Below the pieces are notes generated by a model. The model made no database searches, was not told where the DNA came from, and saw only the letters and a program-made list of their open reading frames with translations. A DNA stretch of 64,000 nt from Gemmiger formicilis (lineage in GTDB: Bacteria; Bacillota_I; Bacilli_A; RFN20; CAG-826). The position numbers and the translations under genes were made by a program. Location: contig CAVDWX010000092.1 of assembly GCA_963612735.1 (NCBI GenBank), positions 3,439 through 67,438 of the forward strand, given 5' to 3'. Shown piece by piece: positions 1 to 64,000 of the stretch (positions are counted from its first letter, which is position 1; each line of letters begins with the position of its first letter).

Positions 1-54
1 CGATTTGATGGATTTAATGTTGTTTCATATAATTCATCTGGTGACATCTCTCCT
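1..54 (-). CDS. DNA topoisomerase II large subunit (GyrB / T4 gp39-60-like), exon 4 (partial, continues beyond window start)
   Basis: Minus-strand translation gives GEMSPDELYETTLNPSN, which aligns to GyrB ...[23 protein letters not shown] and continues the frame of exon 3 after intron removal. Confidence 0.55.
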
Positions 55-336
55 CGATTTTAATTCTGACTATTTATTCACTGATATAATACACTTTATA
101 TCAGGTTTGCTCTTTCCTATTACTTTGCCTTCGTTTCCTAAAAGCAATCTACGTACCAATAGTAGAAGTACTCCCTGCCTGTGGTCGGGGATAGTCGATA
201 CAGGGGATTATAAATTATTAATATTTATAACCTTCCCACGAGACTCGATATTTATATCTTACCCTCGTTAGCAAATCAAATTTTGATTTACCCCGCTGGT
301 TAGCGGAAAAGCAAATTATGGGCCAAAAGAGTGCTC
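55..336 (-). mobile_element. group I intron 3 in the topoisomerase gene (no ORF)
   Basis: It interrupts GyrB-like coding between RYKGL and GEM. The upstream exon ends in U and the intron ends in G. Its 5' part (cataatttgcttttccgctaaccagcggggtaaatcaaaatttgatttgctaacgagggtaag) and core (cctgtatcgactatccccgaccacaggcagg) are near-identical to the other two introns, and it shows R/S-like GACTA/TAGTC pairing elements. Confidence 0.55.
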
Positions 337-691
337 AGCCCCTTATATCTAGTTAACTTCACATTTTTATGATTTCGCATATACTTTTTAAATTCACTAC
401 TATCTTCATACCAATATTTCGCTTCTTTACCATTTATTGTTCTATATAAAGGTGAAACTGCGGCATAAACTTTACCTTGTTTAATTAATTCAGGCAGATG
501 ATGTAAGAATAATGTTAGTAATAATATTTCGATATGACGACCATCCGCGTCTGCATCAGTTAAAATTATGATACGATTATAACGTAAGTTATTAATATTG
601 AAATGGTCTCCGATACCGCAACCTAAACAAGTAAGAATATCTTTAATAATATCACTTTTGATTGCGTCTGATAGTTCAAGACTCGTGCAAT
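337..691 (-). CDS. DNA topoisomerase II large subunit, exon 3 (TOPRIM C-terminal part)
   Basis: Translation NCTSLELSDAIKSDIIKDILTCLGCGIGDHFNINNLRYNRIIILTDADADGRHIEILLLTLFLHHLPELIKQGKVYAAVSPLY...TRYKGL matches GyrB TALGCGIG...IIIMTDADVDGSHI...PLYK...IQRYKGL. Confidence 0.7.
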
Positions 692-2044
692 TTTTGATTT
701 TCTTTATTTTTTAATAAATCGACTATTTATTCACCGATATAAATCGGGTCTACTCTTTCGCATTGCTTAGTCTTCGTTTCCTAAAAACTAACCACGTATC
801 AATAGTGGCGCTACTCCCTGCCTGTGGTCGGGGATAGTCTGTACAGGTTTACATATGATTGTTGTAAAATTGTCTTAAATAACTATAACTTTTATTGTTG
901 GCTATATCACGTATAGATTGCTCACTTAAATTAAATTTTTTAGCAATTAAGAATATTGGAGTTTGTAATGCTAACTCATCGTATATTTGAAATACTTGCG
1001 GAATTGTTAATTTTCCTGTAATAATACGAAAAGTTCGAATTGGATATTGTTCATTTTCTTGTTTTCAATTTTCCCCAATATTAATGCGATAAACTATTTT
1101 ATAAGTATATAATGGATTTAGCGCACAAATATCTTTAATAGTTATTGGTTCCTTAAGTTTTTTAATAATAAATTTTGCATCTTCCAAAGTTATTTTATGA
1201 TTTCCAAAATCTGGACGGCAAGGAATATTACGTACGATATGTTTTCAACTTTTAAATCTATTAATGTCTTTAACTACGTCTATTGTAGTATTATATTTTT
1301 TTGCGATATCTACTATAGAAGTTTGAAGATTAAAAGTTAAATCATTAATAATATCATAAACTTGTTCGGTAGTTATAGTTGCTCGATAACTATTTTCACC
1401 TGATAGTTTTTGAGAAACTATTTTCTTTTGGATATTTTTACTTTGCATTTCTAGACGAATCGGATATTGAATTCCATCTTGAGCATATTCTTCTCCATAA
1501 TTAATATGTTTAATCATAGCAGAAGAAACGCCATAAATTTGACCTATATCTACATAACTTAATTCAGTGTCTTTTAATAAATCATAAATAACGATAATAT
1601 CTGATTCAGTAAAATGAAAATATGGTTGATTTTTTCTGTTTTGTCCTCCAGTTTGCATATTGTATCCATTTGGCATTAATGAATTAAATGTTTTAATATA
1701 AAAAATTTCTCGTAGATTTAATTCTTCAATTTTACATTCTTCTAAAACAGTAAAGGTAAAATTTTCTATTCCATATTTTCTAATAGCCGCATGTAATAAT
1801 GTCGTAGCTCCGTTTTTAGCATCATATAAATGTCTTCGATAGCGACACTCAATATTTTTTGATTGTCCGATATAAATTTTATTACTAATTATGTTTTTAA
1901 ATTGATAAATACCTATCATATGTTTTCCCACGAGACTCAGTATAATTAACTAAGTTATCCTTTCTACGTCTATTATACTTTACCCTCGTTAGCAAATCAA
2001 ATTTTGATTTACCCCGTTGATTAACGGAAAAGTAGATTATGAGG
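692..2044 (-). mobile_element. group I intron 2 in the topoisomerase gene, carrying a GIY-YIG homing endonuclease ORF
   Basis: It lies between mini-exon 2 and exon 3. Its 5' end (cataatctacttttccgttaatcaacggggtaaatcaaaatttgatttgctaacgagggtaaag) and 3' core (cctgtacagactatccccgaccacaggcaggg at 720-860) are paralogous to introns 1 and 3. The ORF at 849..1931 is embedded in a loop. Confidence 0.6.
849..1931 (-). CDS. intron-encoded GIY-YIG homing endonuclease (about 360 aa, TGA=Trp read-through)
   Basis: N-terminus MIGIYQFKNIISNKIYIGQSKNIECRYRRHLYD... is a GIY-YIG motif. The frame runs through TGA at 1245 to ...QFYNNHM, giving a long C-terminal DNA-binding extension like I-TevI family members. 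Confidence 0.8.
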
Positions 2045-2119
2045 CAAAATCTCACCTCTTAAAGGTAAAACTGCTTGACCAGCACCTTTTGTCTCTTTGC
2101 AACCTCCTGCAGCTGAATC
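2045..2119 (-). CDS. DNA topoisomerase II large subunit, mini-exon 2 (25 aa)
   Basis: Translation DSAAGGCKETKGAGQAVLPLRGEIL aligns with the GyrB TOPRIM segment [26 protein letters not shown]. It is flanked by intron-like sequence on both sides. Confidence 0.55.
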
Positions 2120-2385
2120 CGAGTACTGCAGCCTACTCGCTGACTATTTCTTCAGAAGGACTTTCCCTCTGTCTACTGTTTCGGTCTCTCAGACACTTCG
2201 TTTCCTAAAATGTCGACACGTATCAATAGTGTCCCTACTCCCCAACAACGGGGATAGTCGATACAGGTATGATGGCTTAACCACCTTCCCACGAGACTGG
2301 GCATATTTCTATGCTTTACCCTCGTTAGCCACTAATTAAGTGACCCCTTACGATAATAAGGTAAAATAGATAAGGGCAATTCGTT
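2120..2385 (-). mobile_element. group I intron 1 in the topoisomerase gene (no ORF)
   Basis: It separates ...ELFLTEG from DSAAGG. The exon ends in U and the intron ends in G. It contains gctaacgagggtaaagc, gagtctcgtggg and cctgtatcgactatcccc elements shared with introns 2 and 3. The in-frame stop immediately after the splice site is typical. Confidence 0.6.
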
Positions 2386-3673
2386 CACCCTCAGTCAAAA
2401 ATAATTCGGCATCAGAAAAGTCTGTGGCATCCGCAAGTTTAACCGGTAAGTCTTTTAAACTATTCATATTTTTCCCACCACGAGCAATTTTTTCTTGGGC
2501 TTCACGTTTACGTTGCGCGGCTTCTTCGGCTTTTTGTTCAATCATAATTTTATCAAGCACTTGTTTGGCTGCCTTCTTATCTAACACCATCTGACCAACG
2601 GCTTTACTACAAAAAGTTCGAGCAGATGGAGAGTTAAGAGTTAATTTTGTTTGTTCGCCAAATAGCGGACGTTCACTCATATGAATTGATAAAACTAAAA
2701 CTAAACCTTTACGAATAATATCTCCGCTTAGATTTTTATCTTTAATTAATTCCATTTCTTTTGCTAACTTATTTATATTGCTAGTAAAAGCAGTTTTCCA
2801 ACCAGTAACGTGTGTTCCATTATTTGGAGTATAACCTCCATTAACGAAACTATAAATTGTTTCATATGTGCGGTCGCAATAGCAAAATGCATATTCAACT
2901 TCACAAGTTTCACCGGCATCATTCTCTACTGTAGTATTAAAATAAAATGGGTCAGTTAATACTTTTAAATCGGCGGTTTTAATTTTTAACATATCTTTAA
3001 TACCATTAGTATAATAATAAGAAGCAGTTTCAATAACTTTCTTGTCGTCCATTACTGTTAAATTAAAACGGATACCATTATTAAGCAATGCGTGTAATTG
3101 TAATTCCTCCTTGATAGTTGGAATATCCCATTTTAAATTACCAAATACAGATGCATCTGGAATAAATGAGACAGTGCTCCCAGTCACATTAGTTTTAATA
3201 GGTTTAATAATTGGGTTAGTAAATACACCATTATTGACGGTAAAGATACATTGTTCTCCTTCTCGTGTTGATACTATTTCAAAGAATGTTGATAATGCAT
3301 TTGTAACAGTTGCACCTACACCATTTAATCCTAATGAGCTTTTATAATTACCTTGACCGGTAAATTTGCCTCCACTATGAAGATTAGTACACATCTCAAC
3401 AATTGCCCATTTACCTTCTTTATTGCGCTTAAAAGGTATACCACGACCATTATCTATTACAGATGCCATATTAGTAGTAGTGTTAATAGTGATAGTAATT
3501 TCTTTACCATAACCAGCCGCCGCTTCATCCATTGCATTGGCAATAATTTCAGTTAATAAGTGGTGCATGCCCTTAATATCGTTAGTGGCAATATACATTC
3601 CTATAGATTCTTTAACAGCATCTCGGTAATTTAAAGTTCTAATACTGTTTTCATCATATTTGACGTTATTCAT
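2386..3673 (-). CDS. DNA topoisomerase II large subunit, exon 1 (GHKL ATPase + transducer + start of TOPRIM)
   Basis: Carries the HATPase_c signature HHLLTEIIANAMDEA...IDNGRGIP and LHSGGKF, and ends ...KLADATDFSDAELFLTEG (GyrB LADC...ELYLVEG). Confidence 0.8.
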
Positions 3674-4442
3674 ATTTTTTTAATATTTCTCCTTTCATTT
3701 TAATAAAAAATTCTATTTGCTCATTATTTCAAGTATTTGGAAAAGTCCATCTACGTTCTCTTTTATGATAGATTGGCAAATGTTTCCAGTTTTGACCAGA
3801 TATAATGGAGACAATAGTTCTTTCTTTATAAGAAGAAAAATGCTCTATAATTTTTTTTCGTGGTCAAATTGTATATAATATTCTAATTTCAATTACATCT
3901 TGTTCATTAATAATATTTTGAGGATTTTTTTCTCCTAATTGACGAGTTTTTTCCTGTAAATGAACATATTGTTTTTCGTAAACTTCAGGCATAATATCTA
4001 AACGTACTTGTCCATTATAGACTTCAGCAATTAAATGTCTATCTAAATTAGGGAAAAATTGACGTTGAACTTCTGCTCCACTAGAATATTGTTGACTAGC
4101 ATAACATTCTCGAATTTTAATAATATCTTCATCTGTCAATAGTGACAAACTGTCTTTACTAGGACAAGAATAATATGACCCTCCAGGAGTTTGATTATAA
4201 CCATTTAAATAACTATTATAATATTGAATTCAATAAATCTCTCTTTCATTCAATTGTTCGCGAGGACATTCTTCAATAATTTCAAAAACAAAATTATTTA
4301 CACCTTCTTTTTTTATAGCATTATCAATGACACTATCTTGTCATCCTTTTAAATGAGAAGTTAAACGACGTTCTAATTCAATTGATTGCCCGATATATAT
4401 TTTATTATTAATTTTATTAGTAATTTTATAAATTCCAATCAT
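3666..4442 (-). CDS. free-standing GIY-YIG homing endonuclease (TGA read-through)
   Basis: Start MIGIYKITNKINNKIYIGQS is GIY-YIG. The frame runs through TGAs and ends 5 nt into the topoisomerase start codon region. The coding sequence includes the topoisomerase RBS. Confidence 0.7.
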
Positions 4443-4504
4443 ATGTATCTCCTTATACATTATAATATACACGCCATTAGATAAAATATCAAATTTTCCT
4501 TGTC

Positions 4505-4747
4505 TTACTTTCTCCTTTCATTTATACAATCTGCTATATCCTCTAAATCATTTTGATAATCATTATATGTTCCACAACACCATTGTGATATCATATGTGT
4601 AGCCGGATCTTCCCAAACTAAAGTATAACATTGCCCATAATCATCATAGTACAGCTCGAAACAAATGCCCTTACAAACTATTTCTTTCTCATAAGTAAAG
4701 ACACTATTGCATTGGTCTGCTAATAGTGGTAATTTATTTTTATCCAT
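4505..4747 (-). CDS. hypothetical small protein (80 aa, Cys-rich)
   Basis: Intact ORF in the early-region orientation. Confidence 0.4.
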   Translation of the reverse strand: MDKNKLPLLADQCNSVFTYEKEIVCKGICFELYYDDYGQCYTLVWEDPATHMISQWCCGTYNDYQNDLEDIADCINERRK

Positions 4748-4853
4748 ATCTTTATCCTTTCTTTAAAATAAAAGTTTTATATAACATATTGTTTAAAAAA
4801 TTAATGATTAATTGGTTTCAACACCCTTTCTTCATTTTTTCTTCTTACAATAT

Positions 4854-4882
4854 ATTATACAAAACTTTTTTCGATTTGTCAA
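4854..4882 (-). promoter_or_regulatory. sigma70 consensus promoter (TTGACA-17-TATAAT)
   Basis: Minus strand reads tttgacaaatcgaaaaaagttttgtataatat. Confidence 0.7.
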
Positions 4883-4982
4883 ATTTTTTTCTAAAGTTTT
4901 ACTCAGCACTGATAAAATGAAATAAAATTAGTTCAAATTTAATACTATTTTTCTTTCTCATCAAGCGCTTGGTGTTTTTGGT

Positions 4983-5500
4983 TTAAAAATTTAACAGCAT
5001 ATTCTCCACATTGAGTGGCGGCATCTTCGAATCAAGCGCCGTCATATGGTGCTCATTCCTTATTAGGGAACCAAGTGCGCAACCAATAACGAGTAGCACT
5101 AGGAATCGCAACGATAAGCGGGAATAACGGGCCGAATAAACAATTTTGAAAAGTATGGCCAAATTCGTGCCAATCAATTCCTTCAACAGTTGACTCTTGA
5201 TCTCGCAAGAACATTAATCCCATTTCACATCCACCTCACCAATCAGGACCTACGTTAATGCCGTAAATCCAATAGAATGGTTTAAAAGTAATTTTGTCAG
5301 GAATAAAAATTTTAACAATGGCAAGAATGACTGTAATAATGATGCCTAAAATCGTCATAATAATTCCCCACGTACAAGCAGTTAAATAATACAACCATCT
5401 GTGTTTTAAAACGAATTTAGTTCATTTTGCACACAAATTAAACATAAAATTGCCAATTTTTGAATGTTCATATAAAGGTTTAATTTCCATAATTTCTAAC
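4983..5500 (-). CDS. hypothetical membrane protein (TGA read-through, Trp-rich)
   Basis: Frame continues upstream of ORF 4983..5186 through several TGA codons. It encodes hydrophobic segments. The boundaries are approximate. Confidence 0.4.
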
Positions 5501-5506
5501 CTCCGC

Positions 5507-6166
5507 CTAATTTTTTTCATCTAAATAAATGTAACGATGTCCGTGGAATTTGTAGCCACGTCGTATCGCTCTGGAAATGTGAGTAGAAGGAGCATGATAT
5601 TGATCTGCAACACTTTTTACTGATGGGTAAATACGAATAATATCTCCAGTTTCGGATACTTCAGCTACTTGTCTATATTTTTTATTAAGAGGAACAGCAA
5701 TTTTTTCTTCTTTATTGAAACTCCAGAAAAACCCTCCTGTTTGACTAAAAATTCCTTTGCAAGTTTTTAAAATATTTTGATGTAAACAACCTGTTACACG
5801 TTCAGCTTCATTAGCGCTAACAAACTCATTAATGAAATTGCCTTGTAAATCGTATTGATAAACAGGTGTCTCTAAAAAATTTCCGCAGTCTCCTCCTTTA
5901 GTGCTATTATAACCATTGGTATAAGAATCATAATATTGAATGTAATAAATTTCTTTTTCATTTAATTTATCTTGAGGAATATTTTCTTCTATAGGTTCTA
6001 TTGAAAACTTGTCTATTCCATATGCACGCATTGCTCGATACAAATGAACATCTGAAAATTTACTATAACAACAATGCTGATCTCATCTTCTTTTTAATCG
6101 TTGAATGGTTTGCCCTATATACACTTTATCATTTACAGTGTTGGTAATTTTATAAATCATTCCCAT
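5507..6166 (-). CDS. free-standing GIY-YIG homing endonuclease
   Basis: N-terminus MGMIYKITNTVNDKVYIGQTIQRLKRRWDQHCC has W encoded by TGA in the conserved RW-x-x-H position. It overlaps the end of the permease gene by 17 nt. Confidence 0.75.
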
Positions 6167-7508
6167 TCTCATTCTTTTTGTCCTTTAAAATTAAATTCAA
6201 AAAGATACCAATAATCATAGCTAAAGCTACGCCAGTAAAAGTAAAATTACCAATTGGAACAAACAACCCTCCAACTCCCGAAATTAAAATAATAGAAACA
6301 ATTAAAGTATTTTTTGTATTTTCTAAATCAATCTTTCTCAATTCTTTCAATCCGCTAATGGCGATAAAACCATATAAAATTAATGCGCATCCGCCAAACA
6401 CACAATAAGGAATTGTTTGAACCCATCACATTAAAGGAGCAAATAGTCCTAAAATTATAGCTAAAATTGCGGCTCCAATAACCGGATATATACTTCCAAC
6501 CTTAGTAATTCCGATAACTGCGATATTTTCTCCGTAAGTAGTATTGCCCATACCACCAATAAAACCTCCTACAGCGGTGGCAATGCCATCACCCAAAGCT
6601 GTTTTGTCTAAACCGGGTTCTTCTAATAGATCTTTTTGAATAATATTAGATAAATTTAAATGATCTCCTATATGTTCGCAAAAAGCCACACAACTAACTG
6701 GAATTGCTATCAATAATATTTGAGGAATTTGACTTCAAGTAAAGTGATTATATTTAAAACCTTTAAAAGCCTCAATAAAAGAAAATTTAGGCAATCATTT
6801 CAATTTTGCACCAAAAGAAATCAATTGCATTGATTCATTTCCACAACTCTTTCCAATCAAGGTTAAAATTAAAGCCAATATGTATCCTCCTATAATAGCA
6901 ATTAAAAACGGCAATGTTTTGAGCAATCCTTTACCATAATAAGATAATAATGCAACAATTAACATTGTAAAGATAGCTACTAATAAAGATCAACCATTAA
7001 AATCGATTAATCCGTTTTGCATGCTCCAAGAAGTTGCAAATCCAGCGAGGCCTAAACCAATTAAAGTTACTACAGGACCTACAATAACGGGAGGTAAAAT
7101 TTTATGTAATATATTTGCACCAAATTTTTTAACTATTAAACTTAATAGCATATAAACTAAAGCTACAACAGTTAACCCTAAAATTAAAGCAATGTAATTA
7201 CCACCTGGTTCTTCAGAAGCTCCAAATCCCATAAATAAACAAGCCGACATAATGGGCATAAGGGCCGCGCTTGAACCTAAAAAAACAGGGCTTTTGAATT
7301 TAGTAATAAAAGCATAAATAATTGTTCCAATACCTGCGCTAATAATAGCAGCAGGAACCATTTCAAAACTTTGATAAGTTAAAATAGAAATTAAAGATGT
7401 AGCAACGAACATTGCCAAGCAGTGCTGAATACTATACAATATGATTTCTTTTTTAGAAGGTTTATCTTGAATATCATAAAGTAAATTCTTATTTTTATTC
7501 ATTTCCAT
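6150..7508 (-). CDS. uracil/xanthine permease (NCS2 family, UraA/PyrP-like)
   Basis: Three ORF fragments join in frame through two TGA codons. Contains EHIGDHLNL...ALGDGIATAVGGFIGGMGNTTYGENIAVIGITKV, a close match to the UraA core. Confidence 0.75.
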
Positions 7509-8031
7509 AATCCTCCTTTAGTACCTTAACTAATTCATCACTTGAACAAACTAATTTACCATGAGTTTTTATGGCACCTGTTAAAAATATATTAACATAA
7601 CTCATCTGAGCTTCGCCCGGTTCTTTTTGCATGGCCGCCAATTTTTGTTGGCCAACTTCTCCTTGGCAAGTTAAGAAACCTTCTCGGCAATCATCGTAAA
7701 GAGCATATAAATTCTTTTTTGGGTCGGCGTCAATCATTTGAGTATAAATGCCTATTTCACAAGTGGTTCCTATTGGAGGAGTATCGTTACTGATTACTGC
7801 AATTAATAAATCTGTTTCTTTTAATCGATTATAATCCCCTCAATAAATATCATATGAGGTAGCACATTTTGTTTTATCATTTATATTTTTATTACGATGA
7901 GGAACATAAATTTGTGCATTTGGGAAAATAGGTACTAAACGTTCGTATAATCAATCAAGATACATTCGGTCTTTTTCAGTAAAAATTGGACCGGCTAAAT
8001 AAATTCTATTTGCAACCTTCTTACTATTCAT
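7384..8031 (-). CDS. nucleoside 2-deoxyribosyltransferase-like protein (NDT/Rcl family)
   Basis: N-terminus MNSKKVANRIYLAGPIFTEKDRMYLDW... carries the YLAGPxF motif of PF05014. Two internal TGAs are read as Trp. The 3' end is uncertain because TGA at 7495 is read through in code 4. Confidence 0.55.
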
Positions 8032-8368
8032 CGGCCGCCTCCTCTGCCCTACTTAAACGGTCTAATTCAATTAGAAACATTACGGCGTAGCAGGCCAAAT
8101 CTTTTACGGTGTCTTCAACGCTTTCGAAGTCATTATGTCCACCCTTAATTAAATTTGTAATACGATCCAATTTATTATGCAAAGGAACCAAACCGGCGAT
8201 AGGACCTAAATCATCAATTAGGCGGCCAAAACTGTCTCCGTAGTTTGAATTTTTCTTCTCATATAAATCAGCCATACGATTTACAATAAGTCTAAATTTT
8301 TCAACTTTTTCTTTGTTTGTCATTTTCGTCTCCTTTAAGTTAAATTTATTTCTACTTATATTATACAA
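8024..8368 (-). CDS. MazG-like nucleotide pyrophosphohydrolase
   Basis: Small all-alpha protein with EKFRLIVNRMADLYEKKNSNYGDSF...DLACYAVMFLIELDR, similar to house-cleaning NTP-PPases. Confidence 0.5.
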   Translation of the reverse strand: MYNISRNKFNLKETKMTNKEKVEKFRLIVNRMADLYEKKNSNYGDSFGRLIDDLGPIAGLVPLHNKLDRITNLIKGGHNDFESVEDTVKDLACYAVMFLIELDRLSRAEEAADE

Positions 8369-8374
8369 TGTAAC

Positions 8375-8415
8375 TAGACTAAAGTCAAAAAAGGCGCAGG
8401 AAAATTTCCTTCCCG
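8375..8415 (-). terminator. rho-independent terminator candidate
   Basis: Hairpin aggaaattttcct inside a GC clamp, followed on the minus strand by CTTTTTTGAC. Confidence 0.4.
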
Positions 8416-8419
8416 GCGC

Positions 8420-8623
8420 TTAATTTTCTTCTTCTTCTCTGCGGCGACCATTCCAATACTCAAGCACTGGATCGGCAGTTGGCAAGTAGTGAACTATCTT
8501 AGGTTGCCAAGCAGTGATTTTTTCGCCGCTATTGATCTTGTGATTCTTAGAACAACATGAGAAACTGGTTGTTCCAATCAAAAGAATTAGTAAACCTATT
8601 AATGTTCTTTTTAATCTAAACAT
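8420..8623 (-). CDS. small secreted protein / putative lipoprotein
   Basis: Signal-peptide-like N-terminus MFRLKRTLIGLLILLIGTTSFSCCS. Confidence 0.45.
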   Translation of the reverse strand: MFRLKRTLIGLLILLIGTTSFSCCSKNHKINSGEKITAWQPKIVHYLPTADPVLEYWNGRRREEEEN

Positions 8624-8625
8624 AA

Positions 8626-9042
8626 TTATGATAATTGCTCCTCAATTTTTAATTTTGTATCATTCATTTTTGCGACACCTGTTAAATTATCAGCCCGAGT
8701 AATTGTTACAGAGTCATCTTTAAAGATAGGTTGTGTAATACTTGGTTGATATATAGCTGGTTTGCTGGTGCCACCTATACCACTAGCCCAATTATCATTG
8801 ATAGTAATAGTATTGGCACGTCAAGTTTCTATAAATTTATTGCATTTTAACTGTATTTTAAAATTTTCTAAATCAGATAAGGTTGTTTCTTTCTCGTTCA
8901 TATCTTTGATAAAGGCTTGAAATTTTGATTGATATTTACATACTTCATAATGTACGCATAATGTACATTTTACTGGTTCAATAATAGCCGATAATTGTTG
9001 AACATCGCTATTGTTGTTGTTATTATTTTTCTTCGTTGCCAT
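8626..9042 (-). CDS. hypothetical protein (TGA read-through)
   Basis: ORF 8821..9042 continues through TGA to the TAA at 8626. Confidence 0.4.
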
Positions 9043-10126
9043 GATTTGTTATCGCTCCTTCTATCCCATCTTCAGCTAATCTTAATTTTACAAGGTAAGG
9101 ATGACGCAAGCGTCCTCGATCGTTGTAACTCATTGCTTTTACTACAGCAAAAAGGTTTCCTTTTTTAATATCTTCAGTTGCAGAAACTAACCATTCTCTG
9201 TCTTCATCGGTTAGACCACTTGTTACTGAAGTTGTGTTTCCATCTGGCAGCTGAACCACAATGCCATTTGCCCAGCCATAATAATAAGGCTTAGTAACAG
9301 GTTCCCAGTCTGTCCATGGGTCATTTAACTCCACTGCAGATGGAGTTCTGATTACTAATTTTTTTTCTCCGCTATCAAGATAAGAGACTTCCCAATAAGA
9401 CCAATTAGAAGGATTTTGACCTTCGTATTCTCTCTTTGGTACTAAGACTCCAATTACTGGTAGCTCCATTTCTTCTAAACTTTGTTTTAATTTCAAAGTT
9501 TTCCATGCGGTACGAGTTCCTGGTAAGTAGGGGTTATCCTTACGTTGAATTACTACTCCTTCTCCACCTGCCGAAATAATTTGGTCTGCATGTTCAGCAA
9601 AGTCATTGGTAAAAATGGCAGTTGGTTTAAAGTAGTGATTAGATAGTTGTGAAAGAGCTCCTAAACGTTGCTCATATGGTGTGTTAGTTAAATCTTGATT
9701 ATTATACATTAAGACATCAAACATTAAACCATATAGCTTGTTCTCTTTTTGTCTTTCAACTGCCTTTGGTGGTAAACAACGTAAGATGGTTCCAACTGTA
9801 TTAGCATTAGTGCCGTATTCGTTCCAACAAATCTCTGCTAAGACAACAGTATTGTCTGGCCAAGTGTCCATTTCTTCAGTCAGATGAGGAAGTTTAGCAG
9901 TGTAATCTCCATATGCACCTGTGACTTTGCTGATGCTTCTACTGTGGATTAAATTATTGCCTTTAGAAAAATGAGCAAAAAGTCCAAAATCTCCATCATG
10001 CTTTTCTGTGGCTATATAAAGATTATCTTTGTTGTCAATCATAGCTTGACGTTTAAGGTTAGAATCATCTTCATTATTATAATATTTCATAATTGGCATT
10101 TCGTAGGCTATATAATGAATGTCCAT
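9023..10126 (-). CDS. ATP-dependent polynucleotide ligase (DNA or RNA ligase, nucleotidyltransferase superfamily)
   Basis: Motif I ATEKHDG (KxDG), motif IV GGEGVVIQ, motif V AWKTLKLK. Arg is absent after KxDG, so an RNA-ligase-like identity cannot be excluded. Confidence 0.6.
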   Translation of the reverse strand: MDIHYIAYEMPIMKYYNNEDDSNLKRQAMIDNKDNLYIATEKHDGDFGLFAHFSKGNNLIHSRSISKVTGAYGDYTAKLPHLTEEMDTWPDNTVVLAEICWNEYGTNANTVGTILRCLPPKAVERQKENKLYGLMFDVLMYNNQDLTNTPYEQRLGALSQLSNHYFKPTAIFTNDFAEHADQIISAGGEGVVIQRKDNPYLPGTRTAWKTLKLKQSLEEMELPVIGVLVPKREYEGQNPSNWSYWEVSYLDSGEKKLVIRTPSAVELNDPWTDWEPVTKPYYYGWANGIVVQLPDGNTTSVTSGLTDEDREWLVSATEDIKKGNLFAVVKAMSYNDRGRLRHPYLVKLRLAEDGIEGAITNHGNEEK

Positions 10127-10173
10127 AAGTGTCTCCTTTCTAAAAAAGATAAAAGATTAATTATTTATAATAT

Positions 10174-10202
10174 ATTATACTAAAAATTTTTCGATTTGTC
10201 AA
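10174..10202 (-). promoter_or_regulatory. sigma70 consensus promoter
   Basis: cttgacaaatcgaaaaatttttagtataatata on the minus strand, a perfect -35/-10 with 17-nt spacer. Confidence 0.7.
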
Positions 10203-10209
10203 GAGAATT

Positions 10210-12333
10210 TTAAAATTTTGGTTTATATCTTACTAAACGCATATTTAGACTGTCAATATCGAAAATAGTCCTGCTGTATGTAAAAACTCATAATGAGTTA
10301 TCAAAAGTTTTTGATAGTGGTATTCAACTGATAGGATTTGAAAATCCGCTATATTCTGCAATTACTACATCTTTTTGGTCATCATAATCGTCTGGTATAT
10401 CGAACTTAAAGATACATTCGGTAAGTTGATCTCCTTCTTTTTTTTCAATTCTGTCTGTTGTTCATATGTCAATATCTCAATCTTTTTGAAAATTTTTACA
10501 TATAACAGGTTTTAAATATTGTTGATCTGATTCATATTCAAGATTATGTAAGGCCGCATAAAAGAAATTCTGTGAAACATAGGATCATAGACCTATGAAA
10601 GTCTGTCCTTTTTTTTGAAAAAGAGCATTATATGGTTCTCCACCTGAAGAAACATTTGTTTCCATTTGTCCTAAATTTTCATTTCATTTAAACTTACCTG
10701 TTTGGAGTGAATCATAGGTTCAATAATTGCCTACAAAATCATTAATTGTAAAACTCTGTTTCAAACCTTTATTTAAGGTTTGCATTAGTGGACAATAATA
10801 AGGAAAGTAACCAGGTTTTAAAGGACGAATACCTGAATAAAATTTTAAATATGATTGGTATCAACCTTTGTTAGCAGGCAATCATGCATAAGCAAAGCAA
10901 TAGCTCTCTCCGTTTTTACGATATTCATCAGAATTAATATCATCTACTTGTGGTTCAAAATCTTTTTCTTGAATTTGAGTTATTTTAATAATCGGTTCTT
11001 TGACAATCGTACAAAGTAAAGTGAATTTTAAAGAATCAGTACCGTTAGATGGATTTAAAGCACCATTGCCCACTACTACATATTTTGGTGTTGGCTCTTG
11101 AGTATTTTTGTATGTAGCATAACATTTATTATCAAAATTAATAGTTAAGATACGACTTTGAGATTCTAAAATTAGTTTTGATAATAAATAGTCTCGAAGA
11201 CTTTCTTCGCCTTGTATAATATGTTGATTAAGGTTATCTCGACCATGAATAAAATTTTCAAAATTTTCTCTTGGAGAGAGTAATAAAAACTTTCAATTTA
11301 CATCACTAAAGTCTAGTTGAACTTCTAATTTATCCTGAATACCTAAATAATGTCCAAGCTGAATTTGCATAGGAGTACTCCTTTCAGTTGAAATTGTTAC
11401 TCCTGCATTATTAGAAGCACTAAATTTACCTGAGGAATTGAAAGGATCAAATCCTCTAATACATTTTCACGTTCCCGGATCATGAGAACATAACAATAAA
11501 ACATCTTGTTCAACATTAAAATCACTAGAGGTCTGAAAAATATCGGTTGTATAAGAAAATTGATCAGTAGCTTTTAATTTTAACTTATCATCTTCAATAT
11601 TTGCAGTAAAACCTTTTCAATTATCTGCATTTGGGATATCAATAGCTATTCAAACTGGAGAACTTAAATGTCAATCAGTATAATAAAGATTTTGACCTTT
11701 TGAATCTTTATCTCGAATATCACTATAAGTATTTATTTTTTGATCTTCTTTTTCTGTTTTAGTCCAATTAATTAAATTAATTGCTTTTCCTCGTATTTGC
11801 ATAGTACCTCAATTTGATCGTTCGTACAAATTAGGATACAGAATATTAGGTATATTTGTATTTTTATGATATACAGTTCGATTAGCATCGGGAGTAACGT
11901 AATTTCTAGAATATGCATTTTGTAATAAGCTTCTATTCTGCCAACGATAAGTATCTAATCATAAAGTTTTGCTAGCAAATCCTACATCATCAAAGTAATA
12001 AGTGGTACGAATGCTTCCTGATGATGAACCAACAGGCTTTAAAATAAAAACACCATCTTCTTTATACACTATTTGAACAGAACTTCCATTGGCATTTTTA
12101 AATTTTAATAATTCACAAAAGGGATCTTTTGCAGTAATTTCTATTTGGCTTCCTTGACCACTTACAACTGTGATGCTGTTATTTTTTATATCGCTATTAT
12201 CAAAATATCCTTTAAATTCAACTTTTTGAAAAGAGAATGTTTTTTGAATTAAATCAGGCAATTCTTCTTTAGTTTTATTTTCAAACAAATTAGTTGTCTG
12301 TTGATTGTCATAATAAATATACTCATCAGCCAT
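10210..12333 (-). CDS. large hypothetical protein (about 707 aa, many TGA=Trp codons)
   Basis: Single continuous frame from MADEYIYYDNQ... to ...NMRLVRYKPKF when TGA is read through. No recognisable domain. Confidence 0.5.
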
Positions 12334-12345
12334 ATAACTTACCTC

Positions 12346-13692
12346 CTAAATCCCATAAGGATTTATTTGATAGCGACGCAATAAGTCTTCCAACACTGGC
12401 CATGATATCACTAATAACCCATCACGAGCACGAGTCATCGCAACATAAGCCACATTTAAATCTTCGCTATCTTTAATTGCTGTATCAACAACTACTACAT
12501 TATCATATTCCAAACCTTTTGCTTGGTGAATAGTTGTTGTATTAATCCAACCTAATTCTTGTATACCCTTAACTTGTTTATTGGTTCTACATAAAATCAT
12601 TGGATTGGTTTGTTTTAAAAAATCGTATACTGCTTGAATTGGTTGTTGTAACATTACCACTTGGTTACCATTCACTATCTCCCAACCATTTCTAAAAGGG
12701 TCTATTACTATTACTCGACCGCCTTCTCCGCGATAACAATGAACAGATGAGTAATTACAAAAATCATGTTGTGCGATATAACAATCCCCCCATAGATTAT
12801 TATTTAATTCCTCATAAACGGTAGTAGCATAGTTAATAATTTCTTGATAGCTACGATAATTATATTTTAACTTATAAATGTCAAAGCCTTCTCCAAGTTT
12901 ATTAAATACTTCACCATCAGCCCCGCGGAATTCGTAGATAGATTGCCAACTATCTCCAATAAAGAACTTTTTCTTCGCAAGCACTTTTTCAAATATCTTG
13001 AACTGCACAGAGTCAACATCTTGAAATTCGTCAACAAAAAGAGCGTCAATAGTTGTAATATCTTCCTTGTAAGCCTCTAACATATTATATAAATATAAAG
13101 GATAATCAGTAAAATCATATAAACCATTATTTCTTTTATACATAATATAACGTTCTTCTAATGCATTTAATGTGCGGCGAAAATTATCGGTAATATCCAT
13201 TTTCTTACTACCAGTAATATAAGTATACAATATACCAATATTAACTGATTTCACACGAGCAGTACGTAAATAATTTTCTACTATAAATTCTAGTATACTT
13301 TTAATTTGATTTTCTTGAAGCACTTCTACGGCAAAATGATATTTTCTACCTAAAGCTTCAAGTAAGTTCCGACTCCAAACGTGAATAGTAGTAACCTCTA
13401 CATCAAACACGCCCATTTCTTGAAGTCGTTGTTCCATTTCAGCGCGAGCCGCACGTGTAAAAGTAATAGCACAAATGCGGTCTGCCAAGTTTTCATATCT
13501 ATAATTTGCAACGGCGGAAATTAACGACCGTGTTTTCCCCGACCCCGCGGGCGCTTTAATTAATATATTTGCTCCATCACTTTGAACTGCGGCACTTTGA
13601 CTATCATCTAACTTAGCCAAATTTTCTTGCAGATGCTGTTCAAAGTTGATGTCATTATTTCTTTTTAATGTTAGTTCTTTGTTCATCTGCAT
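12346..13692 (-). CDS. UvrD/Rep/PcrA-family DNA helicase
   Basis: Motif I APAGSGKT and motif Ia ITFTRAARAEM. Confidence 0.75.
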   Translation of the reverse strand: MQMNKELTLKRNNDINFEQHLQENLAKLDDSQSAAVQSDGANILIKAPAGSGKTRSLISAVANYRYENLADRICAITFTRAARAEMEQRLQEMGVFDVEVTTIHVWSRNLLEALGRKYHFAVEVLQENQIKSILEFIVENYLRTARVKSVNIGILYTYITGSKKMDITDNFRRTLNALEERYIMYKRNNGLYDFTDYPLYLYNMLEAYKEDITTIDALFVDEFQDVDSVQFKIFEKVLAKKKFFIGDSWQSIYEFRGADGEVFNKLGEGFDIYKLKYNYRSYQEIINYATTVYEELNNNLWGDCYIAQHDFCNYSSVHCYRGEGGRVIVIDPFRNGWEIVNGNQVVMLQQPIQAVYDFLKQTNPMILCRTNKQVKGIQELGWINTTTIHQAKGLEYDNVVVVDTAIKDSEDLNVAYVAMTRARDGLLVISWPVLEDLLRRYQINPYGI

Positions 13693-13704
13693 CCTTCCAT
13701 TTCT

Positions 13705-14247
13705 TTACCTTCTTCTTATTTCTTTAATTTTTTCTTCATACTCTCTTTTTATTTTATCCAACTTTGGATCGGTTTGCAAATACGCCGCCAAAAAATCTGC
13801 CGCCGCAGTACAGTCAATTAAATCCGTTTGGCTGTCTTCTTCGCTATAAAATGGTTTAGTAAAATACTTGTCTAATATTGGGTCACTTACTTCAGTAGCC
13901 ACTTCGTCAATTTTATCAAGCCATAAGTCTTTATAAGGCAAAGCCTCGATGTTATCTTGAAAAGTGAAAACAGCATCAAATTTATATTTCTTCGGCAAAT
14001 TACCAAAAATAATTAAATCTTCATCTGCGCCGCAACTTTCGTAAACTTTTTCTGTTACCATTAAAGTTTCAAAATAAGCTTCAAATGGAGTAAGATTAGT
14101 TTTAATGGCTTTTAAATATGAACTATACATATTCATACCAAACACTTTTTCTTTTACTTCATGCGGCAACTTACTATAAATTGCATAAGTTATATCTTCA
14201 TGTGTGTCATAGACTGGCATTAACACTAATATCTTCATTTTAATCAA
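13705..14247 (-). CDS. hypothetical protein
   Basis: Intact 180-aa ORF packed between helicase and RNase H. Confidence 0.45.
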   Translation of the reverse strand: MIKMKILVLMPVYDTHEDITYAIYSKLPHEVKEKVFGMNMYSSYLKAIKTNLTPFEAYFETLMVTEKVYESCGADEDLIIFGNLPKKYKFDAVFTFQDNIEALPYKDLWLDKIDEVATEVSDPILDKYFTKPFYSEEDSQTDLIDCTAAADFLAAYLQTDPKLDKIKREYEEKIKEIRRR

Positions 14248-14734
14248 GCACCTCTAATCTTTTTCTATTTTTTTGGGCAAGCAAATCTGCATAATTATTC
14301 CATTTTTCATCGTCTGTTAAATTGGTTTTACCATGTGCCTTAACTTTACTAATTTCAAAGCGGAAAAATTTGCCCTTCAACTTAATATAAAGTGCAATAA
14401 TGCGACGCCATAAATCTTGATTCTTGACTTCTTGGCGATCCGCAGTGCGCCAACCGTTTTGCATCCAACGTTGATACCAACCTTCGGCAAAGCAGTTGGA
14501 GATATAAGCACTATCAACATAAATAGTAATATCCACATGATGAGAAACGATGGTGTCGATATTTTCCAAAGCGCTTAAAAATGCCATTAATTCCATTCGA
14601 TTGTTAGTTGAGTATGGCTCATATCCTTGTTGAGTATCAATAATTTCGCCATCTTCGACACAAATCGCGGCCCAACCACCCATCATGGTTTTAGAACTAA
14701 ACGCTCCATCTGTATAAAATTTTAATGTTCGCAT
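14240..14734 (-). CDS. rnhA: ribonuclease HI
   Basis: YTDGAFSS...TNNRMELMA...VDSAYISNC...DLW match RNase H1 catalytic motifs. Confidence 0.8.
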   Translation of the reverse strand: MRTLKFYTDGAFSSKTMMGGWAAICVEDGEIIDTQQGYEPYSTNNRMELMAFLSALENIDTIVSHHVDITIYVDSAYISNCFAEGWYQRWMQNGWRTADRQEVKNQDLWRRIIALYIKLKGKFFRFEISKVKAHGKTNLTDDEKWNNYADLLAQKNRKRLEVLD

Positions 14735-15252
14735 ACTTCAATTCCTTCCACAGAATTGTTAGGGTCTTCATGAACTAAACCAAACTTTAAATAAGTTTCA
14801 TTTTGGAAATAGCCTCGCACTATAATATTAAATTTATTAATCTTAGTTTGATAGTTAATTGCATTTTTAAGCCAATTTAATGGCATATATACCTGTTCTT
14901 TTAATGAAATTGGCACATCTAAACGAGATTCACGGTCACGTTTGTTTTCAGCATCAATTAAATGATTAAAAATGATAGAAATAATTTGTTGCCCAAAACT
15001 AACAAAATCATCTACTAAAATTTCACCATCATCATAAGATATATCTTCACAATTTAATTTAATATTAAAGATAGTCGGTACATCATCTTCTAAATTTGCA
15101 AAAAGAGGTTGTAATCCATCTGTTAATTTCGCACGAAATTGACTTAGCGGCATATCTAAATCGGCATTAGAAATATTGATTACACAGTTAGGCACATGTA
15201 CAAAATCCGCCGTTTGTTCCACTTTTAGTTTATCTAAATCTAAATATTCCAT
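14722..15252 (-). CDS. hypothetical protein
   Basis: Intact 176-aa ORF. Confidence 0.4.
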   Translation of the reverse strand: MEYLDLDKLKVEQTADFVHVPNCVINISNADLDMPLSQFRAKLTDGLQPLFANLEDDVPTIFNIKLNCEDISYDDGEILVDDFVSFGQQIISIIFNHLIDAENKRDRESRLDVPISLKEQVYMPLNWLKNAINYQTKINKFNIIVRGYFQNETYLKFGLVHEDPNNSVEGIEVCEH

Positions 15253-15255
15253 ATA

Positions 15256-15891
15256 TTAATCCTCCTCTCCTTTCTCTTGTTCTTCTAATTTACGAAGCAC
15301 AGTAAAAATACTGACTTCATTCCATACATCGTTGTATGCATTATGAGCATTATGCAAGTAATAACCAAATTGACTCGCCAAGTCATTAGCGCTCACATGG
15401 TCATTGCGGTTCAAAATGCGCTTAGCATTATTAAAAGTGCAATAACCATCAATGGGCTTCCACGCACCATTTTCATCGGCATATTGAGACAAGTTGATCC
15501 CATTACGATTTAAAACCAAGCGGTCATTTCTTAACCCATGACTAATAATCATAATATCTTTCATAGGAATATCGCCTAGTACATCTTCAAAAACTAAAGT
15601 CTTTAACGACGAAAGCGGAATCCCATTTTCATTTAAAAAGGAATTACTAATTCCAGTATATTCGGTAAAAGGATATCCCACTTTAGCGCATACATATTGG
15701 TTAATTGAAGTTTGTAATTGATAACTCCCATCTGTATCAATGCGTTTAAATAGTAAACCTGCAAACTGAATAAGATGATTATTGTCAAATTCAATATCAA
15801 TAAAAAGTAAGTATGGATGATTTTCATTGTAACACTTAATAATCATAATCAAAATCTTCCTTTCTAATTTTATTCTATTATAGTATAACAA
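15256..15891 (-). CDS. DEDD-family 3'-5' exonuclease
   Basis: FIDIEFDN (Exo I-like) and HNAHNAYNDV (Exo III HxAxxD). Confidence 0.55.
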   Translation of the reverse strand: MLYYNRIKLERKILIMIIKCYNENHPYLLFIDIEFDNNHLIQFAGLLFKRIDTDGSYQLQTSINQYVCAKVGYPFTEYTGISNSFLNENGIPLSSLKTLVFEDVLGDIPMKDIMIISHGLRNDRLVLNRNGINLSQYADENGAWKPIDGYCTFNNAKRILNRNDHVSANDLASQFGYYLHNAHNAYNDVWNEVSIFTVLRKLEEQEKGEED

Positions 15892-15910
15892 ATAATTTTC
15901 ATTTTGTCAA
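15882..15910 (-). promoter_or_regulatory. sigma70 promoter (TTGACA-17-TATACT)
   Basis: cttgacaaaatgaaaattatttgttatact on the minus strand. Confidence 0.6.
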
Positions 15911-15980
15911 TAAGAGAAATTGAAATTTTGAAAATTTTAAAGTAAATTATTATATATAGTGAAGTTTAAGCTTGTTAAAA

Positions 15981-16009
15981 TTGACAGCGGAAAAATTATT
16001 TATTATACT
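15981..16009 (+). promoter_or_regulatory. sigma70 promoter for the plus-strand tail-fibre block
   Basis: TTGACAgcggaaaaattatttatTATACT, followed by RBS aggaggaagg and the ATG at 16062. Confidence 0.6.
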
Positions 16010-16061
16010 ATTATGAACAATAGAAGGAAAAAGAAAAATTTTCTTCTTAGGAGGAAGGCAA

Positions 16062-18845
16062 ATGATTACAATGATTAAGCAAACAAGCAATACTAAAAAG
16101 CTTTCCAATTTTCGTATTTCAACTTATGATGCGAAAATCACCACACCTGATAAAAAAACTGTAGAAATCATATATAATTCCTACGGTGTGCCAAATTTAT
16201 CTGCGGTTGACTTAGGTCTTTACGGAGACCGCAACGTTACGATATTAAAACTTAATTTCAAAGATTTATTATGGAATACGGCAGATGCAACAAATTATCA
16301 GATTAGTTTATTTGTGGATGGAAATAAAGTAGACACTTTTTTTGAAATGGATAATACATATCCTATCGTAACTTATCCTATTGATACAACTTCTCTGACT
16401 GTTGGAACTCATGAATTTGCAGTTTCAATTATGGAAAAGAGTAAAACGAGCGGTTCAAATATTGATATTAATCAAGAAGTATACTTATGCCGTTCTTTTA
16501 ATGGTACGGTTAATGCTAGTGATTTTTATGAAGCAGCCAATACTTTTGATTTTGTTGGCATTTCAAATAAAGGTTTACGTAGACATCAAATAGAAGTAAT
16601 GCTTGCAGATGATGGACAATTTGCATTAAAACAAGCAATAACAAGTGATGAGCAATTTAGCACTGATTTGGGTATGCAATATGACCGTTTTGTTAGTTAC
16701 ATCTGTTTTAATGAATCAAGTGATATCACTGGAAAGGTAACAAATTTAGATAAGTATATTGTTTTTCAAAATTTAGCTTTAAGCACCAATTACTATGTTA
16801 AACTTAATACAACTAGCGGCCATCAACATGAAACAGAAGATACTTTAACAGCATGAGTACCCGCAGAAGTTACGGAAGTTGCCGGAGCTTGAACTATTTA
16901 TTTTGTAGGAGTAAATGAAGACGAGTCAATTAGATTTGTAAGCCGCAGCATCTCATTAACAGTGTTGCCAACAACAATTCCATATGCCGAAGTAAATCCA
17001 GAGCGCGGCATCAATATTCCTGTTACGTTTGAATTATCGTTTTATTACGTATCAACTTCAACAAAAGTCGTCGAAGCTTGTGCCATTTTAAAAGATGAGT
17101 CTTTAAGCGCACTAGCAGAGATTACTAACACAGAGAAAGAAGTTTACTTACGACAAGGTGAAACATATATTCTTGAATTATATCCAGAAGGTGAATGAAG
17201 CTATCAAGGAGGTAAAGTAATCCGAGAATCTAGAATTATTTATACTGTGCCTAAAGACGCAACTGCAGATACTTTTACTGGAACATATGAAATAACCGCT
17301 GAACCACCAATTCAAGAACTAATGATTACACCTACTGAAGAAGACCAAGTTTTTAACAAAGAAGGAATTGATGGTTATAAACCAGTAAATGTTTCAGCAA
17401 TTCAAACAGAAACTCCAAGTGTTGATTTATCTCTTGCAAGTGGAAATCAAACAGTGAATGCTACTAGTGGAAAATATATAAAATCTCTTACTATTAACAA
17501 ACCTAGTACTTTAATTGCAGCAAATATTAAGAAAAGCGTGGTTATTGCAGGAATAACGGGTACTTATGAGTTTAAAACACAAAATAAAACTTTTACACCA
17601 ACTCAAACAGGAGGTTCAGTCAGTGCTGATAGTGGTTATGACGGTTTAGGTGTAGTCGCTGTTAACCCCGTACCACTTAGTAATAAAACAGATGTTTCTT
17701 TAAACTTCTATAATCAAAGTGCTGGAACAATTGCAGATAGTCAAAATATCTATTCTGACGCAAATAAATTCATGACTTGGGCAAGTGTTATTCGTCCTGA
17801 AACTTTGATTGCTGAAAATATTAAAAAAGATATTATAATAGCAGGAATTACAGGAACATTAGTAGGAGAAGATTTACCAGTTTATACAGGATTATTAAGA
17901 TTTAGTACAGCACCTACAATTAGTTTAAGTGGATCAACATTAAGTTGGGAAGCGATAGAGGGAGCAACAAGCTATGATATTTACAAAGACAATGCTCTAT
18001 TAAGCAATGTAACTACAACAAGTGTAGATTTAAGTACGCTAATTACAACAGCTGGCACTTATGCAATTACAGTTAAAGCCAAAGCAAGTAACTATGCTGA
18101 TAGTGAAGCAAGTAATAGTGTTAACTATGTGGTTCCATCAGCGTATAACGTAGTATTACCAAAAGCATATACCAATACTAATGTTTATTGTGCCTATTCA
18201 ATAGATGATGGTGTAACTTGGGTTGAAATGAAAACTGCTACTACAATACAAACTACACAAATTAAATTTAAAAATGTAGGGAACTCGAGCTATCACTATT
18301 CTTTATATTCAACATTGTTAGGAATGACATTATATTATGGCAAAACTTCTCAAAATTACATATTAACTCAAGATATTACAGATATTCAAGTTGATTACTA
18401 CGTTACTTGTTTAACAGGAGATACTCTAATTACAATGGCAGATAATTCACAAAAACAAATTAAAAACGTACAAATTGGCGATTGTGTACTTTCTTTAAAT
18501 GAAAACGGGGAAAAGGTAAGTAGTAAAGTTTATTATTCTGATGCAAATGAATATAAGACAGCATCTTATTATGACTTATTTATATTCTCTGATGGTACGG
18601 AAATCAAAGTAGTTAGAAGGCATAGATTTTATAACAATAGAACGCAAAGTTTTATTCACTTAGATGAATTTGAAGTTGGCGATAAAACTTATAAAGAAGA
18701 TGGAACTTGGGTTGCACTAATAGATAAAAAATACAAAGCAGAAGCAGGAGTTATTCGACATTTTACTATCTTCTGTGAACATAATACATACTTTGCAAAT
18801 GGTTTACTTGCAGGCAATAAATATAGTGATAAATTAATTTTATAA
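16062..18845 (+). CDS. tail fibre-like protein (about 927 aa) with C-terminal intein/Hint module
   Basis: Four ORF pieces share one frame across TGAs. Residues about 785-910, CLTGDTLITMADN...IFCEHN, form a mini-intein-like Hint module ending HN followed by T. Confidence 0.6.
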
Positions 18846-18860
18846 AGAGGTTTAAAGAAT

Positions 18861-19232
18861 ATGAAAATTAAAAAAGGTACAAACAGATTAGTTTTTATTT
18901 TCAAGAATTATGTAATAAAAATTGGTTTAACTAAAAGAGGCTATTTAGCAAATTATGTTGAATGGGTAAATTACTTAAACAACAAAGAAATAGTAGCCGA
19001 AACTAAATTCTTTAAATTCTTTGGTATTTTAAAGCAAGAAAAACTAACTAATATAAAATGTTTTTCACACAAAGCAACTATTGAAGAAATTCCCCAAGAA
19101 GTAAAACACTTGTATAAATATTGTCTTCATAGTCGTATGCAAGTAGGTCAAGATAAAAATGGTAAATGGAAGTATTATGATTATGAGGATATTAAATACT
19201 ATTTTAGAAAAGAATATGAAGAAGAAAATTAA
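18861..19232 (+). CDS. hypothetical protein (possible tail fibre assembly/chaperone)
   Basis: Intact ORF with RBS, sitting between two fibre genes. Confidence 0.4.
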   Translation: MKIKKGTNRLVFIFKNYVIKIGLTKRGYLANYVEWVNYLNNKEIVAETKFFKFFGILKQEKLTNIKCFSHKATIEEIPQEVKHLYKYCLHSRMQVGQDKNGKWKYYDYEDIKYYFRKEYEEEN

Positions 19233-19261
19233 GGAAAATAAAAAGAAAGGAGAAGTAATTT

Positions 19262-19735
19262 ATGGCAAATTATAGTTCAAATATAAATTTTGATAGTCAT
19301 ATAACAAAAATGACATATACGCTAGATGGTGAAACTACAAGTGTAACTACTTCACCATTTGAAATATTTAATGCGTTAGATATTCAAACTGCGAATGTAA
19401 TAGTTGAATTAGAAGATGGATATATTTTAAACACTGTCACTAATGGGATAAAGACTAGCAATACCAGTTTTACTGCTAATTTAGCTCTAGACAGCACAAG
19501 TGGTGGAAGGGGGCCGAACACTATCACTGTTACTTCAAAGCAAATAACGGAAAATTTAGAAATAAATATAACTGAAAATGGAACAACTACTCTTGCAACA
19601 AAAGGAACGAAAAACGTTGTAGATATAGACATTAATGTAAATATACCAACATATATTACCGTAGCAAGCGAAGATGACCTCCCAACCACAGCGGCGGAAG
19701 GTATGATTGCAATAGTAATTGAAGAAGGAGTGTAA
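19262..19735 (+). CDS. hypothetical structural protein
   Basis: Intact ORF with RBS aaggagaag. Confidence 0.4.
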   Translation: MANYSSNINFDSHITKMTYTLDGETTSVTTSPFEIFNALDIQTANVIVELEDGYILNTVTNGIKTSNTSFTANLALDSTSGGRGPNTITVTSKQITENLEINITENGTTTLATKGTKNVVDIDINVNIPTYITVASEDDLPTTAAEGMIAIVIEEGV

Positions 19736-19738
19736 TTT

Positions 19739-20944
19739 ATGAGTATTACATCTGTTTATAAATACACGAACGATAGTTGAGTAAAACTAAAAGCCTTTCA
19801 AGCAACTAGTGATGGAAATTGAAATCAAGTTAGTTCTACTACTACTCCTATAACTAGTACCGTTGATGCCTTTTTAGTAGATAGCGCTACAAATTATGCC
19901 TACTTTACCACTATGCTTGGAGGCGGCAATGGCACTTATACTGCAACCACAACTCTTGGTTCCGTAAGCATTGAAGGCAATGTCTTAGAATTATATGTTT
20001 ACTCTGCCGGAAGTGGTACTTGTACAATTACTTCAGGTGAAGCAACATTAGAAATTCCAATATATGTCGGATATATTGAATGCTTAGTAAAAGATACTCT
20101 AATTACTATGTGAGATCGCACGCAAAAGCCAATTCAAGATATTCGAAATGGCGATTATGTGCTTTCATTAAATGAAAAAGGTGAGGAAGTACCTGGATAC
20201 GTCTATTACGCAGATGGCGATCAATGCAAGACAGGTCAACATTATGACCAATTTACCTTCTCGGATGGCACTGTTGTGAAAGTTGTTCATCGTCATAGGT
20301 TTTACAACAATTTTGATAGAACATTTACTCATCTGGATAATTTTTATATCGGAGATAAATGTTATAAACAAGACGGGACTTGGGTTACTTTGGTAGGAAA
20401 AATTGATCGTGCCGAAGAAGGTATTATTCCTCATTATACAATTTTCTGTAATAATAATACATATTTTGCTAATGGGCTACTTTGCGGTAATCGTTTTAGT
20501 AAAAAGGTAAAATTGATTGATCCAACCATTCCGGCTGAACCTACTTATAGTTGACAACCAGTGGCACGAAAATTTCCAGATGACTTTAAAGTATCAAAAA
20601 TTTGAGTAGACAGTAAAGATAAAGATATTTATATTGAAAAGAACGGTCAAGCGATTAATTATATTCAAACTGACAACAATGAAGCCAAAATGTTTTTATA
20701 TCAATATAATGGTGAAAAAGATTATCATAATATTACTTTAGAAGAATTAGATACAAACGCTGAATTGGTATTAGAAATTACTGAATATGACACGCAATAT
20801 GATATAACCAATTTAATTTATAATTATATTTTATATTATGAATACAAAATAGACCGCATTTCTCCAATAGCAACAATAAGTATTGAGAATGCGGGGGGGG
20901 TGTCAACATTGAGATGAGGAGGCAGCAGTCCTTTAGGAAAATAA
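19739..20944 (+). CDS. tail fibre-like protein with internal intein/Hint module (about 401 aa)
   Basis: Single frame through TGAs. Hint module CLVKDTLITMWDRTQ...IFCNNN, then conserved TYFANGLLCGNRFSKK (paralogous to the C-terminus of 16062..18845), then a further 120-aa C-terminal region. Confidence 0.55.
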
Positions 20945-21015
20945 GTTCAAGGACAATAGAAATAATGTCTCACTTTATATATTATGCAAATTAATTAATT
21001 GGAGGTAATTGACAA

Positions 21016-22185
21016 ATGGCAATTATTGTAAGAAAAAACAAAGCGACGGTACAAGCCGTTAAACCAATTGCCTTATCAAGTGTAATGACTTTTAGCAATA
21101 CTTTTGACCCTACAGATTCAATTAAACCAGCAATTGAAATCAAAATTGGGGTCGATGGACATGCTACTAACAAAGATGGCTCTGCTTTAGGTACACTTGA
21201 TTTAGGCGTTCAAGGAGAACATCACGTTAAGTGAATGAAGATTGATTTAACCAGTCTTCGTTGAGGTTCAAACTCAAATCCTAATTACATATATAAATTA
21301 ATCTTTGAAAGCACAACTGAACCTGCAATTCATTTTGAATACCCGTTCGAATGTGACCAAACAGGTGGCACTTTCAAAATTCCTTCAACCATTACTAAAT
21401 ATGCTCATATATATCGTATTGCATTGGTAATTGTAGAAGAAGCAAAAACTACTGGTAACGTATCATCTCATACTGAAATATTTAGTAGTTATTCGTGAGA
21501 AGGAGCGGTTAAAAGTTCATTCTATGACTTAAATGCAATCAAACGTGCCTTATCATTAGACACCGACCAACTTCAAGGTTTAACTAAATCAGTTATCGAA
21601 GTTGCACTTGGAGATAATGAGAAAACAGAAGTCATAAGAGATATTAGCGGCAACAATTTTGCTTACTTGATAGGCGGAGAGTTATCTCTAACTCCACGTT
21701 CAATTGGTGTCCGCAACGACCATTTTATCCGCTACTTCAAATTAAATTCTGCATACCTAAGCAACAAGCTCACCGAGTTCGATTTATACTTATGCTTTGA
21801 AAAAGACGGATATGTTTATGCCACTCAATTCCAAGAAGTGCCACATAGTGATGATGGCAAGGATGACTATGACGCAGAAGCACCTTGAATTGCATGGGTT
21901 CATCCTGCAGTTTATCGTTCTGCCGGGGATTGGAATATGTGCGTAGTTGCAACGACTGAAGATTTAACTACTGAAAATGATTATGCTACCGGAGACTTCT
22001 ACCGCTTCATATCATCAACTTTAGTCGGCATTATTGATAATAGTGGTCTTCGCTATCGTGGACAAGATACAGATTCAGCAACTGATGATACATATTTAAT
22101 GTCTAATGACGAAAAAGCTCTTCAAAGTAATGATGGGTATGTTATAGATGCGGCAAAAATTGGCAGCACGGAGGAAGATTGGTAA
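21016..22185 (+). CDS. hypothetical tail/baseplate protein (about 389 aa)
   Basis: Three ORF pieces in one frame through TGA codons. Confidence 0.45.
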
Positions 22186-23000
22186 TGGCAAAATACGTAA
22201 TTAAAGATTTATCGGCAAAGCAAATTGAGCAAGTGTTAGTAACATCTTATCATGCATTAAGCAAGCCACTTCTTATTTATCCATCTGTTGATGCGCTTAA
22301 AGAGCATGTCGAATTAGAATTGAATACTAGCACTAATATTCACAAACTTAAACAAATTTCATCTGCGGACGGCAACGTCGTAATTCCATATGAAGAATGT
22401 CATGTGGGCGATTCACTTTTCGTTTTAAGTGGTATTCAATTAGACGAATATAAATTAGCAAGAAAAAACCCACCTGTTGACTTACCAATTATAGGCACAG
22501 ATGAAACAGATGGTTTCTTATATCTAATATGTAGCACTTCATTAAGCATCGCCGCAGGAATTGCACTTAATGATAACACATTTGAATTTCCGGAAGAATT
22601 AAAAAAGACTGCGAGTATTCTTAAATATTCAGAAACTTCAGGATTCTTCAAGTTCTTAGGTAAGCTACATGATTTAATTCTAGATGGCACAATGCTTCGT
22701 AATACTACTTATTATGGGGCAATAGATTGAGAAGAAGAATATATGCCGACAATTTATCCATATATTTATAGAGATGTGGAAAACACTGAAGCAGTGCATT
22801 TGGGAAATGCCGAATTAGCTGTCCACGTTCTATATAATTGAGGAATAGTAATGGAAATGACTTCATTCTGCGCACCTACTAAGGCGGCACGTACTTGGAT
22901 GATGACTTTACCATTCGGTTTAATGACTGAAAACCCAGACACTATGGAACCTTATCATTGGACAGGAACTGCCGAAGTTGGCAGATTAGTTTGTAATTAA
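22179..23000 (+). CDS. hypothetical structural protein (about 273 aa)
   Basis: ORF 22179..22730 continues through TGA to the TAA at 23000. Confidence 0.45.
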
Positions 23001-23007
23001 AGAAAAA

Positions 23008-23034
23008 AGAGGCCATTAAGGTCTCTTTTAATTT
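23008..23034 (+). terminator. rho-independent terminator
   Basis: agaggccattaaggtctc hairpin followed by TTTTAATTT, directly after the last plus-strand fibre-block gene. Confidence 0.6.
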
Positions 23035-23127
23035 GGCAGGGGATCCAGGAGTCGAACCCGGTTCGGAGGTTTGGACGCTCCTACGATGATTTTGAAGATC
23101 ACTGGCCAGAACCGTTAGCCCAATCCC
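23034..23127 (-). tRNA. tRNA with anticodon UCA (reads UGA) and long variable arm
   Basis: Minus strand GGGGATTGG-GCTA-ACGGTTC-TGGC-CA-GTGAT-CTTCAAA-ATCAT-[GTAGGAGCGTCCAAACCTCCGAA]-CCGGG-TTCGACT-CCTGG-ATCCCT-G-CCA. The T-loop is TTCGACT, the discriminator is G, CCA is encoded, the anticodon loop is 7 nt with U33 and A37, and the variable arm is about 23 nt. Confidence 0.6.
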
Positions 23128-23162
23128 CTGTAAGGGATGAGTACCTATCGTCGCAAATTAGT

Positions 23163-23459
23163 CTTACGTTTGTAAGGTGCTCAAGTTTGATTGTACCCTT
23201 TTGGCGTCATTGTTTGAAGTTTCTCTATTCAATACTTTTCACGCCGATTAAGGTCTTTGATAGAACACATCTCCAATACATCTCAACGAAAGAAAGTTTT
23301 GTTTCTCTTAAAATCTCTTTGCATCTGTTTGTTTGGATGTGTTCCCTTTTGTAGGGAATGAAGATGTTGGTCTCTGCGACGGGGAAGATCGTCAGTTTGA
23401 CCAACATACTGTTTTCCGCTTTTCATATTGGTGATTACATAGATACCGCTAACGGCCAT
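23163..23459 (-). CDS. minimal GIY-YIG domain protein (98 aa)
   Basis: MAVSGIYVITNMKSGKQYVGQTDDLPRRRDQHL... It has two TGA=Trp codons, its GC content and codon usage differ from neighbours, and it sits directly beside the tRNA. Confidence 0.6.
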
Positions 23460-23482
23460 GTCTTCTCACCTCACCTCGCTTA

Positions 23483-23773
23483 TTAAAAGTTTAATTTAGC
23501 CACAACAATATAAGTATCAGGTTTAGTAACTTCGCCGGCTTTATTAGTTTTGCCTTGTTTAAACTTTTTGTCTACACCAGCAAAATTAGGGTTTTGACGA
23601 ACTTCATCAACTTTACGATCAGCTGCATCTTCGCCATAGAAAGTATAAGTTTCTTTAGTTTTAACTACATCGAAACCACTAATAGTTTCGTTATGTTCAA
23701 GGGCGAATTCAATTTTAGTTAAACCTTCTTTTTCGTGTACTTCTACGTATCTTTCAATATCACTTAAAATCAT
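23483..23773 (-). CDS. hypothetical protein (96 aa)
   Basis: Intact ORF downstream of the promoter at 23809..23837. Confidence 0.45.
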   Translation of the reverse strand: MILSDIERYVEVHEKEGLTKIEFALEHNETISGFDVVKTKETYTFYGEDAADRKVDEVRQNPNFAGVDKKFKQGKTNKAGEVTKPDTYIVVAKLNF

Positions 23774-23808
23774 TTCGCATTACCTTTCCTTTCTTAACTT
23801 TATAATAT

Positions 23809-23837
23809 ATTATACTACAATTTTTCAATTCTGTCAA
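23809..23837 (-). promoter_or_regulatory. sigma70 consensus promoter
   Basis: cttgacagaattgaaaaattgtagtataatat on the minus strand. Confidence 0.65.
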
Positions 23838-23947
23838 GAATTTTTTCCGCATCTGGAGAATTTGATTATAATACCACCTTGTTATATAATATATTAACAG
23901 ATGAGAGAAAGCAATTATTCACTCTCCGCCATCTGTAGGAGGTATTT

Positions 23948-24607
23948 ATGGCATATTTTGGCATTAGCCTAAAAAACAACGAAGAACAACAAGAGTTCGC
24001 GCGATTAATTTCGAGTTCTGAGAAGCAAATTATCTTCTGCACCGGAAAGGCCGGAACCGGTAAAACCTTTGCCGCACTAGCCACGGCGCTTCAACTTAAA
24101 GCGCTTGAAAAGCGTTATGACCATATCGTGTATTCGCGCAACCCGGTCCAGCTAGGTGAATCAATGGGTTATCTGAAAGGAGATATTGATGATAAATTCA
24201 CTCCCTTTATGGGCGGTTTAATCGACAATCTCAAAAGCATTTCACGTGCCAGCACTCTAAAACCTAATGTTAACGACCTTAAAGCCAAAGTAGAAATTGT
24301 ACCAATCGCATTTTTACGAGGACGTTCATTTTCAAATACCATACTAATAATTGACGAGGCGCAAAATTTGGACTTAACAACCCTAAAGGCTGTGCTAACC
24401 CGCTTCGATGATTATTCAAAAATCATTTTAATGGGCAGTATGAACCAAATTGACGACCCTAAACAAGCTCGCAAAGATAGATGCGACTTCCTTAAAGTTA
24501 TCGAAGCCTTGGCAGATGAGCCTTATGTAGGAATAGTCGAATTAGTGCAATCTATGAGATCGGCGCATTGTGTCCGCATCGATGAATTGTTAGGGCAAAT
24601 CAAGTAG
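23948..24607 (+). CDS. phoH: PhoH-like ATPase
   Basis: Walker A GKAGTGKTF, Walker B IIDEAQN, and the PhoH signature MGSMNQID. Confidence 0.8.
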   Translation: MAYFGISLKNNEEQQEFARLISSSEKQIIFCTGKAGTGKTFAALATALQLKALEKRYDHIVYSRNPVQLGESMGYLKGDIDDKFTPFMGGLIDNLKSISRASTLKPNVNDLKAKVEIVPIAFLRGRSFSNTILIIDEAQNLDLTTLKAVLTRFDDYSKIILMGSMNQIDDPKQARKDRCDFLKVIEALADEPYVGIVELVQSMRSAHCVRIDELLGQIK

Positions 24608-24635
24608 CGGATGCCGAGAAACTGCTTGGCCTGTC

Positions 24636-24690
24636 CGTCAACGGCGCATAGAGGGGACCCTTTAGGGTCGCCGCTCTTTTGATTCCTATA
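24636..24690. terminator. bidirectional terminator between convergent phoH and dut
   Basis: GC hairpin gaggggaccctttagggtcgcc followed by CTCTTTTGATT. Confidence 0.45.
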
Positions 24691-24723
24691 CCGCTTTGAT
24701 TCTTATGACGCTTTGATTAAATA

Positions 24724-25215
24724 CTACTTACCACTTGAACCTAATTTGCCTTCACCACGTTCACTACGAGTGAGTGCAGATTGATATTCTTCGTCGGAAG
24801 CAATAGTAGTAATCACATCAATACGATATTCAGGTATTAATTGAGCAATACCTTTACTAATTGGATAATAACCCTTACCTTCTTTAACTGTCCATTTGTC
24901 TACTCCATCAGTAATAATAACATCATAATCATTAGTATTGCATAAGGCAATAAAAATCTCGCCCATATATTGCTCGTCAATAATACCACAATGAATGTGA
25001 AGACCTTTTGAACCAGTACTGCCTCTATCAGCTGCTCTCAACCAGATATGGTCAGGAAGAATAACTTTTAATCCAGTTGAAATCATTACTGTTGTATGAG
25101 CAGGAAGAATAGTAGGCTCAATTGCATAAACATCAAAACCTGAATCACTATCTCTCTTAGTGGGAATAATTGCTTTTTCATTACAAGGATACCATTTAAT
25201 AATTTTTTCTTGCAT
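24724..25215 (-). CDS. dut: dUTP diphosphatase
   Basis: dUTPase motifs SGFDV, RGSTG, GIIDEQYMGEI and C-terminal RGEGKLGSSGK. Confidence 0.8.
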   Translation of the reverse strand: MQEKIIKWYPCNEKAIIPTKRDSDSGFDVYAIEPTILPAHTTVMISTGLKVILPDHIWLRAADRGSTGSKGLHIHCGIIDEQYMGEIFIALCNTNDYDVIITDGVDKWTVKEGKGYYPISKGIAQLIPEYRIDVITTIASDEEYQSALTRSERGEGKLGSSGK

Positions 25216-25245
25216 ATAAATTGTCCTTTCTTAATATTATAATAT

Positions 25246-25274
25246 AGTATACTAAAAAATCCTCGTTTTGTCAA
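25246..25274 (-). promoter_or_regulatory. sigma70 promoter (TTGACA-17-TATACT)
   Basis: cttgacaaaacgaggattttttagtatact on the minus strand. Confidence 0.6.
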
Positions 25275-25289
25275 GAGGATTTTTCATTT

Positions 25290-26891
25290 TTAAAAATATA
25301 TTCAATTTTCCGGAGTAGCGAAGCCTTTAACACCCTTTTGATAGTAATGAACAATTTCATTTCATACCGCAGGTGCAAATCAATAAGCTCTTAATTCGTC
25401 ATCTGACATAGCCAATACAGAGTCTTCTGTAGAACTATATTTGAACAAAGGAACACCGGCTTCCATCATAATAGTAGAAATTAATAAACGTCCTGCAATA
25501 GGTCATTCAGAAGTTACCGGCAATCCTAAAAAATTGTTCCAATTACTTTTAACTTTCTCAAGTAACGTTTTGTCTTTAGGCATTTGAATAACCTGATAAT
25601 GATTATCATCTTTTACAGTTCTGCCATATATACTATCTCCTGTTAAAGTTGAACCTTCAATTGGTTCCATAGAAGTAAATACTACTTCTTTAAAATGTTT
25701 ATAAGCAGTCTTTAGTACCTCTACCTTTATTTCATCTGTAGTTTCATCAACACCAATTCAATTATTACTACTTATATTGGTTATACCCATCTTATATCAT
25801 TTAGGCATTGGTAGTTGTCCTGTTGGAATACGGTATAAACCTTTAGAAGGTCTAATTGTAAAAGTCTTTTCAGCTACTTTTAATGTCTCGCCTGAAAAAT
25901 TAACACGACCAATACCTTCACGATATTGTCTAGCCATGTTTTGTAGTGTCGTAATACCACGTGCAATAATTTTATTAACACGGTCAACTACGTCTGCTAC
26001 AATTGGTTTTAATGTTTCAAAAATAGTTATATCTAGTTCGCTGCTTAAATAAAAGGTGCTATCAATTTTCTGAGCTTCAGTTGCGATTTGATTATATATG
26101 CTTTTAGTTATTTCTTGTATAGAGTGCGCCAAGTCGGATTGCATTGGATCGTTTTTTGTTAATGCACAACCAATCCCCTTCATAATTAAATATTTTAATG
26201 TAGGCAAATCAGTACTAAGAAATTGAGTTAATGTTTGGCAGATGTATCGAGTAACACCATATTGATAAGGATGCAACAACTTAGTGCGAGCATCTTCAAT
26301 GTTTTGCCAATGTACTTCCAACTTAAAATCTTCTTGTGGATTTAAGTCGAAACGACGACCTCACTGAATAGAACGCCCTTTTAGAGACATTTGAGCTTTT
26401 CCCTTTTGAGCAGTTGTACCATTCATAGAAAAAGAAGGTACTTGTATTTTTAAATTTTTAACATTACGTAAGAATTCTTTAAACTTTTTATCTTTATTTA
26501 AATCATAAACTCAAGGAGATTGGCCACGAGAAGCAGTACCACCGATAATAGTATTTAATGATGCATAAGAACTATCATATGCTAATGTATACATCATTTC
26601 AGCAAAGTTTAATTTTGCTCCAGTATCATCGGTTTTAGTCGTCCATCCAGTATCAATAAATTCTTGATAAGCATCATTACCAATCCCAAAGCAACTTCCT
26701 TCATCATCATTAGTGCGTCAAAAATTGCCTGAATAACCCCATTTATTAATTGTATATGCAGCACCATCTGAACTATTTTTAACAAAGGCTTTGTTTACGT
26801 GGTCTAAAATACGATTTAAACTATTCAAATCGCGTGAATCTTTACCAATATAACCAATATTATCGTGCCTAATACAATAAATATATGCCAT
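25290..26891 (-). CDS. large hypothetical protein (about 533 aa, TGA read-through)
   Basis: ORFs 26718..26927, 25797..26321 and flanking segments share one frame across multiple TGAs. Start MAYIYCIRHDNIGYIGKDS is preceded by RBS aggagagg. Confidence 0.5.
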
Positions 26892-26924
26892 ACTTCTTAC
26901 CTCTCCTAATAAAAAAGTGACCCG

Positions 26925-27060
26925 CAACGGCTTGCACGTCTACCATATCTCTCCGCCGTTCTCCGACTTTGCTGGTAGTCTCTAACGTTTCGAAGGTCCC
27001 ATTTACTCCGTCGAGACTTGCGGGCTTCACCACTCATGCTACCACACATCGCGGACTACC
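26925..27060 (-). promoter_or_regulatory. GC-rich structured 5' leader with terminator-like stem plus U-run immediately before the RBS (attenuator/riboswitch-like)
   Basis: Transcript from the promoter at about 27070-27100 (TTGATA-17-TATAAT). Contains ggtagtc...gactacc pairing and a long-range cccgcaa...ttgcggg stem ending in tcacTTTTTT, followed by the RBS. Confidence 0.4.
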
Positions 27061-27094
27061 CTTAAGGTCATTATATTATATGAAAAAATCGTAT

Positions 27095-27135
27095 TCTTAT
27101 CAAAAATAAGAGCAGTCAAATTTGACTGCCCCGCT
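27095..27135 (-). terminator. rho-independent terminator
   Basis: Perfect palindrome gcagtcaaatttgactgc followed by TCTTATTTTTG on the minus strand. Confidence 0.65.
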
Positions 27136-27393
27136 TTATTGATTTTGAACTCTTTTTAACATAGCCGCATAGCATTTTTCGCTTTCTTCCTTGAATGCTT
27201 TTTCAAAAGGTGTTTCGGCAGATGCGAAAATAATGTCATGCAAAGACTTATAATGACCCATTTCTTCAGTAGCGATATGGTGAAAAGTTGCTCTTTTAGC
27301 CTTATCGTCACATTCTTCTTCTAATTCTAGGTAGCTATAAAAGTCCGCCTTTTCTTCATGTAATTTTTCAATAAGTTCGCTAATAATCTTCAT
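27136..27393 (-). CDS. hypothetical protein (possible ferritin-like/HxxxE helical protein)
   Basis: ORF 27136..27477. The internal Met at 27393 avoids a 98-nt out-of-frame overlap with 27380..27583. Confidence 0.35.
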   Translation of the reverse strand: MKIISELIEKLHEEKADFYSYLELEEECDDKAKRATFHHIATEEMGHYKSLHDIIFASAETPFEKAFKEESEKCYAAMLKRVQNQ

Positions 27394-27583
27394 TGAAACG
27401 TTCTCCCAGCCATGCTTGAACGCATGCGTTAAAACCAGACTTAACTTCAAATACGAATACAGTTTCTCTTTCTGCACCTCTTTTTGGTTTTAAATCAACG
27501 ATAATATAACCGTTTTGTAATAACCATTGCGCTAATTGCGGACTAAAAATTAATTTTGTTTTATTCATTTGTAAAATTCCCAT
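27380..27583 (-). CDS. hypothetical small protein
   Basis: Intact 67-aa ORF MGILQMNKTKLIFSPQLAQWLLQNGYIIVD... Confidence 0.35.
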   Translation of the reverse strand: MGILQMNKTKLIFSPQLAQWLLQNGYIIVDLKPKRGAERETVFVFEVKSGFNACVQAWLGERFNEDY

Positions 27584-27902
27584 TCCTTTCTTTATTAAAC
27601 CTTTCTTTAAATAATTTAATTTTATCTTCTACCTCTTGTGCGGCAAAAGCTCCTAATTGTTCAGTATTAAGAGATTGACCTTCTTGCTCCATAAAAGCAC
27701 TAACATAAGGGTCTATTAATTTGATAATATAATTACCAATGACTCCTCCAAACATACCCAGCATCGGCACTCCTGATACTAAGTTTTGAATTTCCCGATT
27801 TAACATACTATATAATATTTCTTTATCTGATGGACCATTACTTGCGGCGGCCGTTGCCATCGTTTGTGTTGGTACTTTGCGTTGAGACGTTTGTCGTTCC
27901 AT
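27561..27902 (-). CDS. hypothetical protein
   Basis: Intact 113-aa ORF. Confidence 0.35.
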   Translation of the reverse strand: MERQTSQRKVPTQTMATAAASNGPSDKEILYSMLNREIQNLVSGVPMLGMFGGVIGNYIIKLIDPYVSAFMEQEGQSLNTEQLGAFAAQEVEDKIKLFKERFNKERNGNFTNE

Positions 27903-28326
27903 TGATTAATTCCTCCAATTCTTTAATTTGTTTTTGTAGTGCAAGATTTTCGGTTTTAATCTTGCTAACATCTTCAATAGTTGATGTTCTAAATTTACCA
28001 CGTGCATTTTTCAATGCTATTAGCACCTTTTCTGCGCTTGCACCATATTTTGAATTAATAAACTGCAAGCCAAATTGGTCTAATAAAAATGAGTTAAATT
28101 GTTGTGCATAATCAATGTTTGCTCTCATATAATCTGCATCTTGTTCAATAAATTGTCTTTCATCTTCAGAACAGGAATTCCATTCATCTGCAATATCATT
28201 AAATACAGTTCTATATTGATTATAAGGTGTAGGTTGTTGGGCGGCTTTTAAACGTAATAATTCTTCATACGTGTTAGACGCCCCGCCTTGAGAAAACTGA
28301 GGTCTCCCTGGCATATAACTATTCAT
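27838..28326 (-). CDS. hypothetical protein with C-terminal coiled coil
   Basis: Intact 162-aa ORF. Confidence 0.35.
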   Translation of the reverse strand: MNSYMPGRPQFSQGGASNTYEELLRLKAAQQPTPYNQYRTVFNDIADEWNSCSEDERQFIEQDADYMRANIDYAQQFNSFLLDQFGLQFINSKYGASAEKVLIALKNARGKFRTSTIEDVSKIKTENLALQKQIKELEELINGTTNVSTQSTNTNDGNGRRK

Positions 28327-28392
28327 GCTTCTTGCATCCTTTCATGAATCGGGTAAGCAGGTGGTGGTAAACCCCACCACCCAAAAAGTAAA

Positions 28393-28842
28393 CTAAGCGG
28401 CCGTTACAGTAGTAATAATTACTCCGATCAAAGTGCCGGCTGCATTATAAATTCTAACTGTTGTTACGCCAGCAGCCACGCCTGTAACAGTGATAATATT
28501 GTTAGCCACGGTCGCAGTTGCAGTAGCAACAGTTTCAGGTGTAGCAGTAGCTGCTCCATCAAGACCAACTGATGCAGTCTTGCCAACTTCAATAGATACT
28601 TGATATGTTGCAGGAAATTTCCCTTTAACAGTAACGGTTTGAAGTGTACGATTAGCTCCAGATGGAGTAACCGTTTGGATGACGTTAGTTGGTGTTACAA
28701 TTGGTGATTCAGGCAGTTTGCCTGCTAACAACCAACGATAAACAGGAGAGCTGTTTAATGTGCATGACTCATGTCCATAAGTGATGGCACTTAGACAGTA
28801 ACCATAAGGATGAACTTGAGAATATTCTAATACATTAAACAT
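28393..28842 (-). CDS. hypothetical protein with T/V/A-rich repeats and hydrophobic C-terminus
   Basis: Intact 149-aa ORF. Confidence 0.35.
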   Translation of the reverse strand: MFNVLEYSQVHPYGYCLSAITYGHESCTLNSSPVYRWLLAGKLPESPIVTPTNVIQTVTPSGANRTLQTVTVKGKFPATYQVSIEVGKTASVGLDGAATATPETVATATATVANNIITVTGVAAGVTTVRIYNAAGTLIGVIITTVTAA

Positions 28843-28853
28843 ACATCCACCTC

Positions 28854-29486
28854 CTAGTTTCCACTTGTAGTAGTACTAGTTAATGGTTGTGGACAAATAG
28901 AAGTGATAGGTAAACGTAATTGACCTGGTAAGAATGTGCTGTTAACATAACTTAAAATACTTGCATCTGCTAATTCAGCTAATTGACGATTATAGTCGAT
29001 AGCCGCATTAACCCTTTCGCCGCAACAATCAATCTTGTTGTTAGTGATAATGCCTTCGTAATAAGCACTTTGTTTGTTAAGAGCAACTTCTTTACTTAAT
29101 TCAACAACATAAGACATAACTTCTTTCATGTTTGCAGAGATTTTTGCATCTGCAGCATTACTTTGTGCGATAATGTTTTTGTAAAGGTCGATACCTACTT
29201 GGTCAGTATAACGCATTGCACGTAATTCTGCAACTTGAGATTCAAGTTCGTCTACAGTGTTGCCGTTTCCACCAAAGATGTTTAGGCCGCCTCGGCCATT
29301 GTTGGCTCCATTAGCCCAAAGTAATCCGGCTAAAGAGGTTCCGATGATACCTAATGCTAAACCAGCATTAGCTTTTCCATTGCTTGCATATTCCATTTTG
29401 TGTTCCTCACAAGGAATCCTTTCAGATACATTTTCTTTGCTTGATTTCCAAATTTTGTCACTCGAGTGTAGAAAAAACGACTCCAA
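28854..29486 (-). CDS. hypothetical membrane protein (one TM segment, coiled coil)
   Basis: TM segment AGLALGIIGTSLAGLLWA. The true start is probably the internal MEYASNGK. Confidence 0.35.
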   Translation of the reverse strand: MESFFLHSSDKIWKSSKENVSERIPCEEHKMEYASNGKANAGLALGIIGTSLAGLLWANGANNGRGGLNIFGGNGNTVDELESQVAELRAMRYTDQVGIDLYKNIIAQSNAADAKISANMKEVMSYVVELSKEVALNKQSAYYEGIITNNKIDCCGERVNAAIDYNRQLAELADASILSYVNSTFLPGQLRLPITSICPQPLTSTTTSGN

Positions 29487-29632
29487 GTTTTCGGCTCAGA
29501 ATCGTTTTCATGTTTAGGAAGGTAATTTACAAAGAGTAAAATAATTCATTTCTTATTTTACATTATAATTATATTGTATTTTCCTTTCTTTTTCAAATTT
29601 AGGGTGAAGATAATTAGTGCTATAAAATGATA

Positions 29633-29977
29633 TTATTGAATAAGATTAATTATGCTGTCTACGAGTTCTGAGAGTGATGTTGGCATATCTGCCTTGGCAT
29701 CTGCATCTTTAGAATTTCGGTGATAAGTCATATGGAATGAACCATAATCTTTTAAGAACGCTTCTTTGAGCGTCATAAAATGTTCGTAAGCATCTGTTAC
29801 TTCTTTTGCACGAGTTGCGCGCATTTCTTTTAACTTAGAAGCCTTTTCTTGTGCGGCTTTAGCTGCATCTTCAGCTTCTTTAACTAATTCAGGTGTATCA
29901 TAAAGTTTCTTGGTGATTTCGCTATAAAATTTCATAAATATCCCTCCTCTGCTTTGGATTTGAAATTCTATCTTCAC
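29633..29977 (-). CDS. hypothetical protein
   Basis: Intact ORF. Start likely at MKFYSEITKK. Confidence 0.35.
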   Translation of the reverse strand: MKIEFQIQSRGGIFMKFYSEITKKLYDTPELVKEAEDAAKAAQEKASKLKEMRATRAKEVTDAYEHFMTLKEAFLKDYGSFHMTYHRNSKDADAKADMPTSLSELVDSIINLIQ

Positions 29978-29984
29978 CCTTGGT

Positions 29985-30058
29985 GTCCCCGATGAGAGTC
30001 GAACTCATACTAAGCAGGTTTTGAATCTGCTGCCTCTGCCAATTGGGCTACGAGGACA
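29985..30058 (-). tRNA. class I tRNA with unusual anticodon loop (anticodon CAA, or UCA if the loop is 9 nt)
   Basis: Minus strand GTCCTCG-TA-GCC-CAATTGGCAGA-GGC-A-GCAGA-TTCAAAA-CCTGC-TTAGT-ATGAG-TTCGACT-CTCAT-CGGGGAC-A-CCA. Acceptor and T-arm are canonical. Anticodon stem has an A31-C39 mismatch. Confidence 0.55.
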
Positions 30059-30067
30059 TTGGAGAGC

Positions 30068-31021
30068 TTACTCTTCCGTAAGCGTTTCTTCTTTGGCTAT
30101 AATTAGTACATCCCCATAAGGAAAATTTAACCAAAAGCCACGTTTTTCATAACGTTCATAATGCGTCTTGATACGAGAGTACAATTGACCAAGAGCGTCT
30201 TCTTTATTCCATAAGTCGTACCAACCATTTTCCGTGAAACCCTCATTTGGAGTGGTAATTAATTGGAAGAAATAACGAGGATATATTCCTCCTCCATAAT
30301 CTTCTACTGTTATATTGTTTGTATACTTTAGAAGTTTTGATGCTACCTTTGCAAATTTACGAAGGTCTTTATGCATGCTTTTCTCTAGTCGTTTTTCTTT
30401 ACGTAACCAACATTGACGTTTTTGATATCTAAACCATGCCTTAACGCCAGATATTCCATCATCAAAGTTTACATGTCCGTTCCAAGCACGATATGGATGG
30501 TCGCGGATAAAATTGATGATAGACACAGTTTCGCCCTCTTCTAGACAAATGCTTCCGTCTGCTGCCATCAAAGTTGCCATATCACAACCATAATGAGAAG
30601 CAGATGGTTTAAACTTATCTATTTCATTTTCATACTGCGCGAAAAACTCTCCAACTATATTAACATCACCTTTATCGTTAACTCTGATACACCACCATAT
30701 ACCATATAGCCATCCCGGTGTTCCCTTCAATCTGAAATGTACCACAGTATTTGGACCATAGTCAAACAAGAAGTAACCATCTCCATATTCTTCAGTCGCG
30801 ATGGTATAGTTTTGACTTTTCAAATGCTCAAACAATTGATTTGTTAGCGCCAAAAGTTTTTCGCTTATGACATCATCTGTACTATAAACAGAAATTTCAG
30901 CATCAGGATAATATTTTAAGTGATTAGTAATTTCTTTGTCTAAATCATCAGATGACCAATAAATACTATCTGAATAACCTTCTTTATGATATTTAATATA
31001 ATAATACATGGTGATTACCAA
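30068..31021 (-). CDS. hypothetical protein (317 aa)
   Basis: Intact ORF. Confidence 0.4.
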   Translation of the reverse strand: MVITMYYYIKYHKEGYSDSIYWSSDDLDKEITNHLKYYPDAEISVYSTDDVISEKLLALTNQLFEHLKSQNYTIATEEYGDGYFLFDYGPNTVVHFRLKGTPGWLYGIWWCIRVNDKGDVNIVGEFFAQYENEIDKFKPSASHYGCDMATLMAADGSICLEEGETVSIINFIRDHPYRAWNGHVNFDDGISGVKAWFRYQKRQCWLRKEKRLEKSMHKDLRKFAKVASKLLKYTNNITVEDYGGGIYPRYFFQLITTPNEGFTENGWYDLWNKEDALGQLYSRIKTHYERYEKRGFWLNFPYGDVLIIAKEETLTEE

Positions 31022-31206
31022 TTCCTTTCTTTAATAATTAAATTTGCCATTTCTTCGTCAATGGCATAAGCCGCAAAATAGCGAGCTTGTTCTCCAGCTT
31101 GCCGACGTACATTATTAACGGCCTCATCTTCACTTTGAGCCAGAGTGGTAATAATTGCATCATTAAAAGCGCAATTGCCTCTTAAATAAATATAATACAA
31201 TACCAT
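31015..31206 (-). CDS. hypothetical small protein
   Basis: Intact 63-aa ORF overlapping the downstream gene start by 7 nt. Confidence 0.3.
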   Translation of the reverse strand: MVLYYIYLRGNCAFNDAIITTLAQSEDEAVNNVRRQAGEQARYFAAYAIDEEMANLIIKERNW

Positions 31207-31218
31207 AATAATTCCTCC

Positions 31219-31581
31219 TTATCTATAATTACCTAGTTCATCGTAAGCATCAATTAAATAGAACGGTAAGTCCCATTTAAACCAACTTTTTAAGTTGCTC
31301 CATTTCTCTTTACTCATATTTATTGTCATAAGCCAAATATCTTGTTCATTTTCAAAGCATATAAAGTATTCAGGATACTTTATTTCTAAAAGATGTTTCC
31401 AATCTTCTTCTGGTAATACAATTAAGTTAATTTCATTTGCCTTTTGTGTATAATTCATTAATCTATACATAAAAGCTCGCACTTCTTTCATTGGTACCAT
31501 AGGATTTAATTCACCATTATCCCATTTATTAATAAGACAACTAATAGCAACATTACTAATACCTATAAATCTATTTACCAT
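31219..31581 (-). CDS. hypothetical protein
   Basis: Intact 120-aa ORF. Confidence 0.35.
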   Translation of the reverse strand: MVNRFIGISNVAISCLINKWDNGELNPMVPMKEVRAFMYRLMNYTQKANEINLIVLPEEDWKHLLEIKYPEYFICFENEQDIWLMTINMSKEKWSNLKSWFKWDLPFYLIDAYDELGNYR

Positions 31582-31612
31582 ATAATTTCCCTTTATTTAT
31601 AATTAATCAGTT

Positions 31613-32218
31613 TTAAATTTTTGAAGTCAATTTACTTTGTTTTTTACGAGATTTTGCCTTCTCGATAGCTTCACGATGAATGTTTCTTGTATTTTTTAAT
31701 AAACCCGATTTAACTATATGACTTAAACAAATAGGAGTTAAATCAAGATGCTCCGCACAACAATTGATATGCAATCCGTCATCGTAACCAAAACAAGAGT
31801 GGTCATGGCCATGAATGTTTACTGCATAAGGAAAATCGATTGGTTCATGACTTAAGATTAATCTTTCAGCAATTATTACTGGACCAGCATAAACTTCATC
31901 AAATACGTTGGCATAGTATGAAGCACCTTGGTCATGATTACCTAAGATAAGAATCTTTTTCTTTGCCTTTAATTTTTTAACATATTCAATATTACCAACA
32001 TCACCTAAAATGACTAAAGTATCATTTTTGCCGCAAGTCTTATTAATACGCATTATTTGCAAAGCATCAAACTCCTCTAAGGTATTAGTATATTGTTTAA
32101 CCATACTTTTTCTAAGCAACCAATTTTCTTTATCGTCGAAATGTGGGTCGCTGTAAAACCATACATTACCAGATGCCGAAAACCAGTGTTTAAAAGCGGG
32201 ATATAATTCATATGCCAC
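31613..32218 (-). CDS. calcineurin-like metallophosphoesterase
   Basis: GDVGN...GNHD...GHDH metallophosphatase motifs. Confidence 0.65.
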   Translation of the reverse strand: MAYELYPAFKHWFSASGNVWFYSDPHFDDKENWLLRKSMVKQYTNTLEEFDALQIMRINKTCGKNDTLVILGDVGNIEYVKKLKAKKKILILGNHDQGASYYANVFDEVYAGPVIIAERLILSHEPIDFPYAVNIHGHDHSCFGYDDGLHINCCAEHLDLTPICLSHIVKSGLLKNTRNIHREAIEKAKSRKKQSKLTSKI

Positions 32219-32269
32219 AGTGTCACCACTCCTTTCTTTTTATCTTTTCTTCTTTTATTTTACAATTAT

Positions 32270-32298
32270 ATTATACTAAATTTTTTGCTTCTTGTCAA
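32270..32298 (-). promoter_or_regulatory. sigma70 consensus promoter
   Basis: cttgacaagaagcaaaaaatttagtataat on the minus strand. Confidence 0.65.
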
Positions 32299-32334
32299 GC
32301 AATTTTTTCATATCTTAAAATAAAATGAAGAGCG

Positions 32335-33255
32335 CTAACTCTCCATATTTAAATAGTTAATTGCTTTACGGGCAGCAATGGCTCCATCCGCGCAAGCGGT
32401 AATAACTTGTTTTATCGGCTTATCAAGGCAATCGCCAGCTCCAAATAAGCCCATTTCTTCCGCCCCGCTATGTTTAATTTGGTCAATAGTAAAAGGAACA
32501 CTGTCGGGCAATATTTTTATCGGCACCTTATTAATTTTTTGTCCAATGGCAACGAAGATACTGTTAACCACCAAACTATCATTAATTTTTACTGCATCTG
32601 CATTTTTCATTTCTTCAACTTGGTTGACAGTAAAATTTGGTATCCAGATGCAACGAGGATTATTAAGCAATTTATCTATAACGATTTGTTCGCCGTAAAA
32701 TTTATCTCCTTTAGTAAGTAAGTAGATATTGCCTTCCTTATTAAGGTTTAATAACTCAGTTGCATAAGCTAAAGCACTATTGCCATCTCCCACAACTGCA
32801 ATGGCAGGGTCAGATGCATGTAAAGCACCATCACAAGAAGTACAATAAGAAACAAAACCTTTTTCCGTTAATTGGTACTCATTAGGTAAATCTAAATGTA
32901 CTGGATCGGCACCGGTTGCAATGATAATTACATCAAATAAGTTGTTCTCTACTTCTTCTACCATCTGCAATTGCCAACATTTTCTGTTGGTATTAAATTT
33001 TATATTTAATACGGTATCAAAAGTTAAATTAAGTTCACCTTGTTCTTCAATTTGGTCTATAATGCTCCAACAGTAATCTAAACCAGAAATTGACTTGACA
33101 CCTGGGATATTTTCAATTAAAGGCGCACGACTAGCTTGACCGCCTACGGCATCTTTTTCAATGAGGGTCGTTTTATACCCTGCACGTGTTAAAAATAAAG
33201 CCGCCGTTAAACCTGCAGGTCCGGCTCCAATAATTGCTATTCGTTTATTATTCAT
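32335..33255 (-). CDS. trxB: thioredoxin reductase-like FAD/NAD(P) oxidoreductase
   Basis: N-terminal IAIIGAGPAGLTAA FAD fold, redox-active CTSCDGA (CxxC of TrxB), C-terminal GAGD. Confidence 0.7.
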   Translation of the reverse strand: MNNKRIAIIGAGPAGLTAALFLTRAGYKTTLIEKDAVGGQASRAPLIENIPGVKSISGLDYCWSIIDQIEEQGELNLTFDTVLNIKFNTNRKCWQLQMVEEVENNLFDVIIIATGADPVHLDLPNEYQLTEKGFVSYCTSCDGALHASDPAIAVVGDGNSALAYATELLNLNKEGNIYLLTKGDKFYGEQIVIDKLLNNPRCIWIPNFTVNQVEEMKNADAVKINDSLVVNSIFVAIGQKINKVPIKILPDSVPFTIDQIKHSGAEEMGLFGAGDCLDKPIKQVITACADGAIAARKAINYLNMES

Positions 33256-33278
33256 AAAATTATCTCCTTACTATAATT

Positions 33279-33353
33279 GTGGCACGGGTTAAAAGACTTG
33301 GACTCTTACTGGCGGTTTTGGAGGCCGACGTGCTACCATTACACTAAACCCGC
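33279..33353 (-). tRNA. degenerate tRNA-like element with anticodon-loop CCA (tRNA-Trp-like)
   Basis: Minus strand GCGGGTT-TA-GTGT-AATGGTA-GCAC-G-TCGGC-CTCCAAA-ACCGC-CAGT-AAGAG-TCCAAGT-CTTTT-AACCCGT-G-CCA. Acceptor has 7 bp with G1-U72, G73 and CCA. Anticodon stem is weak and the T-loop is atypical (TCCAAGT). Confidence 0.4.
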
Positions 33354-33356
33354 ATA

Positions 33357-33466
33357 TGGGGAGATATACCGGATTTGAACCGATGCCGAAAGAGCCACAA
33401 TCTTTTGTGCTGCCCCGGCTCCCGCAGCTTGGAAGGCTGCCATACAAAGCTGTTATACGAATACCC
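33357..33466 (-). ncRNA. tRNA-like structured RNA (T-arm GGTTCAAATCC, ends CCCA); candidate Y-RNA-like or pseudo-tRNA
   Basis: Minus strand ...GGCATCGGTTCAAATCCGGTATATCTCCCCA sits 3 nt upstream of the previous element. The 5' GGGGTAT can pair with 3' ATATCTC, enclosing about 110 nt, too long for a canonical tRNA. It lies in the GC-rich leader between the promoter at 33518..33545 and trxB. Confidence 0.3.
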
Positions 33467-33517
33467 CATTGGGTAACCCAAAGCATTTAAACTTTGAACT
33501 ACCTATACGATTAATAT

Positions 33518-33545
33518 ATTATATTCAATTTTCTCGTTTTGTCAA
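33518..33545 (-). promoter_or_regulatory. sigma70 promoter (TTGACA-16-TATAAT)
   Basis: cttgacaaaacgagaaaattgaatataatat on the minus strand. Confidence 0.6.
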
Positions 33546-33555
33546 GAAAACTTTT

Positions 33556-34026
33556 CTAATCTTCTATATCACTGCCATCAGGTGCAAAACACTCAATACC
33601 GGCATAAATGCAATCTTTATTTTCATAATCGATATCTAAAAGGAAGTTATAAAATCGTATCGCTCCTCGGTATTCATCAAGGTCGTCATTAACTATTCTT
33701 AAATCATGGTTTAAATCTGCTAAAATTTCAAGTTTATCTTGTAGAGAATTATTTGTATTATAGACATCTTCTTTTTGTTGTTGGACTGCACGCATATCTT
33801 CTATACAACTATCGACTTTATCGTTTAACCAAGTTTTGATTAAACTAATAGTATCTTTAGATATTGGTTTTGCTACACGATAATCTTCCTCTTTGTATAC
33901 AAAATGCGCAATATGATTACCAATCATTGCACTAAAGCTATCTCGAATATAACCACCATATGAAAATAGCGGTGTATATGTATTTGTTTTTTTATTTTTA
34001 AGATAAAAGCTTACATATTCACTCAT
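33556..34026 (-). CDS. hypothetical protein (156 aa)
   Basis: Intact ORF. Confidence 0.4.
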   Translation of the reverse strand: MSEYVSFYLKNKKTNTYTPLFSYGGYIRDSFSAMIGNHIAHFVYKEEDYRVAKPISKDTISLIKTWLNDKVDSCIEDMRAVQQQKEDVYNTNNSLQDKLEILADLNHDLRIVNDDLDEYRGAIRFYNFLLDIDYENKDCIYAGIECFAPDGSDIED

Positions 34027-34113
34027 AATAATTTTTCCTTTCTTTAAATTTATTTTATGATTACCTAGTTTCTATCAAAAATGATTTGCTTATGTGTAGG
34101 CTGTCTTAAATTT

Positions 34114-35655
34114 TTAATTTAATCTAATACTGGTGTATCTAGGCTTATTTAATACCTCAACCATATAATCATATGGTGTATGAACTTTACCTTGAAGTAA
34201 ATCGGCGAATACAGTTGAGGCTTTACCGCATACCATTTGAACGTAAGGCATACTTGCAATTGTATGGAAGGTGTCTTGTCTTGCATCTACATTCCAAAAT
34301 ACAATATTTGGCAATTGATAGCCCATTACTTCAAATTTATTTCTCATCATATTATAGAATGTATCGAACGTACCGTTATAGTCGGTAGTTTCATCGAATT
34401 CCATATCTGTGATAAGGATTAAATTTTTTGGCATCTCTTCTTGAGATAGATGATTTGTTACAGCAGTTTGTAAGATTAAATCGAACACTGCTTCCATATT
34501 TGTATTGGCAACTTTGCATGGAATAACATTTAACTTTTCAGCTAAACTTGCATTTTCCGGCAAAGTAACCCATTTAGCTTCGCGGCTAAAAACCATCATT
34601 TTATTATGATATGCTCCTGTGTTTCTCTCAGCAAAGTAAACTGCTAAGCTTAAAGCTACATTTAATGGTTGGGTTTCCATAGAACCAGATGTATCGGCAA
34701 CAACAATTGTATTGCTATTTGCATTTTGTGGAATGTAGTTATTTAAACTTTTCCACATAGCTTCTACTTCAGGTATCGGTTGTAATTGATGGTTATACCA
34801 TGCATACCAATTTTTCATGTACTTTTGCACTATTTTATAAGGGAATAAGTGTCCAACATTCATTTTTGCTGCTACTTCTTTCCCATTAACAGTAATAGTT
34901 TTACCTTCTTGTACAGCTTCGACATACTCTTGGAAACGAGCCTTATCGTGACGATTGAACGCCTTAATATATTTAGCCATTGCATTGCCCGGAACCTCAT
35001 TATAATTCACATCAGACCATCTGTTGTCTGAAATGATAGGTTCTAATACCTTACCATATTTTCGTAAAGTACTAAGCATTTTACGATATGCAGGCACTGT
35101 TAAGCCGAATGCTTTTGCAGTTTTTAAGCCTAATCGTCTAGATTCATCAGATGATGTATTTGTAGATTTTAACCATTTAGCTAATATACTAATTGGTTGA
35201 TGATTTCTAAAATTTTGACAATCGTGTCGAAAAATAAATTTAAGATAGTCAAACATTTCTTCTTCACAAGGAGTGCCTTCTAAAGCGTAATAATCGTCAG
35301 CACGACCAAAAAAGCCAATATTATCAAAATTCTTAATTAATATTTCTGGATGGCACGATGCTAACCAACGAAGACAAGTGCGGAAAGTTTGTCTTTCTCC
35401 TAAGCCTTCTTTAATATCTCGTGCATAAAAAATTGTCTTTAGAGTTAACTCAGGGTTTTCATCCCAAGCCATTGTAAGATGTTTATAAATGTCTGTATCG
35501 TCACGGTCACGAATTGACCCTATAATAGCGAACAAATCTAAACATTTAGACATTGTAGTGTTTAAAGCAGGTTGACCATTTTCGGTTACCTTTTGTGCAG
35601 ACATATTGTCCATTGCATTAACAAAATTGATACTCATAAATTTTTTCCTTTCCAA
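34114..35655 (-). CDS. Ro60/Rsr-like protein: TROVE-related DUF2828 N-domain + C-terminal von Willebrand A domain
   Basis: N-terminal TENGQPALNTTMSKCLDLFAIIGSIR...ENPELTLKTIFYARDIKEGLGERQTFR matches the DUF2828/TROVE-like pattern (TENGA..TTGS.LLD.F...R....DP.L...LFY.RD.R.G.GER..FR). C-terminal IVVADTSGSM is a MIDAS motif of a vWA domain. Confidence 0.6.
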   Translation of the reverse strand: MERKKFMSINFVNAMDNMSAQKVTENGQPALNTTMSKCLDLFAIIGSIRDRDDTDIYKHLTMAWDENPELTLKTIFYARDIKEGLGERQTFRTCLRWLASCHPEILIKNFDNIGFFGRADDYYALEGTPCEEEMFDYLKFIFRHDCQNFRNHQPISILAKWLKSTNTSSDESRRLGLKTAKAFGLTVPAYRKMLSTLRKYGKVLEPIISDNRWSDVNYNEVPGNAMAKYIKAFNRHDKARFQEYVEAVQEGKTITVNGKEVAAKMNVGHLFPYKIVQKYMKNWYAWYNHQLQPIPEVEAMWKSLNNYIPQNANSNTIVVADTSGSMETQPLNVALSLAVYFAERNTGAYHNKMMVFSREAKWVTLPENASLAEKLNVIPCKVANTNMEAVFDLILQTAVTNHLSQEEMPKNLILITDMEFDETTDYNGTFDTFYNMMRNKFEVMGYQLPNIVFWNVDARQDTFHTIASMPYVQMVCGKASTVFADLLQGKVHTPYDYMVEVLNKPRYTSIRLN

Positions 35656-35837
35656 GACGCTAAAAGATTTATTTGATAGAATAAGTAACTAATTGTAATT
35701 CTTTTTATATTGCTGAAAGCGTCTTTATACTAGACCCGTTGACAATCGGTTTAAATGACGATAATATTGTGAAAATATGTTGTTTTACGAATTAGCTGTT
35801 AGGGTCTATTTTCTTTCTTTCTTATCTTTACATAAAT

Positions 35838-35866
35838 ATTATACTAAAAATTTTTTGATTTGTCAA
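35838..35866 (-). promoter_or_regulatory. sigma70 consensus promoter overlapping the 3' end of the upstream gene
   Basis: cttgacaaatcaaaaaatttttagtataatat on the minus strand. The TTGACA lies in the last codons of 35844..36479. Confidence 0.65.
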
Positions 35867-36479
35867 GAGAATTTTTTAACATTTCGTCTAAAATTTCCGC
35901 AGTTCTATAATGAGTAGATAAAGCGTTGAAATTCTCCCAAAAACCTTCACAATCAACAATAATTTGTTCAATACTAACTACTTGATTATGATGACAATCA
36001 AGTCCAACGTTATACATCCACGGCACATATTTAATAGCATCATAATAAAATGGACAAAGACTTTGATGAGTATGCCCATACAAATTAATAAGACACTTAT
36101 GTAAACTTGCTTTATCATCTGATGTAATAGTTGGATAATGACTAAGCCAAAAATGATATTTACCATATTTAAGCGGTTTTGCGTATGTAACTTCTACTAC
36201 ATTTGGAAAAGTGCGGTATAATTCAATGCGGCGCTCCGTGTCGTGATTACCGCAAATGATATGTAATCGACCTTTTAAACTTTTAATTTGATTATGAACG
36301 GCAGGAGAATCCGTAAGCATTAAATCTCCCAAAATATAAACATCGTCTTCATCTTTGACAGTAGTGTTCCATTTGAAGATAACATCTTTAGTCATCTCAT
36401 CAAGGCTATTATAGCCTCGTGGTTTATATAGAAACTCTTTATTATGTCCAAAATGTAAATCAGATGTAAAATATATCAT
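35844..36479 (-). CDS. calcineurin-like metallophosphoesterase
   Basis: DLHFGH...GDL...GNHD...GHTH motifs. Confidence 0.65.
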   Translation of the reverse strand: MIYFTSDLHFGHNKEFLYKPRGYNSLDEMTKDVIFKWNTTVKDEDDVYILGDLMLTDSPAVHNQIKSLKGRLHIICGNHDTERRIELYRTFPNVVEVTYAKPLKYGKYHFWLSHYPTITSDDKASLHKCLINLYGHTHQSLCPFYYDAIKYVPWMYNVGLDCHHNQVVSIEQIIVDCEGFWENFNALSTHYRTAEILDEMLKNSLDKSKNF

Positions 36480-36493
36480 AATCTTCTCCTTTC

Positions 36494-36589
36494 GTTTAAA
36501 GGAATATACTAATTCGGAGTCTTTATTTGCCTATACGACAGAATTAGTATATTCCTTTAAACGGCGAGTTTTCATTAGAGACTCGCCGG
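36494..36589 (-). promoter_or_regulatory. two large hairpins immediately upstream of the phosphoesterase RBS
   Basis: 18-bp perfect inverted repeat aaaggaatatactaattc/gaattagtatattccttt and hairpin cggcgagt...actcgccg, sitting between the tRNA-Ala-like element and the RBS aaaggagaag. Confidence 0.4.
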
Positions 36590-36608
36590 CTCCCCGTTAA
36601 TCAAATAT

Positions 36609-36690
36609 GGTGGATTTTATGGGATTTGAACCCATCTGAAAATTTCCTGCTTGCAAGGCAAGCGACCACCCCTAGCAGTCCCAAAACCCA
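36609..36690 (-). tRNA. tRNA-Ala(UGC)-like with 10-nt variable loop
   Basis: Minus strand GGGTTTT-GG-GACT-GCTAGGGGT-GGTC-G-CTTGC-CTTGCAA-GCAGG-AAATTTTCAG-ATGGG-TTCAAAT-CCCAT-AAAATCC-A-CCA. Has G3-U70 and A73 (Ala identity elements) and anticodon UGC. The anticodon arm is nearly identical to E. coli tRNA-Ala. Confidence 0.5.
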
Positions 36691-36699
36691 TTTCTAGGA

Positions 36700-37660
36700 T
36701 GATTTAGGCTCATCACTCCCACACCGATTTATTTTTAAGAGTAAAATAGTGTGCTTATTTTGTCTCTCTAAACGGGCGTCCCCGGTCTTGCCGGCCCCAG
36801 CCCCAACCATAATACGGAAGAGTTCGCGATGGGTCGTCGCGCTCTTGCTTCGGGTGTTCGTTATGGACAGGTGGTAATCATTCGGATTCATATTTGATTA
36901 CTCTCATTCTGCGTCCACCTTGTATCGTCCGCCAACGTATTACTGTAATGCAACTTATTGAGATATCTTTCGATTAGGTAGTTGCTAAACCTACCAACTA
37001 ATGTATGGGCACAGCCAGTTGTTTTTTATACGAGTTTCTAGGTGAGGCGTACCATTCTACTGTCTCTCGGGCTATTTTGGTTTAACTTTGATAGATACCA
37101 ACCTACCAATGGGTCTTGCAGTTATCGAGCGTCAGTCCCAACTGGACACGGCGCACTTAGTTAATGATGAGACCCCTGTCTCATTGTTATCATTAACAAA
37201 TGCAGCAATCAATTATAAGCCTATAATGTTCTGTAGTTTAAATATCATTGCGATAAGGCACTACATAGCCCCCAACTTGTAATTTTTACGTGTTTGAGGT
37301 ATTGGATACCCTACTGACTTCACGGTGATTATCGGCACCACAAGCGCTTTTTCGCATTACAACTTTTTTCGACTTCGACGGGAAAATAAGTAACGATACA
37401 AGTCTATCCGTATAAGCCACGGAGGCTATATTTGCACAAAACCTTCAATTATTTAAAGTCGTTTTATGTCCAAGACCGAAGTTGTGCGCTGGCGTTTCGA
37501 CTTTTATGCAGAGTTCCGTTTTGACGGACTTTCTTGTTCCTTAGCATTAGAACGGAGACCACGATTAGAATTGCACTAATCACTATCCATTAGGGCGGCC
37601 ATCGGTAGGCGGGATGATGAACATCCCTTTAAAGGTTTTTTATTTTTCTTTTCTTATCAA
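36700..37660 (-). ncRNA. roughly 1-kb GC-elevated structured noncoding RNA upstream of, and co-transcribed with, the tRNA-Ala-like element
   Basis: No ORF longer than 65 codons on either strand. GC content far above the flanks. Many long-range complementary segments. Transcribed from the promoter at 37671..37699. Confidence 0.45.
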
Positions 37661-37670
37661 TTACATAAAT

Positions 37671-37699
37671 ATTATACTAAATTTTTTACTACTTGTCAA
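37671..37699 (-). promoter_or_regulatory. sigma70 consensus promoter
   Basis: cttgacaagtagtaaaaaatttagtataatat on the minus strand. Confidence 0.65.
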
Positions 37700-37732
37700 G
37701 AAATTTATTCAACTTTTTGAAAAATTTTATTG

Positions 37733-38095
37733 CTAAGGAAGTGGAACCCAATGGCTAGTATCATTATTCCAATATAAGTCCACACCGGTTACATCGTAAG
37801 GATTACCCCAACAATCATAAATTAACCCTTGTTTAATTTGACAAAGCATTCCTAGTCGTTCAGATGAACGCTTTACAGAAAGTAAATCTGTATCAAGAGA
37901 ACGAGCTAGTTGAACTATTTTTTGATACACACCGATACCTTTTGCACGATAAAGATGCGGAGAAACGGCACGATTAACTTCAACTAAACTACGACGTTCC
38001 ATCGCATTGAGTGTTGCCGCCGATAAATTTAGTACCTTAGCAGTATACCAACCATCAGATGGAAAATTTGATAACTCATTAACATAATCTGCCAT
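37733..38095 (-). CDS. hypothetical protein (120 aa)
   Basis: Intact ORF downstream of the promoter at 38148..38176. Confidence 0.45.
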   Translation of the reverse strand: MADYVNELSNFPSDGWYTAKVLNLSAATLNAMERRSLVEVNRAVSPHLYRAKGIGVYQKIVQLARSLDTDLLSVKRSSERLGMLCQIKQGLIYDCWGNPYDVTGVDLYWNNDTSHWVPLP

Positions 38096-38147
38096 AACGA
38101 TTTTCTCCTTTATTTTTAATTTTATCTTTTATTTTATTTACATTATT

Positions 38148-38176
38148 ATTATACTAGATTTTTAACATCTTGTCAA
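38148..38176 (-). promoter_or_regulatory. sigma70 consensus promoter
   Basis: cttgacaagatgttaaaaatctagtataat on the minus strand. Confidence 0.6.
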
Positions 38177-38187
38177 GCAATTTGATT

Positions 38188-38225
38188 ATTTTTTCGTTAA
38201 AAAAGAGCAAGGGACTTAACTCCAC
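38188..38225 (-). terminator. rho-independent terminator
   Basis: gagcaagtggagttaagtcccttgctc hairpin followed by TTTTTT on the minus strand. Confidence 0.6.
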
Positions 38226-38261
38226 TTGCTCGTAAAACGGGAATGATGACCGTGCGACTTA

Positions 38262-38372
38262 ATTAACTAAGTCTTCGGTGCTATACGAGCAAGGTATGAC
38301 TAAAGAGCAACAAGGTTCGCTTACTGTAAAATCATTATTTTGTAATGGTGTAACAAATGTAATGTTTGTCAT
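38262..38372 (-). CDS. Cys-rich micropeptide (37 aa) with dedicated promoter and terminator
   Basis: MTNITFVTPLQNNDFTVSEPCCSLVIPCSYSTEDLVN. RBS aaaggagac. Promoter at 38423..38451 upstream and terminator at 38188..38225 downstream. Confidence 0.4.
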
Positions 38373-38422
38373 AATCTTTAGTCTCCTTTATAAAATTTCT
38401 TTTTATTTTTATTTACAATTAT

Positions 38423-38451
38423 ATTATAGCAAATTTTTCACGTTTTGTCAA
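38423..38451 (-). promoter_or_regulatory. sigma70 consensus promoter
   Basis: cttgacaaaacgtgaaaaatttgctataatat on the minus strand. Confidence 0.6.
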
Positions 38452-38484
38452 GAAAATTTTGCGTTCTTTTGAAAAATTTTTCCG

Positions 38485-38694
38485 CTACTCATCAAATGAG
38501 TTAAGTTTACGATGTTTAGGATGCCGAGAAAATTTCGTCTTATCACGAAAGGTAATCGCCCTAAACTTTTGTTGTGCTGCTAAATGGCCCTTTGCAGGCA
38601 CTTCTTTTTCAAGCACCTGCACTTTACCATTAAAGGTTTTAATTTTAATTTTTATTGCCATGGCTCTTCCTCTTCTTCCATTCCAAACTCCCAA
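38485..38694 (-). CDS. small basic protein (likely starting MAIKIKIK at 38661)
   Basis: Lys/Arg-rich 57-69 aa ORF. It overlaps the 3' end of 38652..39098 in another frame. Confidence 0.3.
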   Translation of the reverse strand: MGVWNGRRGRAMAIKIKIKTFNGKVQVLEKEVPAKGHLAAQQKFRAITFRDKTKFSRHPKHRKLNSFDE

Positions 38695-39098
38695 TCTAGT
38701 ACTTCGCCATCTATTTCTTCCCTAAAAGCACACCAAACATCTTCTTCTAAAAAATCACGAATTGCAGGGATTAAGTTAAAAGTAGGTCTTGTCGCTGTAA
38801 AGCGAATATCTTCTACTTGTACATCTACTAATGGTGCTATACCTCGATTTACTCTGATTTCATTAATATCATTAAGACGACCATTATTTTCCCAAATATT
38901 TACTAAATCTTCTTCAGTAAAGAAAGGAATCGATGCACCTTCTTCTACTGGGCGAAAAGTTTTTTGTAAAAATTCATTAAATTTTTCAATATACTCAGCA
39001 TTAAGCTCCATAACATTAATATACTCTACACGTTCAACAGAACGAATTACTAATTGTCTACTCACAATTAATTTCCTCCTTATTTCTTCCAAGGCCAT
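38652..39098 (-). CDS. hypothetical acidic protein immediately downstream of the sigma factor gene
   Basis: 148-aa ORF ending EEEEEPWQ. Its start overlaps the sigma gene stop. Confidence 0.45.
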   Translation of the reverse strand: MALEEIRRKLIVSRQLVIRSVERVEYINVMELNAEYIEKFNEFLQKTFRPVEEGASIPFFTEEDLVNIWENNGRLNDINEIRVNRGIAPLVDVQVEDIRFTATRPTFNLIPAIRDFLEEDVWCAFREEIDGEVLDWEFGMEEEEEPWQ

Positions 39099-39919
39099 GC
39101 TGCCTTTAATTTTTGTAAACTTGCTTTTTCGATTTGTCTAACTCTTTCACGAGTTAAGTTTAATTCAGCTCCAACTTCATCTAAAGTATGAGTTTTTGTC
39201 CAATTAATTGGGTCACCATTTTCAACCTTACCTAAACCCATACGCATTTTAATTACTATTTGTTCACGTGGTTTTAAAACGGTCTTAATTAAATCTTGAA
39301 TTACTTCTTCTTTTTCCTTACGAACTGCAAAATGTTCAGGTGTTTCGCTTCTTGTGTCTGCTTGTAAGTCACTTAAAGTGTCACCATCATCTCCTAATGG
39401 TGTTTCAAGACTTACAGTGTCATAGCGCCAACCTTCCAAGTCAGCAACCTTTTCTACATCGATGCCCATAACTTCTGCGATACGAGCAGGTGTGGCTTTT
39501 CCACCCTTACTTTCTAATTCAGCAATAGTTGCTCTATACTTGTTCAACATTTGATAAATATGAGCGGGAATACGGATAGTTTTTCCGCAATCAGTGATTG
39601 CTTTAGTAATGGCTTGACGAATCCAAGGAGTCGCACAAGTTGAGAAACGATAACCTAAGTCTGGATTGTATTTTTCAACCGCAGTGATTAAACCTAAATT
39701 TCCTTCAGCGATTAAGTCTAACTTTTCCATATGACTGTTTTGATAATTATTTGCAATTGATACAACCAATCTTAAGTTACTATTGATTAATTGTTCTTTC
39801 GCAGCGTGAGCAACTTCAGGGTCTTCGCTTCTCATTTTGTATGCTAATTCTCTTTCTTCATCTGCACTTAATAATTGATATTCACCAATTTCTTTCATAT
39901 ATTTATTTAATGCTGTCAT
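39080..39919 (-). CDS. phage-encoded sigma-70 family RNA polymerase sigma factor
   Basis: Region 2 (LRLVVSIANNYQN...DLIAEGNLGLITAVEKY), region 3 and region 4 (TLDEVGAELNLTRERVRQIEKASLQKLK). Confidence 0.8.
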   Translation of the reverse strand: MTALNKYMKEIGEYQLLSADEERELAYKMRSEDPEVAHAAKEQLINSNLRLVVSIANNYQNSHMEKLDLIAEGNLGLITAVEKYNPDLGYRFSTCATPWIRQAITKAITDCGKTIRIPAHIYQMLNKYRATIAELESKGGKATPARIAEVMGIDVEKVADLEGWRYDTVSLETPLGDDGDTLSDLQADTRSETPEHFAVRKEKEEVIQDLIKTVLKPREQIVIKMRMGLGKVENGDPINWTKTHTLDEVGAELNLTRERVRQIEKASLQKLKAAWPWKK

Positions 39920-39973
39920 ATACTTAAAACCTACCTTTTCTTTTTATTTTTCTTTTATTTTATTTATATTATA

Positions 39974-40002
39974 ATTATACGCCTTTTTGAATGATATGTC
40001 AA
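39974..40002 (-). promoter_or_regulatory. sigma70 consensus promoter for the sigma factor gene
   Basis: cttgacatatcattcaaaaaggcgtataat on the minus strand. Confidence 0.65.
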
Positions 40003-40018
40003 GAAAAATGCTCTATTT

Positions 40019-40324
40019 TTATTCATTTTCTTGGAAATCTTCTACAAACTCTATTATCGTATATAAAGCCTCACTAACTTGTTTAATATTTTTCAATCCC
40101 GGACGTAAGGTATATTTTGCTTTATGAGAATCCTTAGCATCCCCAATACCCCATTGTATTGAAATGGTAATTAAACAATCTTCAAGAGAACATTTTTCGC
40201 CAATTCGACAGATGCTAATATCTGAAATCGCAAACCATGATTCACCATGATAGTATTTTTTCATCTTTTTTTCAACAATATTTTCTATTTTTTGATAATC
40301 TTGCATTCCTAACATATTATTCAT
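40019..40324 (-). CDS. hypothetical protein
   Basis: Intact 101-aa ORF. Confidence 0.4.
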   Translation of the reverse strand: MNNMLGMQDYQKIENIVEKKMKKYYHGESWFAISDISICRIGEKCSLEDCLITISIQWGIGDAKDSHKAKYTLRPGLKNIKQVSEALYTIIEFVEDFQENE

Positions 40325-40565
40325 TTCCTTTCATTCTATTTTTTAATACTTCCACCCCCTCTAAAGCGCTTGCAATAACATAAAACACTCTAGGTCCGGC
40401 ATCGATATATAAGCGATTATCCATATACCAACAACGAGATATACCACAATTACGAACAGATGCCACTTCCCAAGCAGGTTTCATTACTTCATTTAAATTC
40501 TCTCCTTCACTAATAACTTCACCTGTAAAACTTTCTATTAAATAAAATCTATTTACATTTTCCAT
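40317..40565 (-). CDS. hypothetical protein
   Basis: Intact 82-aa ORF overlapping the next gene by 8 nt. Confidence 0.4.
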   Translation of the reverse strand: MENVNRFYLIESFTGEVISEGENLNEVMKPAWEVASVRNCGISRCWYMDNRLYIDAGPRVFYVIASALEGVEVLKNRMKGNE

Positions 40566-40623
40566 AATTCATACCTTACCTTTCTTAAGAAATAATATTT
40601 TACTTTTTATTTCTTATACTAAT

Positions 40624-40652
40624 ATTATACTCCTTTTTGAACGATATGTCAA
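40624..40652 (-). promoter_or_regulatory. sigma70 consensus promoter
   Basis: cttgacatatcgttcaaaaaggagtataat on the minus strand. Confidence 0.65.
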
Positions 40653-40680
40653 GAAAAATGCATATAAAAAAGGAAGATTT

Positions 40681-41589
40681 TTACTCTTCCTCTGTTCCTT
40701 CATTCTCTTCAAACGACTCCTCCGCCGTTTGGTCGGCTCCGTCGTCTTCTTTCATATCTTCAATTTTATCTAAAATTTCTTCGATTTGAATTTGGTCAAA
40801 GTTGAATTTTTGAAGCCAATTTACTCCATATTTCGCAGCAAAACGTATCATTAGAATACCAAAACGTTCCCAAAATGATTCAATATTCATACATTTAGAG
40901 TCTTTCGCCAAATTAATTATATCATCAGTTACTATCTCAAACCATTCTTCATCATCTTCCGGTATCTCAATTCCTTCGACAGGTGGACAATCTAAGAAGT
41001 GATTAATCAACCATTCAAAGTAATCTCTGTTATCATTCTCGGTCATAAGTTTCTCGAATAATAAATCACTAAAAAATGACATATAGGCATCCTCAAAGTC
41101 TTTTAAGAATGTATCAATTTTAACATAAGGTACATCAAAACTATGCCATTTAAAACTTTTTTTAGTTAATAATTTTACTTTCATGCGGTCTTCGTTAACT
41201 GTATCAACTGAATAGCCTGTTAAAAGTACTTTATGTTGATTCCAATATACGGTAATACAGAATTGCACATCATTGCCCATAACTCTTACTAAAGAGATAC
41301 CATCTTTCGGCTTAAAGCAAGAAATTGTCGGTTTTTCAGACATATATTTGCAACCAAAAATAAGATAATTCATAAATATAGTTAACCAATCCGCACGATA
41401 CTTTATATCTTCGGGAATCGGTACGGTCTTTGGTTCGCTATCTTCGCCATCTTCATCTTCTTCAACGTATTCTACAGTTGCACCATTTCGTAAAATGGAA
41501 TACACAAAGAACGTAAGTATTAAAAACACAAATATTAATATAATTGGAAACGCATATTCGTTCATAAATGTTAAATAGTAATAATTCAT
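40681..41589 (-). CDS. membrane-anchored protein with acidic C-terminal tail
   Basis: N-terminal TM segment FPIILIFVFLILTFFVYSIL. Ends DDGADQTAEESFEENEGTEEE. Confidence 0.45.
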   Translation of the reverse strand: MNYYYLTFMNEYAFPIILIFVFLILTFFVYSILRNGATVEYVEEDEDGEDSEPKTVPIPEDIKYRADWLTIFMNYLIFGCKYMSEKPTISCFKPKDGISLVRVMGNDVQFCITVYWNQHKVLLTGYSVDTVNEDRMKVKLLTKKSFKWHSFDVPYVKIDTFLKDFEDAYMSFFSDLLFEKLMTENDNRDYFEWLINHFLDCPPVEGIEIPEDDEEWFEIVTDDIINLAKDSKCMNIESFWERFGILMIRFAAKYGVNWLQKFNFDQIQIEEILDKIEDMKEDDGADQTAEESFEENEGTEEE

Positions 41590-41616
41590 TCCTTTTCCTC
41601 CTTCATTACATACTAT

Positions 41617-41645
41617 ATTATACTAAACTTTTTACTCTTTGTCAA
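41617..41645 (-). promoter_or_regulatory. sigma70 consensus promoter
   Basis: cttgacaaagagtaaaaagtttagtataatat on the minus strand. Confidence 0.65.
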
Positions 41646-42264
41646 GTAAATTGTTCACTTTTTCCGGCATCAAGTACTGCGGAGAAATTTTCCATTGGTA
41701 GCAAAATGCATCTGCGCCGGCTGTGAAGTGATACTTGCCATTGCGGGCTAAAAGCCCGTGTTCAAGCATCCAATTACTCATTCGGCTTACATCGCCTTGT
41801 TCACTACCAATAATAGTATGTAGACGTTCAATTCCACCTGCCCATCCGCTATTAAAAATAGTGTCATAGTAAAAGTAGGCGGCAAAAAGTTTAAAATATG
41901 AACCAGCCGTTTGTCTATTGAAGTGAGTTAGCAATAAATCCACCACGCGGTCAAAAGTTTCCATCGGCATTAGAACGATTGATGTATCCACTTGCCAAAT
42001 TATCGGCTCTTTTAAACGTGCGCGCCAACGGCTTAATGATGAGTTAGTTAATTGCATATTAGCGTAACACAGTCTCTTACTGTCGGGCACTATGCGGAAA
42101 CGGCAATCCTTCGGTGCGAAACTACTTTCATATTCAATTGCGGATGCTCGCAAGGCCATCATAAATGTTAAATAATCACGTTTGTATAAAGTCCAGTCGG
42201 TGTCTACGATAGGAAGGTATGGAAGATTGGTTTTGTATTTATAAAAAGTGTTATTAGTGTTCAT
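41632..42264 (-). CDS. hypothetical protein (210 aa)
   Basis: Intact ORF with no strong own promoter. Likely co-transcribed with the upstream structured RNA. Confidence 0.4.
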   Translation of the reverse strand: MNTNNTFYKYKTNLPYLPIVDTDWTLYKRDYLTFMMALRASAIEYESSFAPKDCRFRIVPDSKRLCYANMQLTNSSLSRWRARLKEPIIWQVDTSIVLMPMETFDRVVDLLLTHFNRQTAGSYFKLFAAYFYYDTIFNSGWAGGIERLHTIIGSEQGDVSRMSNWMLEHGLLARNGKYHFTAGADAFCYQWKISPQYLMPEKVNNLLDKE

Positions 42265-42469
42265 AGAAAATCTCCTGTGTTATATTATGTAAACCACAAA
42301 TTGTATTATATAAGATAACAAGGTCATGGACTGCTAGACACATTTTGAAGTTTATTTAATTGTGTTTTCGTGTTATCTTATCTTATTCTTAGTGATATAC
42401 ATTTTCATTTTAATCCGTTTTTGATAAAAAGTCCATTTTGAGTTAAGTAGTTGTTCTGCGTAGCGCGGA

Positions 42470-42720
42470 ACCCCTAGGTGGAGCGCGAGCTACGCATGTA
42501 AGTGATGTTAGCACGGTGCGAGCGCAGCTCAGCAACGACCGCAACGCGGGCGTAGTTCCTTCCTGCGGAGCAAGGAAGGTCGGATGGATACGAAGAGTGC
42601 GGCGGCAGGCGCACTCGTAGTAAAGTGAAGCGAGCCAAGTGTATCGTTCTAATCGTTCGCTCCAATGCTTAGAAGAACGTCAAGGAAGGAAAGACCATAA
42701 ATGGCCTTCCCCCTTAACTA
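42470..42720 (-). ncRNA. GC-rich structured noncoding RNA candidate with two upstream 16-bp direct repeats
   Basis: Multiple strong hairpins: gcgtagc...gctacgc, ccttcctgcggagcaaggaagg, gagtgcggcggcaggcgcactc, ggaaggaaagaccataaatggccttcc. Upstream on the minus strand: tagaatttcacagcgc x2 and a TTGACA -35-like element. The only ORF, 42474..42665, is an artefact. Confidence 0.4.
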
Positions 42721-42785
42721 TCTAAGCAATTCTATCATGTCAAGCGCTGTGAAATTCTAACCATCACATCGGGCGCTGTGAAATT

Positions 42786-43235
42786 CTAGCCATTGGCGCC
42801 GCTGGCTTCCTTCGTCTTCAAACGGCTTATCACCTTTGCGCGCTTTTCTGCCATCAATGCGGCCTTAGCAGCCGCCTCAGCCTCACGAGCCTTTGCCTTT
42901 GCAGCCTTACTTGCTACTTCATCATCGTAAGCATTTGCCGCCTCAAATGGGTCGTAATCAAGTGCCTTGATAGTATTTTTTAGTTCTCAGCTAATTGTAT
43001 AACCGGTAGCTTCATTTTCAATAACGAAAACAATACCTTCCTTCGTCACTAAAATATCTACTTCATCACCATACATCTGCTTGAGGTCATCTACCAAGGC
43101 AGCGACTCCTTCGGCGCGTCATTGATTACGGGCTGTTTGTTGAATGGTTTCGGTGCCATTAGCAGTGATATTGGTTGGTAGGGCACCTAACGAAGCTATT
43201 TGGCGGCAAAAAGACGTAAACTTTAATTCATTCAT
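42786..43235 (-). CDS. hypothetical protein (149 aa, Ala/Lys-rich C-terminus)
   Basis: Hand-translated single frame MNELKFTSFCRQIASLGALPTNITANGTETIQQTARNQWRAEGVAALVDDLKQMYGDEVDILVTKEGIVFVIENEATGYTISWELKNTIKALDYDPFEAANAYDDEVASKAAKAKAREAEAAAKAALMAEKRAKVISRLKTKEASGANG with two TGA=Trp codons. RBS aggagaa. Confidence 0.5.
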
Positions 43236-43315
43236 TAACTTGGTTCTCCTTTCTTATCTTAAAAAAGGAAGGCAGGAATTAAATCCTCCTCCCAATTAGT
43301 GTTTTAGGTTCAATT

Positions 43316-43585
43316 CTATAGATAAAATTTCTTACCGCTATGTTTAGCTCCGCAAGTAGGACAAACATCTTCGTATTCCTCAACATTTACGTTAATTACT
43401 TCGATGTCACCTGCTTCAAGAATACCATCTGCTACCTTTTTAGCTTTAGTACGGATGCTAGTCATTGTACCAGCTGCGATACCAAGTTCCTTTAAAGTTA
43501 AATGTTCTCCTCTGTTAGCTTTTAAAGCTTCGATTGCTGCAAGTTCTTTTTCAGTGTAACTTAAAACTGTTTGTTTGTTTGCCAT
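43316..43585 (-). CDS. small winged-helix-like DNA-binding protein with C-terminal zinc ribbon (paralog family member)
   Basis: LTLKELGIAAGTMTSIRTKAKKVADGILEAGDI resembles the recognition region of the other three paralogs. Ends CPTCGAKHSGK. Confidence 0.45.
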   Translation of the reverse strand: MANKQTVLSYTEKELAAIEALKANRGEHLTLKELGIAAGTMTSIRTKAKKVADGILEAGDIEVINVNVEEYEDVCPTCGAKHSGKKFYL

Positions 43586-43587
43586 AG

Positions 43588-43899
43588 TTATTTGTCTTCC
43601 TTTCTATTAATCATTTGATAATCCGTATTTGGCGTCACGGATGGGCTTATCTGAATTAGCCATTCCCCTGACTCATTCAAACTCGCTGTTATAGAAGGAG
43701 CAGTAAGGCCATCAGGAGAAACCACCACTACGGATGCCGATGGTTTGAATCGTTTAAGAATTTGAATAAGTTGTTTGTTTGTCATAGTACTAACTAACAT
43801 ACTATCATATTGTCTCCCTCCTATAACGTTTTGAGGATATTTAGTTCGCTCCTCATAGCTAAGTCGAGGATAAGGTAGGGACCTCGGCTTACTTATCAA
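43588..43899 (-). CDS. hypothetical protein (start ambiguous; the shorter form MLVSTMTNK from about 43800 has RBS GGAGGGAG)
   Basis: ORF in GC-rich leader context. Confidence 0.35.
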   Translation of the reverse strand: MISKPRSLPYPRLSYEERTKYPQNVIGGRQYDSMLVSTMTNKQLIQILKRFKPSASVVVVSPDGLTAPSITASLNESGEWLIQISPSVTPNTDYQMINRKEDK

Positions 43900-44225
43900 G
43901 AGGCAAGGATTTACGTGGACTAATCACGACCTTGCTAGTGTAGACTTGCTATCTCGAAGTGCTTCACTACTACTCCGGTGGTAACCCCACAATTGCTCCA
44001 CTGGTTTGTCGACGTGGGGTAAGGCGGTATGGTCGTAAGTGACCTAACTCGTCAATTGAAATCAATGCAATAACTCCGAAGATGTTTATCGCTCGAAATT
44101 AACTTCCAATTGCTCGCTTCTAGTAAGAGCTAACTGCGCGTTCTCGCCGCTGACTCACGAATGGTATCTTATCGGTCATACCATTAGACCGTGACGATAA
44201 GACTTGAAGATTATCTTAACTTATC
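43810..44225 (-). promoter_or_regulatory. roughly 400-nt GC-elevated structured 5' leader / candidate ncRNA
   Basis: Lies between the promoter at 44243..44271 and the gene at 43588.. Inverted repeat aatggtatgaccgataagataccatt and long-range ccccac...gtgggg pairing. Confidence 0.35.
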
Positions 44226-44242
44226 TTATCATTTACATAAAT

Positions 44243-44271
44243 AGTATACTAAAAGTTTGGCGTTTTGTCAA
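44243..44271 (-). promoter_or_regulatory. sigma70 promoter (TTGACA-17-TATACT)
   Basis: cttgacaaaacgccaaacttttagtatact on the minus strand. Confidence 0.6.
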
Positions 44272-44293
44272 GAAATTTTTTCTAATTCTCGCC

Positions 44294-44785
44294 TTATTCA
44301 GCATCACGTGCGGCTAAGGCATAAGTACCAACCTTTTTCTTAACTGTACAAGGCACTTCAACTTCACCAGCCACGGTTACATTTCCTTTTGTAACTAAGC
44401 CATTGACGTTTCCGCTGATAAGTGGCTTGCCAACTAATTCACTAAGTTGAGCTAGTGTAAGCGGCTCTGCGGCGTCCTTTAATGCAACTAGAATGCTTTT
44501 TTCGGCATCTGTGTAATTGCATACTTTGCCAGTTGCAGGATTAGTTTGAACGGCATCAGTGACTAGTTGATACACTTTATTTGAACGCTTAGAAGCGACT
44601 TCCGCTGCCACTTGTCCGGCGTTGTAAATAAGTCCACGCTTAATTAAACCAGAGATGTGACCGGGAGTGATAGCTACGCCGGCACGTTCGTTTAATTCAG
44701 CAATAGTAAGCGGTCTATCAGATGCGGCCAAAACTTCTAATACGGCCTTTGCAGATTCAGTTAATGGTGTTAAATTTTTACTCAT
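44294..44785 (-). CDS. tandem double winged-helix DNA-binding protein (paralog family member)
   Basis: Two repeats: PLTIAELNERAGVAITPGHISGLIKRGLIYN and PLTLAQLSELVGKPLISGNVNGLVTKGNVTV. Confidence 0.5.
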   Translation of the reverse strand: MSKNLTPLTESAKAVLEVLAASDRPLTIAELNERAGVAITPGHISGLIKRGLIYNAGQVAAEVASKRSNKVYQLVTDAVQTNPATGKVCNYTDAEKSILVALKDAAEPLTLAQLSELVGKPLISGNVNGLVTKGNVTVAGEVEVPCTVKKKVGTYALAARDAE

Positions 44786-44862
44786 AATAATTTTTCTCCT
44801 TCTGGCGACTCTTGGCTCGCCTGACCAAATTTAATTTTTTTCTTATCTTTAATTACAATAAT

Positions 44863-44891
44863 ATTATACTAAATGATTAGCAATTTGTCAA
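44863..44891 (-). promoter_or_regulatory. sigma70 consensus promoter
   Basis: cttgacaaattgctaatcatttagtataatat on the minus strand. Confidence 0.65.
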
Positions 44892-44924
44892 GAAAATCGC
44901 TCCATTAATTGTTAAATTTTTCGG

Positions 44925-45020
44925 ACGGCAAGTAGAATATGAATTAAGGAGGTAACATATGAAGCGCCGTCCGCAGTAAGAAGATTTTCTTTTAAGGTTC
45001 TTTTATCATCTTTCTTACAA
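44925..45020 (-). ncRNA. short promoter-proximal RNA candidate with two stem-loops (contains a 6-codon plus-strand mini-ORF with strong RBS)
   Basis: Downstream of the promoter at 45025..45053 and upstream of the next promoter. Stems gtaagaaag/cttcttac and gcggacggc/gccgtccg. The plus strand has aaggaggtaacatATGAAGCGCCGTCCGCAGTAA. Confidence 0.25.
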
Positions 45021-45024
45021 TAAT

Positions 45025-45053
45025 ATTATACTAAATGATTGACGTTTTGTCAA
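45025..45053 (-). promoter_or_regulatory. sigma70 consensus promoter
   Basis: cttgacaaaacgtcaatcatttagtataatat on the minus strand. Confidence 0.65.
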
Positions 45054-45212
45054 GAAATTTGTTCGGCAAATGAAAAATTTTTGCGCGACGAACTAAAACC
45101 AAAGACGTCATAGGCTCACTTCAATAGCCGCGCAGATAAAATTGCTGCCGGGAAATGCGCAGATTACTGCCAAACGCTCCAAGAAGGTGCCGGCAAACCG
45201 CGCCCAATCATG

Positions 45213-45290
45213 TGAATCCTATGACAACATAAATTTTAAATCAACATAAATTTTAAATCAACATAAATTTTAAATCAACATAAATTTTAA
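45213..45290. repeat. 17-bp tandem direct repeat x4.5 (aacataaattttaaatc)
   Basis: catgtgaatcctatgacAACATAAATTTTAAATCAACATAAATTTTAAATCAACATAAATTTTAAATCAACATAAATTTTAAATCCacg. Confidence 0.85.
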
Positions 45291-45685
45291 ATCCACGTAG
45301 GCCTATAACTTTGTTGCTGCTGCTCAACTTTATGAAAACGTTTTCATTGCCCTATGCTGAATGTAGATAGCATAAGTACTATTAACTAGCCCGAGTACCA
45401 TTGCCAAGCAACCTTTGGAATGTTACTTCTACATCTGCAAAAAGTGAGCAAATGGCTTGACAAGATGTGGAAAATGTGCTATAATATTATTATAGCTGCT
45501 GCTGCTAATAAGTATCACACTGACCTAGGCACCACAAGTTTGCGGCGCCCCGCCCTCTCCGGCGTCCGGGCATATTTTGTAAACGCTTTCATTTTAATGT
45601 AAACGCTTTCATCGTATGCTTTAATTATGAAAACGTTTTCATAACCATCCTTCCGTCTGCCTCTTACATATGTGCAAAAAGAGAC

Positions 45686-45976
45686 TTATTCAGTCTCTTT
45701 CACTAATGTATATGCCTTAACAGTATTAGTCTTTTCGCCGATTTTGACACCTTTAAAATATACATCGCATACTATTTTGGTGTCTTCAGATATTACTAAA
45801 CCACGCTTTACTAAGGCAGTTACCACGCCACTAGCATATCTAATGCCAGTATCTACTTCAATTTCCATTAAAGTAACAGGATAATTATATCCCTCTAAGA
45901 CAGTTAAGAACGCTTTTTGATTGTCATTTGGTTTCCATACTTTTTCATTTTTGTTTACATTTATTGTTTTCATCAT
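45686..45976 (-). CDS. small winged-helix DNA-binding protein (paralog family member; candidate regulator flanked by palindromic sites)
   Basis: NQKAFLTVLEGYNYPVTLMEIEVDTGIRYASGVVTALVKRGLVI closely parallels 48292..48594. Confidence 0.55.
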   Translation of the reverse strand: MMKTINVNKNEKVWKPNDNQKAFLTVLEGYNYPVTLMEIEVDTGIRYASGVVTALVKRGLVISEDTKIVCDVYFKGVKIGEKTNTVKAYTLVKETE

Positions 45977-46016
45977 TTTAAATTACCTTTTACCTTTCTT
46001 TTTTATTTACACTAAT

Positions 46017-46045
46017 ATTATATCATAGTTTGGTGGCAAAGTCAA
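46017..46045 (-). promoter_or_regulatory. sigma70 promoter (TTGACT-17-TATAAT), class B (-10 context tgaTATAATatta)
   Basis: cttgactttgccaccaaactatgatataatatt on the minus strand. Confidence 0.6.
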
Positions 46046-46552
46046 GAAAAATGTTCTAAAATTTTTATTTTCTTTTTTTCATAAAATTCCTTTTCCTATC
46101 ACCTAACTACAATAATATTATACCACAAAAAGCTCAACTTGTCAACCCATAAACTTATGAAAACGTTTTCCTATCTTTAAGACTTGCTATTCTTGCTGCT
46201 GTAAAAAAATGAAAGCGCTTTCATCTTGCTGCTGCTGCTTTTTCATAAAATGAAAACGTTTTCACGCCGTCGCCACGCGGGCGCGGCATATATATCAAAA
46301 ATTTATGGCTTTATGGTTATATGTATATACATATTTATGTATTGGACATCCGATTTTTGCGTCGAAAAAGGCAGACGGAAGTGAAAAAATCTCCTAAAAC
46401 ATATTAAATTTTAGGAGAAAACGTGAAAAAAGTAAGCGAAAACGTGCAGTTTTAAGTAAAAATGTTGCTGCTGCTGCTTCAAAAATGTTAAAAAGGTGGG
46501 AGAAAGGGGAGGGATAGGAGGGGAAAGGCAGACGGAAGTGGCGAGCAAATTG

Positions 46553-46581
46553 GTTGACAAAGGGAAAGAAAGGGTGTATAA
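46553..46581 (+). promoter_or_regulatory. plus-strand sigma70 consensus promoter inside the control region (antisense to early genes)
   Basis: TTGACAaagggaaagaaagggtgTATAAT with GGCAGACGGAAGTGG 13 nt upstream. A second TTGACA follows at 46601. Confidence 0.5.
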
Positions 46582-46639
46582 TGGCAGACGGAAATGGCAC
46601 TTGACAAAACGGAAATTTCCGTCTACGCAGACGGAAAGG

Positions 46640-46668
46640 GTAAAATAAAAAAGGTCCACTAGGGACCT
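46640..46668 (-). terminator. rho-independent terminator
   Basis: Minus strand ggtccctagtggacc followed by TTTTTTATTTTACC. Confidence 0.6.
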
Positions 46669-46858
46669 GAACCTGTCACGTAGGTATCTTACGACCCGTT
46701 CTTAAGGCAAATGTAGTTTTAGCCAATTATCTTTATTAAGGCAAACAATTAAACCCGATTTATTTTGGTGAAATCTTCCCCTATTTTTGAACGATGAATA
46801 GTAACGTTTGTCCTTTTGTTGAGGATTGGACGTAGCCCCAACCTTTAATTATATTAAT

Positions 46859-46887
46859 ATTATATCATATTTATTTAACTTTGTCAA
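46859..46887 (-). promoter_or_regulatory. class B sigma70 promoter with upstream CAGACGGAAG element; no ORF before the terminator at 46640 (about 200-nt noncoding transcript)
   Basis: cttgacaaagttaaataaatatgatataatatt on the minus strand, with aatcagacggaagtaaac 16 nt upstream of the -35. Confidence 0.55.
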
Positions 46888-46914
46888 GAGAAAGATTGTT
46901 TACTTCCGTCTGAT

Positions 46915-47382
46915 TTATTTTTCTATCATACCAAAATATTTTTCTTGAGTCCAACCATTCCAACCGAATGTCAACAAATATTTTCGATAATGTCTATAAT
47001 TACTATATTCATAACTTTCAGTTTGATAAGAAGAGCCATTACGTATTAAACCATTACATTTCCAACCTAATTCTTTTAGAGTATTTTCAATTTGATTTGG
47101 GGAATATTTGTTATCAAGCTCTATGAAGCCATCAAGTTTTTCTTTGGCTTGATTAATTTTTGTTTGAATATATTCTTTTAAATCTTCTTCCATTATTTCT
47201 TTTTCACATTCAGCAAGTAAAATTAAAGCTCTGTTTTTGGCAATTTCCATTCCTATTAATTCATTAAACTTATCTTGTGGACTACATACAGCAATACCCT
47301 TTAATTCGCATTTGCCTACTTTAATAGTAGCAACAACCTTTCTTTCTTCTTTTAAAATTTGATAACTAATTTGTTTTTCCAT
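46915..47382 (-). CDS. hypothetical protein (155 aa)
   Basis: Intact ORF. Confidence 0.45.
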   Translation of the reverse strand: MEKQISYQILKEERKVVATIKVGKCELKGIAVCSPQDKFNELIGMEIAKNRALILLAECEKEIMEEDLKEYIQTKINQAKEKLDGFIELDNKYSPNQIENTLKELGWKCNGLIRNGSSYQTESYEYSNYRHYRKYLLTFGWNGWTQEKYFGMIEK

Positions 47383-47419
47383 TTTTCTAACCTACCTTTT
47401 CTTTTTTATTTACATTAAT

Positions 47420-47448
47420 ATTATATCATATTTTAATATTCTTGTCAA
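47420..47448 (-). promoter_or_regulatory. class B sigma70 promoter with upstream CAGACGGACAAGG element
   Basis: cttgacaagaatattaaaatatgatataatattaa on the minus strand. Confidence 0.6.
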
Positions 47449-47480
47449 GTATTTTAACTACCTTGTCCGTCTGAGACCGC

Positions 47481-48251
47481 TTACCCTTTATAGGTAATAC
47501 GGTCACCACGAACGAATGATTTCTTATAATCAAACTCTACAACATTTCCGTCTGGCAATACTATCACTTGGTGGAACACTTTTTCAGATGCAACTCTTTT
47601 TGCCTTCGGTAATGCTCTAGTTATGTCGGCGTTTCTTCTAATGCATTCTAATAATATTTCCGTCTCCCATTGCACATCACTTAATGCGGTGTGGTCTTCT
47701 TCAAACTCTTTATTATTAAATAAGTATCTTACTACGCTCTCAACTGTGCTACTAATATAAAAGCCCGTTGCGGTGAACTCTTCCGTCTGAGTCGCCCACT
47801 CTTTATATTCCTTTGTATTAATAATAAATTCATATGCATACGCCCAAATATCAAATATTGGTAGTCCTTCTAAAGGGTTTGCAATCCCTAATCCGTCTGC
47901 TGTGCGTTTGAATTTGTCAACATCAAAGTCACAGTTATATGCATAGCCAAATAATACATTATATTTTTTAATATCGTTTGTCATAGTAGTAAATACTTGC
48001 TTGATATTTCTTAATGTTATCATTCCGTCTGCCACCAACTTATCATACTTGGTTAGTTTGTTTGCACCTACAAAATCATCATTAAGCATATAAATACGAT
48101 TATTATATAAATCTCTTACCAAATAATCTCTAGCCACTAGTACTTTTCCGTCTGCATGTTGAATATTTATATCAACGATTTTATAACCCACATTTAATAA
48201 GTCTTGACTAACTTTTCCAACTGTTTCAGTATCAAATATTATTACGTTCAT
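47481..48251 (-). CDS. DnaQ-like DEDDh 3'-5' exonuclease
   Basis: Exo I VIIFDTETVGK and Exo III HTALSDVQ. Contains seven co-oriented GCAGACGG-type motif copies at about 100-130 bp spacing, mostly as Ala-Asp-Gly codons. Confidence 0.7.
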   Translation of the reverse strand: MNVIIFDTETVGKVSQDLLNVGYKIVDINIQHADGKVLVARDYLVRDLYNNRIYMLNDDFVGANKLTKYDKLVADGMITLRNIKQVFTTMTNDIKKYNVLFGYAYNCDFDVDKFKRTADGLGIANPLEGLPIFDIWAYAYEFIINTKEYKEWATQTEEFTATGFYISSTVESVVRYLFNNKEFEEDHTALSDVQWETEILLECIRRNADITRALPKAKRVASEKVFHQVIVLPDGNVVEFDYKKSFVRGDRITYKG

Positions 48252-48291
48252 AGTCTTCTCTCCGTCTGCCCGCTTGGGGTTGGGTGCCGAT

Positions 48292-48594
48292 TTACTCGGC
48301 TACCCTTTCAAGATTTGCTAAACTATATTTTTTTACGTGGTCGGTTTTGTGTCCGATAATTGTATCACGATAAACGATATTACTAATTCGGTCAACTTCC
48401 GTTGCTACAATAAGACCACGACCCATTAAAGCGGTCATTACACCAGTTGCAACTTTTACGCCAGTATCAATTTCGATATCTATTAGCATTGCTCCGTCTG
48501 GGTAATTCTTTAGAATTTCTAAAACTTTTGCTTGATTTTCGTTTGGGGCCCATTCCTTTTTAGTTGTTGTTGTTTTTTTGATTTCTTTTGCCAT
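48292..48594 (-). CDS. small winged-helix DNA-binding protein (paralog family member)
   Basis: NQAKVLEILKNYPDGAMLIDIEIDTGVKVATGVMTALMGRGLIV. Confidence 0.55.
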   Translation of the reverse strand: MAKEIKKTTTTKKEWAPNENQAKVLEILKNYPDGAMLIDIEIDTGVKVATGVMTALMGRGLIVATEVDRISNIVYRDTIIGHKTDHVKKYSLANLERVAE

Positions 48595-48599
48595 AATTT

Positions 48600-49215
48600 T
48601 TTACCTACCTTTACTTAAATTTTTTAATGGCTTGGCTACCATTTACATAAATATTATATCATATTTACGTTTATATGTCAAGGGCTTTTGCTTATCTTTT
48701 CCGTCTGCCAATTTTCTTACTTGGCATACCATTGATTAAGTTTATTACCACTTTACACCTAATATTATACATCTTTTAAAGCCATTTGTCAAGGCTTTTA
48801 CTTCCCTTTTCCGTCTGCCGGTCAAGGTTGGTATAGGTGGTTTTTGTTTCGGGATGACCACCAACCCCATATTTATTTTACACTAATATTATATCACATT
48901 TATTTATTTTTGTCAAGCGTTTTATTTTTGCTTTCCGTCTGCCGCCTTTGTGGCTGCTAAACCTTTCTTTTATATAAATATTATATCATAAATAAATTAA
49001 TATGTCAAGCACTTAACTTATCGGCGTCCGTCTGCCTTTGGGTTTAGGCCATTGTGATGTCTATTTAACTCTTGCACTAATATTATACACCTTTTGCATT
49101 TGAAAGTCAAGCAATAAAACTTGCCATTTCCGTCTGCTTCTCTTCTCTTCCGTCTGCGGTAGACGGATAACAAGGCCAACATTTTTTCTTTCCGTCTACC
49201 CTTTTCGGGCGAAGG
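48600..49215 (-). repeat. tandem array of five roughly 105-bp promoter units, each [GCAGACGGAA element]-N13-16-[TTGACA]-N17-[tgaTATAATatta]
   Basis: -10/-35 pairs at 48652..48680, 48764..48792, 48888..48916, 48980..49008 and 49082..49110, each preceded by ggcagacgga(a/c). No ORF separates the units. Three more motif copies in both orientations at 49128-49200. Confidence 0.7.
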
Positions 49216-49218
49216 GGT

Positions 49219-49491
49219 TTATTCCCCTTCTTCATCGTCTTCTAAGCATTCGTCCCAAAAGTCATCTTCGTCATCGTCGTCATCTTCATACCAAGCGTGG
49301 CTTCCGTCTGCTTCGATGTCTTCTGCTTCGGCAATACTTAGAAAACCTTCATAATCGTCTTCAAAACTTGATAATGCTCTCGTTTCAATTTCTTCAACAC
49401 TCATACTTTCTAGTCTTTCGCCGTCTTCTAATTCAATGACAACACTTCCGTCTAATGTAATTTTTAATGGAACTCTTACTAATTTACTCAT
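49219..49491 (-). CDS. hyper-acidic small protein (candidate DNA mimic)
   Basis: 90 aa, ends YEDDDDDEDDFWDECLEDDEEGE. About 40 percent D/E overall. Confidence 0.45.
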   Translation of the reverse strand: MSKLVRVPLKITLDGSVVIELEDGERLESMSVEEIETRALSSFEDDYEGFLSIAEAEDIEADGSHAWYEDDDDDEDDFWDECLEDDEEGE

Positions 49492-49530
49492 AATTTTTTA
49501 CCTACCTTTTCTTTTTTTATTTACACTAAT

Positions 49531-49560
49531 ATTATATCATACTTACATATCACTTGTCAA
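49531..49560 (-). promoter_or_regulatory. class B sigma70 promoter with upstream GGCAGACGGGAAA element
   Basis: cttgacaagtgatatgtaagtatgatataatatta on the minus strand. Confidence 0.6.
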
Positions 49561-49588
49561 GCCTTACGCTTTGTTTTTTCCCGTCTGC

Positions 49589-49804
49589 CTAGTTTTGCCA
49601 TTCACCTTCTAAATCAAAGTATAAACTGCCCAACCATTCACCATTAAGACTATATATTCTTAATTCTTGACCTATTGAAAATCTTTTTACATCATATTCA
49701 ACATCAAGTCTTTTTAATTGTTCTTGAATTTTTTCTAAATCAGTCATTCTCTTTTTCTCCTTTCCGTCTGCTAAGCAAACCATAATATAAACACGTTTAA
49801 GCAT
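49589..49804 (-). CDS. hypothetical small protein
   Basis: Intact 71-aa ORF. Confidence 0.35.
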   Translation of the reverse strand: MLKRVYIMVCLADGKEKKRMTDLEKIQEQLKRLDVEYDVKRFSIGQELRIYSLNGEWLGSLYFDLEGEWQN

Positions 49805-50025
49805 ATTCCCGCTAAATGCATAGCAATTCCATTTATATGCCTATCAGTTGCAAAGTCTTTAATTAACCCTAAACTTGCAATAACTAAACCAAACACCGCA
49901 CCAACATTAAACCCCACAAACACAATCAAACCTACATTAATTAGTTGTAAAATGGCTCTAATATCGTTCATTTCAAACTTGTATCTTTGTTCTATCTTAA
50001 AAAATCTTTTTACCAACTCTTTCAT
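49771..50025 (-). CDS. small two-TM membrane protein
   Basis: LIVFVGFNVGAVFGLVIASLGLI and LAGICLNVFILWFA hydrophobic segments. Confidence 0.4.
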   Translation of the reverse strand: MKELVKRFFKIEQRYKFEMNDIRAILQLINVGLIVFVGFNVGAVFGLVIASLGLIKDFATDRHINGIAMHLAGICLNVFILWFA

Positions 50026-50069
50026 AATTTAGTCCTTTCCGTCTGCCGGTGGTAGTGATAGGTCAGTGC

Positions 50070-50585
50070 CTACCACTCAAACCATCCGTCTGGGTATATT
50101 TCCCCTATATGTTCTATAAGTGGCTTTACTATTTTTATGCTTTTACCTTTGCCACTTGCTATCCATTCCCTACAATTTTTGCCGTAATCATCTAATAATA
50201 TGCCTCCTTTAGTTTTTGCATAATCGGCTTTATTTTTACCAACTCTCATTATTATGATATGGCTTTTTTTAATTTGTGGATAGTGATATTTTAGCCATTC
50301 CCTTTTATCCCTATCCGCTTGTTTATTGGGGCTTGCGGATAGAATATATAAATTTATATATGGGCTTTTTAATAGACTTTCAAAGCCTTCTTGATTAATT
50401 GGTTTAAGTTTTTTAAAGAAGCCTTTTTCAGTTTTAAAGCGTTCAAGTGCATTAATTTGTCCACCAAAGTCAGCAATAACGCCATCCATATCGCAATATA
50501 CATTTATTTTTAAACCCTTATAAAGGCTTTTTAAGTTTCTTTCTTTAACTAGTTTCTTATATTGTTTAGTCAATTTTTTATTCAT
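50070..50585 (-). CDS. 5'(3')-deoxyribonucleotidase (NT5C-like HAD phosphatase)
   Basis: HAD motif I CDMDGVIADF identical in pattern to the NT5C family DMDGVLADF. Confidence 0.65.
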   Translation of the reverse strand: MNKKLTKQYKKLVKERNLKSLYKGLKINVYCDMDGVIADFGGQINALERFKTEKGFFKKLKPINQEGFESLLKSPYINLYILSASPNKQADRDKREWLKYHYPQIKKSHIIIMRVGKNKADYAKTKGGILLDDYGKNCREWIASGKGKSIKIVKPLIEHIGEIYPDGWFEW

Positions 50586-50662
50586 TTTATCTTTTACCTA
50601 CCTTATTATTTTATTTTATTGTGGGCTTGTTTTAGGTGTAAGCCCTAACCACCTTTAAACTC

Positions 50663-51217
50663 TTAGAAACCTAACAACTCATTTAATTCTTGTATTGGTG
50701 TTCCGTTATTTGTTGGTTTAATGTGTCCGTAATTATCATAAACCAATGTTTTAGGTGTATTTAAGAATATGCCCTTATTGGTTATTAAGATAATTTTTTG
50801 AGTATTTTTTCTTAATTCGCTACCATATGCAAAACCCGTAGTAAACTTTATTTCGTAATTGGTTGTATTTATTAACCCTAAATCACTTAATAAATCACTA
50901 TCTAATTTATAAGTGTTTAAATCATTAAAACCATTTTTTGCCCTAGTGCTTACGCCCTTGATAGTGTCGCCCTTAACATAAGATTTTATTATTATTTTAA
51001 ATAGTATTTCAGCAAGTGAGCCACGATTTACCATAACTAAGCCTTTTGATTTAGTGCATTCTACTTGCACCATTTCAAAGTCGCAATACTCACAATTTAA
51101 TAATTTAAGTAATGTATCATTACTAGTTTTTGCTTTTGCTTGTGCTAGAGTGTTTAATTCTAACATCGCTTTTAATTCTTTTTTGTTTAATGTTAAGATT
51201 TGTTTGTTTGTTGTCAT
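50663..51217 (-). CDS. hypothetical protein (184 aa)
   Basis: Intact ORF. Confidence 0.4.
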   Translation of the reverse strand: MTTNKQILTLNKKELKAMLELNTLAQAKAKTSNDTLLKLLNCEYCDFEMVQVECTKSKGLVMVNRGSLAEILFKIIIKSYVKGDTIKGVSTRAKNGFNDLNTYKLDSDLLSDLGLINTTNYEIKFTTGFAYGSELRKNTQKIILITNKGIFLNTPKTLVYDNYGHIKPTNNGTPIQELNELLGF

Positions 51218-51245
51218 AATTTTATACCTACCTTTATTTATATTT

Positions 51246-51412
51246 TTGTAAGTGTGTTAAGTCCGTCTATCTCAACCACCTTACATACAATATTATACCA
51301 TATCTTAAAACTTTATGCAAATAATATGCATTATTAAATTAAAATATTTTTTAAATATTATATGTAAGTGTTTTTTGTTTCCGTCTATCTCAACCACCTT
51401 ACACATAATATT
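51246..51412. repeat. two 40-bp direct repeats containing CCGTCTA and a TATAAT-like element
   Basis: gtccgtctatctcaaccaccttacatacaatattatacca at 51248 and tttccgtctatctcaaccaccttacacataatattatacca at 51373. Confidence 0.7.
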
Positions 51413-51479
51413 ATACCACAAATAAAATAATAAGTCAATAGAAAAACAAAAAATCTTTTATGAAAACGTTTTCATTTTA

Positions 51480-51650
51480 CATTTTACACATCAAAAACAA
51501 AAATAAAATCAAAATATATAAATAAAGATATGATTTTTAAATTAAATCATATCAAAAATAAAAATATAAAATATATAAAATAAATAATTAAAATAATTTT
51601 AAAATATAAACAAGATAAAAACTAAATCAATTAATTTTAATATATTCTTA
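51480..51650. other. extreme AT-rich tract (over 85 percent A+T) flanked by repeats and a G-rich/C-rich tract; candidate DNA unwinding element
   Basis: A-tracts and AAAAT repeats with no ORF, followed by gggcggtggtgtgttagtggtgttggtgtgtagtgtaaaggtgggcgggggtag and ccccacaccccctctgg. Confidence 0.4.
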
Positions 51651-51834
51651 TCATGGGCGGTGGTGTGTTAGTGGTGTTGGTGTGTAGTGTAAAGGTGGGC
51701 GGGGGTAGAATAAATTTTTTTGAAATTTTTTCTTTTTCCCCACACCCCCTCTGGCCAATCCGGCATACGACAATTTTTAGATATGACAAATTTTTGACTT
51801 CGATGATTTTTTGATTTCTACTTTTTATTCCACC

Positions 51835-52885
51835 CAATCTCTCTCGCTCCCATCGTTTCAATCCATCATTCTTCTCTTTCATTTAACCATTTACTGCGAT
51901 CTCCACCCTTACCATCTCAAACTTCTACTACCTCTCAAGTCACCTCATCCGGCCTACTGACCATCGCATACAATCTCTCGTTACCTTTCGCTTCTACTCC
52001 AATCATTTTCTTAATATGAGTATATCAACGTTCACTTATCTTGACAGCCTGTCCAATATAACAAACCTTTTCATCGTTCACTCAACTTAGTCTATAAATG
52101 CCACTAACAGCACCATCAACACTTAATGCCTTAACCATACGTTGAATTTCAGGCAACCACACCTTCTTCCAAGCAACGGTCATAAGTGCTTCCCTTAACT
52201 CAGGATATAACTCCACGACCTCATCCAACAATCCTAACATCCTCTCTTGACTTCTCGTCAGATGAAAAGTTTCAATGTGACGAACGCCTTCTTCTCCTTC
52301 GCCACCTATCAAACCAAGGGCCTGACGAAAACTTTCTTGCAGATGCGAAAGCTCATTTTCTACGTCCTTCATTTTTTGTCCTAGTTCCTCTAACCTGTGA
52401 TGACTTTGACTCTCTTCATTTTTCATTGCGGTTAAAAGTTCCTTCTTGGCAGCCTCATCAGCTTCAAGTTCCCGCATTCTTTCTTGTAACAACTGGCAAC
52501 GCCCTGATAAACCTTCGTACTGTAATGCCTCTTTTTGCGCTTCTTCCAGTTCTACTTTTACAGTCCTGTAATGTTTAAAAGTATCGGCCAACCTTACTTT
52601 CACTTCATCTATAGTGCGGCATAACTCTTCCTTCTCGGCACTCCGCGAAGCTAGTTGAATCTGCGCCTCTTTCAATTTAGGTTCAAGTTCATCGTGAAGA
52701 CTAGTTTGCAGTATTTCTTGTTTATCTTTTAATTCTTGCAGATGTCTATTATGAATATCAAACAGCTCATCTAATTCTTTAATTTGTTTTAATTTATTGC
52801 GAATTTGACTATTTAAAGCTACTATGAACCCTAATTCTACAAATAGACCTAAAACTATTAGTATTATTCCTATTATCTTTATCAT
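51835..52885 (-). CDS. membrane-anchored coiled-coil protein with Trp-rich C-terminal extension (TGA read-through)
   Basis: N-terminal TM IIGIILIVLGLFVELGFIVAL, then a long heptad-rich region. In code 4 the frame continues past TGA at 52082 for about 80 more codons. Higher GC than its surroundings. Confidence 0.45.
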
Positions 52886-52920
52886 TAATTATCTTCTTCC
52901 TTTCTTCGTTCCTCTCTATT

Positions 52921-52949
52921 ATATTATACTAATTTTTTGACCACTTGTC
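52921..52949 (-). promoter_or_regulatory. sigma70 consensus promoter (first early promoter adjacent to the divergent late region)
   Basis: cttgacaagtggtcaaaaaattagtataatataat on the minus strand. Confidence 0.65.
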
Positions 52950-53040
52950 AAGAAAAATTTTCGAACTCTTGAGACTTATTGACATTTTTCTTATCAAGCG
53001 CCTAAAAATTTTTCGATTTTTCAAAATTACCCCAATTAAA

Positions 53041-53070
53041 TTGGCGCGAATCTCAAAAATATTATATAAT
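53041..53070 (+). promoter_or_regulatory. plus-strand promoter for the late/packaging block
   Basis: TTGGCG-N18-TATAAT (extended tatataat) followed by RBS aaggaggtg and the ATG at 53100. Confidence 0.45.
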
Positions 53071-53099
53071 ATACTGTAATAAGGAGGTGTATATCACCT

Positions 53100-54194
53100 A
53101 TGCAAGACAACAATCATAATCACTTTCAATTTCCTATAGGTAAATGTCCTCATTGCGGAAAAACCAACCAAGTGCTTATGTTTTCAAACAACCCCTTATC
53201 AGGAGAAACCATCTGTTTTGATTGTATTAATAAGGCATTAAATTATCAAAATCTTTCTCATGCCGACTTCTTCTGCAGAACCTACAACCTTCCATTTCAA
53301 CCTGAAGTTTGGATGAAGTTAGCGGATGAAGAAGGTCAAGACACCTTTAAGGCTTACACCTGTCTTATCTTAACAGATGAAACCTTCCAACCCAATCTAT
53401 ACTACCAAAGCAGCACGGCAGATGTATGATCAAAGGTTAATGCCGAATGGGAGAAAACTAGAACTTTAACCTCCGTTATCAATAAAATTACGCCTATTAA
53501 AGAAGGTTACTTAATGCGCGGACGCTTAAAATGGGGCGATCAATATACTTTTGAAGAACTGATTCAATTAGACCAACTATATACTCGAACCATTAAAGCA
53601 AATAACATTATCAGTCCGATGCAAAAAGTGGCTGTTAAAACGTTATGTCAATTGCAAATGAAAGTTAATCAAGCCATTCGACTTGAAGATTCAAAGGCTT
53701 TGAAGGAATATTCATCTGCGTGGTCAACGTTTGCAAAACAAGCTAATCTAGAAGAAATGATTAATGAAGCAAAAACTGAAGATATTACTACTGTTGCTGA
53801 ACTATACAAATACATGGAAGATCAAGGCTTTATTTTTAAATACTTCCAAGGAGATTGTAAAGATGAAATTGATTTCGCTATTAAAGATATTCAAGATACT
53901 AATCGTCGTTTAATTTTGGAAAGTACTGGCTTACAAGCCCAACTTGAAGAAATGATTAGACAACGAACAATTAGTGCAGAAGAAGAATATGCCGCAAAAG
54001 TTATGAATGATGGTGTCACCGCCGAAGGTGGAACAACTGGTCTACAAGAATTATTAGATTTTAAAGCTGAGGATGCTCCAATAGAAACTGAGTCAGATGA
54101 TGAAGTCTTAGGAATTGATTTTAGCTCAGATAAAGAAAATGCAGACACCACAACGACCATAGTCCGCAATTCTACCGCTGCGGCAAAAAATTAG
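53100..54194 (+). CDS. zinc-ribbon protein (about 364 aa); possible terminase small subunit / DNA-binding packaging protein
   Basis: ORFs 53100..53429 and 53514..54194 are in one frame joined through TGA. N-terminal CPHCGK...CFDC zinc ribbon. Position immediately upstream of the terminase large subunit. Confidence 0.4.
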
Positions 54195-54213
54195 TGTCGG
54201 GAGGCTTGCAAAT

Positions 54214-56022
54214 ATGCTAGACGATTTAAACTTTTATGATGAAGATTATATGGAACCTGAAATAGCCGACCTAATAGAATTCTTTGATAATGAAGAGAGA
54301 CAAACTACTAATACCTTAACTAAAAAGCGCATTGATGAACATTTTCAAGAGGTGGGCAGATACTTAAATGAGTTTATGATATATCCTGATTTATTTGTTG
54401 ATTTACTTGTGCCGAAGCGTAGTCACTTCACATTATATCCATTTCAACGTATAATGATGAGATGCATGGCTCGTGGAACTGCAACTTATGAAACTTTATC
54501 ACGTGGTACCTCTAAATCATTTATTGCCGATTTGGAGCGCTACCTCCACTGTATGTTCGTTCCACGTCACAATACAACAATTACCGCCGGAACAATCAAA
54601 CAGGCAGCAGAAATTGCCAAGCAAAAATTCGTTAATGACTTATGGGTAAAATTCCCTCTTCTTGGTAACGAGATGCAACGTCGTGTAGTAGCCGGTAAAA
54701 AGATGGACCCGTTTTCAGTGCAAAAAGATTATGTATCATTTACTTTTAAAAACGGTTCGTCAATTTCATTAGGTAATGTCCGTGGTCTACGTCGTCAATC
54801 ATTAATCTTTGAAGAAGTTATTGAACAAGACGAAACCCTTGTAAATGAAGTTTATATTCCTATGTTAAATGAACCTCGTAAAATGAGTAATGGTTTAATA
54901 AATCCATACGAACCACAATCTCAAGAAATTTATATTACTACTGCGGGATACCAGCAGACGTTTGCATATCAAAAGCTTATTGAAATATTATGTCGTTCAG
55001 TTATGGATCCAAATAACTATTATGTTATCTGTGGAACTTATCGTATTCCATTATACCACGGTTTAACTGCGAAGAAAAAAATTGAGGACGTTATTAATTC
55101 TCCTTCATTTAGTAAATCTTCATTTGAACGTGAATATGAAAGTAGATGGAGTGACGCACCAGCTGGCGCGGCATTTAATGTTAATATGATCAGCGCATTG
55201 CGTCAAGTAAAGTTGACTGAATTAAAGAATAAATTAACTACCACTCAATTAAGTGACGGTTGCTTTTATGTCATCTGCGCCGATATGGCGAAAGATGGTG
55301 CGGCCGAAACGGCAGTCGGGGTAGCAAAAGTAATTCCAAAGGAACACTTTTTTACTTACAAATTTGTTAACCTATTTAGTATTACTTCAACTGACTACAT
55401 GGTTATTGCAAATGAATTTAAGAAAACCGTTCTACTCTATAACGCCAAACTTCTTATATACGATGCCAATGGTATCGGTGCAGCAATGCGAGATTGGTTG
55501 AATAAAGAAACTCGTGATGATAAAGGTATGATTTATGAGGGATTAGGAATTATTAATCCACCAACAGATGCCGAAAAAGATTTAATTGCATATCCTAAAG
55601 AGAAAACCATCTGTTATGAAATTAAGTCAGGTGGAACAATTGGAGAACAAATTCATTACTTCTTCTTCTCACGTATGAGTACCGGGGCTATTACTTACCC
55701 ACTTAAACTTACAGATGCAATTGCATTATATGGACGTAATAAAGGTTTCATGGATATGAGCATGCGCAAACAAAAAGAAGTTTTAGCACCATTCCAAGTA
55801 ATGGATAAAATGGAACAACAACTTAAAAACTTAGATATTCTAAACACATCTGACACAATGACCAACCGTTTAAAAATTGTTCGTCGTAATGCAAAAATTC
55901 AAAAGGACTATTTTTCTATGGCAGAGTATTTAGTATGAGCGGTTAATAAACAATTTGAATTAGAATATTACAAACGTAAACGACAAAAAGGCAAAGGTCG
56001 TAAAATTGCCTTCTTCGACTAA
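54214..56022 (+). CDS. terminase large subunit
   Basis: About 602 aa after TGA read-through. Has an ATPase-like N-domain (YPFQRIMMRCMARGTATYETLSRGTSKSF) and a nuclease-like C-terminal half. Located before the portal. Confidence 0.65.
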
Positions 56023-56040
56023 CGAAGGGAGAAAACAACT

Positions 56041-57597
56041 ATGGCAGATCCAAAATTACAATTTCGAAAAAATCGTATAGAAAAATTAAAAAACATGTAT
56101 GCAGATGACCAATCTTCTCGTCGTCGACAAGATAATAAACCATCTTATTTGTCATCTGATTATGCAAATGCATCAGCAGTTCGTCAAGCATTGTGGGGTT
56201 CCATTAATGATCCGAATACTTTAGCGGAAACATCTCGTAAACTTTATGCAACAAATCCTATTTACGCATCTGTTATTAATTATTTGGCAGATATGTATAC
56301 TTGGAATTACAAAGTTATTCCACACAAGGTTTATGCTAAGACAAAAGCAAAAGCCAAAAAAACTTTAAAACCAGATGACTTTCAATTAATGTATAATTTA
56401 ATGCTAGAAGTTGCAGATGGTCTTTCTATTGAAACTAAATTTCCGTCTTTATTAACATTATTATTTGTTACAGGTTCTGTTTACTTTACCACTTTTTGTG
56501 ACGAAGAAAATTATGCTATTGATACAATTTTATTGCCTAATAAATATTGCCGAAAAATCGGTGAAACTCAATTCGGAACAGCAATTATTCAATTAGATAT
56601 GAGCTATATTGATGATTTGGGTGGAAGTACAGATGAACTTAAAAAAGCTTTTTTAGAAGGTTTTCCTGTTGAATTTAAAAAATATTATAATGCCTATAAG
56701 CGTGATAGTCAAAAGCGTTGGGCAACATTAGATCCAAGATTTTCAAGTGCCATTTTACTAAATGACGCTGCAATCCCAACTTTTTTCTATCTTTATGGCG
56801 GAATTCTTGACTATGAAAAATATCAAGACAATGAATTGCAACGTAATGAAAATTTATTAAAGTACATTGTGGTTCAAACAATGCCTCATTATGAAGATAA
56901 ACTTATTTTTGAGGTAGATGAAGTTGAAGCATTGCACAAAAGTTTGCGTCGTATTGTAGAAACGAATGATAAGGCACGTTTAATCACTACTTATGGTGAT
57001 ATTAAAGTAGCTAAAATTGCCGAAAATGATACATCTGAAAATGAAGTATTAAGTAAAGCCTTCAAAGCAATCTTTAATAACGCCGGTTTCAATAGTGCAA
57101 TTTTTACGGCAGAAAGTGTTAATGCATTACAAATGTCTTTAGTACGTGATAAAGGTTTTGTATGGAGACATGTGCAAAAATTAGTTAACTTCTATAATAT
57201 TGCTATTAACAATTGATTTGATTTCAAGACCTACCAAGCGGATATTGAAATTTTACCAATTTCGCCGTATACTATCAATGACGATATAGGAAGATATAAA
57301 GCTAACGCTACACTTGGTGTTGGCAAGTTAGATTATTTTATAGCGTCAGGTATTAAGCAAAAGAATATTCAAGATCAATTAGACCTTGAGGACTTCTTAA
57401 AATTAGATGAGATTAAGCCAATGCAAACATCTTATACTCAAACTGCGGAAGATAGACAAGATGAACAGCAACAAGATGGCGACAGTGATTCATCTAATAA
57501 AAATGCTAAACAAGACAATAGCGCTCAAGAAGATAATACAAAAGATGGGGATACAAAATCAACTCCTGAAAATGAGCCATCAGGTCAAGATAAATAG
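56041..57597 (+). CDS. portal protein
   Basis: About 518 aa through TGA at 57214. Follows the terminase and has an acidic/polar C-terminal tail typical of portals. Confidence 0.55.
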
Positions 57598-57647
57598 AGC
57601 ATCTAACTATTAATTATTAAGCGCAGTCTTAAGAAAGAGGATTAAAG

Positions 57648-59231
57648 ATGAAAAAACCAACTATCAATTTCAGTTGGCCTGTTGTATTATCAGATTTCTC
57701 GAACAATGAAGATAAAAATTATGAAATCTTCTCTCGTTGTAAATTGAAAGTCTTTTACAAAGGAGAAACAGCAGATCATCGTTATTTCAGCGATGAATTC
57801 GCAGATCAATTAATTCGTTCTCTTCCTTACACACCTGTTGTAAGTAGATATGATGACGAAAGTGAAGATTTCGAAGGTCATGCTAGTCGTCAAGAAATCT
57901 TTGGTATCGTTGATCCTTGCGGAGAAATTACTTTTGAAGACGATGAAGAAGATGGAAAGATATGGTGTGTTGCAGATGTAATTTTATACACTGAACGTCC
58001 AGACCAATTGGGCGAACTTGCCAAAAAGATTCCAGGTCATCCTCATTCATTAGAATTAGATCCTAAATCAACTAAATACAAAATTAACTATGATGACAAG
58101 AAACACTTCAAAAACATTGAATTTACCGCAGGAGATTTTGTTGGCGTAAGTGTGCTTGGCATGAATCAAAAACCGGCTTTTACAGGTTCAACCTTCTTTG
58201 AAGAAAATAGTGAATTTACAAAGAAAATGCAATTGTTAAAGAATTATTGTGAAAGACGATTAGAAGAAAACCAACATGGAGGCGAAAAAATGAATTTAAG
58301 TGAATTCATCAAGTTAACATGGGGTGACATTTCTGTTAGAGTGGTAAACGCTATTCAAGAAGAATATCACGAAGAACTATATATTTGTCCAATAGATTTC
58401 TATGATGACAGTGTAGTTTGTCACGTATATTCTTTTATCGATGGAAGTACAACCTATTTTAGATTCTATTATACTATTGACGAAAATGCAGTAGTAACTT
58501 TAGGAGACGTAAAAGAAGTACATGTAGTTTGGGAAGATGTGCCTGAACCTACACCAGAACCTTCTCCTAATGCAAGCTTAGAAGACAATGCCACTGCAGC
58601 AGGAACAGACATGGGACAAGCAGAACCAGAACCTAGTGCAGATCCAGCAGAACCAGAAGTTGGTGAACAAACTGATTTTAATGATCAAACACCTGAAAAC
58701 GCTCCTGAACCTGAAGCTACACCAGATCCGGAACCTGTGAGTGCTGCCTCTACTATTGAGAATGAAGACGGTCACAACAGCGATGACCAACAATCAAATT
58801 TCACCGGTGCAGCAGCATCAGTAACAAATGTCGAAGACGCTCCACTAGTTAACGAAGGACAACAACAACAAGTTAATGAAAGTGAGTGTGGACATGAAAA
58901 CAAACAAAATGAGACTTCAAGTTCTACCTCATTTACTGACAGTGAAAGAGAAGAATATGAAAATCTTAAGAAAGCAAAAAAAGTCCAATTAGTCGATTCT
59001 TATAGGAATGTATTAACTGAAGAAGAGTACAACAACTATATTACTTCAATTGATACTTTTAGTGCTGAAGATCTTGAATTAGATTTATTAAAAATCTATA
59101 AACGTGTCAATGATGAAGCAAATGTTACATCTGTACGCGGTATTGGAAGAGCATTTACTGTGTATGCTCCAGAAACTAAAAACACAGAAAATCCACTAGA
59201 CGCATTTGTTCGTAAGAACCTAAAGCGCTAG
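57648..59231 (+). CDS. prohead protease / scaffold-like protein
   Basis: 527 aa with a central highly acidic Pro/Glu-rich low-complexity region (EPTPEPSPNA...PEPEATPDPEP) and a coiled-coil C-terminus. Sits between portal and capsid genes. Confidence 0.4.
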   Translation: MKKPTINFSWPVVLSDFSNNEDKNYEIFSRCKLKVFYKGETADHRYFSDEFADQLIRSLPYTPVVSRYDDESEDFEGHASRQEIFGIVDPCGEITFEDDEEDGKIWCVADVILYTERPDQLGELAKKIPGHPHSLELDPKSTKYKINYDDKKHFKNIEFTAGDFVGVSVLGMNQKPAFTGSTFFEENSEFTKKMQLLKNYCERRLEENQHGGEKMNLSEFIKLTWGDISVRVVNAIQEEYHEELYICPIDFYDDSVVCHVYSFIDGSTTYFRFYYTIDENAVVTLGDVKEVHVVWEDVPEPTPEPSPNASLEDNATAAGTDMGQAEPEPSADPAEPEVGEQTDFNDQTPENAPEPEATPDPEPVSAASTIENEDGHNSDDQQSNFTGAAASVTNVEDAPLVNEGQQQQVNESECGHENKQNETSSSTSFTDSEREEYENLKKAKKVQLVDSYRNVLTEEEYNNYITSIDTFSAEDLELDLLKIYKRVNDEANVTSVRGIGRAFTVYAPETKNTENPLDAFVRKNLKR

Positions 59232-59249
59232 AAAGAAGAGGTTATAAAA

Positions 59250-59768
59250 ATGATTGTAGATCTATTACCAAAATTTGAACAAATTGAAGTTAATAACCTT
59301 AAAGGCTTACAACCTGGTTTCGTTGTAGCACAAATGCCAGTCAAAGCACAATGTGAATACGTTAGAAAAGAAAATGGCGTTGAATATTTTGAAAATGGTC
59401 ATATTTGCGCTATCAGCGTAGACGGAATCAAAGTTCCTGAAGCAAGTGATAAGGTTTTATTTATTTCTTATAATGATCCTATCAACACTATTTTTAAAGG
59501 GGCTAATCTTTATGCAACTAATCTTGAAGAAGAATATGTTCGTTTAGTTCAATTAATTCCTGGTGATGAATGGATGAGTACAATTGATTACTTTGAAAAA
59601 GAAGGTGAACCTGAAGCACAAACATATAAATATGCTGGTGCCAGCGCCATCGAAGGAAGAGTAGTTAAAATAGAAGGCACAAGTGGTTTAGGCAAATCAG
59701 ATGATTGGTTTGAAGTTGATACAATGCCTGATGGAACAAAGGCTTACCACTATATTTATTTAGGATAG
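59250..59768 (+). CDS. hypothetical head protein (172 aa)
   Basis: Intact ORF with RBS, immediately upstream of the major capsid protein. Confidence 0.4.
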   Translation: MIVDLLPKFEQIEVNNLKGLQPGFVVAQMPVKAQCEYVRKENGVEYFENGHICAISVDGIKVPEASDKVLFISYNDPINTIFKGANLYATNLEEEYVRLVQLIPGDEWMSTIDYFEKEGEPEAQTYKYAGASAIEGRVVKIEGTSGLGKSDDWFEVDTMPDGTKAYHYIYLG

Positions 59769-59775
59769 GAGCGAG

Positions 59776-60834
59776 GTGAACATAATGAATAATGAATTAA
59801 AAACTGGCATTATCGCCGCATTAGAAAATAAACCTTCTGCTAATTTTAGTGCAGAAGATGTCAATAACGCTGCTATCTCTGCAATTTGTAAAGAATTAGG
59901 TTTAGGTGAAAATCCATCTGCTCGTGAAATTCGTGCCGTAGCTCCTCAAGCTTTTGCATTAATTGAAGAAGCAGTAGACGAAATTTTACCTAAAAAATTA
60001 GAACAAGTATTAGGCGAATTCGCAGAAGTTAAATCTTTTGCTCGTGACGCCGAACCTTTGTTTAATATTGATAAAATCGGTAAAAACCGTGCTAAATTAA
60101 CTATTGCTAAAGGCGCTCGTGGTGGTATCTATAGAGCAGCTAGATTAGATAGCAAATATTTTAGCTTAAAAACTCATGTTGAGAGTGTGGCAGTATATGT
60201 AACTTTAGAAGACATTTTACTTGGCACTGCAAGTTTAAGTGAATTATTTAATAACGTTCTTGAAGGAATGGAAGAAATTGTTTATAAACAAGTATTTGAA
60301 GCATTAGCATCAGGTACATCTACTTTAACAGGCAATGCAGTAAAAGATTCAAATGGTCTTTATAATGCTATTAAATATAATGGCGGAACTGCTATTGCAG
60401 CAACTTCAGCAGCATTAGCTCCTGCATTAGACGAAGTATTACCAAAAGTTAAACAATATGGTGTTCCTATGATCTTTGGATCTTATGAAGTTTTAAGTAA
60501 ACTTAATAATGAAGGAATTGAATTCCATCCTGAATTAAAAGATTCTGAAGATAAGAGAAATTATGGCTTTATTCAAATTTATAAAGGTGTTAAAGTTGTA
60601 GAAATTCCTAACTATTTAATTGATAACCGCAATGATAAATGGTTCTATGACAACTCAACAGTATTTGTAATTCCATCTGGTGTTAAACCTGTTAAAGTTG
60701 CTTTACGTGGAGACTTAGAAATTCAACGTAATGAATCAGCAGTTGGTTCAGAAAAATGGGAAGCTCATAAATTAATCGGTGTTGGTGTTGCTATGGCTAA
60801 CAACTATGCTGTTATTAAGGTTACTCTTAACTAA
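59776..60834 (+). CDS. major capsid protein
   Basis: 352 aa, strong RBS aggagcgaggtg, typical position and size for an HK97-fold MCP. Followed by the strong RBS of the next gene. Confidence 0.6.
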   Translation: MNIMNNELKTGIIAALENKPSANFSAEDVNNAAISAICKELGLGENPSAREIRAVAPQAFALIEEAVDEILPKKLEQVLGEFAEVKSFARDAEPLFNIDKIGKNRAKLTIAKGARGGIYRAARLDSKYFSLKTHVESVAVYVTLEDILLGTASLSELFNNVLEGMEEIVYKQVFEALASGTSTLTGNAVKDSNGLYNAIKYNGGTAIAATSAALAPALDEVLPKVKQYGVPMIFGSYEVLSKLNNEGIEFHPELKDSEDKRNYGFIQIYKGVKVVEIPNYLIDNRNDKWFYDNSTVFVIPSGVKPVKVALRGDLEIQRNESAVGSEKWEAHKLIGVGVAMANNYAVIKVTLN

Positions 60835-60897
60835 TAACAATATTTAAGGAGGAGGACTTTCCTCTTCCTTCTTTAAATAAAGAAAGGAGACATTCTA

Positions 60898-61377
60898 ATG
60901 TCTGAAAACAGATTTTTTAAAATTATTAAAACAACACCTGATCAAGTTATGTTTGTATTACACTCTGTTAACAATCCAAGTTTAAATAAACTTGTGAGAT
61001 TAACTGATCGTATTCCAGAACAAACAGTTCCAGTAGATTGGGCTTTAGATTTGTTCTTAAATGAAGAAAATTATCAACTATTTAAAAATGGTTGTATTAC
61101 AGTAAATGATGTTCAAGGACTTACCGAAGCAGCGATTAAAGCTGGAGTTTACTTTGGTGCAGAACTAGATTTTGTGCCTGCAAAAGTTGAAGATTCTAAA
61201 CAAATTTTAGCAATTGTTAAAAGTGGCACTCGTAGTAAAATTTTAGATGCAATCAAAACATATGGAGAAGAAAGGGTTAAAACAGTAGTAGTTAGTAACG
61301 TAAGTGAATTAACATCTGGTGTTATTCAAATGCTTGAAGGTATTTTTAAAATCCAATTAACAATGGATATTGAGTAA
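60898..61377 (+). CDS. hypothetical head-tail protein
   Basis: Intact ORF with RBS aaggaggagg. Confidence 0.4.
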   Translation: MSENRFFKIIKTTPDQVMFVLHSVNNPSLNKLVRLTDRIPEQTVPVDWALDLFLNEENYQLFKNGCITVNDVQGLTEAAIKAGVYFGAELDFVPAKVEDSKQILAIVKSGTRSKILDAIKTYGEERVKTVVVSNVSELTSGVIQMLEGIFKIQLTMDIE

Positions 61378-61416
61378 AATAGTAAAACGATAAATATTAA
61401 CACGGAGGTAGAAAAC

Positions 61417-61950
61417 ATGGCAGACTTACAATATTGAGATAGTATCTTATATCCATCTTTTAGGGCTACAATTCGTGGAGAATATTACGGTATTATTTCA
61501 CAAGATGACTTGGATGAAGAATGTTATAACATTGCATGCCGAGCAATTGCCGCATTTAAATTTCCGAAAATTTCTACCGCATATGAAACTTTTTATGCTA
61601 TTCGCAATGAAGAGACAAATGCTATCGAAGAAGTAAGTGAAGATGATGAAAATTTTGAAGATGCTATTCCGCACGGTCGTTTCTTAAATCCTATGGGTTA
61701 TGAAGAAATCGAAGTAATCTTAGCATGGATGAAAGTTTTCTGGTGCGAACATCTTTTATCAAATAGTGATAACTTTGATGGTATTTATACTGACTCTAAT
61801 ATTAAAACATTCTCACCTGCTAATTTAGTAGATAAAAACACTAACCTACTTAAGGTATATAGAGAAAATGCTAAAGACATTGAGAATCGTTATAGTAGAG
61901 TAAATTCTTTACGTCGTCCTTCTTTAGGAGATGTAAATAGCGATGAGTAA
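61417..61950 (+). CDS. hypothetical head-tail connector protein (TGA read-through)
   Basis: ATG at 61417 with RBS ggaggtag. In frame with ORF 61510..61950 through TGA. Confidence 0.4.
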
Positions 61951-62746
61951 TTCATTCGAACGTTTTCGTCGCACCAATCAACAACGTGTTCAAGCTAATA
62001 AAAAACTAAATAGTCAATTTATTATTAAAGGTTATCCATCTATTGAAATTACAAATGCTAATGCCGAGAAACAATTAGCATGCGTAGTCAATAAACAAGA
62101 AAAAGATTTGGCTTATATTTATACTTTTATCAATGAACCTTTAACTGTCGGCAGCATTTGGAGTGCGAAAGGTCTTAGTTGGCTTATTGCCGAAGAAATT
62201 GTTGTTATTAAAGATGTTGATTGGCATAAATATCAAGCATATCTTTGTAATGTGCAAATTGATGATAGTTGAGGATATTTTGTTGGACCGGAAAAATCTT
62301 ACATTAATGTTTCGTTAAAGCAAGACGTAGTATTGCAATCTCAACAAAAACCTCTATTAGTTTTGCCATCTGTAAAAGCATTGGCAATTAATGATATTGT
62401 TGTTATAAAAGGACGTCCTTGGTTAATTCAAGAGATAGATAATATTAGTACAGATGGCTTAGTATATTATTCATTACGTCCAACAACTGTAGATAAAGAT
62501 ATTTCGGCGGAAGAAAATTATATTTATCGACCAGAGTTAGAAAAGCCGCAATTTGAAAATAGTGAGGGACATGATCAATTGATTACTCAAACTACAGAGC
62601 AAGGCTATTTCTGACGTTCAACTGAAGCCATCGAAATTATTCAATTAAGCCGCAACTCAGTTACTTTTAAAGTGCCTTTTGGTTTAAAGAGCGCTACTTT
62701 TAAAGTTAAACAAGGCGGTCAAATTATTACAAAGCAGGTGCAATAA
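61943..62746 (+). CDS. hypothetical structural protein (about 267 aa, two TGA=Trp)
   Basis: ORFs 61943..62272 and 62333..62614 share a frame and continue to the TAA at 62744. Confidence 0.4.
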
Positions 62747-62747
62747 T

Positions 62748-63260
62748 ATGAAGAGTTTAGAAACAATTAAAAGAACTTTATTTGAAATTGCACAGACTTT
62801 AAGTCAAAATACTTATTTACAACAATTATTAATTGAAGATAATAATGATATTCAAAAAGGCAATCCAACTTTTACTATTCATAGTATTAATGATTTAATG
62901 GATGGACAATATATTTGCTTAGATGCTCACTTGGAGAATGGTATTGTAAATCATGGCCGAAACTCTTTTATCATAATCCATTTAGATAGTATGAGTTTTA
63001 AACAAAGCGGAAATAATATTCCTGTTTATGGTTCTATTTATATAGCAACTGATAAAAATCATGTTATGCTTACTGAAAATCGTCAAAGATTATGAGAAAT
63101 GATAGATGAAATTTATAAAACTATTGATGGAAAGAAATTCTCTGCCGCAGGAGTTCTTGAGATTAAAAATGTTTCATCTGTTGTGTATTCTGAATATAGT
63201 TTTGGATATCGTATAAGTTTTGAATTTAAAGAACAGGAACAAAGAAAGGCGGTGTTATAG
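62748..63260 (+). CDS. hypothetical structural protein (about 170 aa)
   Basis: ORF 62748..63095 continues through TGA to the TAG at 63258. Confidence 0.4.
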
Positions 63261-63995
63261 TTGAATTCTTCTTTTAAAGATGACTTTTCATTAACACGAC
63301 TTTTTATGACAAAGGACATTAACGTACGCACAAGTGATGGTGGAAAATTTGTTTTCCACTGTCCTAGTGTTCGTGATTTATTTTTAAATGAAGATATGAG
63401 CTTAACTATCTTTTGTATTACTACATCTGATGAGAAAGTTCAAAATGTTATGAGTTTAAAGGCAGATAATCGTTTAGACTTCTTTGAAAAATTGTTTTTT
63501 GAATTTGGGGGGTATAAACAAATTAGTCCTCTAGTGCAAAAACTTTCTACAAGTTTAAAGCAATTATTACCAGGTTTTGAATTAAATTTTCAGACTAAGA
63601 CTTTTGAAGTAAATGATCTTACTATTACAAAGGAAATTTGAGATTATATCACATATTTAGTAAAATTATCTTGTGGAGAAAAGGTATCCCAACCTCTAAT
63701 CTTTGATTCACTAGAGGCCGAAGCTTTTTGAAAAAAGCAACAAGAAATGGATGCTAAAATTAAAAAGTTAAAGGCAGATAAAGAAGGAGATCCAGAAGGT
63801 TTAATTAAAAATCTGATGGCAATTACATATAGTTTTCCTTCTTTTACAATTGATTATTTATATAATCAAACCATGGCTCAAATTCACTGACTCCGAGAAC
63901 TAGCCGCGGGAGAAGTGTCTTATCGTTTGCAATCGCAAGCCGCAGCGGCGGGAAATATAAAAAAGGGAAATAAATTAAACTTTTTTATTAAATAA
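63261..63995 (+). CDS. hypothetical structural protein (TGA read-through; start codon uncertain)
   Basis: ORF 63261..63641 continues through several TGA codons to the TAA near 63993. Confidence 0.3.
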
Positions 63996-64000
63996 GAGGT

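Follow-up and report, generated by a model that had tools for sequence, protein, structure and literature searches.

Organization of the locus

The window (the whole stretch of DNA that was analysed, 64,000 nucleotides) belongs to an uncultured large siphophage, the hosts of which are probably gut or rumen Clostridia. No close DNA relatives were found among isolated phages. The features that concern us here are:

44294-44785, gene of a double-winged-helix protein
45225-45293, perfect 17-bp tandem repeat (4.1 copies) in a non-coding hub (45.2-46.7 kb)
45686-45976, minus strand, wHTH2, predicted winged-helix paralogue, 40% identical to wHTH1
46017..46145, minus strand, second stack, which feeds wHTH2 and consists of two promoters that lack the motif (-35 at 46145 and 46045)
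46370..46637, plus strand, four motif copies, including the one upstream of the promoter 46554-46582
46554-46582, plus strand, convergent consensus promoter with the motif 16 nt upstream
46616-46637, palindrome TTTCCGTCT-ACGC-AGACGGAAA, which marks the end of the motif array and holds the last of the four plus strand copies
46904..50094, minus strand, motif array with 24 core AGACGG copies at gene junctions, at class-1 promoters and in the interior of ORFs
47420..47474, minus strand, single class-1 cassette preceding the 155-aa gene 46915-47382; here a cassette indel separates the window from the related genome L001
47481..48251, minus strand, DEDD-type exonuclease gene (256 aa, phrog_20187) behind wHTH1
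48292..48594, minus strand, wHTH1, gene of a predicted 100-aa winged-helix protein fed by the stack (AlphaFold2/Foldseek and comparison with the paralogue)
48612-48603, minus strand, RBS AAAGGTAGGT of wHTH1, between unit E and the ATG at 48594
48653..49137, minus strand, stack of five head-to-tail promoter units, A to E (motif and hexamer coordinates follow)
Unit A, minus strand: motif 49137-49128, -35 49110-49105 (TTGACT), -10 49087-49082
Unit B, minus strand: motif 49035-49026, -35 49008-49003, -10 48985-48980
Unit C, minus strand: motif 48942-48933, -35 48916-48911, -10 48893-48888
Unit D, minus strand: motif 48818-48809, -35 48792-48787, -10 48769-48764
Unit E, minus strand: motif 48708-48699, -35 48681-48676, -10 48658-48653
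49148-49168, both strands, palindromic motif pair ATCCGTCT-ACCGC-AGACGGAA, bordering the stack on its upstream side
49157-49149 (minus strand), 49159-49167 (plus strand, GTAGACGGA) and 49199-49191 (minus strand, GTAGACGGA), extra motif copies near the stack
49219-49491, minus strand, gene of an acidic 90-aa protein directly upstream of the stack
49531..49588, minus strand, single class-1 cassette (GCAGACGGGA, 18 nt, TTGACA, 18 nt, TATAAT), predicted to drive the acidic 90-aa gene
About 53 kb, terminase

Each unit of the stack starts with GCAGACGGA(A/C), which is followed by an A-rich linker of 16-17 nt, TTGAC(A/T), 17 nt and TATAAT; the 3' part consists of a ATTAGTGTAAA-like start region and 30-60 nt of filler. 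The -35 to -35 pitch is 102, 92, 124 and 111 bp from A to E, and all five sites match the promoter consensus in 11-12 of 12 positions. In the whole window TTGAC(A/T)-N17-TATAAT occurs 28 times (0.09-0.11 expected) and exact GCAGACGGA 19 times (0.12 expected), 18 of the 19 lying within 45.6-50.1 kb, thus promoter elements and motif are both far more abundant than expected by chance. Early promoters and genes are present also upstream of the stack, at 49560 and 52951.

The first-pass annotation had described five head-to-tail promoter units without genes, ending at the RBS of the wHTH gene. All five were located on the minus strand, with unit E followed by the RBS and the ATG, and the stack contains no conserved ORF (the listed ORFs of 41-54 aa are absent from the relatives). 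The motif to -35 distance, given as 13-16 nt, is 16-17 nt. Three further motif copies had been placed upstream in alternating orientation, and these are the extra copies of the list; two of them form the palindrome at 49148-49168. No terminator-like hairpins were found within or between the units, and the filler has no conserved features that could define short abortive or pause products. Unit B retains an RBS-like AAAGGTT without an ORF.

The AlphaFold2 model of wHTH1 (pLDDT 78.7) has three helices and a long beta-hairpin, and its best Foldseek matches, all with weak E-values, were ScpB, MarR/ZitR, RTP and TFE. Judged by the modelled fold, the product of the gene downstream of the stack is a winged-helix protein. 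A winged-helix profile gave no significant match among PDB sequences, and tblastn with wHTH1 gave none among phage records. Pfam and PHROG searches with the neighbouring genes yielded informative matches only to NT5C and to phrog_20187 (unknown function); for the 155-aa protein there were four weak PHROG matches, all of unknown function, and for a 267-aa protein one marginal match. For the exonuclease 337 homologues were found (E <= 1e-5). In isolated phages its matches were only 25-34% identical; the long ones (27-29%) were to Enterococcus phages and Phass-1. Enterococcus phage VRE9_2 contains neither motif arrays nor promoter stacks.

Conservation and recurrence of the stack

Units of the stack have one-to-one orthologues in the window, L001, L028, L029 and L030. 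Between the window and L028 identity is 94% in the motif, 97% in the -35 and 100% in the -10 hexamer and 83% in the start region (the first 10-20 nt after the -10 are conserved). Linkers and spacers are 71% identical, the filler 61%, with 12% gaps in addition. The neutral reference for this pair, identity at 4-fold sites, is 70%. On this scale hexamers and motif can be taken to be under purifying selection, and the filler appears to drift about neutrally.

The wHTH1 gene has five promoters in front of it in the window, L028, L029, L034, L109 and L138; in L033 it has three, in L096 two and in L027 one. For wHTH2 the number is two to four (window, L001, L027, L028, L029, L034 and L133), with two in the window and three or four in L027, L028, L029, L133 and L034. 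Five-promoter stacks before the orthologous gene are thus found in three divergent lineages, and the filler of the L034, L109 and L138 stacks has, by reading rather than by alignment, no obvious likeness to that of the window. The smallest pitch in any stack is 92 bp. In all lineages that possess the winged-helix family, gene-less runs of at least two consensus promoters stand before members of it, and the only others are two-promoter runs before other small proteins in L031 and L036, in whose 16.7-kb loci no winged-helix homologue was found, profile search included. Since the elements are kept, the filler is about neutral and the stacks recur with unrelated filler, small RNAs and repeat debris are poor descriptions of the stack.

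L001 is 89% identical to the window and differs from it by three cassette indels with junctions in repeated modules. One junction lies inside the -10 region of a repeated promoter. The indel at 47420..47474 has its junction in the repeated promoter. L001 carries a cassette with a 42-aa ORF between units B and C. Pattern scans of IMG/VR gave, besides the single relative L001/L051, one match per hit with at most two motif copies, as by chance, and in 8-kb MAG loci with single pattern matches the motif was at chance level.

The motif array

The motif, GGCAGACGGAA, is 10-11 nt long and is present in about 30 copies over 46.4-50.1 kb. It is not specific to the stack; its run through the adjoining genes, which the first-pass annotation had missed, is the more unusual feature. 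Of the gaps between successive minus strand core copies 13 of 23 fall in the range 90-135 bp (15% expected), a concentration matched in none of 20,000 simulations. The gaps of about 115 bp are not multiples of 10.5 bp, so that helical phasing was rejected, and in L034 the spacing is broad (40-140 bp); therefore no specific nucleoprotein geometry is implied. Array size and wHTH1 stack size run loosely parallel: the copies of AGACGG or AGACGGA per number of promoters are 6/1 in L027, 24 (sense strand)/3 in L033, 34/2 in L096, 31/5 in the window, 58/5 in L138, 59/5 in L109 and 77/5 in L034.

At promoters the position of the motif is fixed. It lies 16-18 nt upstream of the -35 at all nine class-1 promoters of the window and 15 nt upstream in L034, L109 and L138; the distance is 15-18 nt in every lineage that has the motif, and the motif follows promoter direction on both strands. 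Within about 4 kb of the window only two motif pairs form palindromes. Motif orientation flips exactly at one of these, 46616-46637, beside the non-coding hub. The arrangement at this plus strand end of the array was found also in L028, L029 and L034, and L034 shows the same flip. An inverted pair together with a T-run makes up the terminator at which the L034 array ends.

Two lineages carry different forms of the motif, in both orientations or as palindromes and in intergenic regions only. In L036 each intergenic region holds a single palindrome, TGGTAGTCT-N5-AGACTACCA, which lies about 75 bp upstream of the -35. L031 has the variant GGACGGA(T/C), which retains the GACGGA core and occurs in both orientations with 20-bp direct spacing adjoining the -35; the promoter-proximal copies are antisense, just upstream of the -35. 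Together with the two palindromes of the window these forms suggest a dimeric protein that binds double-stranded DNA. Its identity could not be read from shared gene content, as the compared loci of the window, L034, L031 and L036 have no genes in common other than those of the exonuclease and the 5'-nucleotidase.

A literature search for the motif returned primer coincidences only. The 7-mer CCGTCTG, common to the motif and the Neisseria DNA uptake sequence, was treated as a coincidence because the context is low-GC Clostridial. A cre-like TGAAAACGTTTTCA was listed beside GGCAGACGGAA and the two palindromes as a candidate protein target.

Motif copies inside coding sequence

Within genes the motif returns at intervals of about 100-120 bp. 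Six copies lie in frame in the exonuclease gene (offsets 98, 221, 353, 463, 586 and 698 of the gene) and encode ADG (three times), QTE, ETE and PDG. In-gene copies stand at the same positions of the exonuclease, in two reading frames, in the window, L033 and L034 (57% amino acid identity), whereas the homologues in L031 and L036, lineages with other motifs, have unrelated residues there. Third-codon positions are invariant in 21 of 24 cases within the motif and in 142 of 233 elsewhere (p = 0.013). The coding copies of L034 are in the frame xCA-GAC-GGA in 46 of 51 cases, and one motif variant, CCAGACGGA, lies within the wHTH1 gene (48501-48493). Judged by these comparisons, the in-gene copies are under selection at the nucleotide level and impose Ala-Asp-Gly. 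A protein repeat was rejected as their origin, since the copies fall in two reading frames and the series goes on in non-coding DNA. No internal promoters were seen behind the in-gene copies on reading the sequence. In this array, protein-coding sequence clearly bears the imprint of a non-coding DNA signal.

Proposed function of the stack and the array

The elements exist and are conserved, their arrangement recurs, and the copies inside genes are selected at the nucleotide level. The explanation that we favour, giving it about even credence, is that the stack is a multi-promoter amplifier for an immediate-early DNA-binding protein, set in an early region of operator-tagged, shuffling cassettes. 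The five units would be immediate-early promoters of the sigma-A type, kept in a stack by selection. As each is already a perfect consensus promoter, the output of wHTH1, and of the exonuclease behind it, could be raised only by placing promoters in series, and the pitch of about 92-129 bp would be near the closest packing of RNA polymerase-promoter complexes without overlap. The amplifier presupposes additive output. Against this it must be counted that tandem strong promoters can interfere with each other, and that output need not be additive.

The motif would be a DNA signal of its own, specific to the lineage and marking the immediate-early region as a whole. At class-1 promoters it occupies about -62 to -52, and elsewhere it adjoins stop codons and Shine-Dalgarno sequences. 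Its binder is most likely a phage protein that binds double-stranded DNA and acts on all promoters jointly, possibly by shutting off early transcription. With 30-77 sites to fill per genome copy this protein must be abundant, which would explain a stack at the gene of a small DNA-binding protein and makes wHTH1 a candidate for both binder and autoregulator. This assignment is speculative, and it is weakened by L031 and L036, which have motif arrays (that of L031 with the shared core) and no winged-helix homologue in their loci. A site centred near -57 is also odd for simple repression. The repeated motif-plus-promoter modules could, in addition, serve as recombination points at which small-gene cassettes are gained or lost.

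More tentatively, and with more doubt than confidence, a wider proposal can be made: in a clade of uncultured phages of the Clostridia type, a word of 10-11 nt that differs by lineage (of the AGACGGA- or GGACGGA-type, or in the form of AGACTACCA palindromes) stands at every early promoter and gene junction, and in some lineages about every 100 bp in the sense coding strand at positions retained over long evolutionary times, and constitutes a region-wide cis code read by an abundant factor made from the stack, for early shut-off or silencing or for directional handling of the first-entering DNA. If true, such a code would be of a previously undescribed kind and would fix Ala-Asp-Gly in unrelated early proteins.

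If the amplifier is real, phages can surpass the perfect promoter by multiplying promoter copies, and a single gene family can retain several promoters as a conserved character and not as repeat debris. It would offer a natural tunable promoter amplifier for Gram-positive and Clostridial expression systems, and a system of early-gene control or DNA handling for the direct study of which a synthetic fragment of 700 bp and one or two small proteins suffice.

Alternative explanations

The motif could act on RNA, as a recognition site on immediate-early transcripts for a factor of phage or host, such as an endoribonuclease or a translational repressor; the stack would still consist of promoters, with read-through transcripts carrying the signal. 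Phage T4 RegB inactivates early mRNAs at GGAG. The excess of the motif on the sense strand (24:5 in the window array, 77:6 in L034) and its overlap with, or abutment on, the Shine-Dalgarno sequences of three promoter-less genes (at 48269, 49771 and 50046; the copy at 48269-48261 overlaps that of the exonuclease) also fit a role at the RNA level. In L001 the motif directly follows or overlaps stop codons, and the inverted pairs would give hairpins in RNA, as at the array terminator of L034. We nevertheless regard this alternative as unlikely. The constant distance of 15-18 nt to the -35 across lineages points to a role in DNA, at the promoter; the promoter-proximal copies of L031 are antisense at 20-bp spacing in an array of both orientations; the L036 palindrome occurs once per intergenic region, far upstream of the -35; and a cleavage site every 115 nt in essential early ORFs would be costly.

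Alternatively, the gene-less units might be leftovers of cassette shuffling that have lost their small genes and are tolerated, not selected as a stack. The region is hyperplastic, as the cassette indels relative to L001 indicate, in L001 units B and C are separated by an ORF cassette, an RBS-like sequence survives in unit B, and the filler evolves neutrally. Recombination between promoter copies, however, removes promoters and does not make gene-less ones, and all hexamers have been kept perfect. Five-promoter stacks with differing filler in three divergent lineages, the separate stack of the paralogue, and the restriction of gene-less runs in the wHTH lineages to positions before winged-helix genes (the two-promoter runs of L031 and L036 stand before small proteins) also argue for selection, and we consider leftovers improbable.

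Directional DNA signals are known, such as Chi for AddAB and KOPS/SRS for FtsK/SpoIIIE, and the array could be one for a translocase or nuclease, protecting or steering the first-entering or end-proximal DNA; the stack might then aid transcription-driven entry, a role that has been proposed for T7 A1-A3. The array is local, its copies are dense and share one orientation, its polarity flips at the palindrome 46616-46637 near the hub, L034 shares the flip, and lineage-specific variants are expected if hosts differ. The gene content, 5'-deoxyribonucleotidase and exonuclease, is reminiscent of the T5 pre-early region. Polarity and a flip point are thus both present; yet the motif is locked to promoters and follows their local direction, the array is local, and the motif is non-polar and intergenic in L031 and L036. 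The 8-kb MAG loci have it at chance level. In addition, the Chi sequences known from Firmicutes are shorter than 10-11 nt. A polar signal of this kind seems quite improbable.

The first-pass annotation had left the choice between a promoter stack, short abortive or pause transcripts, and origin iterons. The promoter stack is backed by selection on the elements and by recurrence; the iterons are not supported. Transcription-activated origins on tandem promoters are known, for instance the T7 primary origin and lambda ori, and the repeats are regularly spaced. However, instead of direct repeats of about 17-22 bp spaced at about two helical turns, the motif has 10-11 nt and copies 92-124 bp apart, it is spread over about 4 kb in which ORFs are included, and it keeps its 16-18 nt distance to the -35 at eight single promoters too. 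Neither an AT-rich unwinding element nor an initiator gene was found among the neighbours of the stack, GC skew does not turn at 48-49 kb, and the perfect 17-bp repeat at 45225-45293 is a better iteron candidate. A transcription-activated origin is very improbable.

Equally far-fetched, in our estimate, is that each unit encodes a small RNA or a micro-peptide. The filler of unit C can fold into a hairpin in which a single compensatory change distinguishes the window from its relatives (GGTGG/CCACC and GGCGG/CCGCC), and the nucleotides after the -10 are conserved; but filler identity, with its indels, is at or below the neutral reference, the units are not separated by terminators, no ORF or start codon is conserved, and the L034, L109 and L138 filler looks dissimilar on reading. 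No Rfam families were found in 45.2-49.3 kb, and the candidate 200-nt transcript folds no better than shuffled sequences. A role as RNA polymerase sink was rejected by reasoning, as five extra promoters per infecting genome cannot titrate the host polymerase.

Relation to known systems

For the promoter amplifier, the preferred reading, the closest parallel is the set of T7 promoters A1, A2 and A3, three strong promoters for E. coli RNA polymerase at the left genome end, about 125 bp apart and gene-less; phi29 A2c/A2b and rrn P1/P2 are smaller tandem cases. Like the T7 cluster, the stack has co-oriented promoters, predicted to be strong and of the host-polymerase type (at least two, of the sigma-70/sigma-A class), at a pitch of about 100-130 bp, without ORFs, at the head of early genes. 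Unlike T7, the window has five promoters, all perfect or one base off consensus, each with a lineage-specific motif of 10-11 nt at about -57; the stack lies within an early region with promoters upstream of it, not demonstrably at a genome end, and such stacks are tied to the winged-helix family, two per genome. For a P100-like phage of Listeria two tandem transcription starts have been reported before the first gene of the terminal repeat (PMC12282133).

PeSLs are mobile regulatory cassettes of T4-type phages that are defined by a stem-loop terminator (PMC2839356, PMC4122927). The likeness lies in composite modules with intergenic consensus early promoters and AT-rich upstream sequence, placed before small ORFans of a hyperplastic region, and in indels between close relatives with junctions within the modules. 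The window modules differ in having no insulating stem-loop terminator or attenuator (L036 has one palindrome per cassette) and in carrying a single asymmetric motif that is found also inside ORFs; gene-less runs of modules do not figure in the section consulted on PeSLs. Cassette shuffling of the PeSL kind is found in Firmicute siphophages too.

Abundant small phage proteins that act on arrays of sites and switch off strong early promoters offer a parallel for the proposed binder: phi29 p4 and p6 control the tandem early promoters A2c/A2b, and SPO1 TF1 binds early promoters. When bound upstream, p4 retains the polymerase by way of the alpha C-terminal domain and so represses, a mechanism that would suit a site at about -57. 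There is no relationship in sequence or fold to these proteins, however; the sites of p6 and TF1 are degenerate, whereas the window motif is a sharp 10-11 nt, and conserved sites within ORFs are known from neither system.

In Bacillus phage SPbeta a 15-bp element, SPBRE, is present at about 10 promoters and is bound by the master repressor MrpR (PMC10516654). The two systems have in common a short repeated element at promoters, which in SPbeta are co-controlled by one phage protein, and a consistent element position, 16-18 nt from the -35 at the nine class-1 promoters here. They differ in that our motif has 30-77 copies of 10-11 nt, strand-biased and partly in coding sequence, and in that SPbeta is temperate. 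Distant counterparts of SPbeta-type structural genes (YonB, YonD and YonF-like) are present in the window phage.

Architecture of the promoter stack

The gene of the 100-aa winged-helix protein wHTH1 (48292-48594, minus strand) is preceded by five consecutive units (A-E) on the minus strand. Each consists of the motif GCAGACGGA(A/C), an A-rich linker of 16-17 nt, TTGAC(A/T), 17 nt and TATAAT, followed by a ATTAGTGTAAA-like start region and 30-60 nt of filler; the last unit leads into AAAGGTAGGT-N8-ATG (48594) of the gene.

49110, 49008, 48916, 48792 and 48681, minus strand: starts of the -35 hexamers of the five units

The first-pass annotation had described the units accurately overall, except that it gave the linker as N13-16. 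The three further motif copies in alternating orientation that it had placed upstream are present at 49149-49199 (minus, plus, minus). With 28 TTGAC[AT]-17-TATAAT sites in the 64-kb window against about 0.1 expected, and 19 exact copies of GCAGACGGA against 0.12 expected, chance origin of the promoter sites and motif copies is excluded.

The AlphaFold2 model of wHTH1 (pLDDT 78.7) is a winged-helix protein with three helices and a long beta-hairpin; its best fold matches (ScpB, MarR/ZitR, RTP and TFE) have weak E-values. A paralogue, wHTH2 (45686-45976), is 40% identical, and a double-domain relative at 44294-44785 gives weak IclR/MarR HTH matches. All lineages possessing wHTH2 have a separate stack of 2-4 promoters for it, with a different upstream repeat and without the GACGGA motif.

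Conservation of the stack

Related contigs (L-numbers) were drawn from IMG/VR, ENA, Logan and GTDB MAG contigs. All five units, each with its unit-specific features, can be aligned one-to-one in L001 (~89% nucleotide identity to the window) and in L028, L029 and L030, whose winged-helix protein is 70-74% identical to that of the window.

Nucleotide identity between the window and L028
Motif: 94%
-35: 97%
-10: 100%
First 12 nt after the -10: 83%
Linkers and spacers: 71%
Filler: 61%, and 12% gapped
Neutral reference (4-fold degenerate sites in the neighbouring exonuclease gene): 70%

Judged from these identities, the promoters and the motif are under selection and the sequence between them is not. 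L034, with an exonuclease 57% and a winged-helix protein ~26% identical to those of the window, has five promoters before the winged-helix gene (pitch 129, 120, 106 and 108 bp), and its filler, compared by reading and not by alignment, has no obvious similarity to that of the window. Stacks of five were also found in L109 (MAG labelled Bacillota; pitch 96, 120, 119 and 98 bp) and L138 (MAG labelled Ruminococcus), and fewer promoters in L033 (three), L096 (two) and L027 (one). No pitch below 92 bp occurred in any stack. Among nine loci scanned, gene-less runs of consensus promoters stood solely before winged-helix genes in the lineages bearing this family; two lineages without it had two-promoter runs before other small proteins.

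This recurrence argues against debris and small RNAs, and also against the origin iterons suggested in the first-pass annotation. The pattern favours selection for promoter number before a gene whose product would be needed fast and in quantity.

The motif array

The motif is a feature separate from the stack, and larger: 31 of the 39 AGACGG cores of the window lie within 45.3-50.2 kb.

46904 to 50094, minus strand: motif array
46616-46637 and 49148-49168: palindromic motif pairs

The motif stands 16-18 nt upstream of the -35 at all nine class-1 promoters, as we call the promoters with a motif upstream; one of the nine is a convergent plus-strand promoter at 46554, whose motif is likewise on the plus strand. 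Copies also overlap the Shine-Dalgarno sequence of three genes without a promoter, occur within ORFs and, in L001, lie directly behind stop codons. Of the 23 gaps in the array, 13 measure 90-135 bp, where 15% would be expected (matched by 0 of 20,000 simulations); the gaps are not in helical phase. About 15 further perfect promoters of the window form a second class, in which the spacer is conserved and the motif is missing. This class reads aaaatttttc-TTGACA-aa.cg..aaaaatttag-TATAAT and is found at 4882-45053 and 52951 (minus strand), before replication and middle genes. The predicted transcript of the plus-strand class-1 promoter (46554-46637) starts in a motif copy and includes a motif palindrome, an arrangement kept in L028, L029 and L034; nearby in L034, an inverted motif pair with a T-run forms a terminator closing the early array.

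The exonuclease gene (47481-48251, minus strand; 256 aa, DEDD-type, phrog_20187) carries six motif copies in two reading frames, encoding ADG three times, PDG, QTE and ETE, at the same positions in four genomes. Third-codon positions are invariant at 21/24 sites within the motif vs 142/233 elsewhere (p = 0.013). The L034 homologue (57% protein identity) retains five of the six positions. The genomes of L031 and L036 use other motifs, and their homologues (61% and 52% identical, respectively) show unrelated residues at these positions (QKGTYT or ATATYA in place of QHADGK; ALEQKQ for LVADGM). L034 has 76 sense-strand copies in 7 kb, 51 of them coding, and 46 of these 51 are in the xCA-GAC-GGA frame. 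These comparisons show that the in-gene copies are under nucleotide-level selection and that the DNA word shapes the encoded proteins. Two further copies lie in the gene of a 90-aa protein (49219-49491, minus strand) with an extremely acidic C-terminal half (DDDDDEDDFWDECLEDDEEGE), which could be a DNA mimic or anti-restriction protein.

Motif variants and the candidate binder

L031 and L032 carry the variant (T)NGGACGGA(T/C) in intergenic clusters of both orientations, including three direct copies at 20-bp spacing, the last ending 17 nt upstream of the -35. L036 and L037 have a single palindrome TGGTAGTCT-N5-AGACTACCA per intergenic region, ~75 bp upstream of the -35. L027 lacks an array, has one promoter before wHTH1 and retains the hub palindrome. 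Palindromes, a spacing of two turns and a constant distance to the -35 would all fit an operator for a dimer-capable double-stranded-DNA binder co-evolving with its sites. The main rival reading is action at the RNA level: in the AGACGGA lineages the motif is biased to the sense strand, and it overlaps Shine-Dalgarno sequences.

For a DNA binder, wHTH1 is an attractive candidate, being a DNA-binding protein abundant by design and having a stack whose size is loosely tracked by array size. Against it counts that the winged-helix family is absent from L031 and L036 even by profile search. In the fetched loci only two genes are common to the window, L034, L031 and L036, the DEDD exonuclease and the following one:

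50070-50585: NT5C-type 5'-deoxyribonucleotidase, shared early-region gene

Their pairing recalls the T5 pre-early functions, breakdown of host DNA and disposal of dNMPs.

Proposed course of early transcription and known systems

From consensus match and conservation, host sigma-A polymerase would fire at all class-1 promoters after infection. Transcription would build up downstream across the cassettes, because no terminators were found between them, and the five gene-less promoters would multiply the initiation rate just before wHTH1 and the exonuclease gene. A motif-recognising phage factor may then act on the entire tagged region. The most economical guess, drawn from the analogous phi29 p4/p6, SPO1 TF1 and SPbeta MrpR/SPBRE, is that it shuts off immediate-early transcription. 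Casting wHTH1 as this region-wide factor is speculative.

Tandem early promoters are found in T7 (A1-A3). A two-start case is known from a Listeria phage (PMC12282133), and repeated operator elements from SPbeta (PMC10516654). The window and L001 differ by three cassettes within 4 kb: a promoter with an ORF of 42 aa separating units B and C, with GGCAGACGGAAAG at both edges; two additional small-gene cassettes before the acidic gene; and a promoter with a 72-aa gene behind the exonuclease gene, where a hybrid promoter in the window has its crossover within the -10 region. Promoter-based mobile cassettes are already known as the PeSLs of T4-type phages, and these differences match their modular shuffling, but the stem-loop terminator that defines PeSLs (PMC2839356, PMC4122927) is absent from the window cassettes. 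What is new is the combination: five perfect promoters bound to a single gene family, in two places per genome and in several lineages. A region-wide, lineage-specific word at conserved coding positions could not be matched to known systems.

The phage, its probable host and the non-coding hub

The window is a segment of a phage genome of low GC content (~33%). Its terminase large subunit (54214-55938) shares 33% identity with the Geobacillus virus E3 protein and has other matches in large siphophages of Firmicutes. The window also codes for portal, helicase, ligase, topoisomerase and three or four tRNAs. ARAGORN calls a tRNA-SeC at 23034-23129 (minus strand), which the Rfam tRNA model does not confirm at gathering threshold; the call may be false, or the tRNA aberrant. 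A search of 50,697 phage records gave no close DNA relative. Of the 51 pattern hits in the genome contig scan (L093-L143), some 40 come from MAGs of gut or rumen Clostridia (Oscillospiraceae, Ruminococcus, Lachnospiraceae). True relatives, having arrays as well as winged-helix genes and stacks, are found in three contigs (L096, L109/L133 and L138). A Clostridium-class bacterium of gut or rumen is thus the probable host.

The genes surrounding the stack are on the minus strand and form a leftward early region, which begins immediately to the left of the packaging genes and stops at a non-coding hub (45.2-46.7 kb).

39080-39919, minus strand: full-length sigma-70-family factor (Pfam regions 1.2, 2, 3 and 4)
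46645-46887, minus strand: consensus promoter (46887-46859), ~200 nt without ORF, intrinsic terminator (46668-46652)
45225-45293, hub: perfect 17-bp tandem repeat (CAACATAAATTTTAAAT), 4.1 copies

The L034 homologue of the sigma-70-family gene is located within the motif array. The 46645-46887 segment, conserved in L001, may encode a non-coding RNA; Rfam gave no match, and the segment folds no better than shuffles (z = +0.59). The 17-bp repeat makes a better candidate for origin iterons or a packaging site than the promoter stack does. Analogous 16-bp arrays occur in L027, and the contig terminates in one.

A palindrome, (A)TGAAAACGTTTTCA(T) or TGAAAGCGCTTTCA, is present in at least seven copies in the hub (45300-46270), once more at ~51470 upstream of a promoter at 51438, and in L027 (9874-13116). 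It matches the operator consensus of CcpA (cre) and the LacI family. At the corresponding place L034 (10700-10950) has TTGTGAAATTTTTCACAA, which agrees with the Rex-box consensus. Metabolic regulators of the host may thus be borrowed or titrated by the phage. The hub also contains dispersed runs of GCTGCTGCTGC (CAGCAG repeats) at 45315, 45497, 46190, 46225 and 46466, and the L034 hub has similar GCAGCAGC runs.
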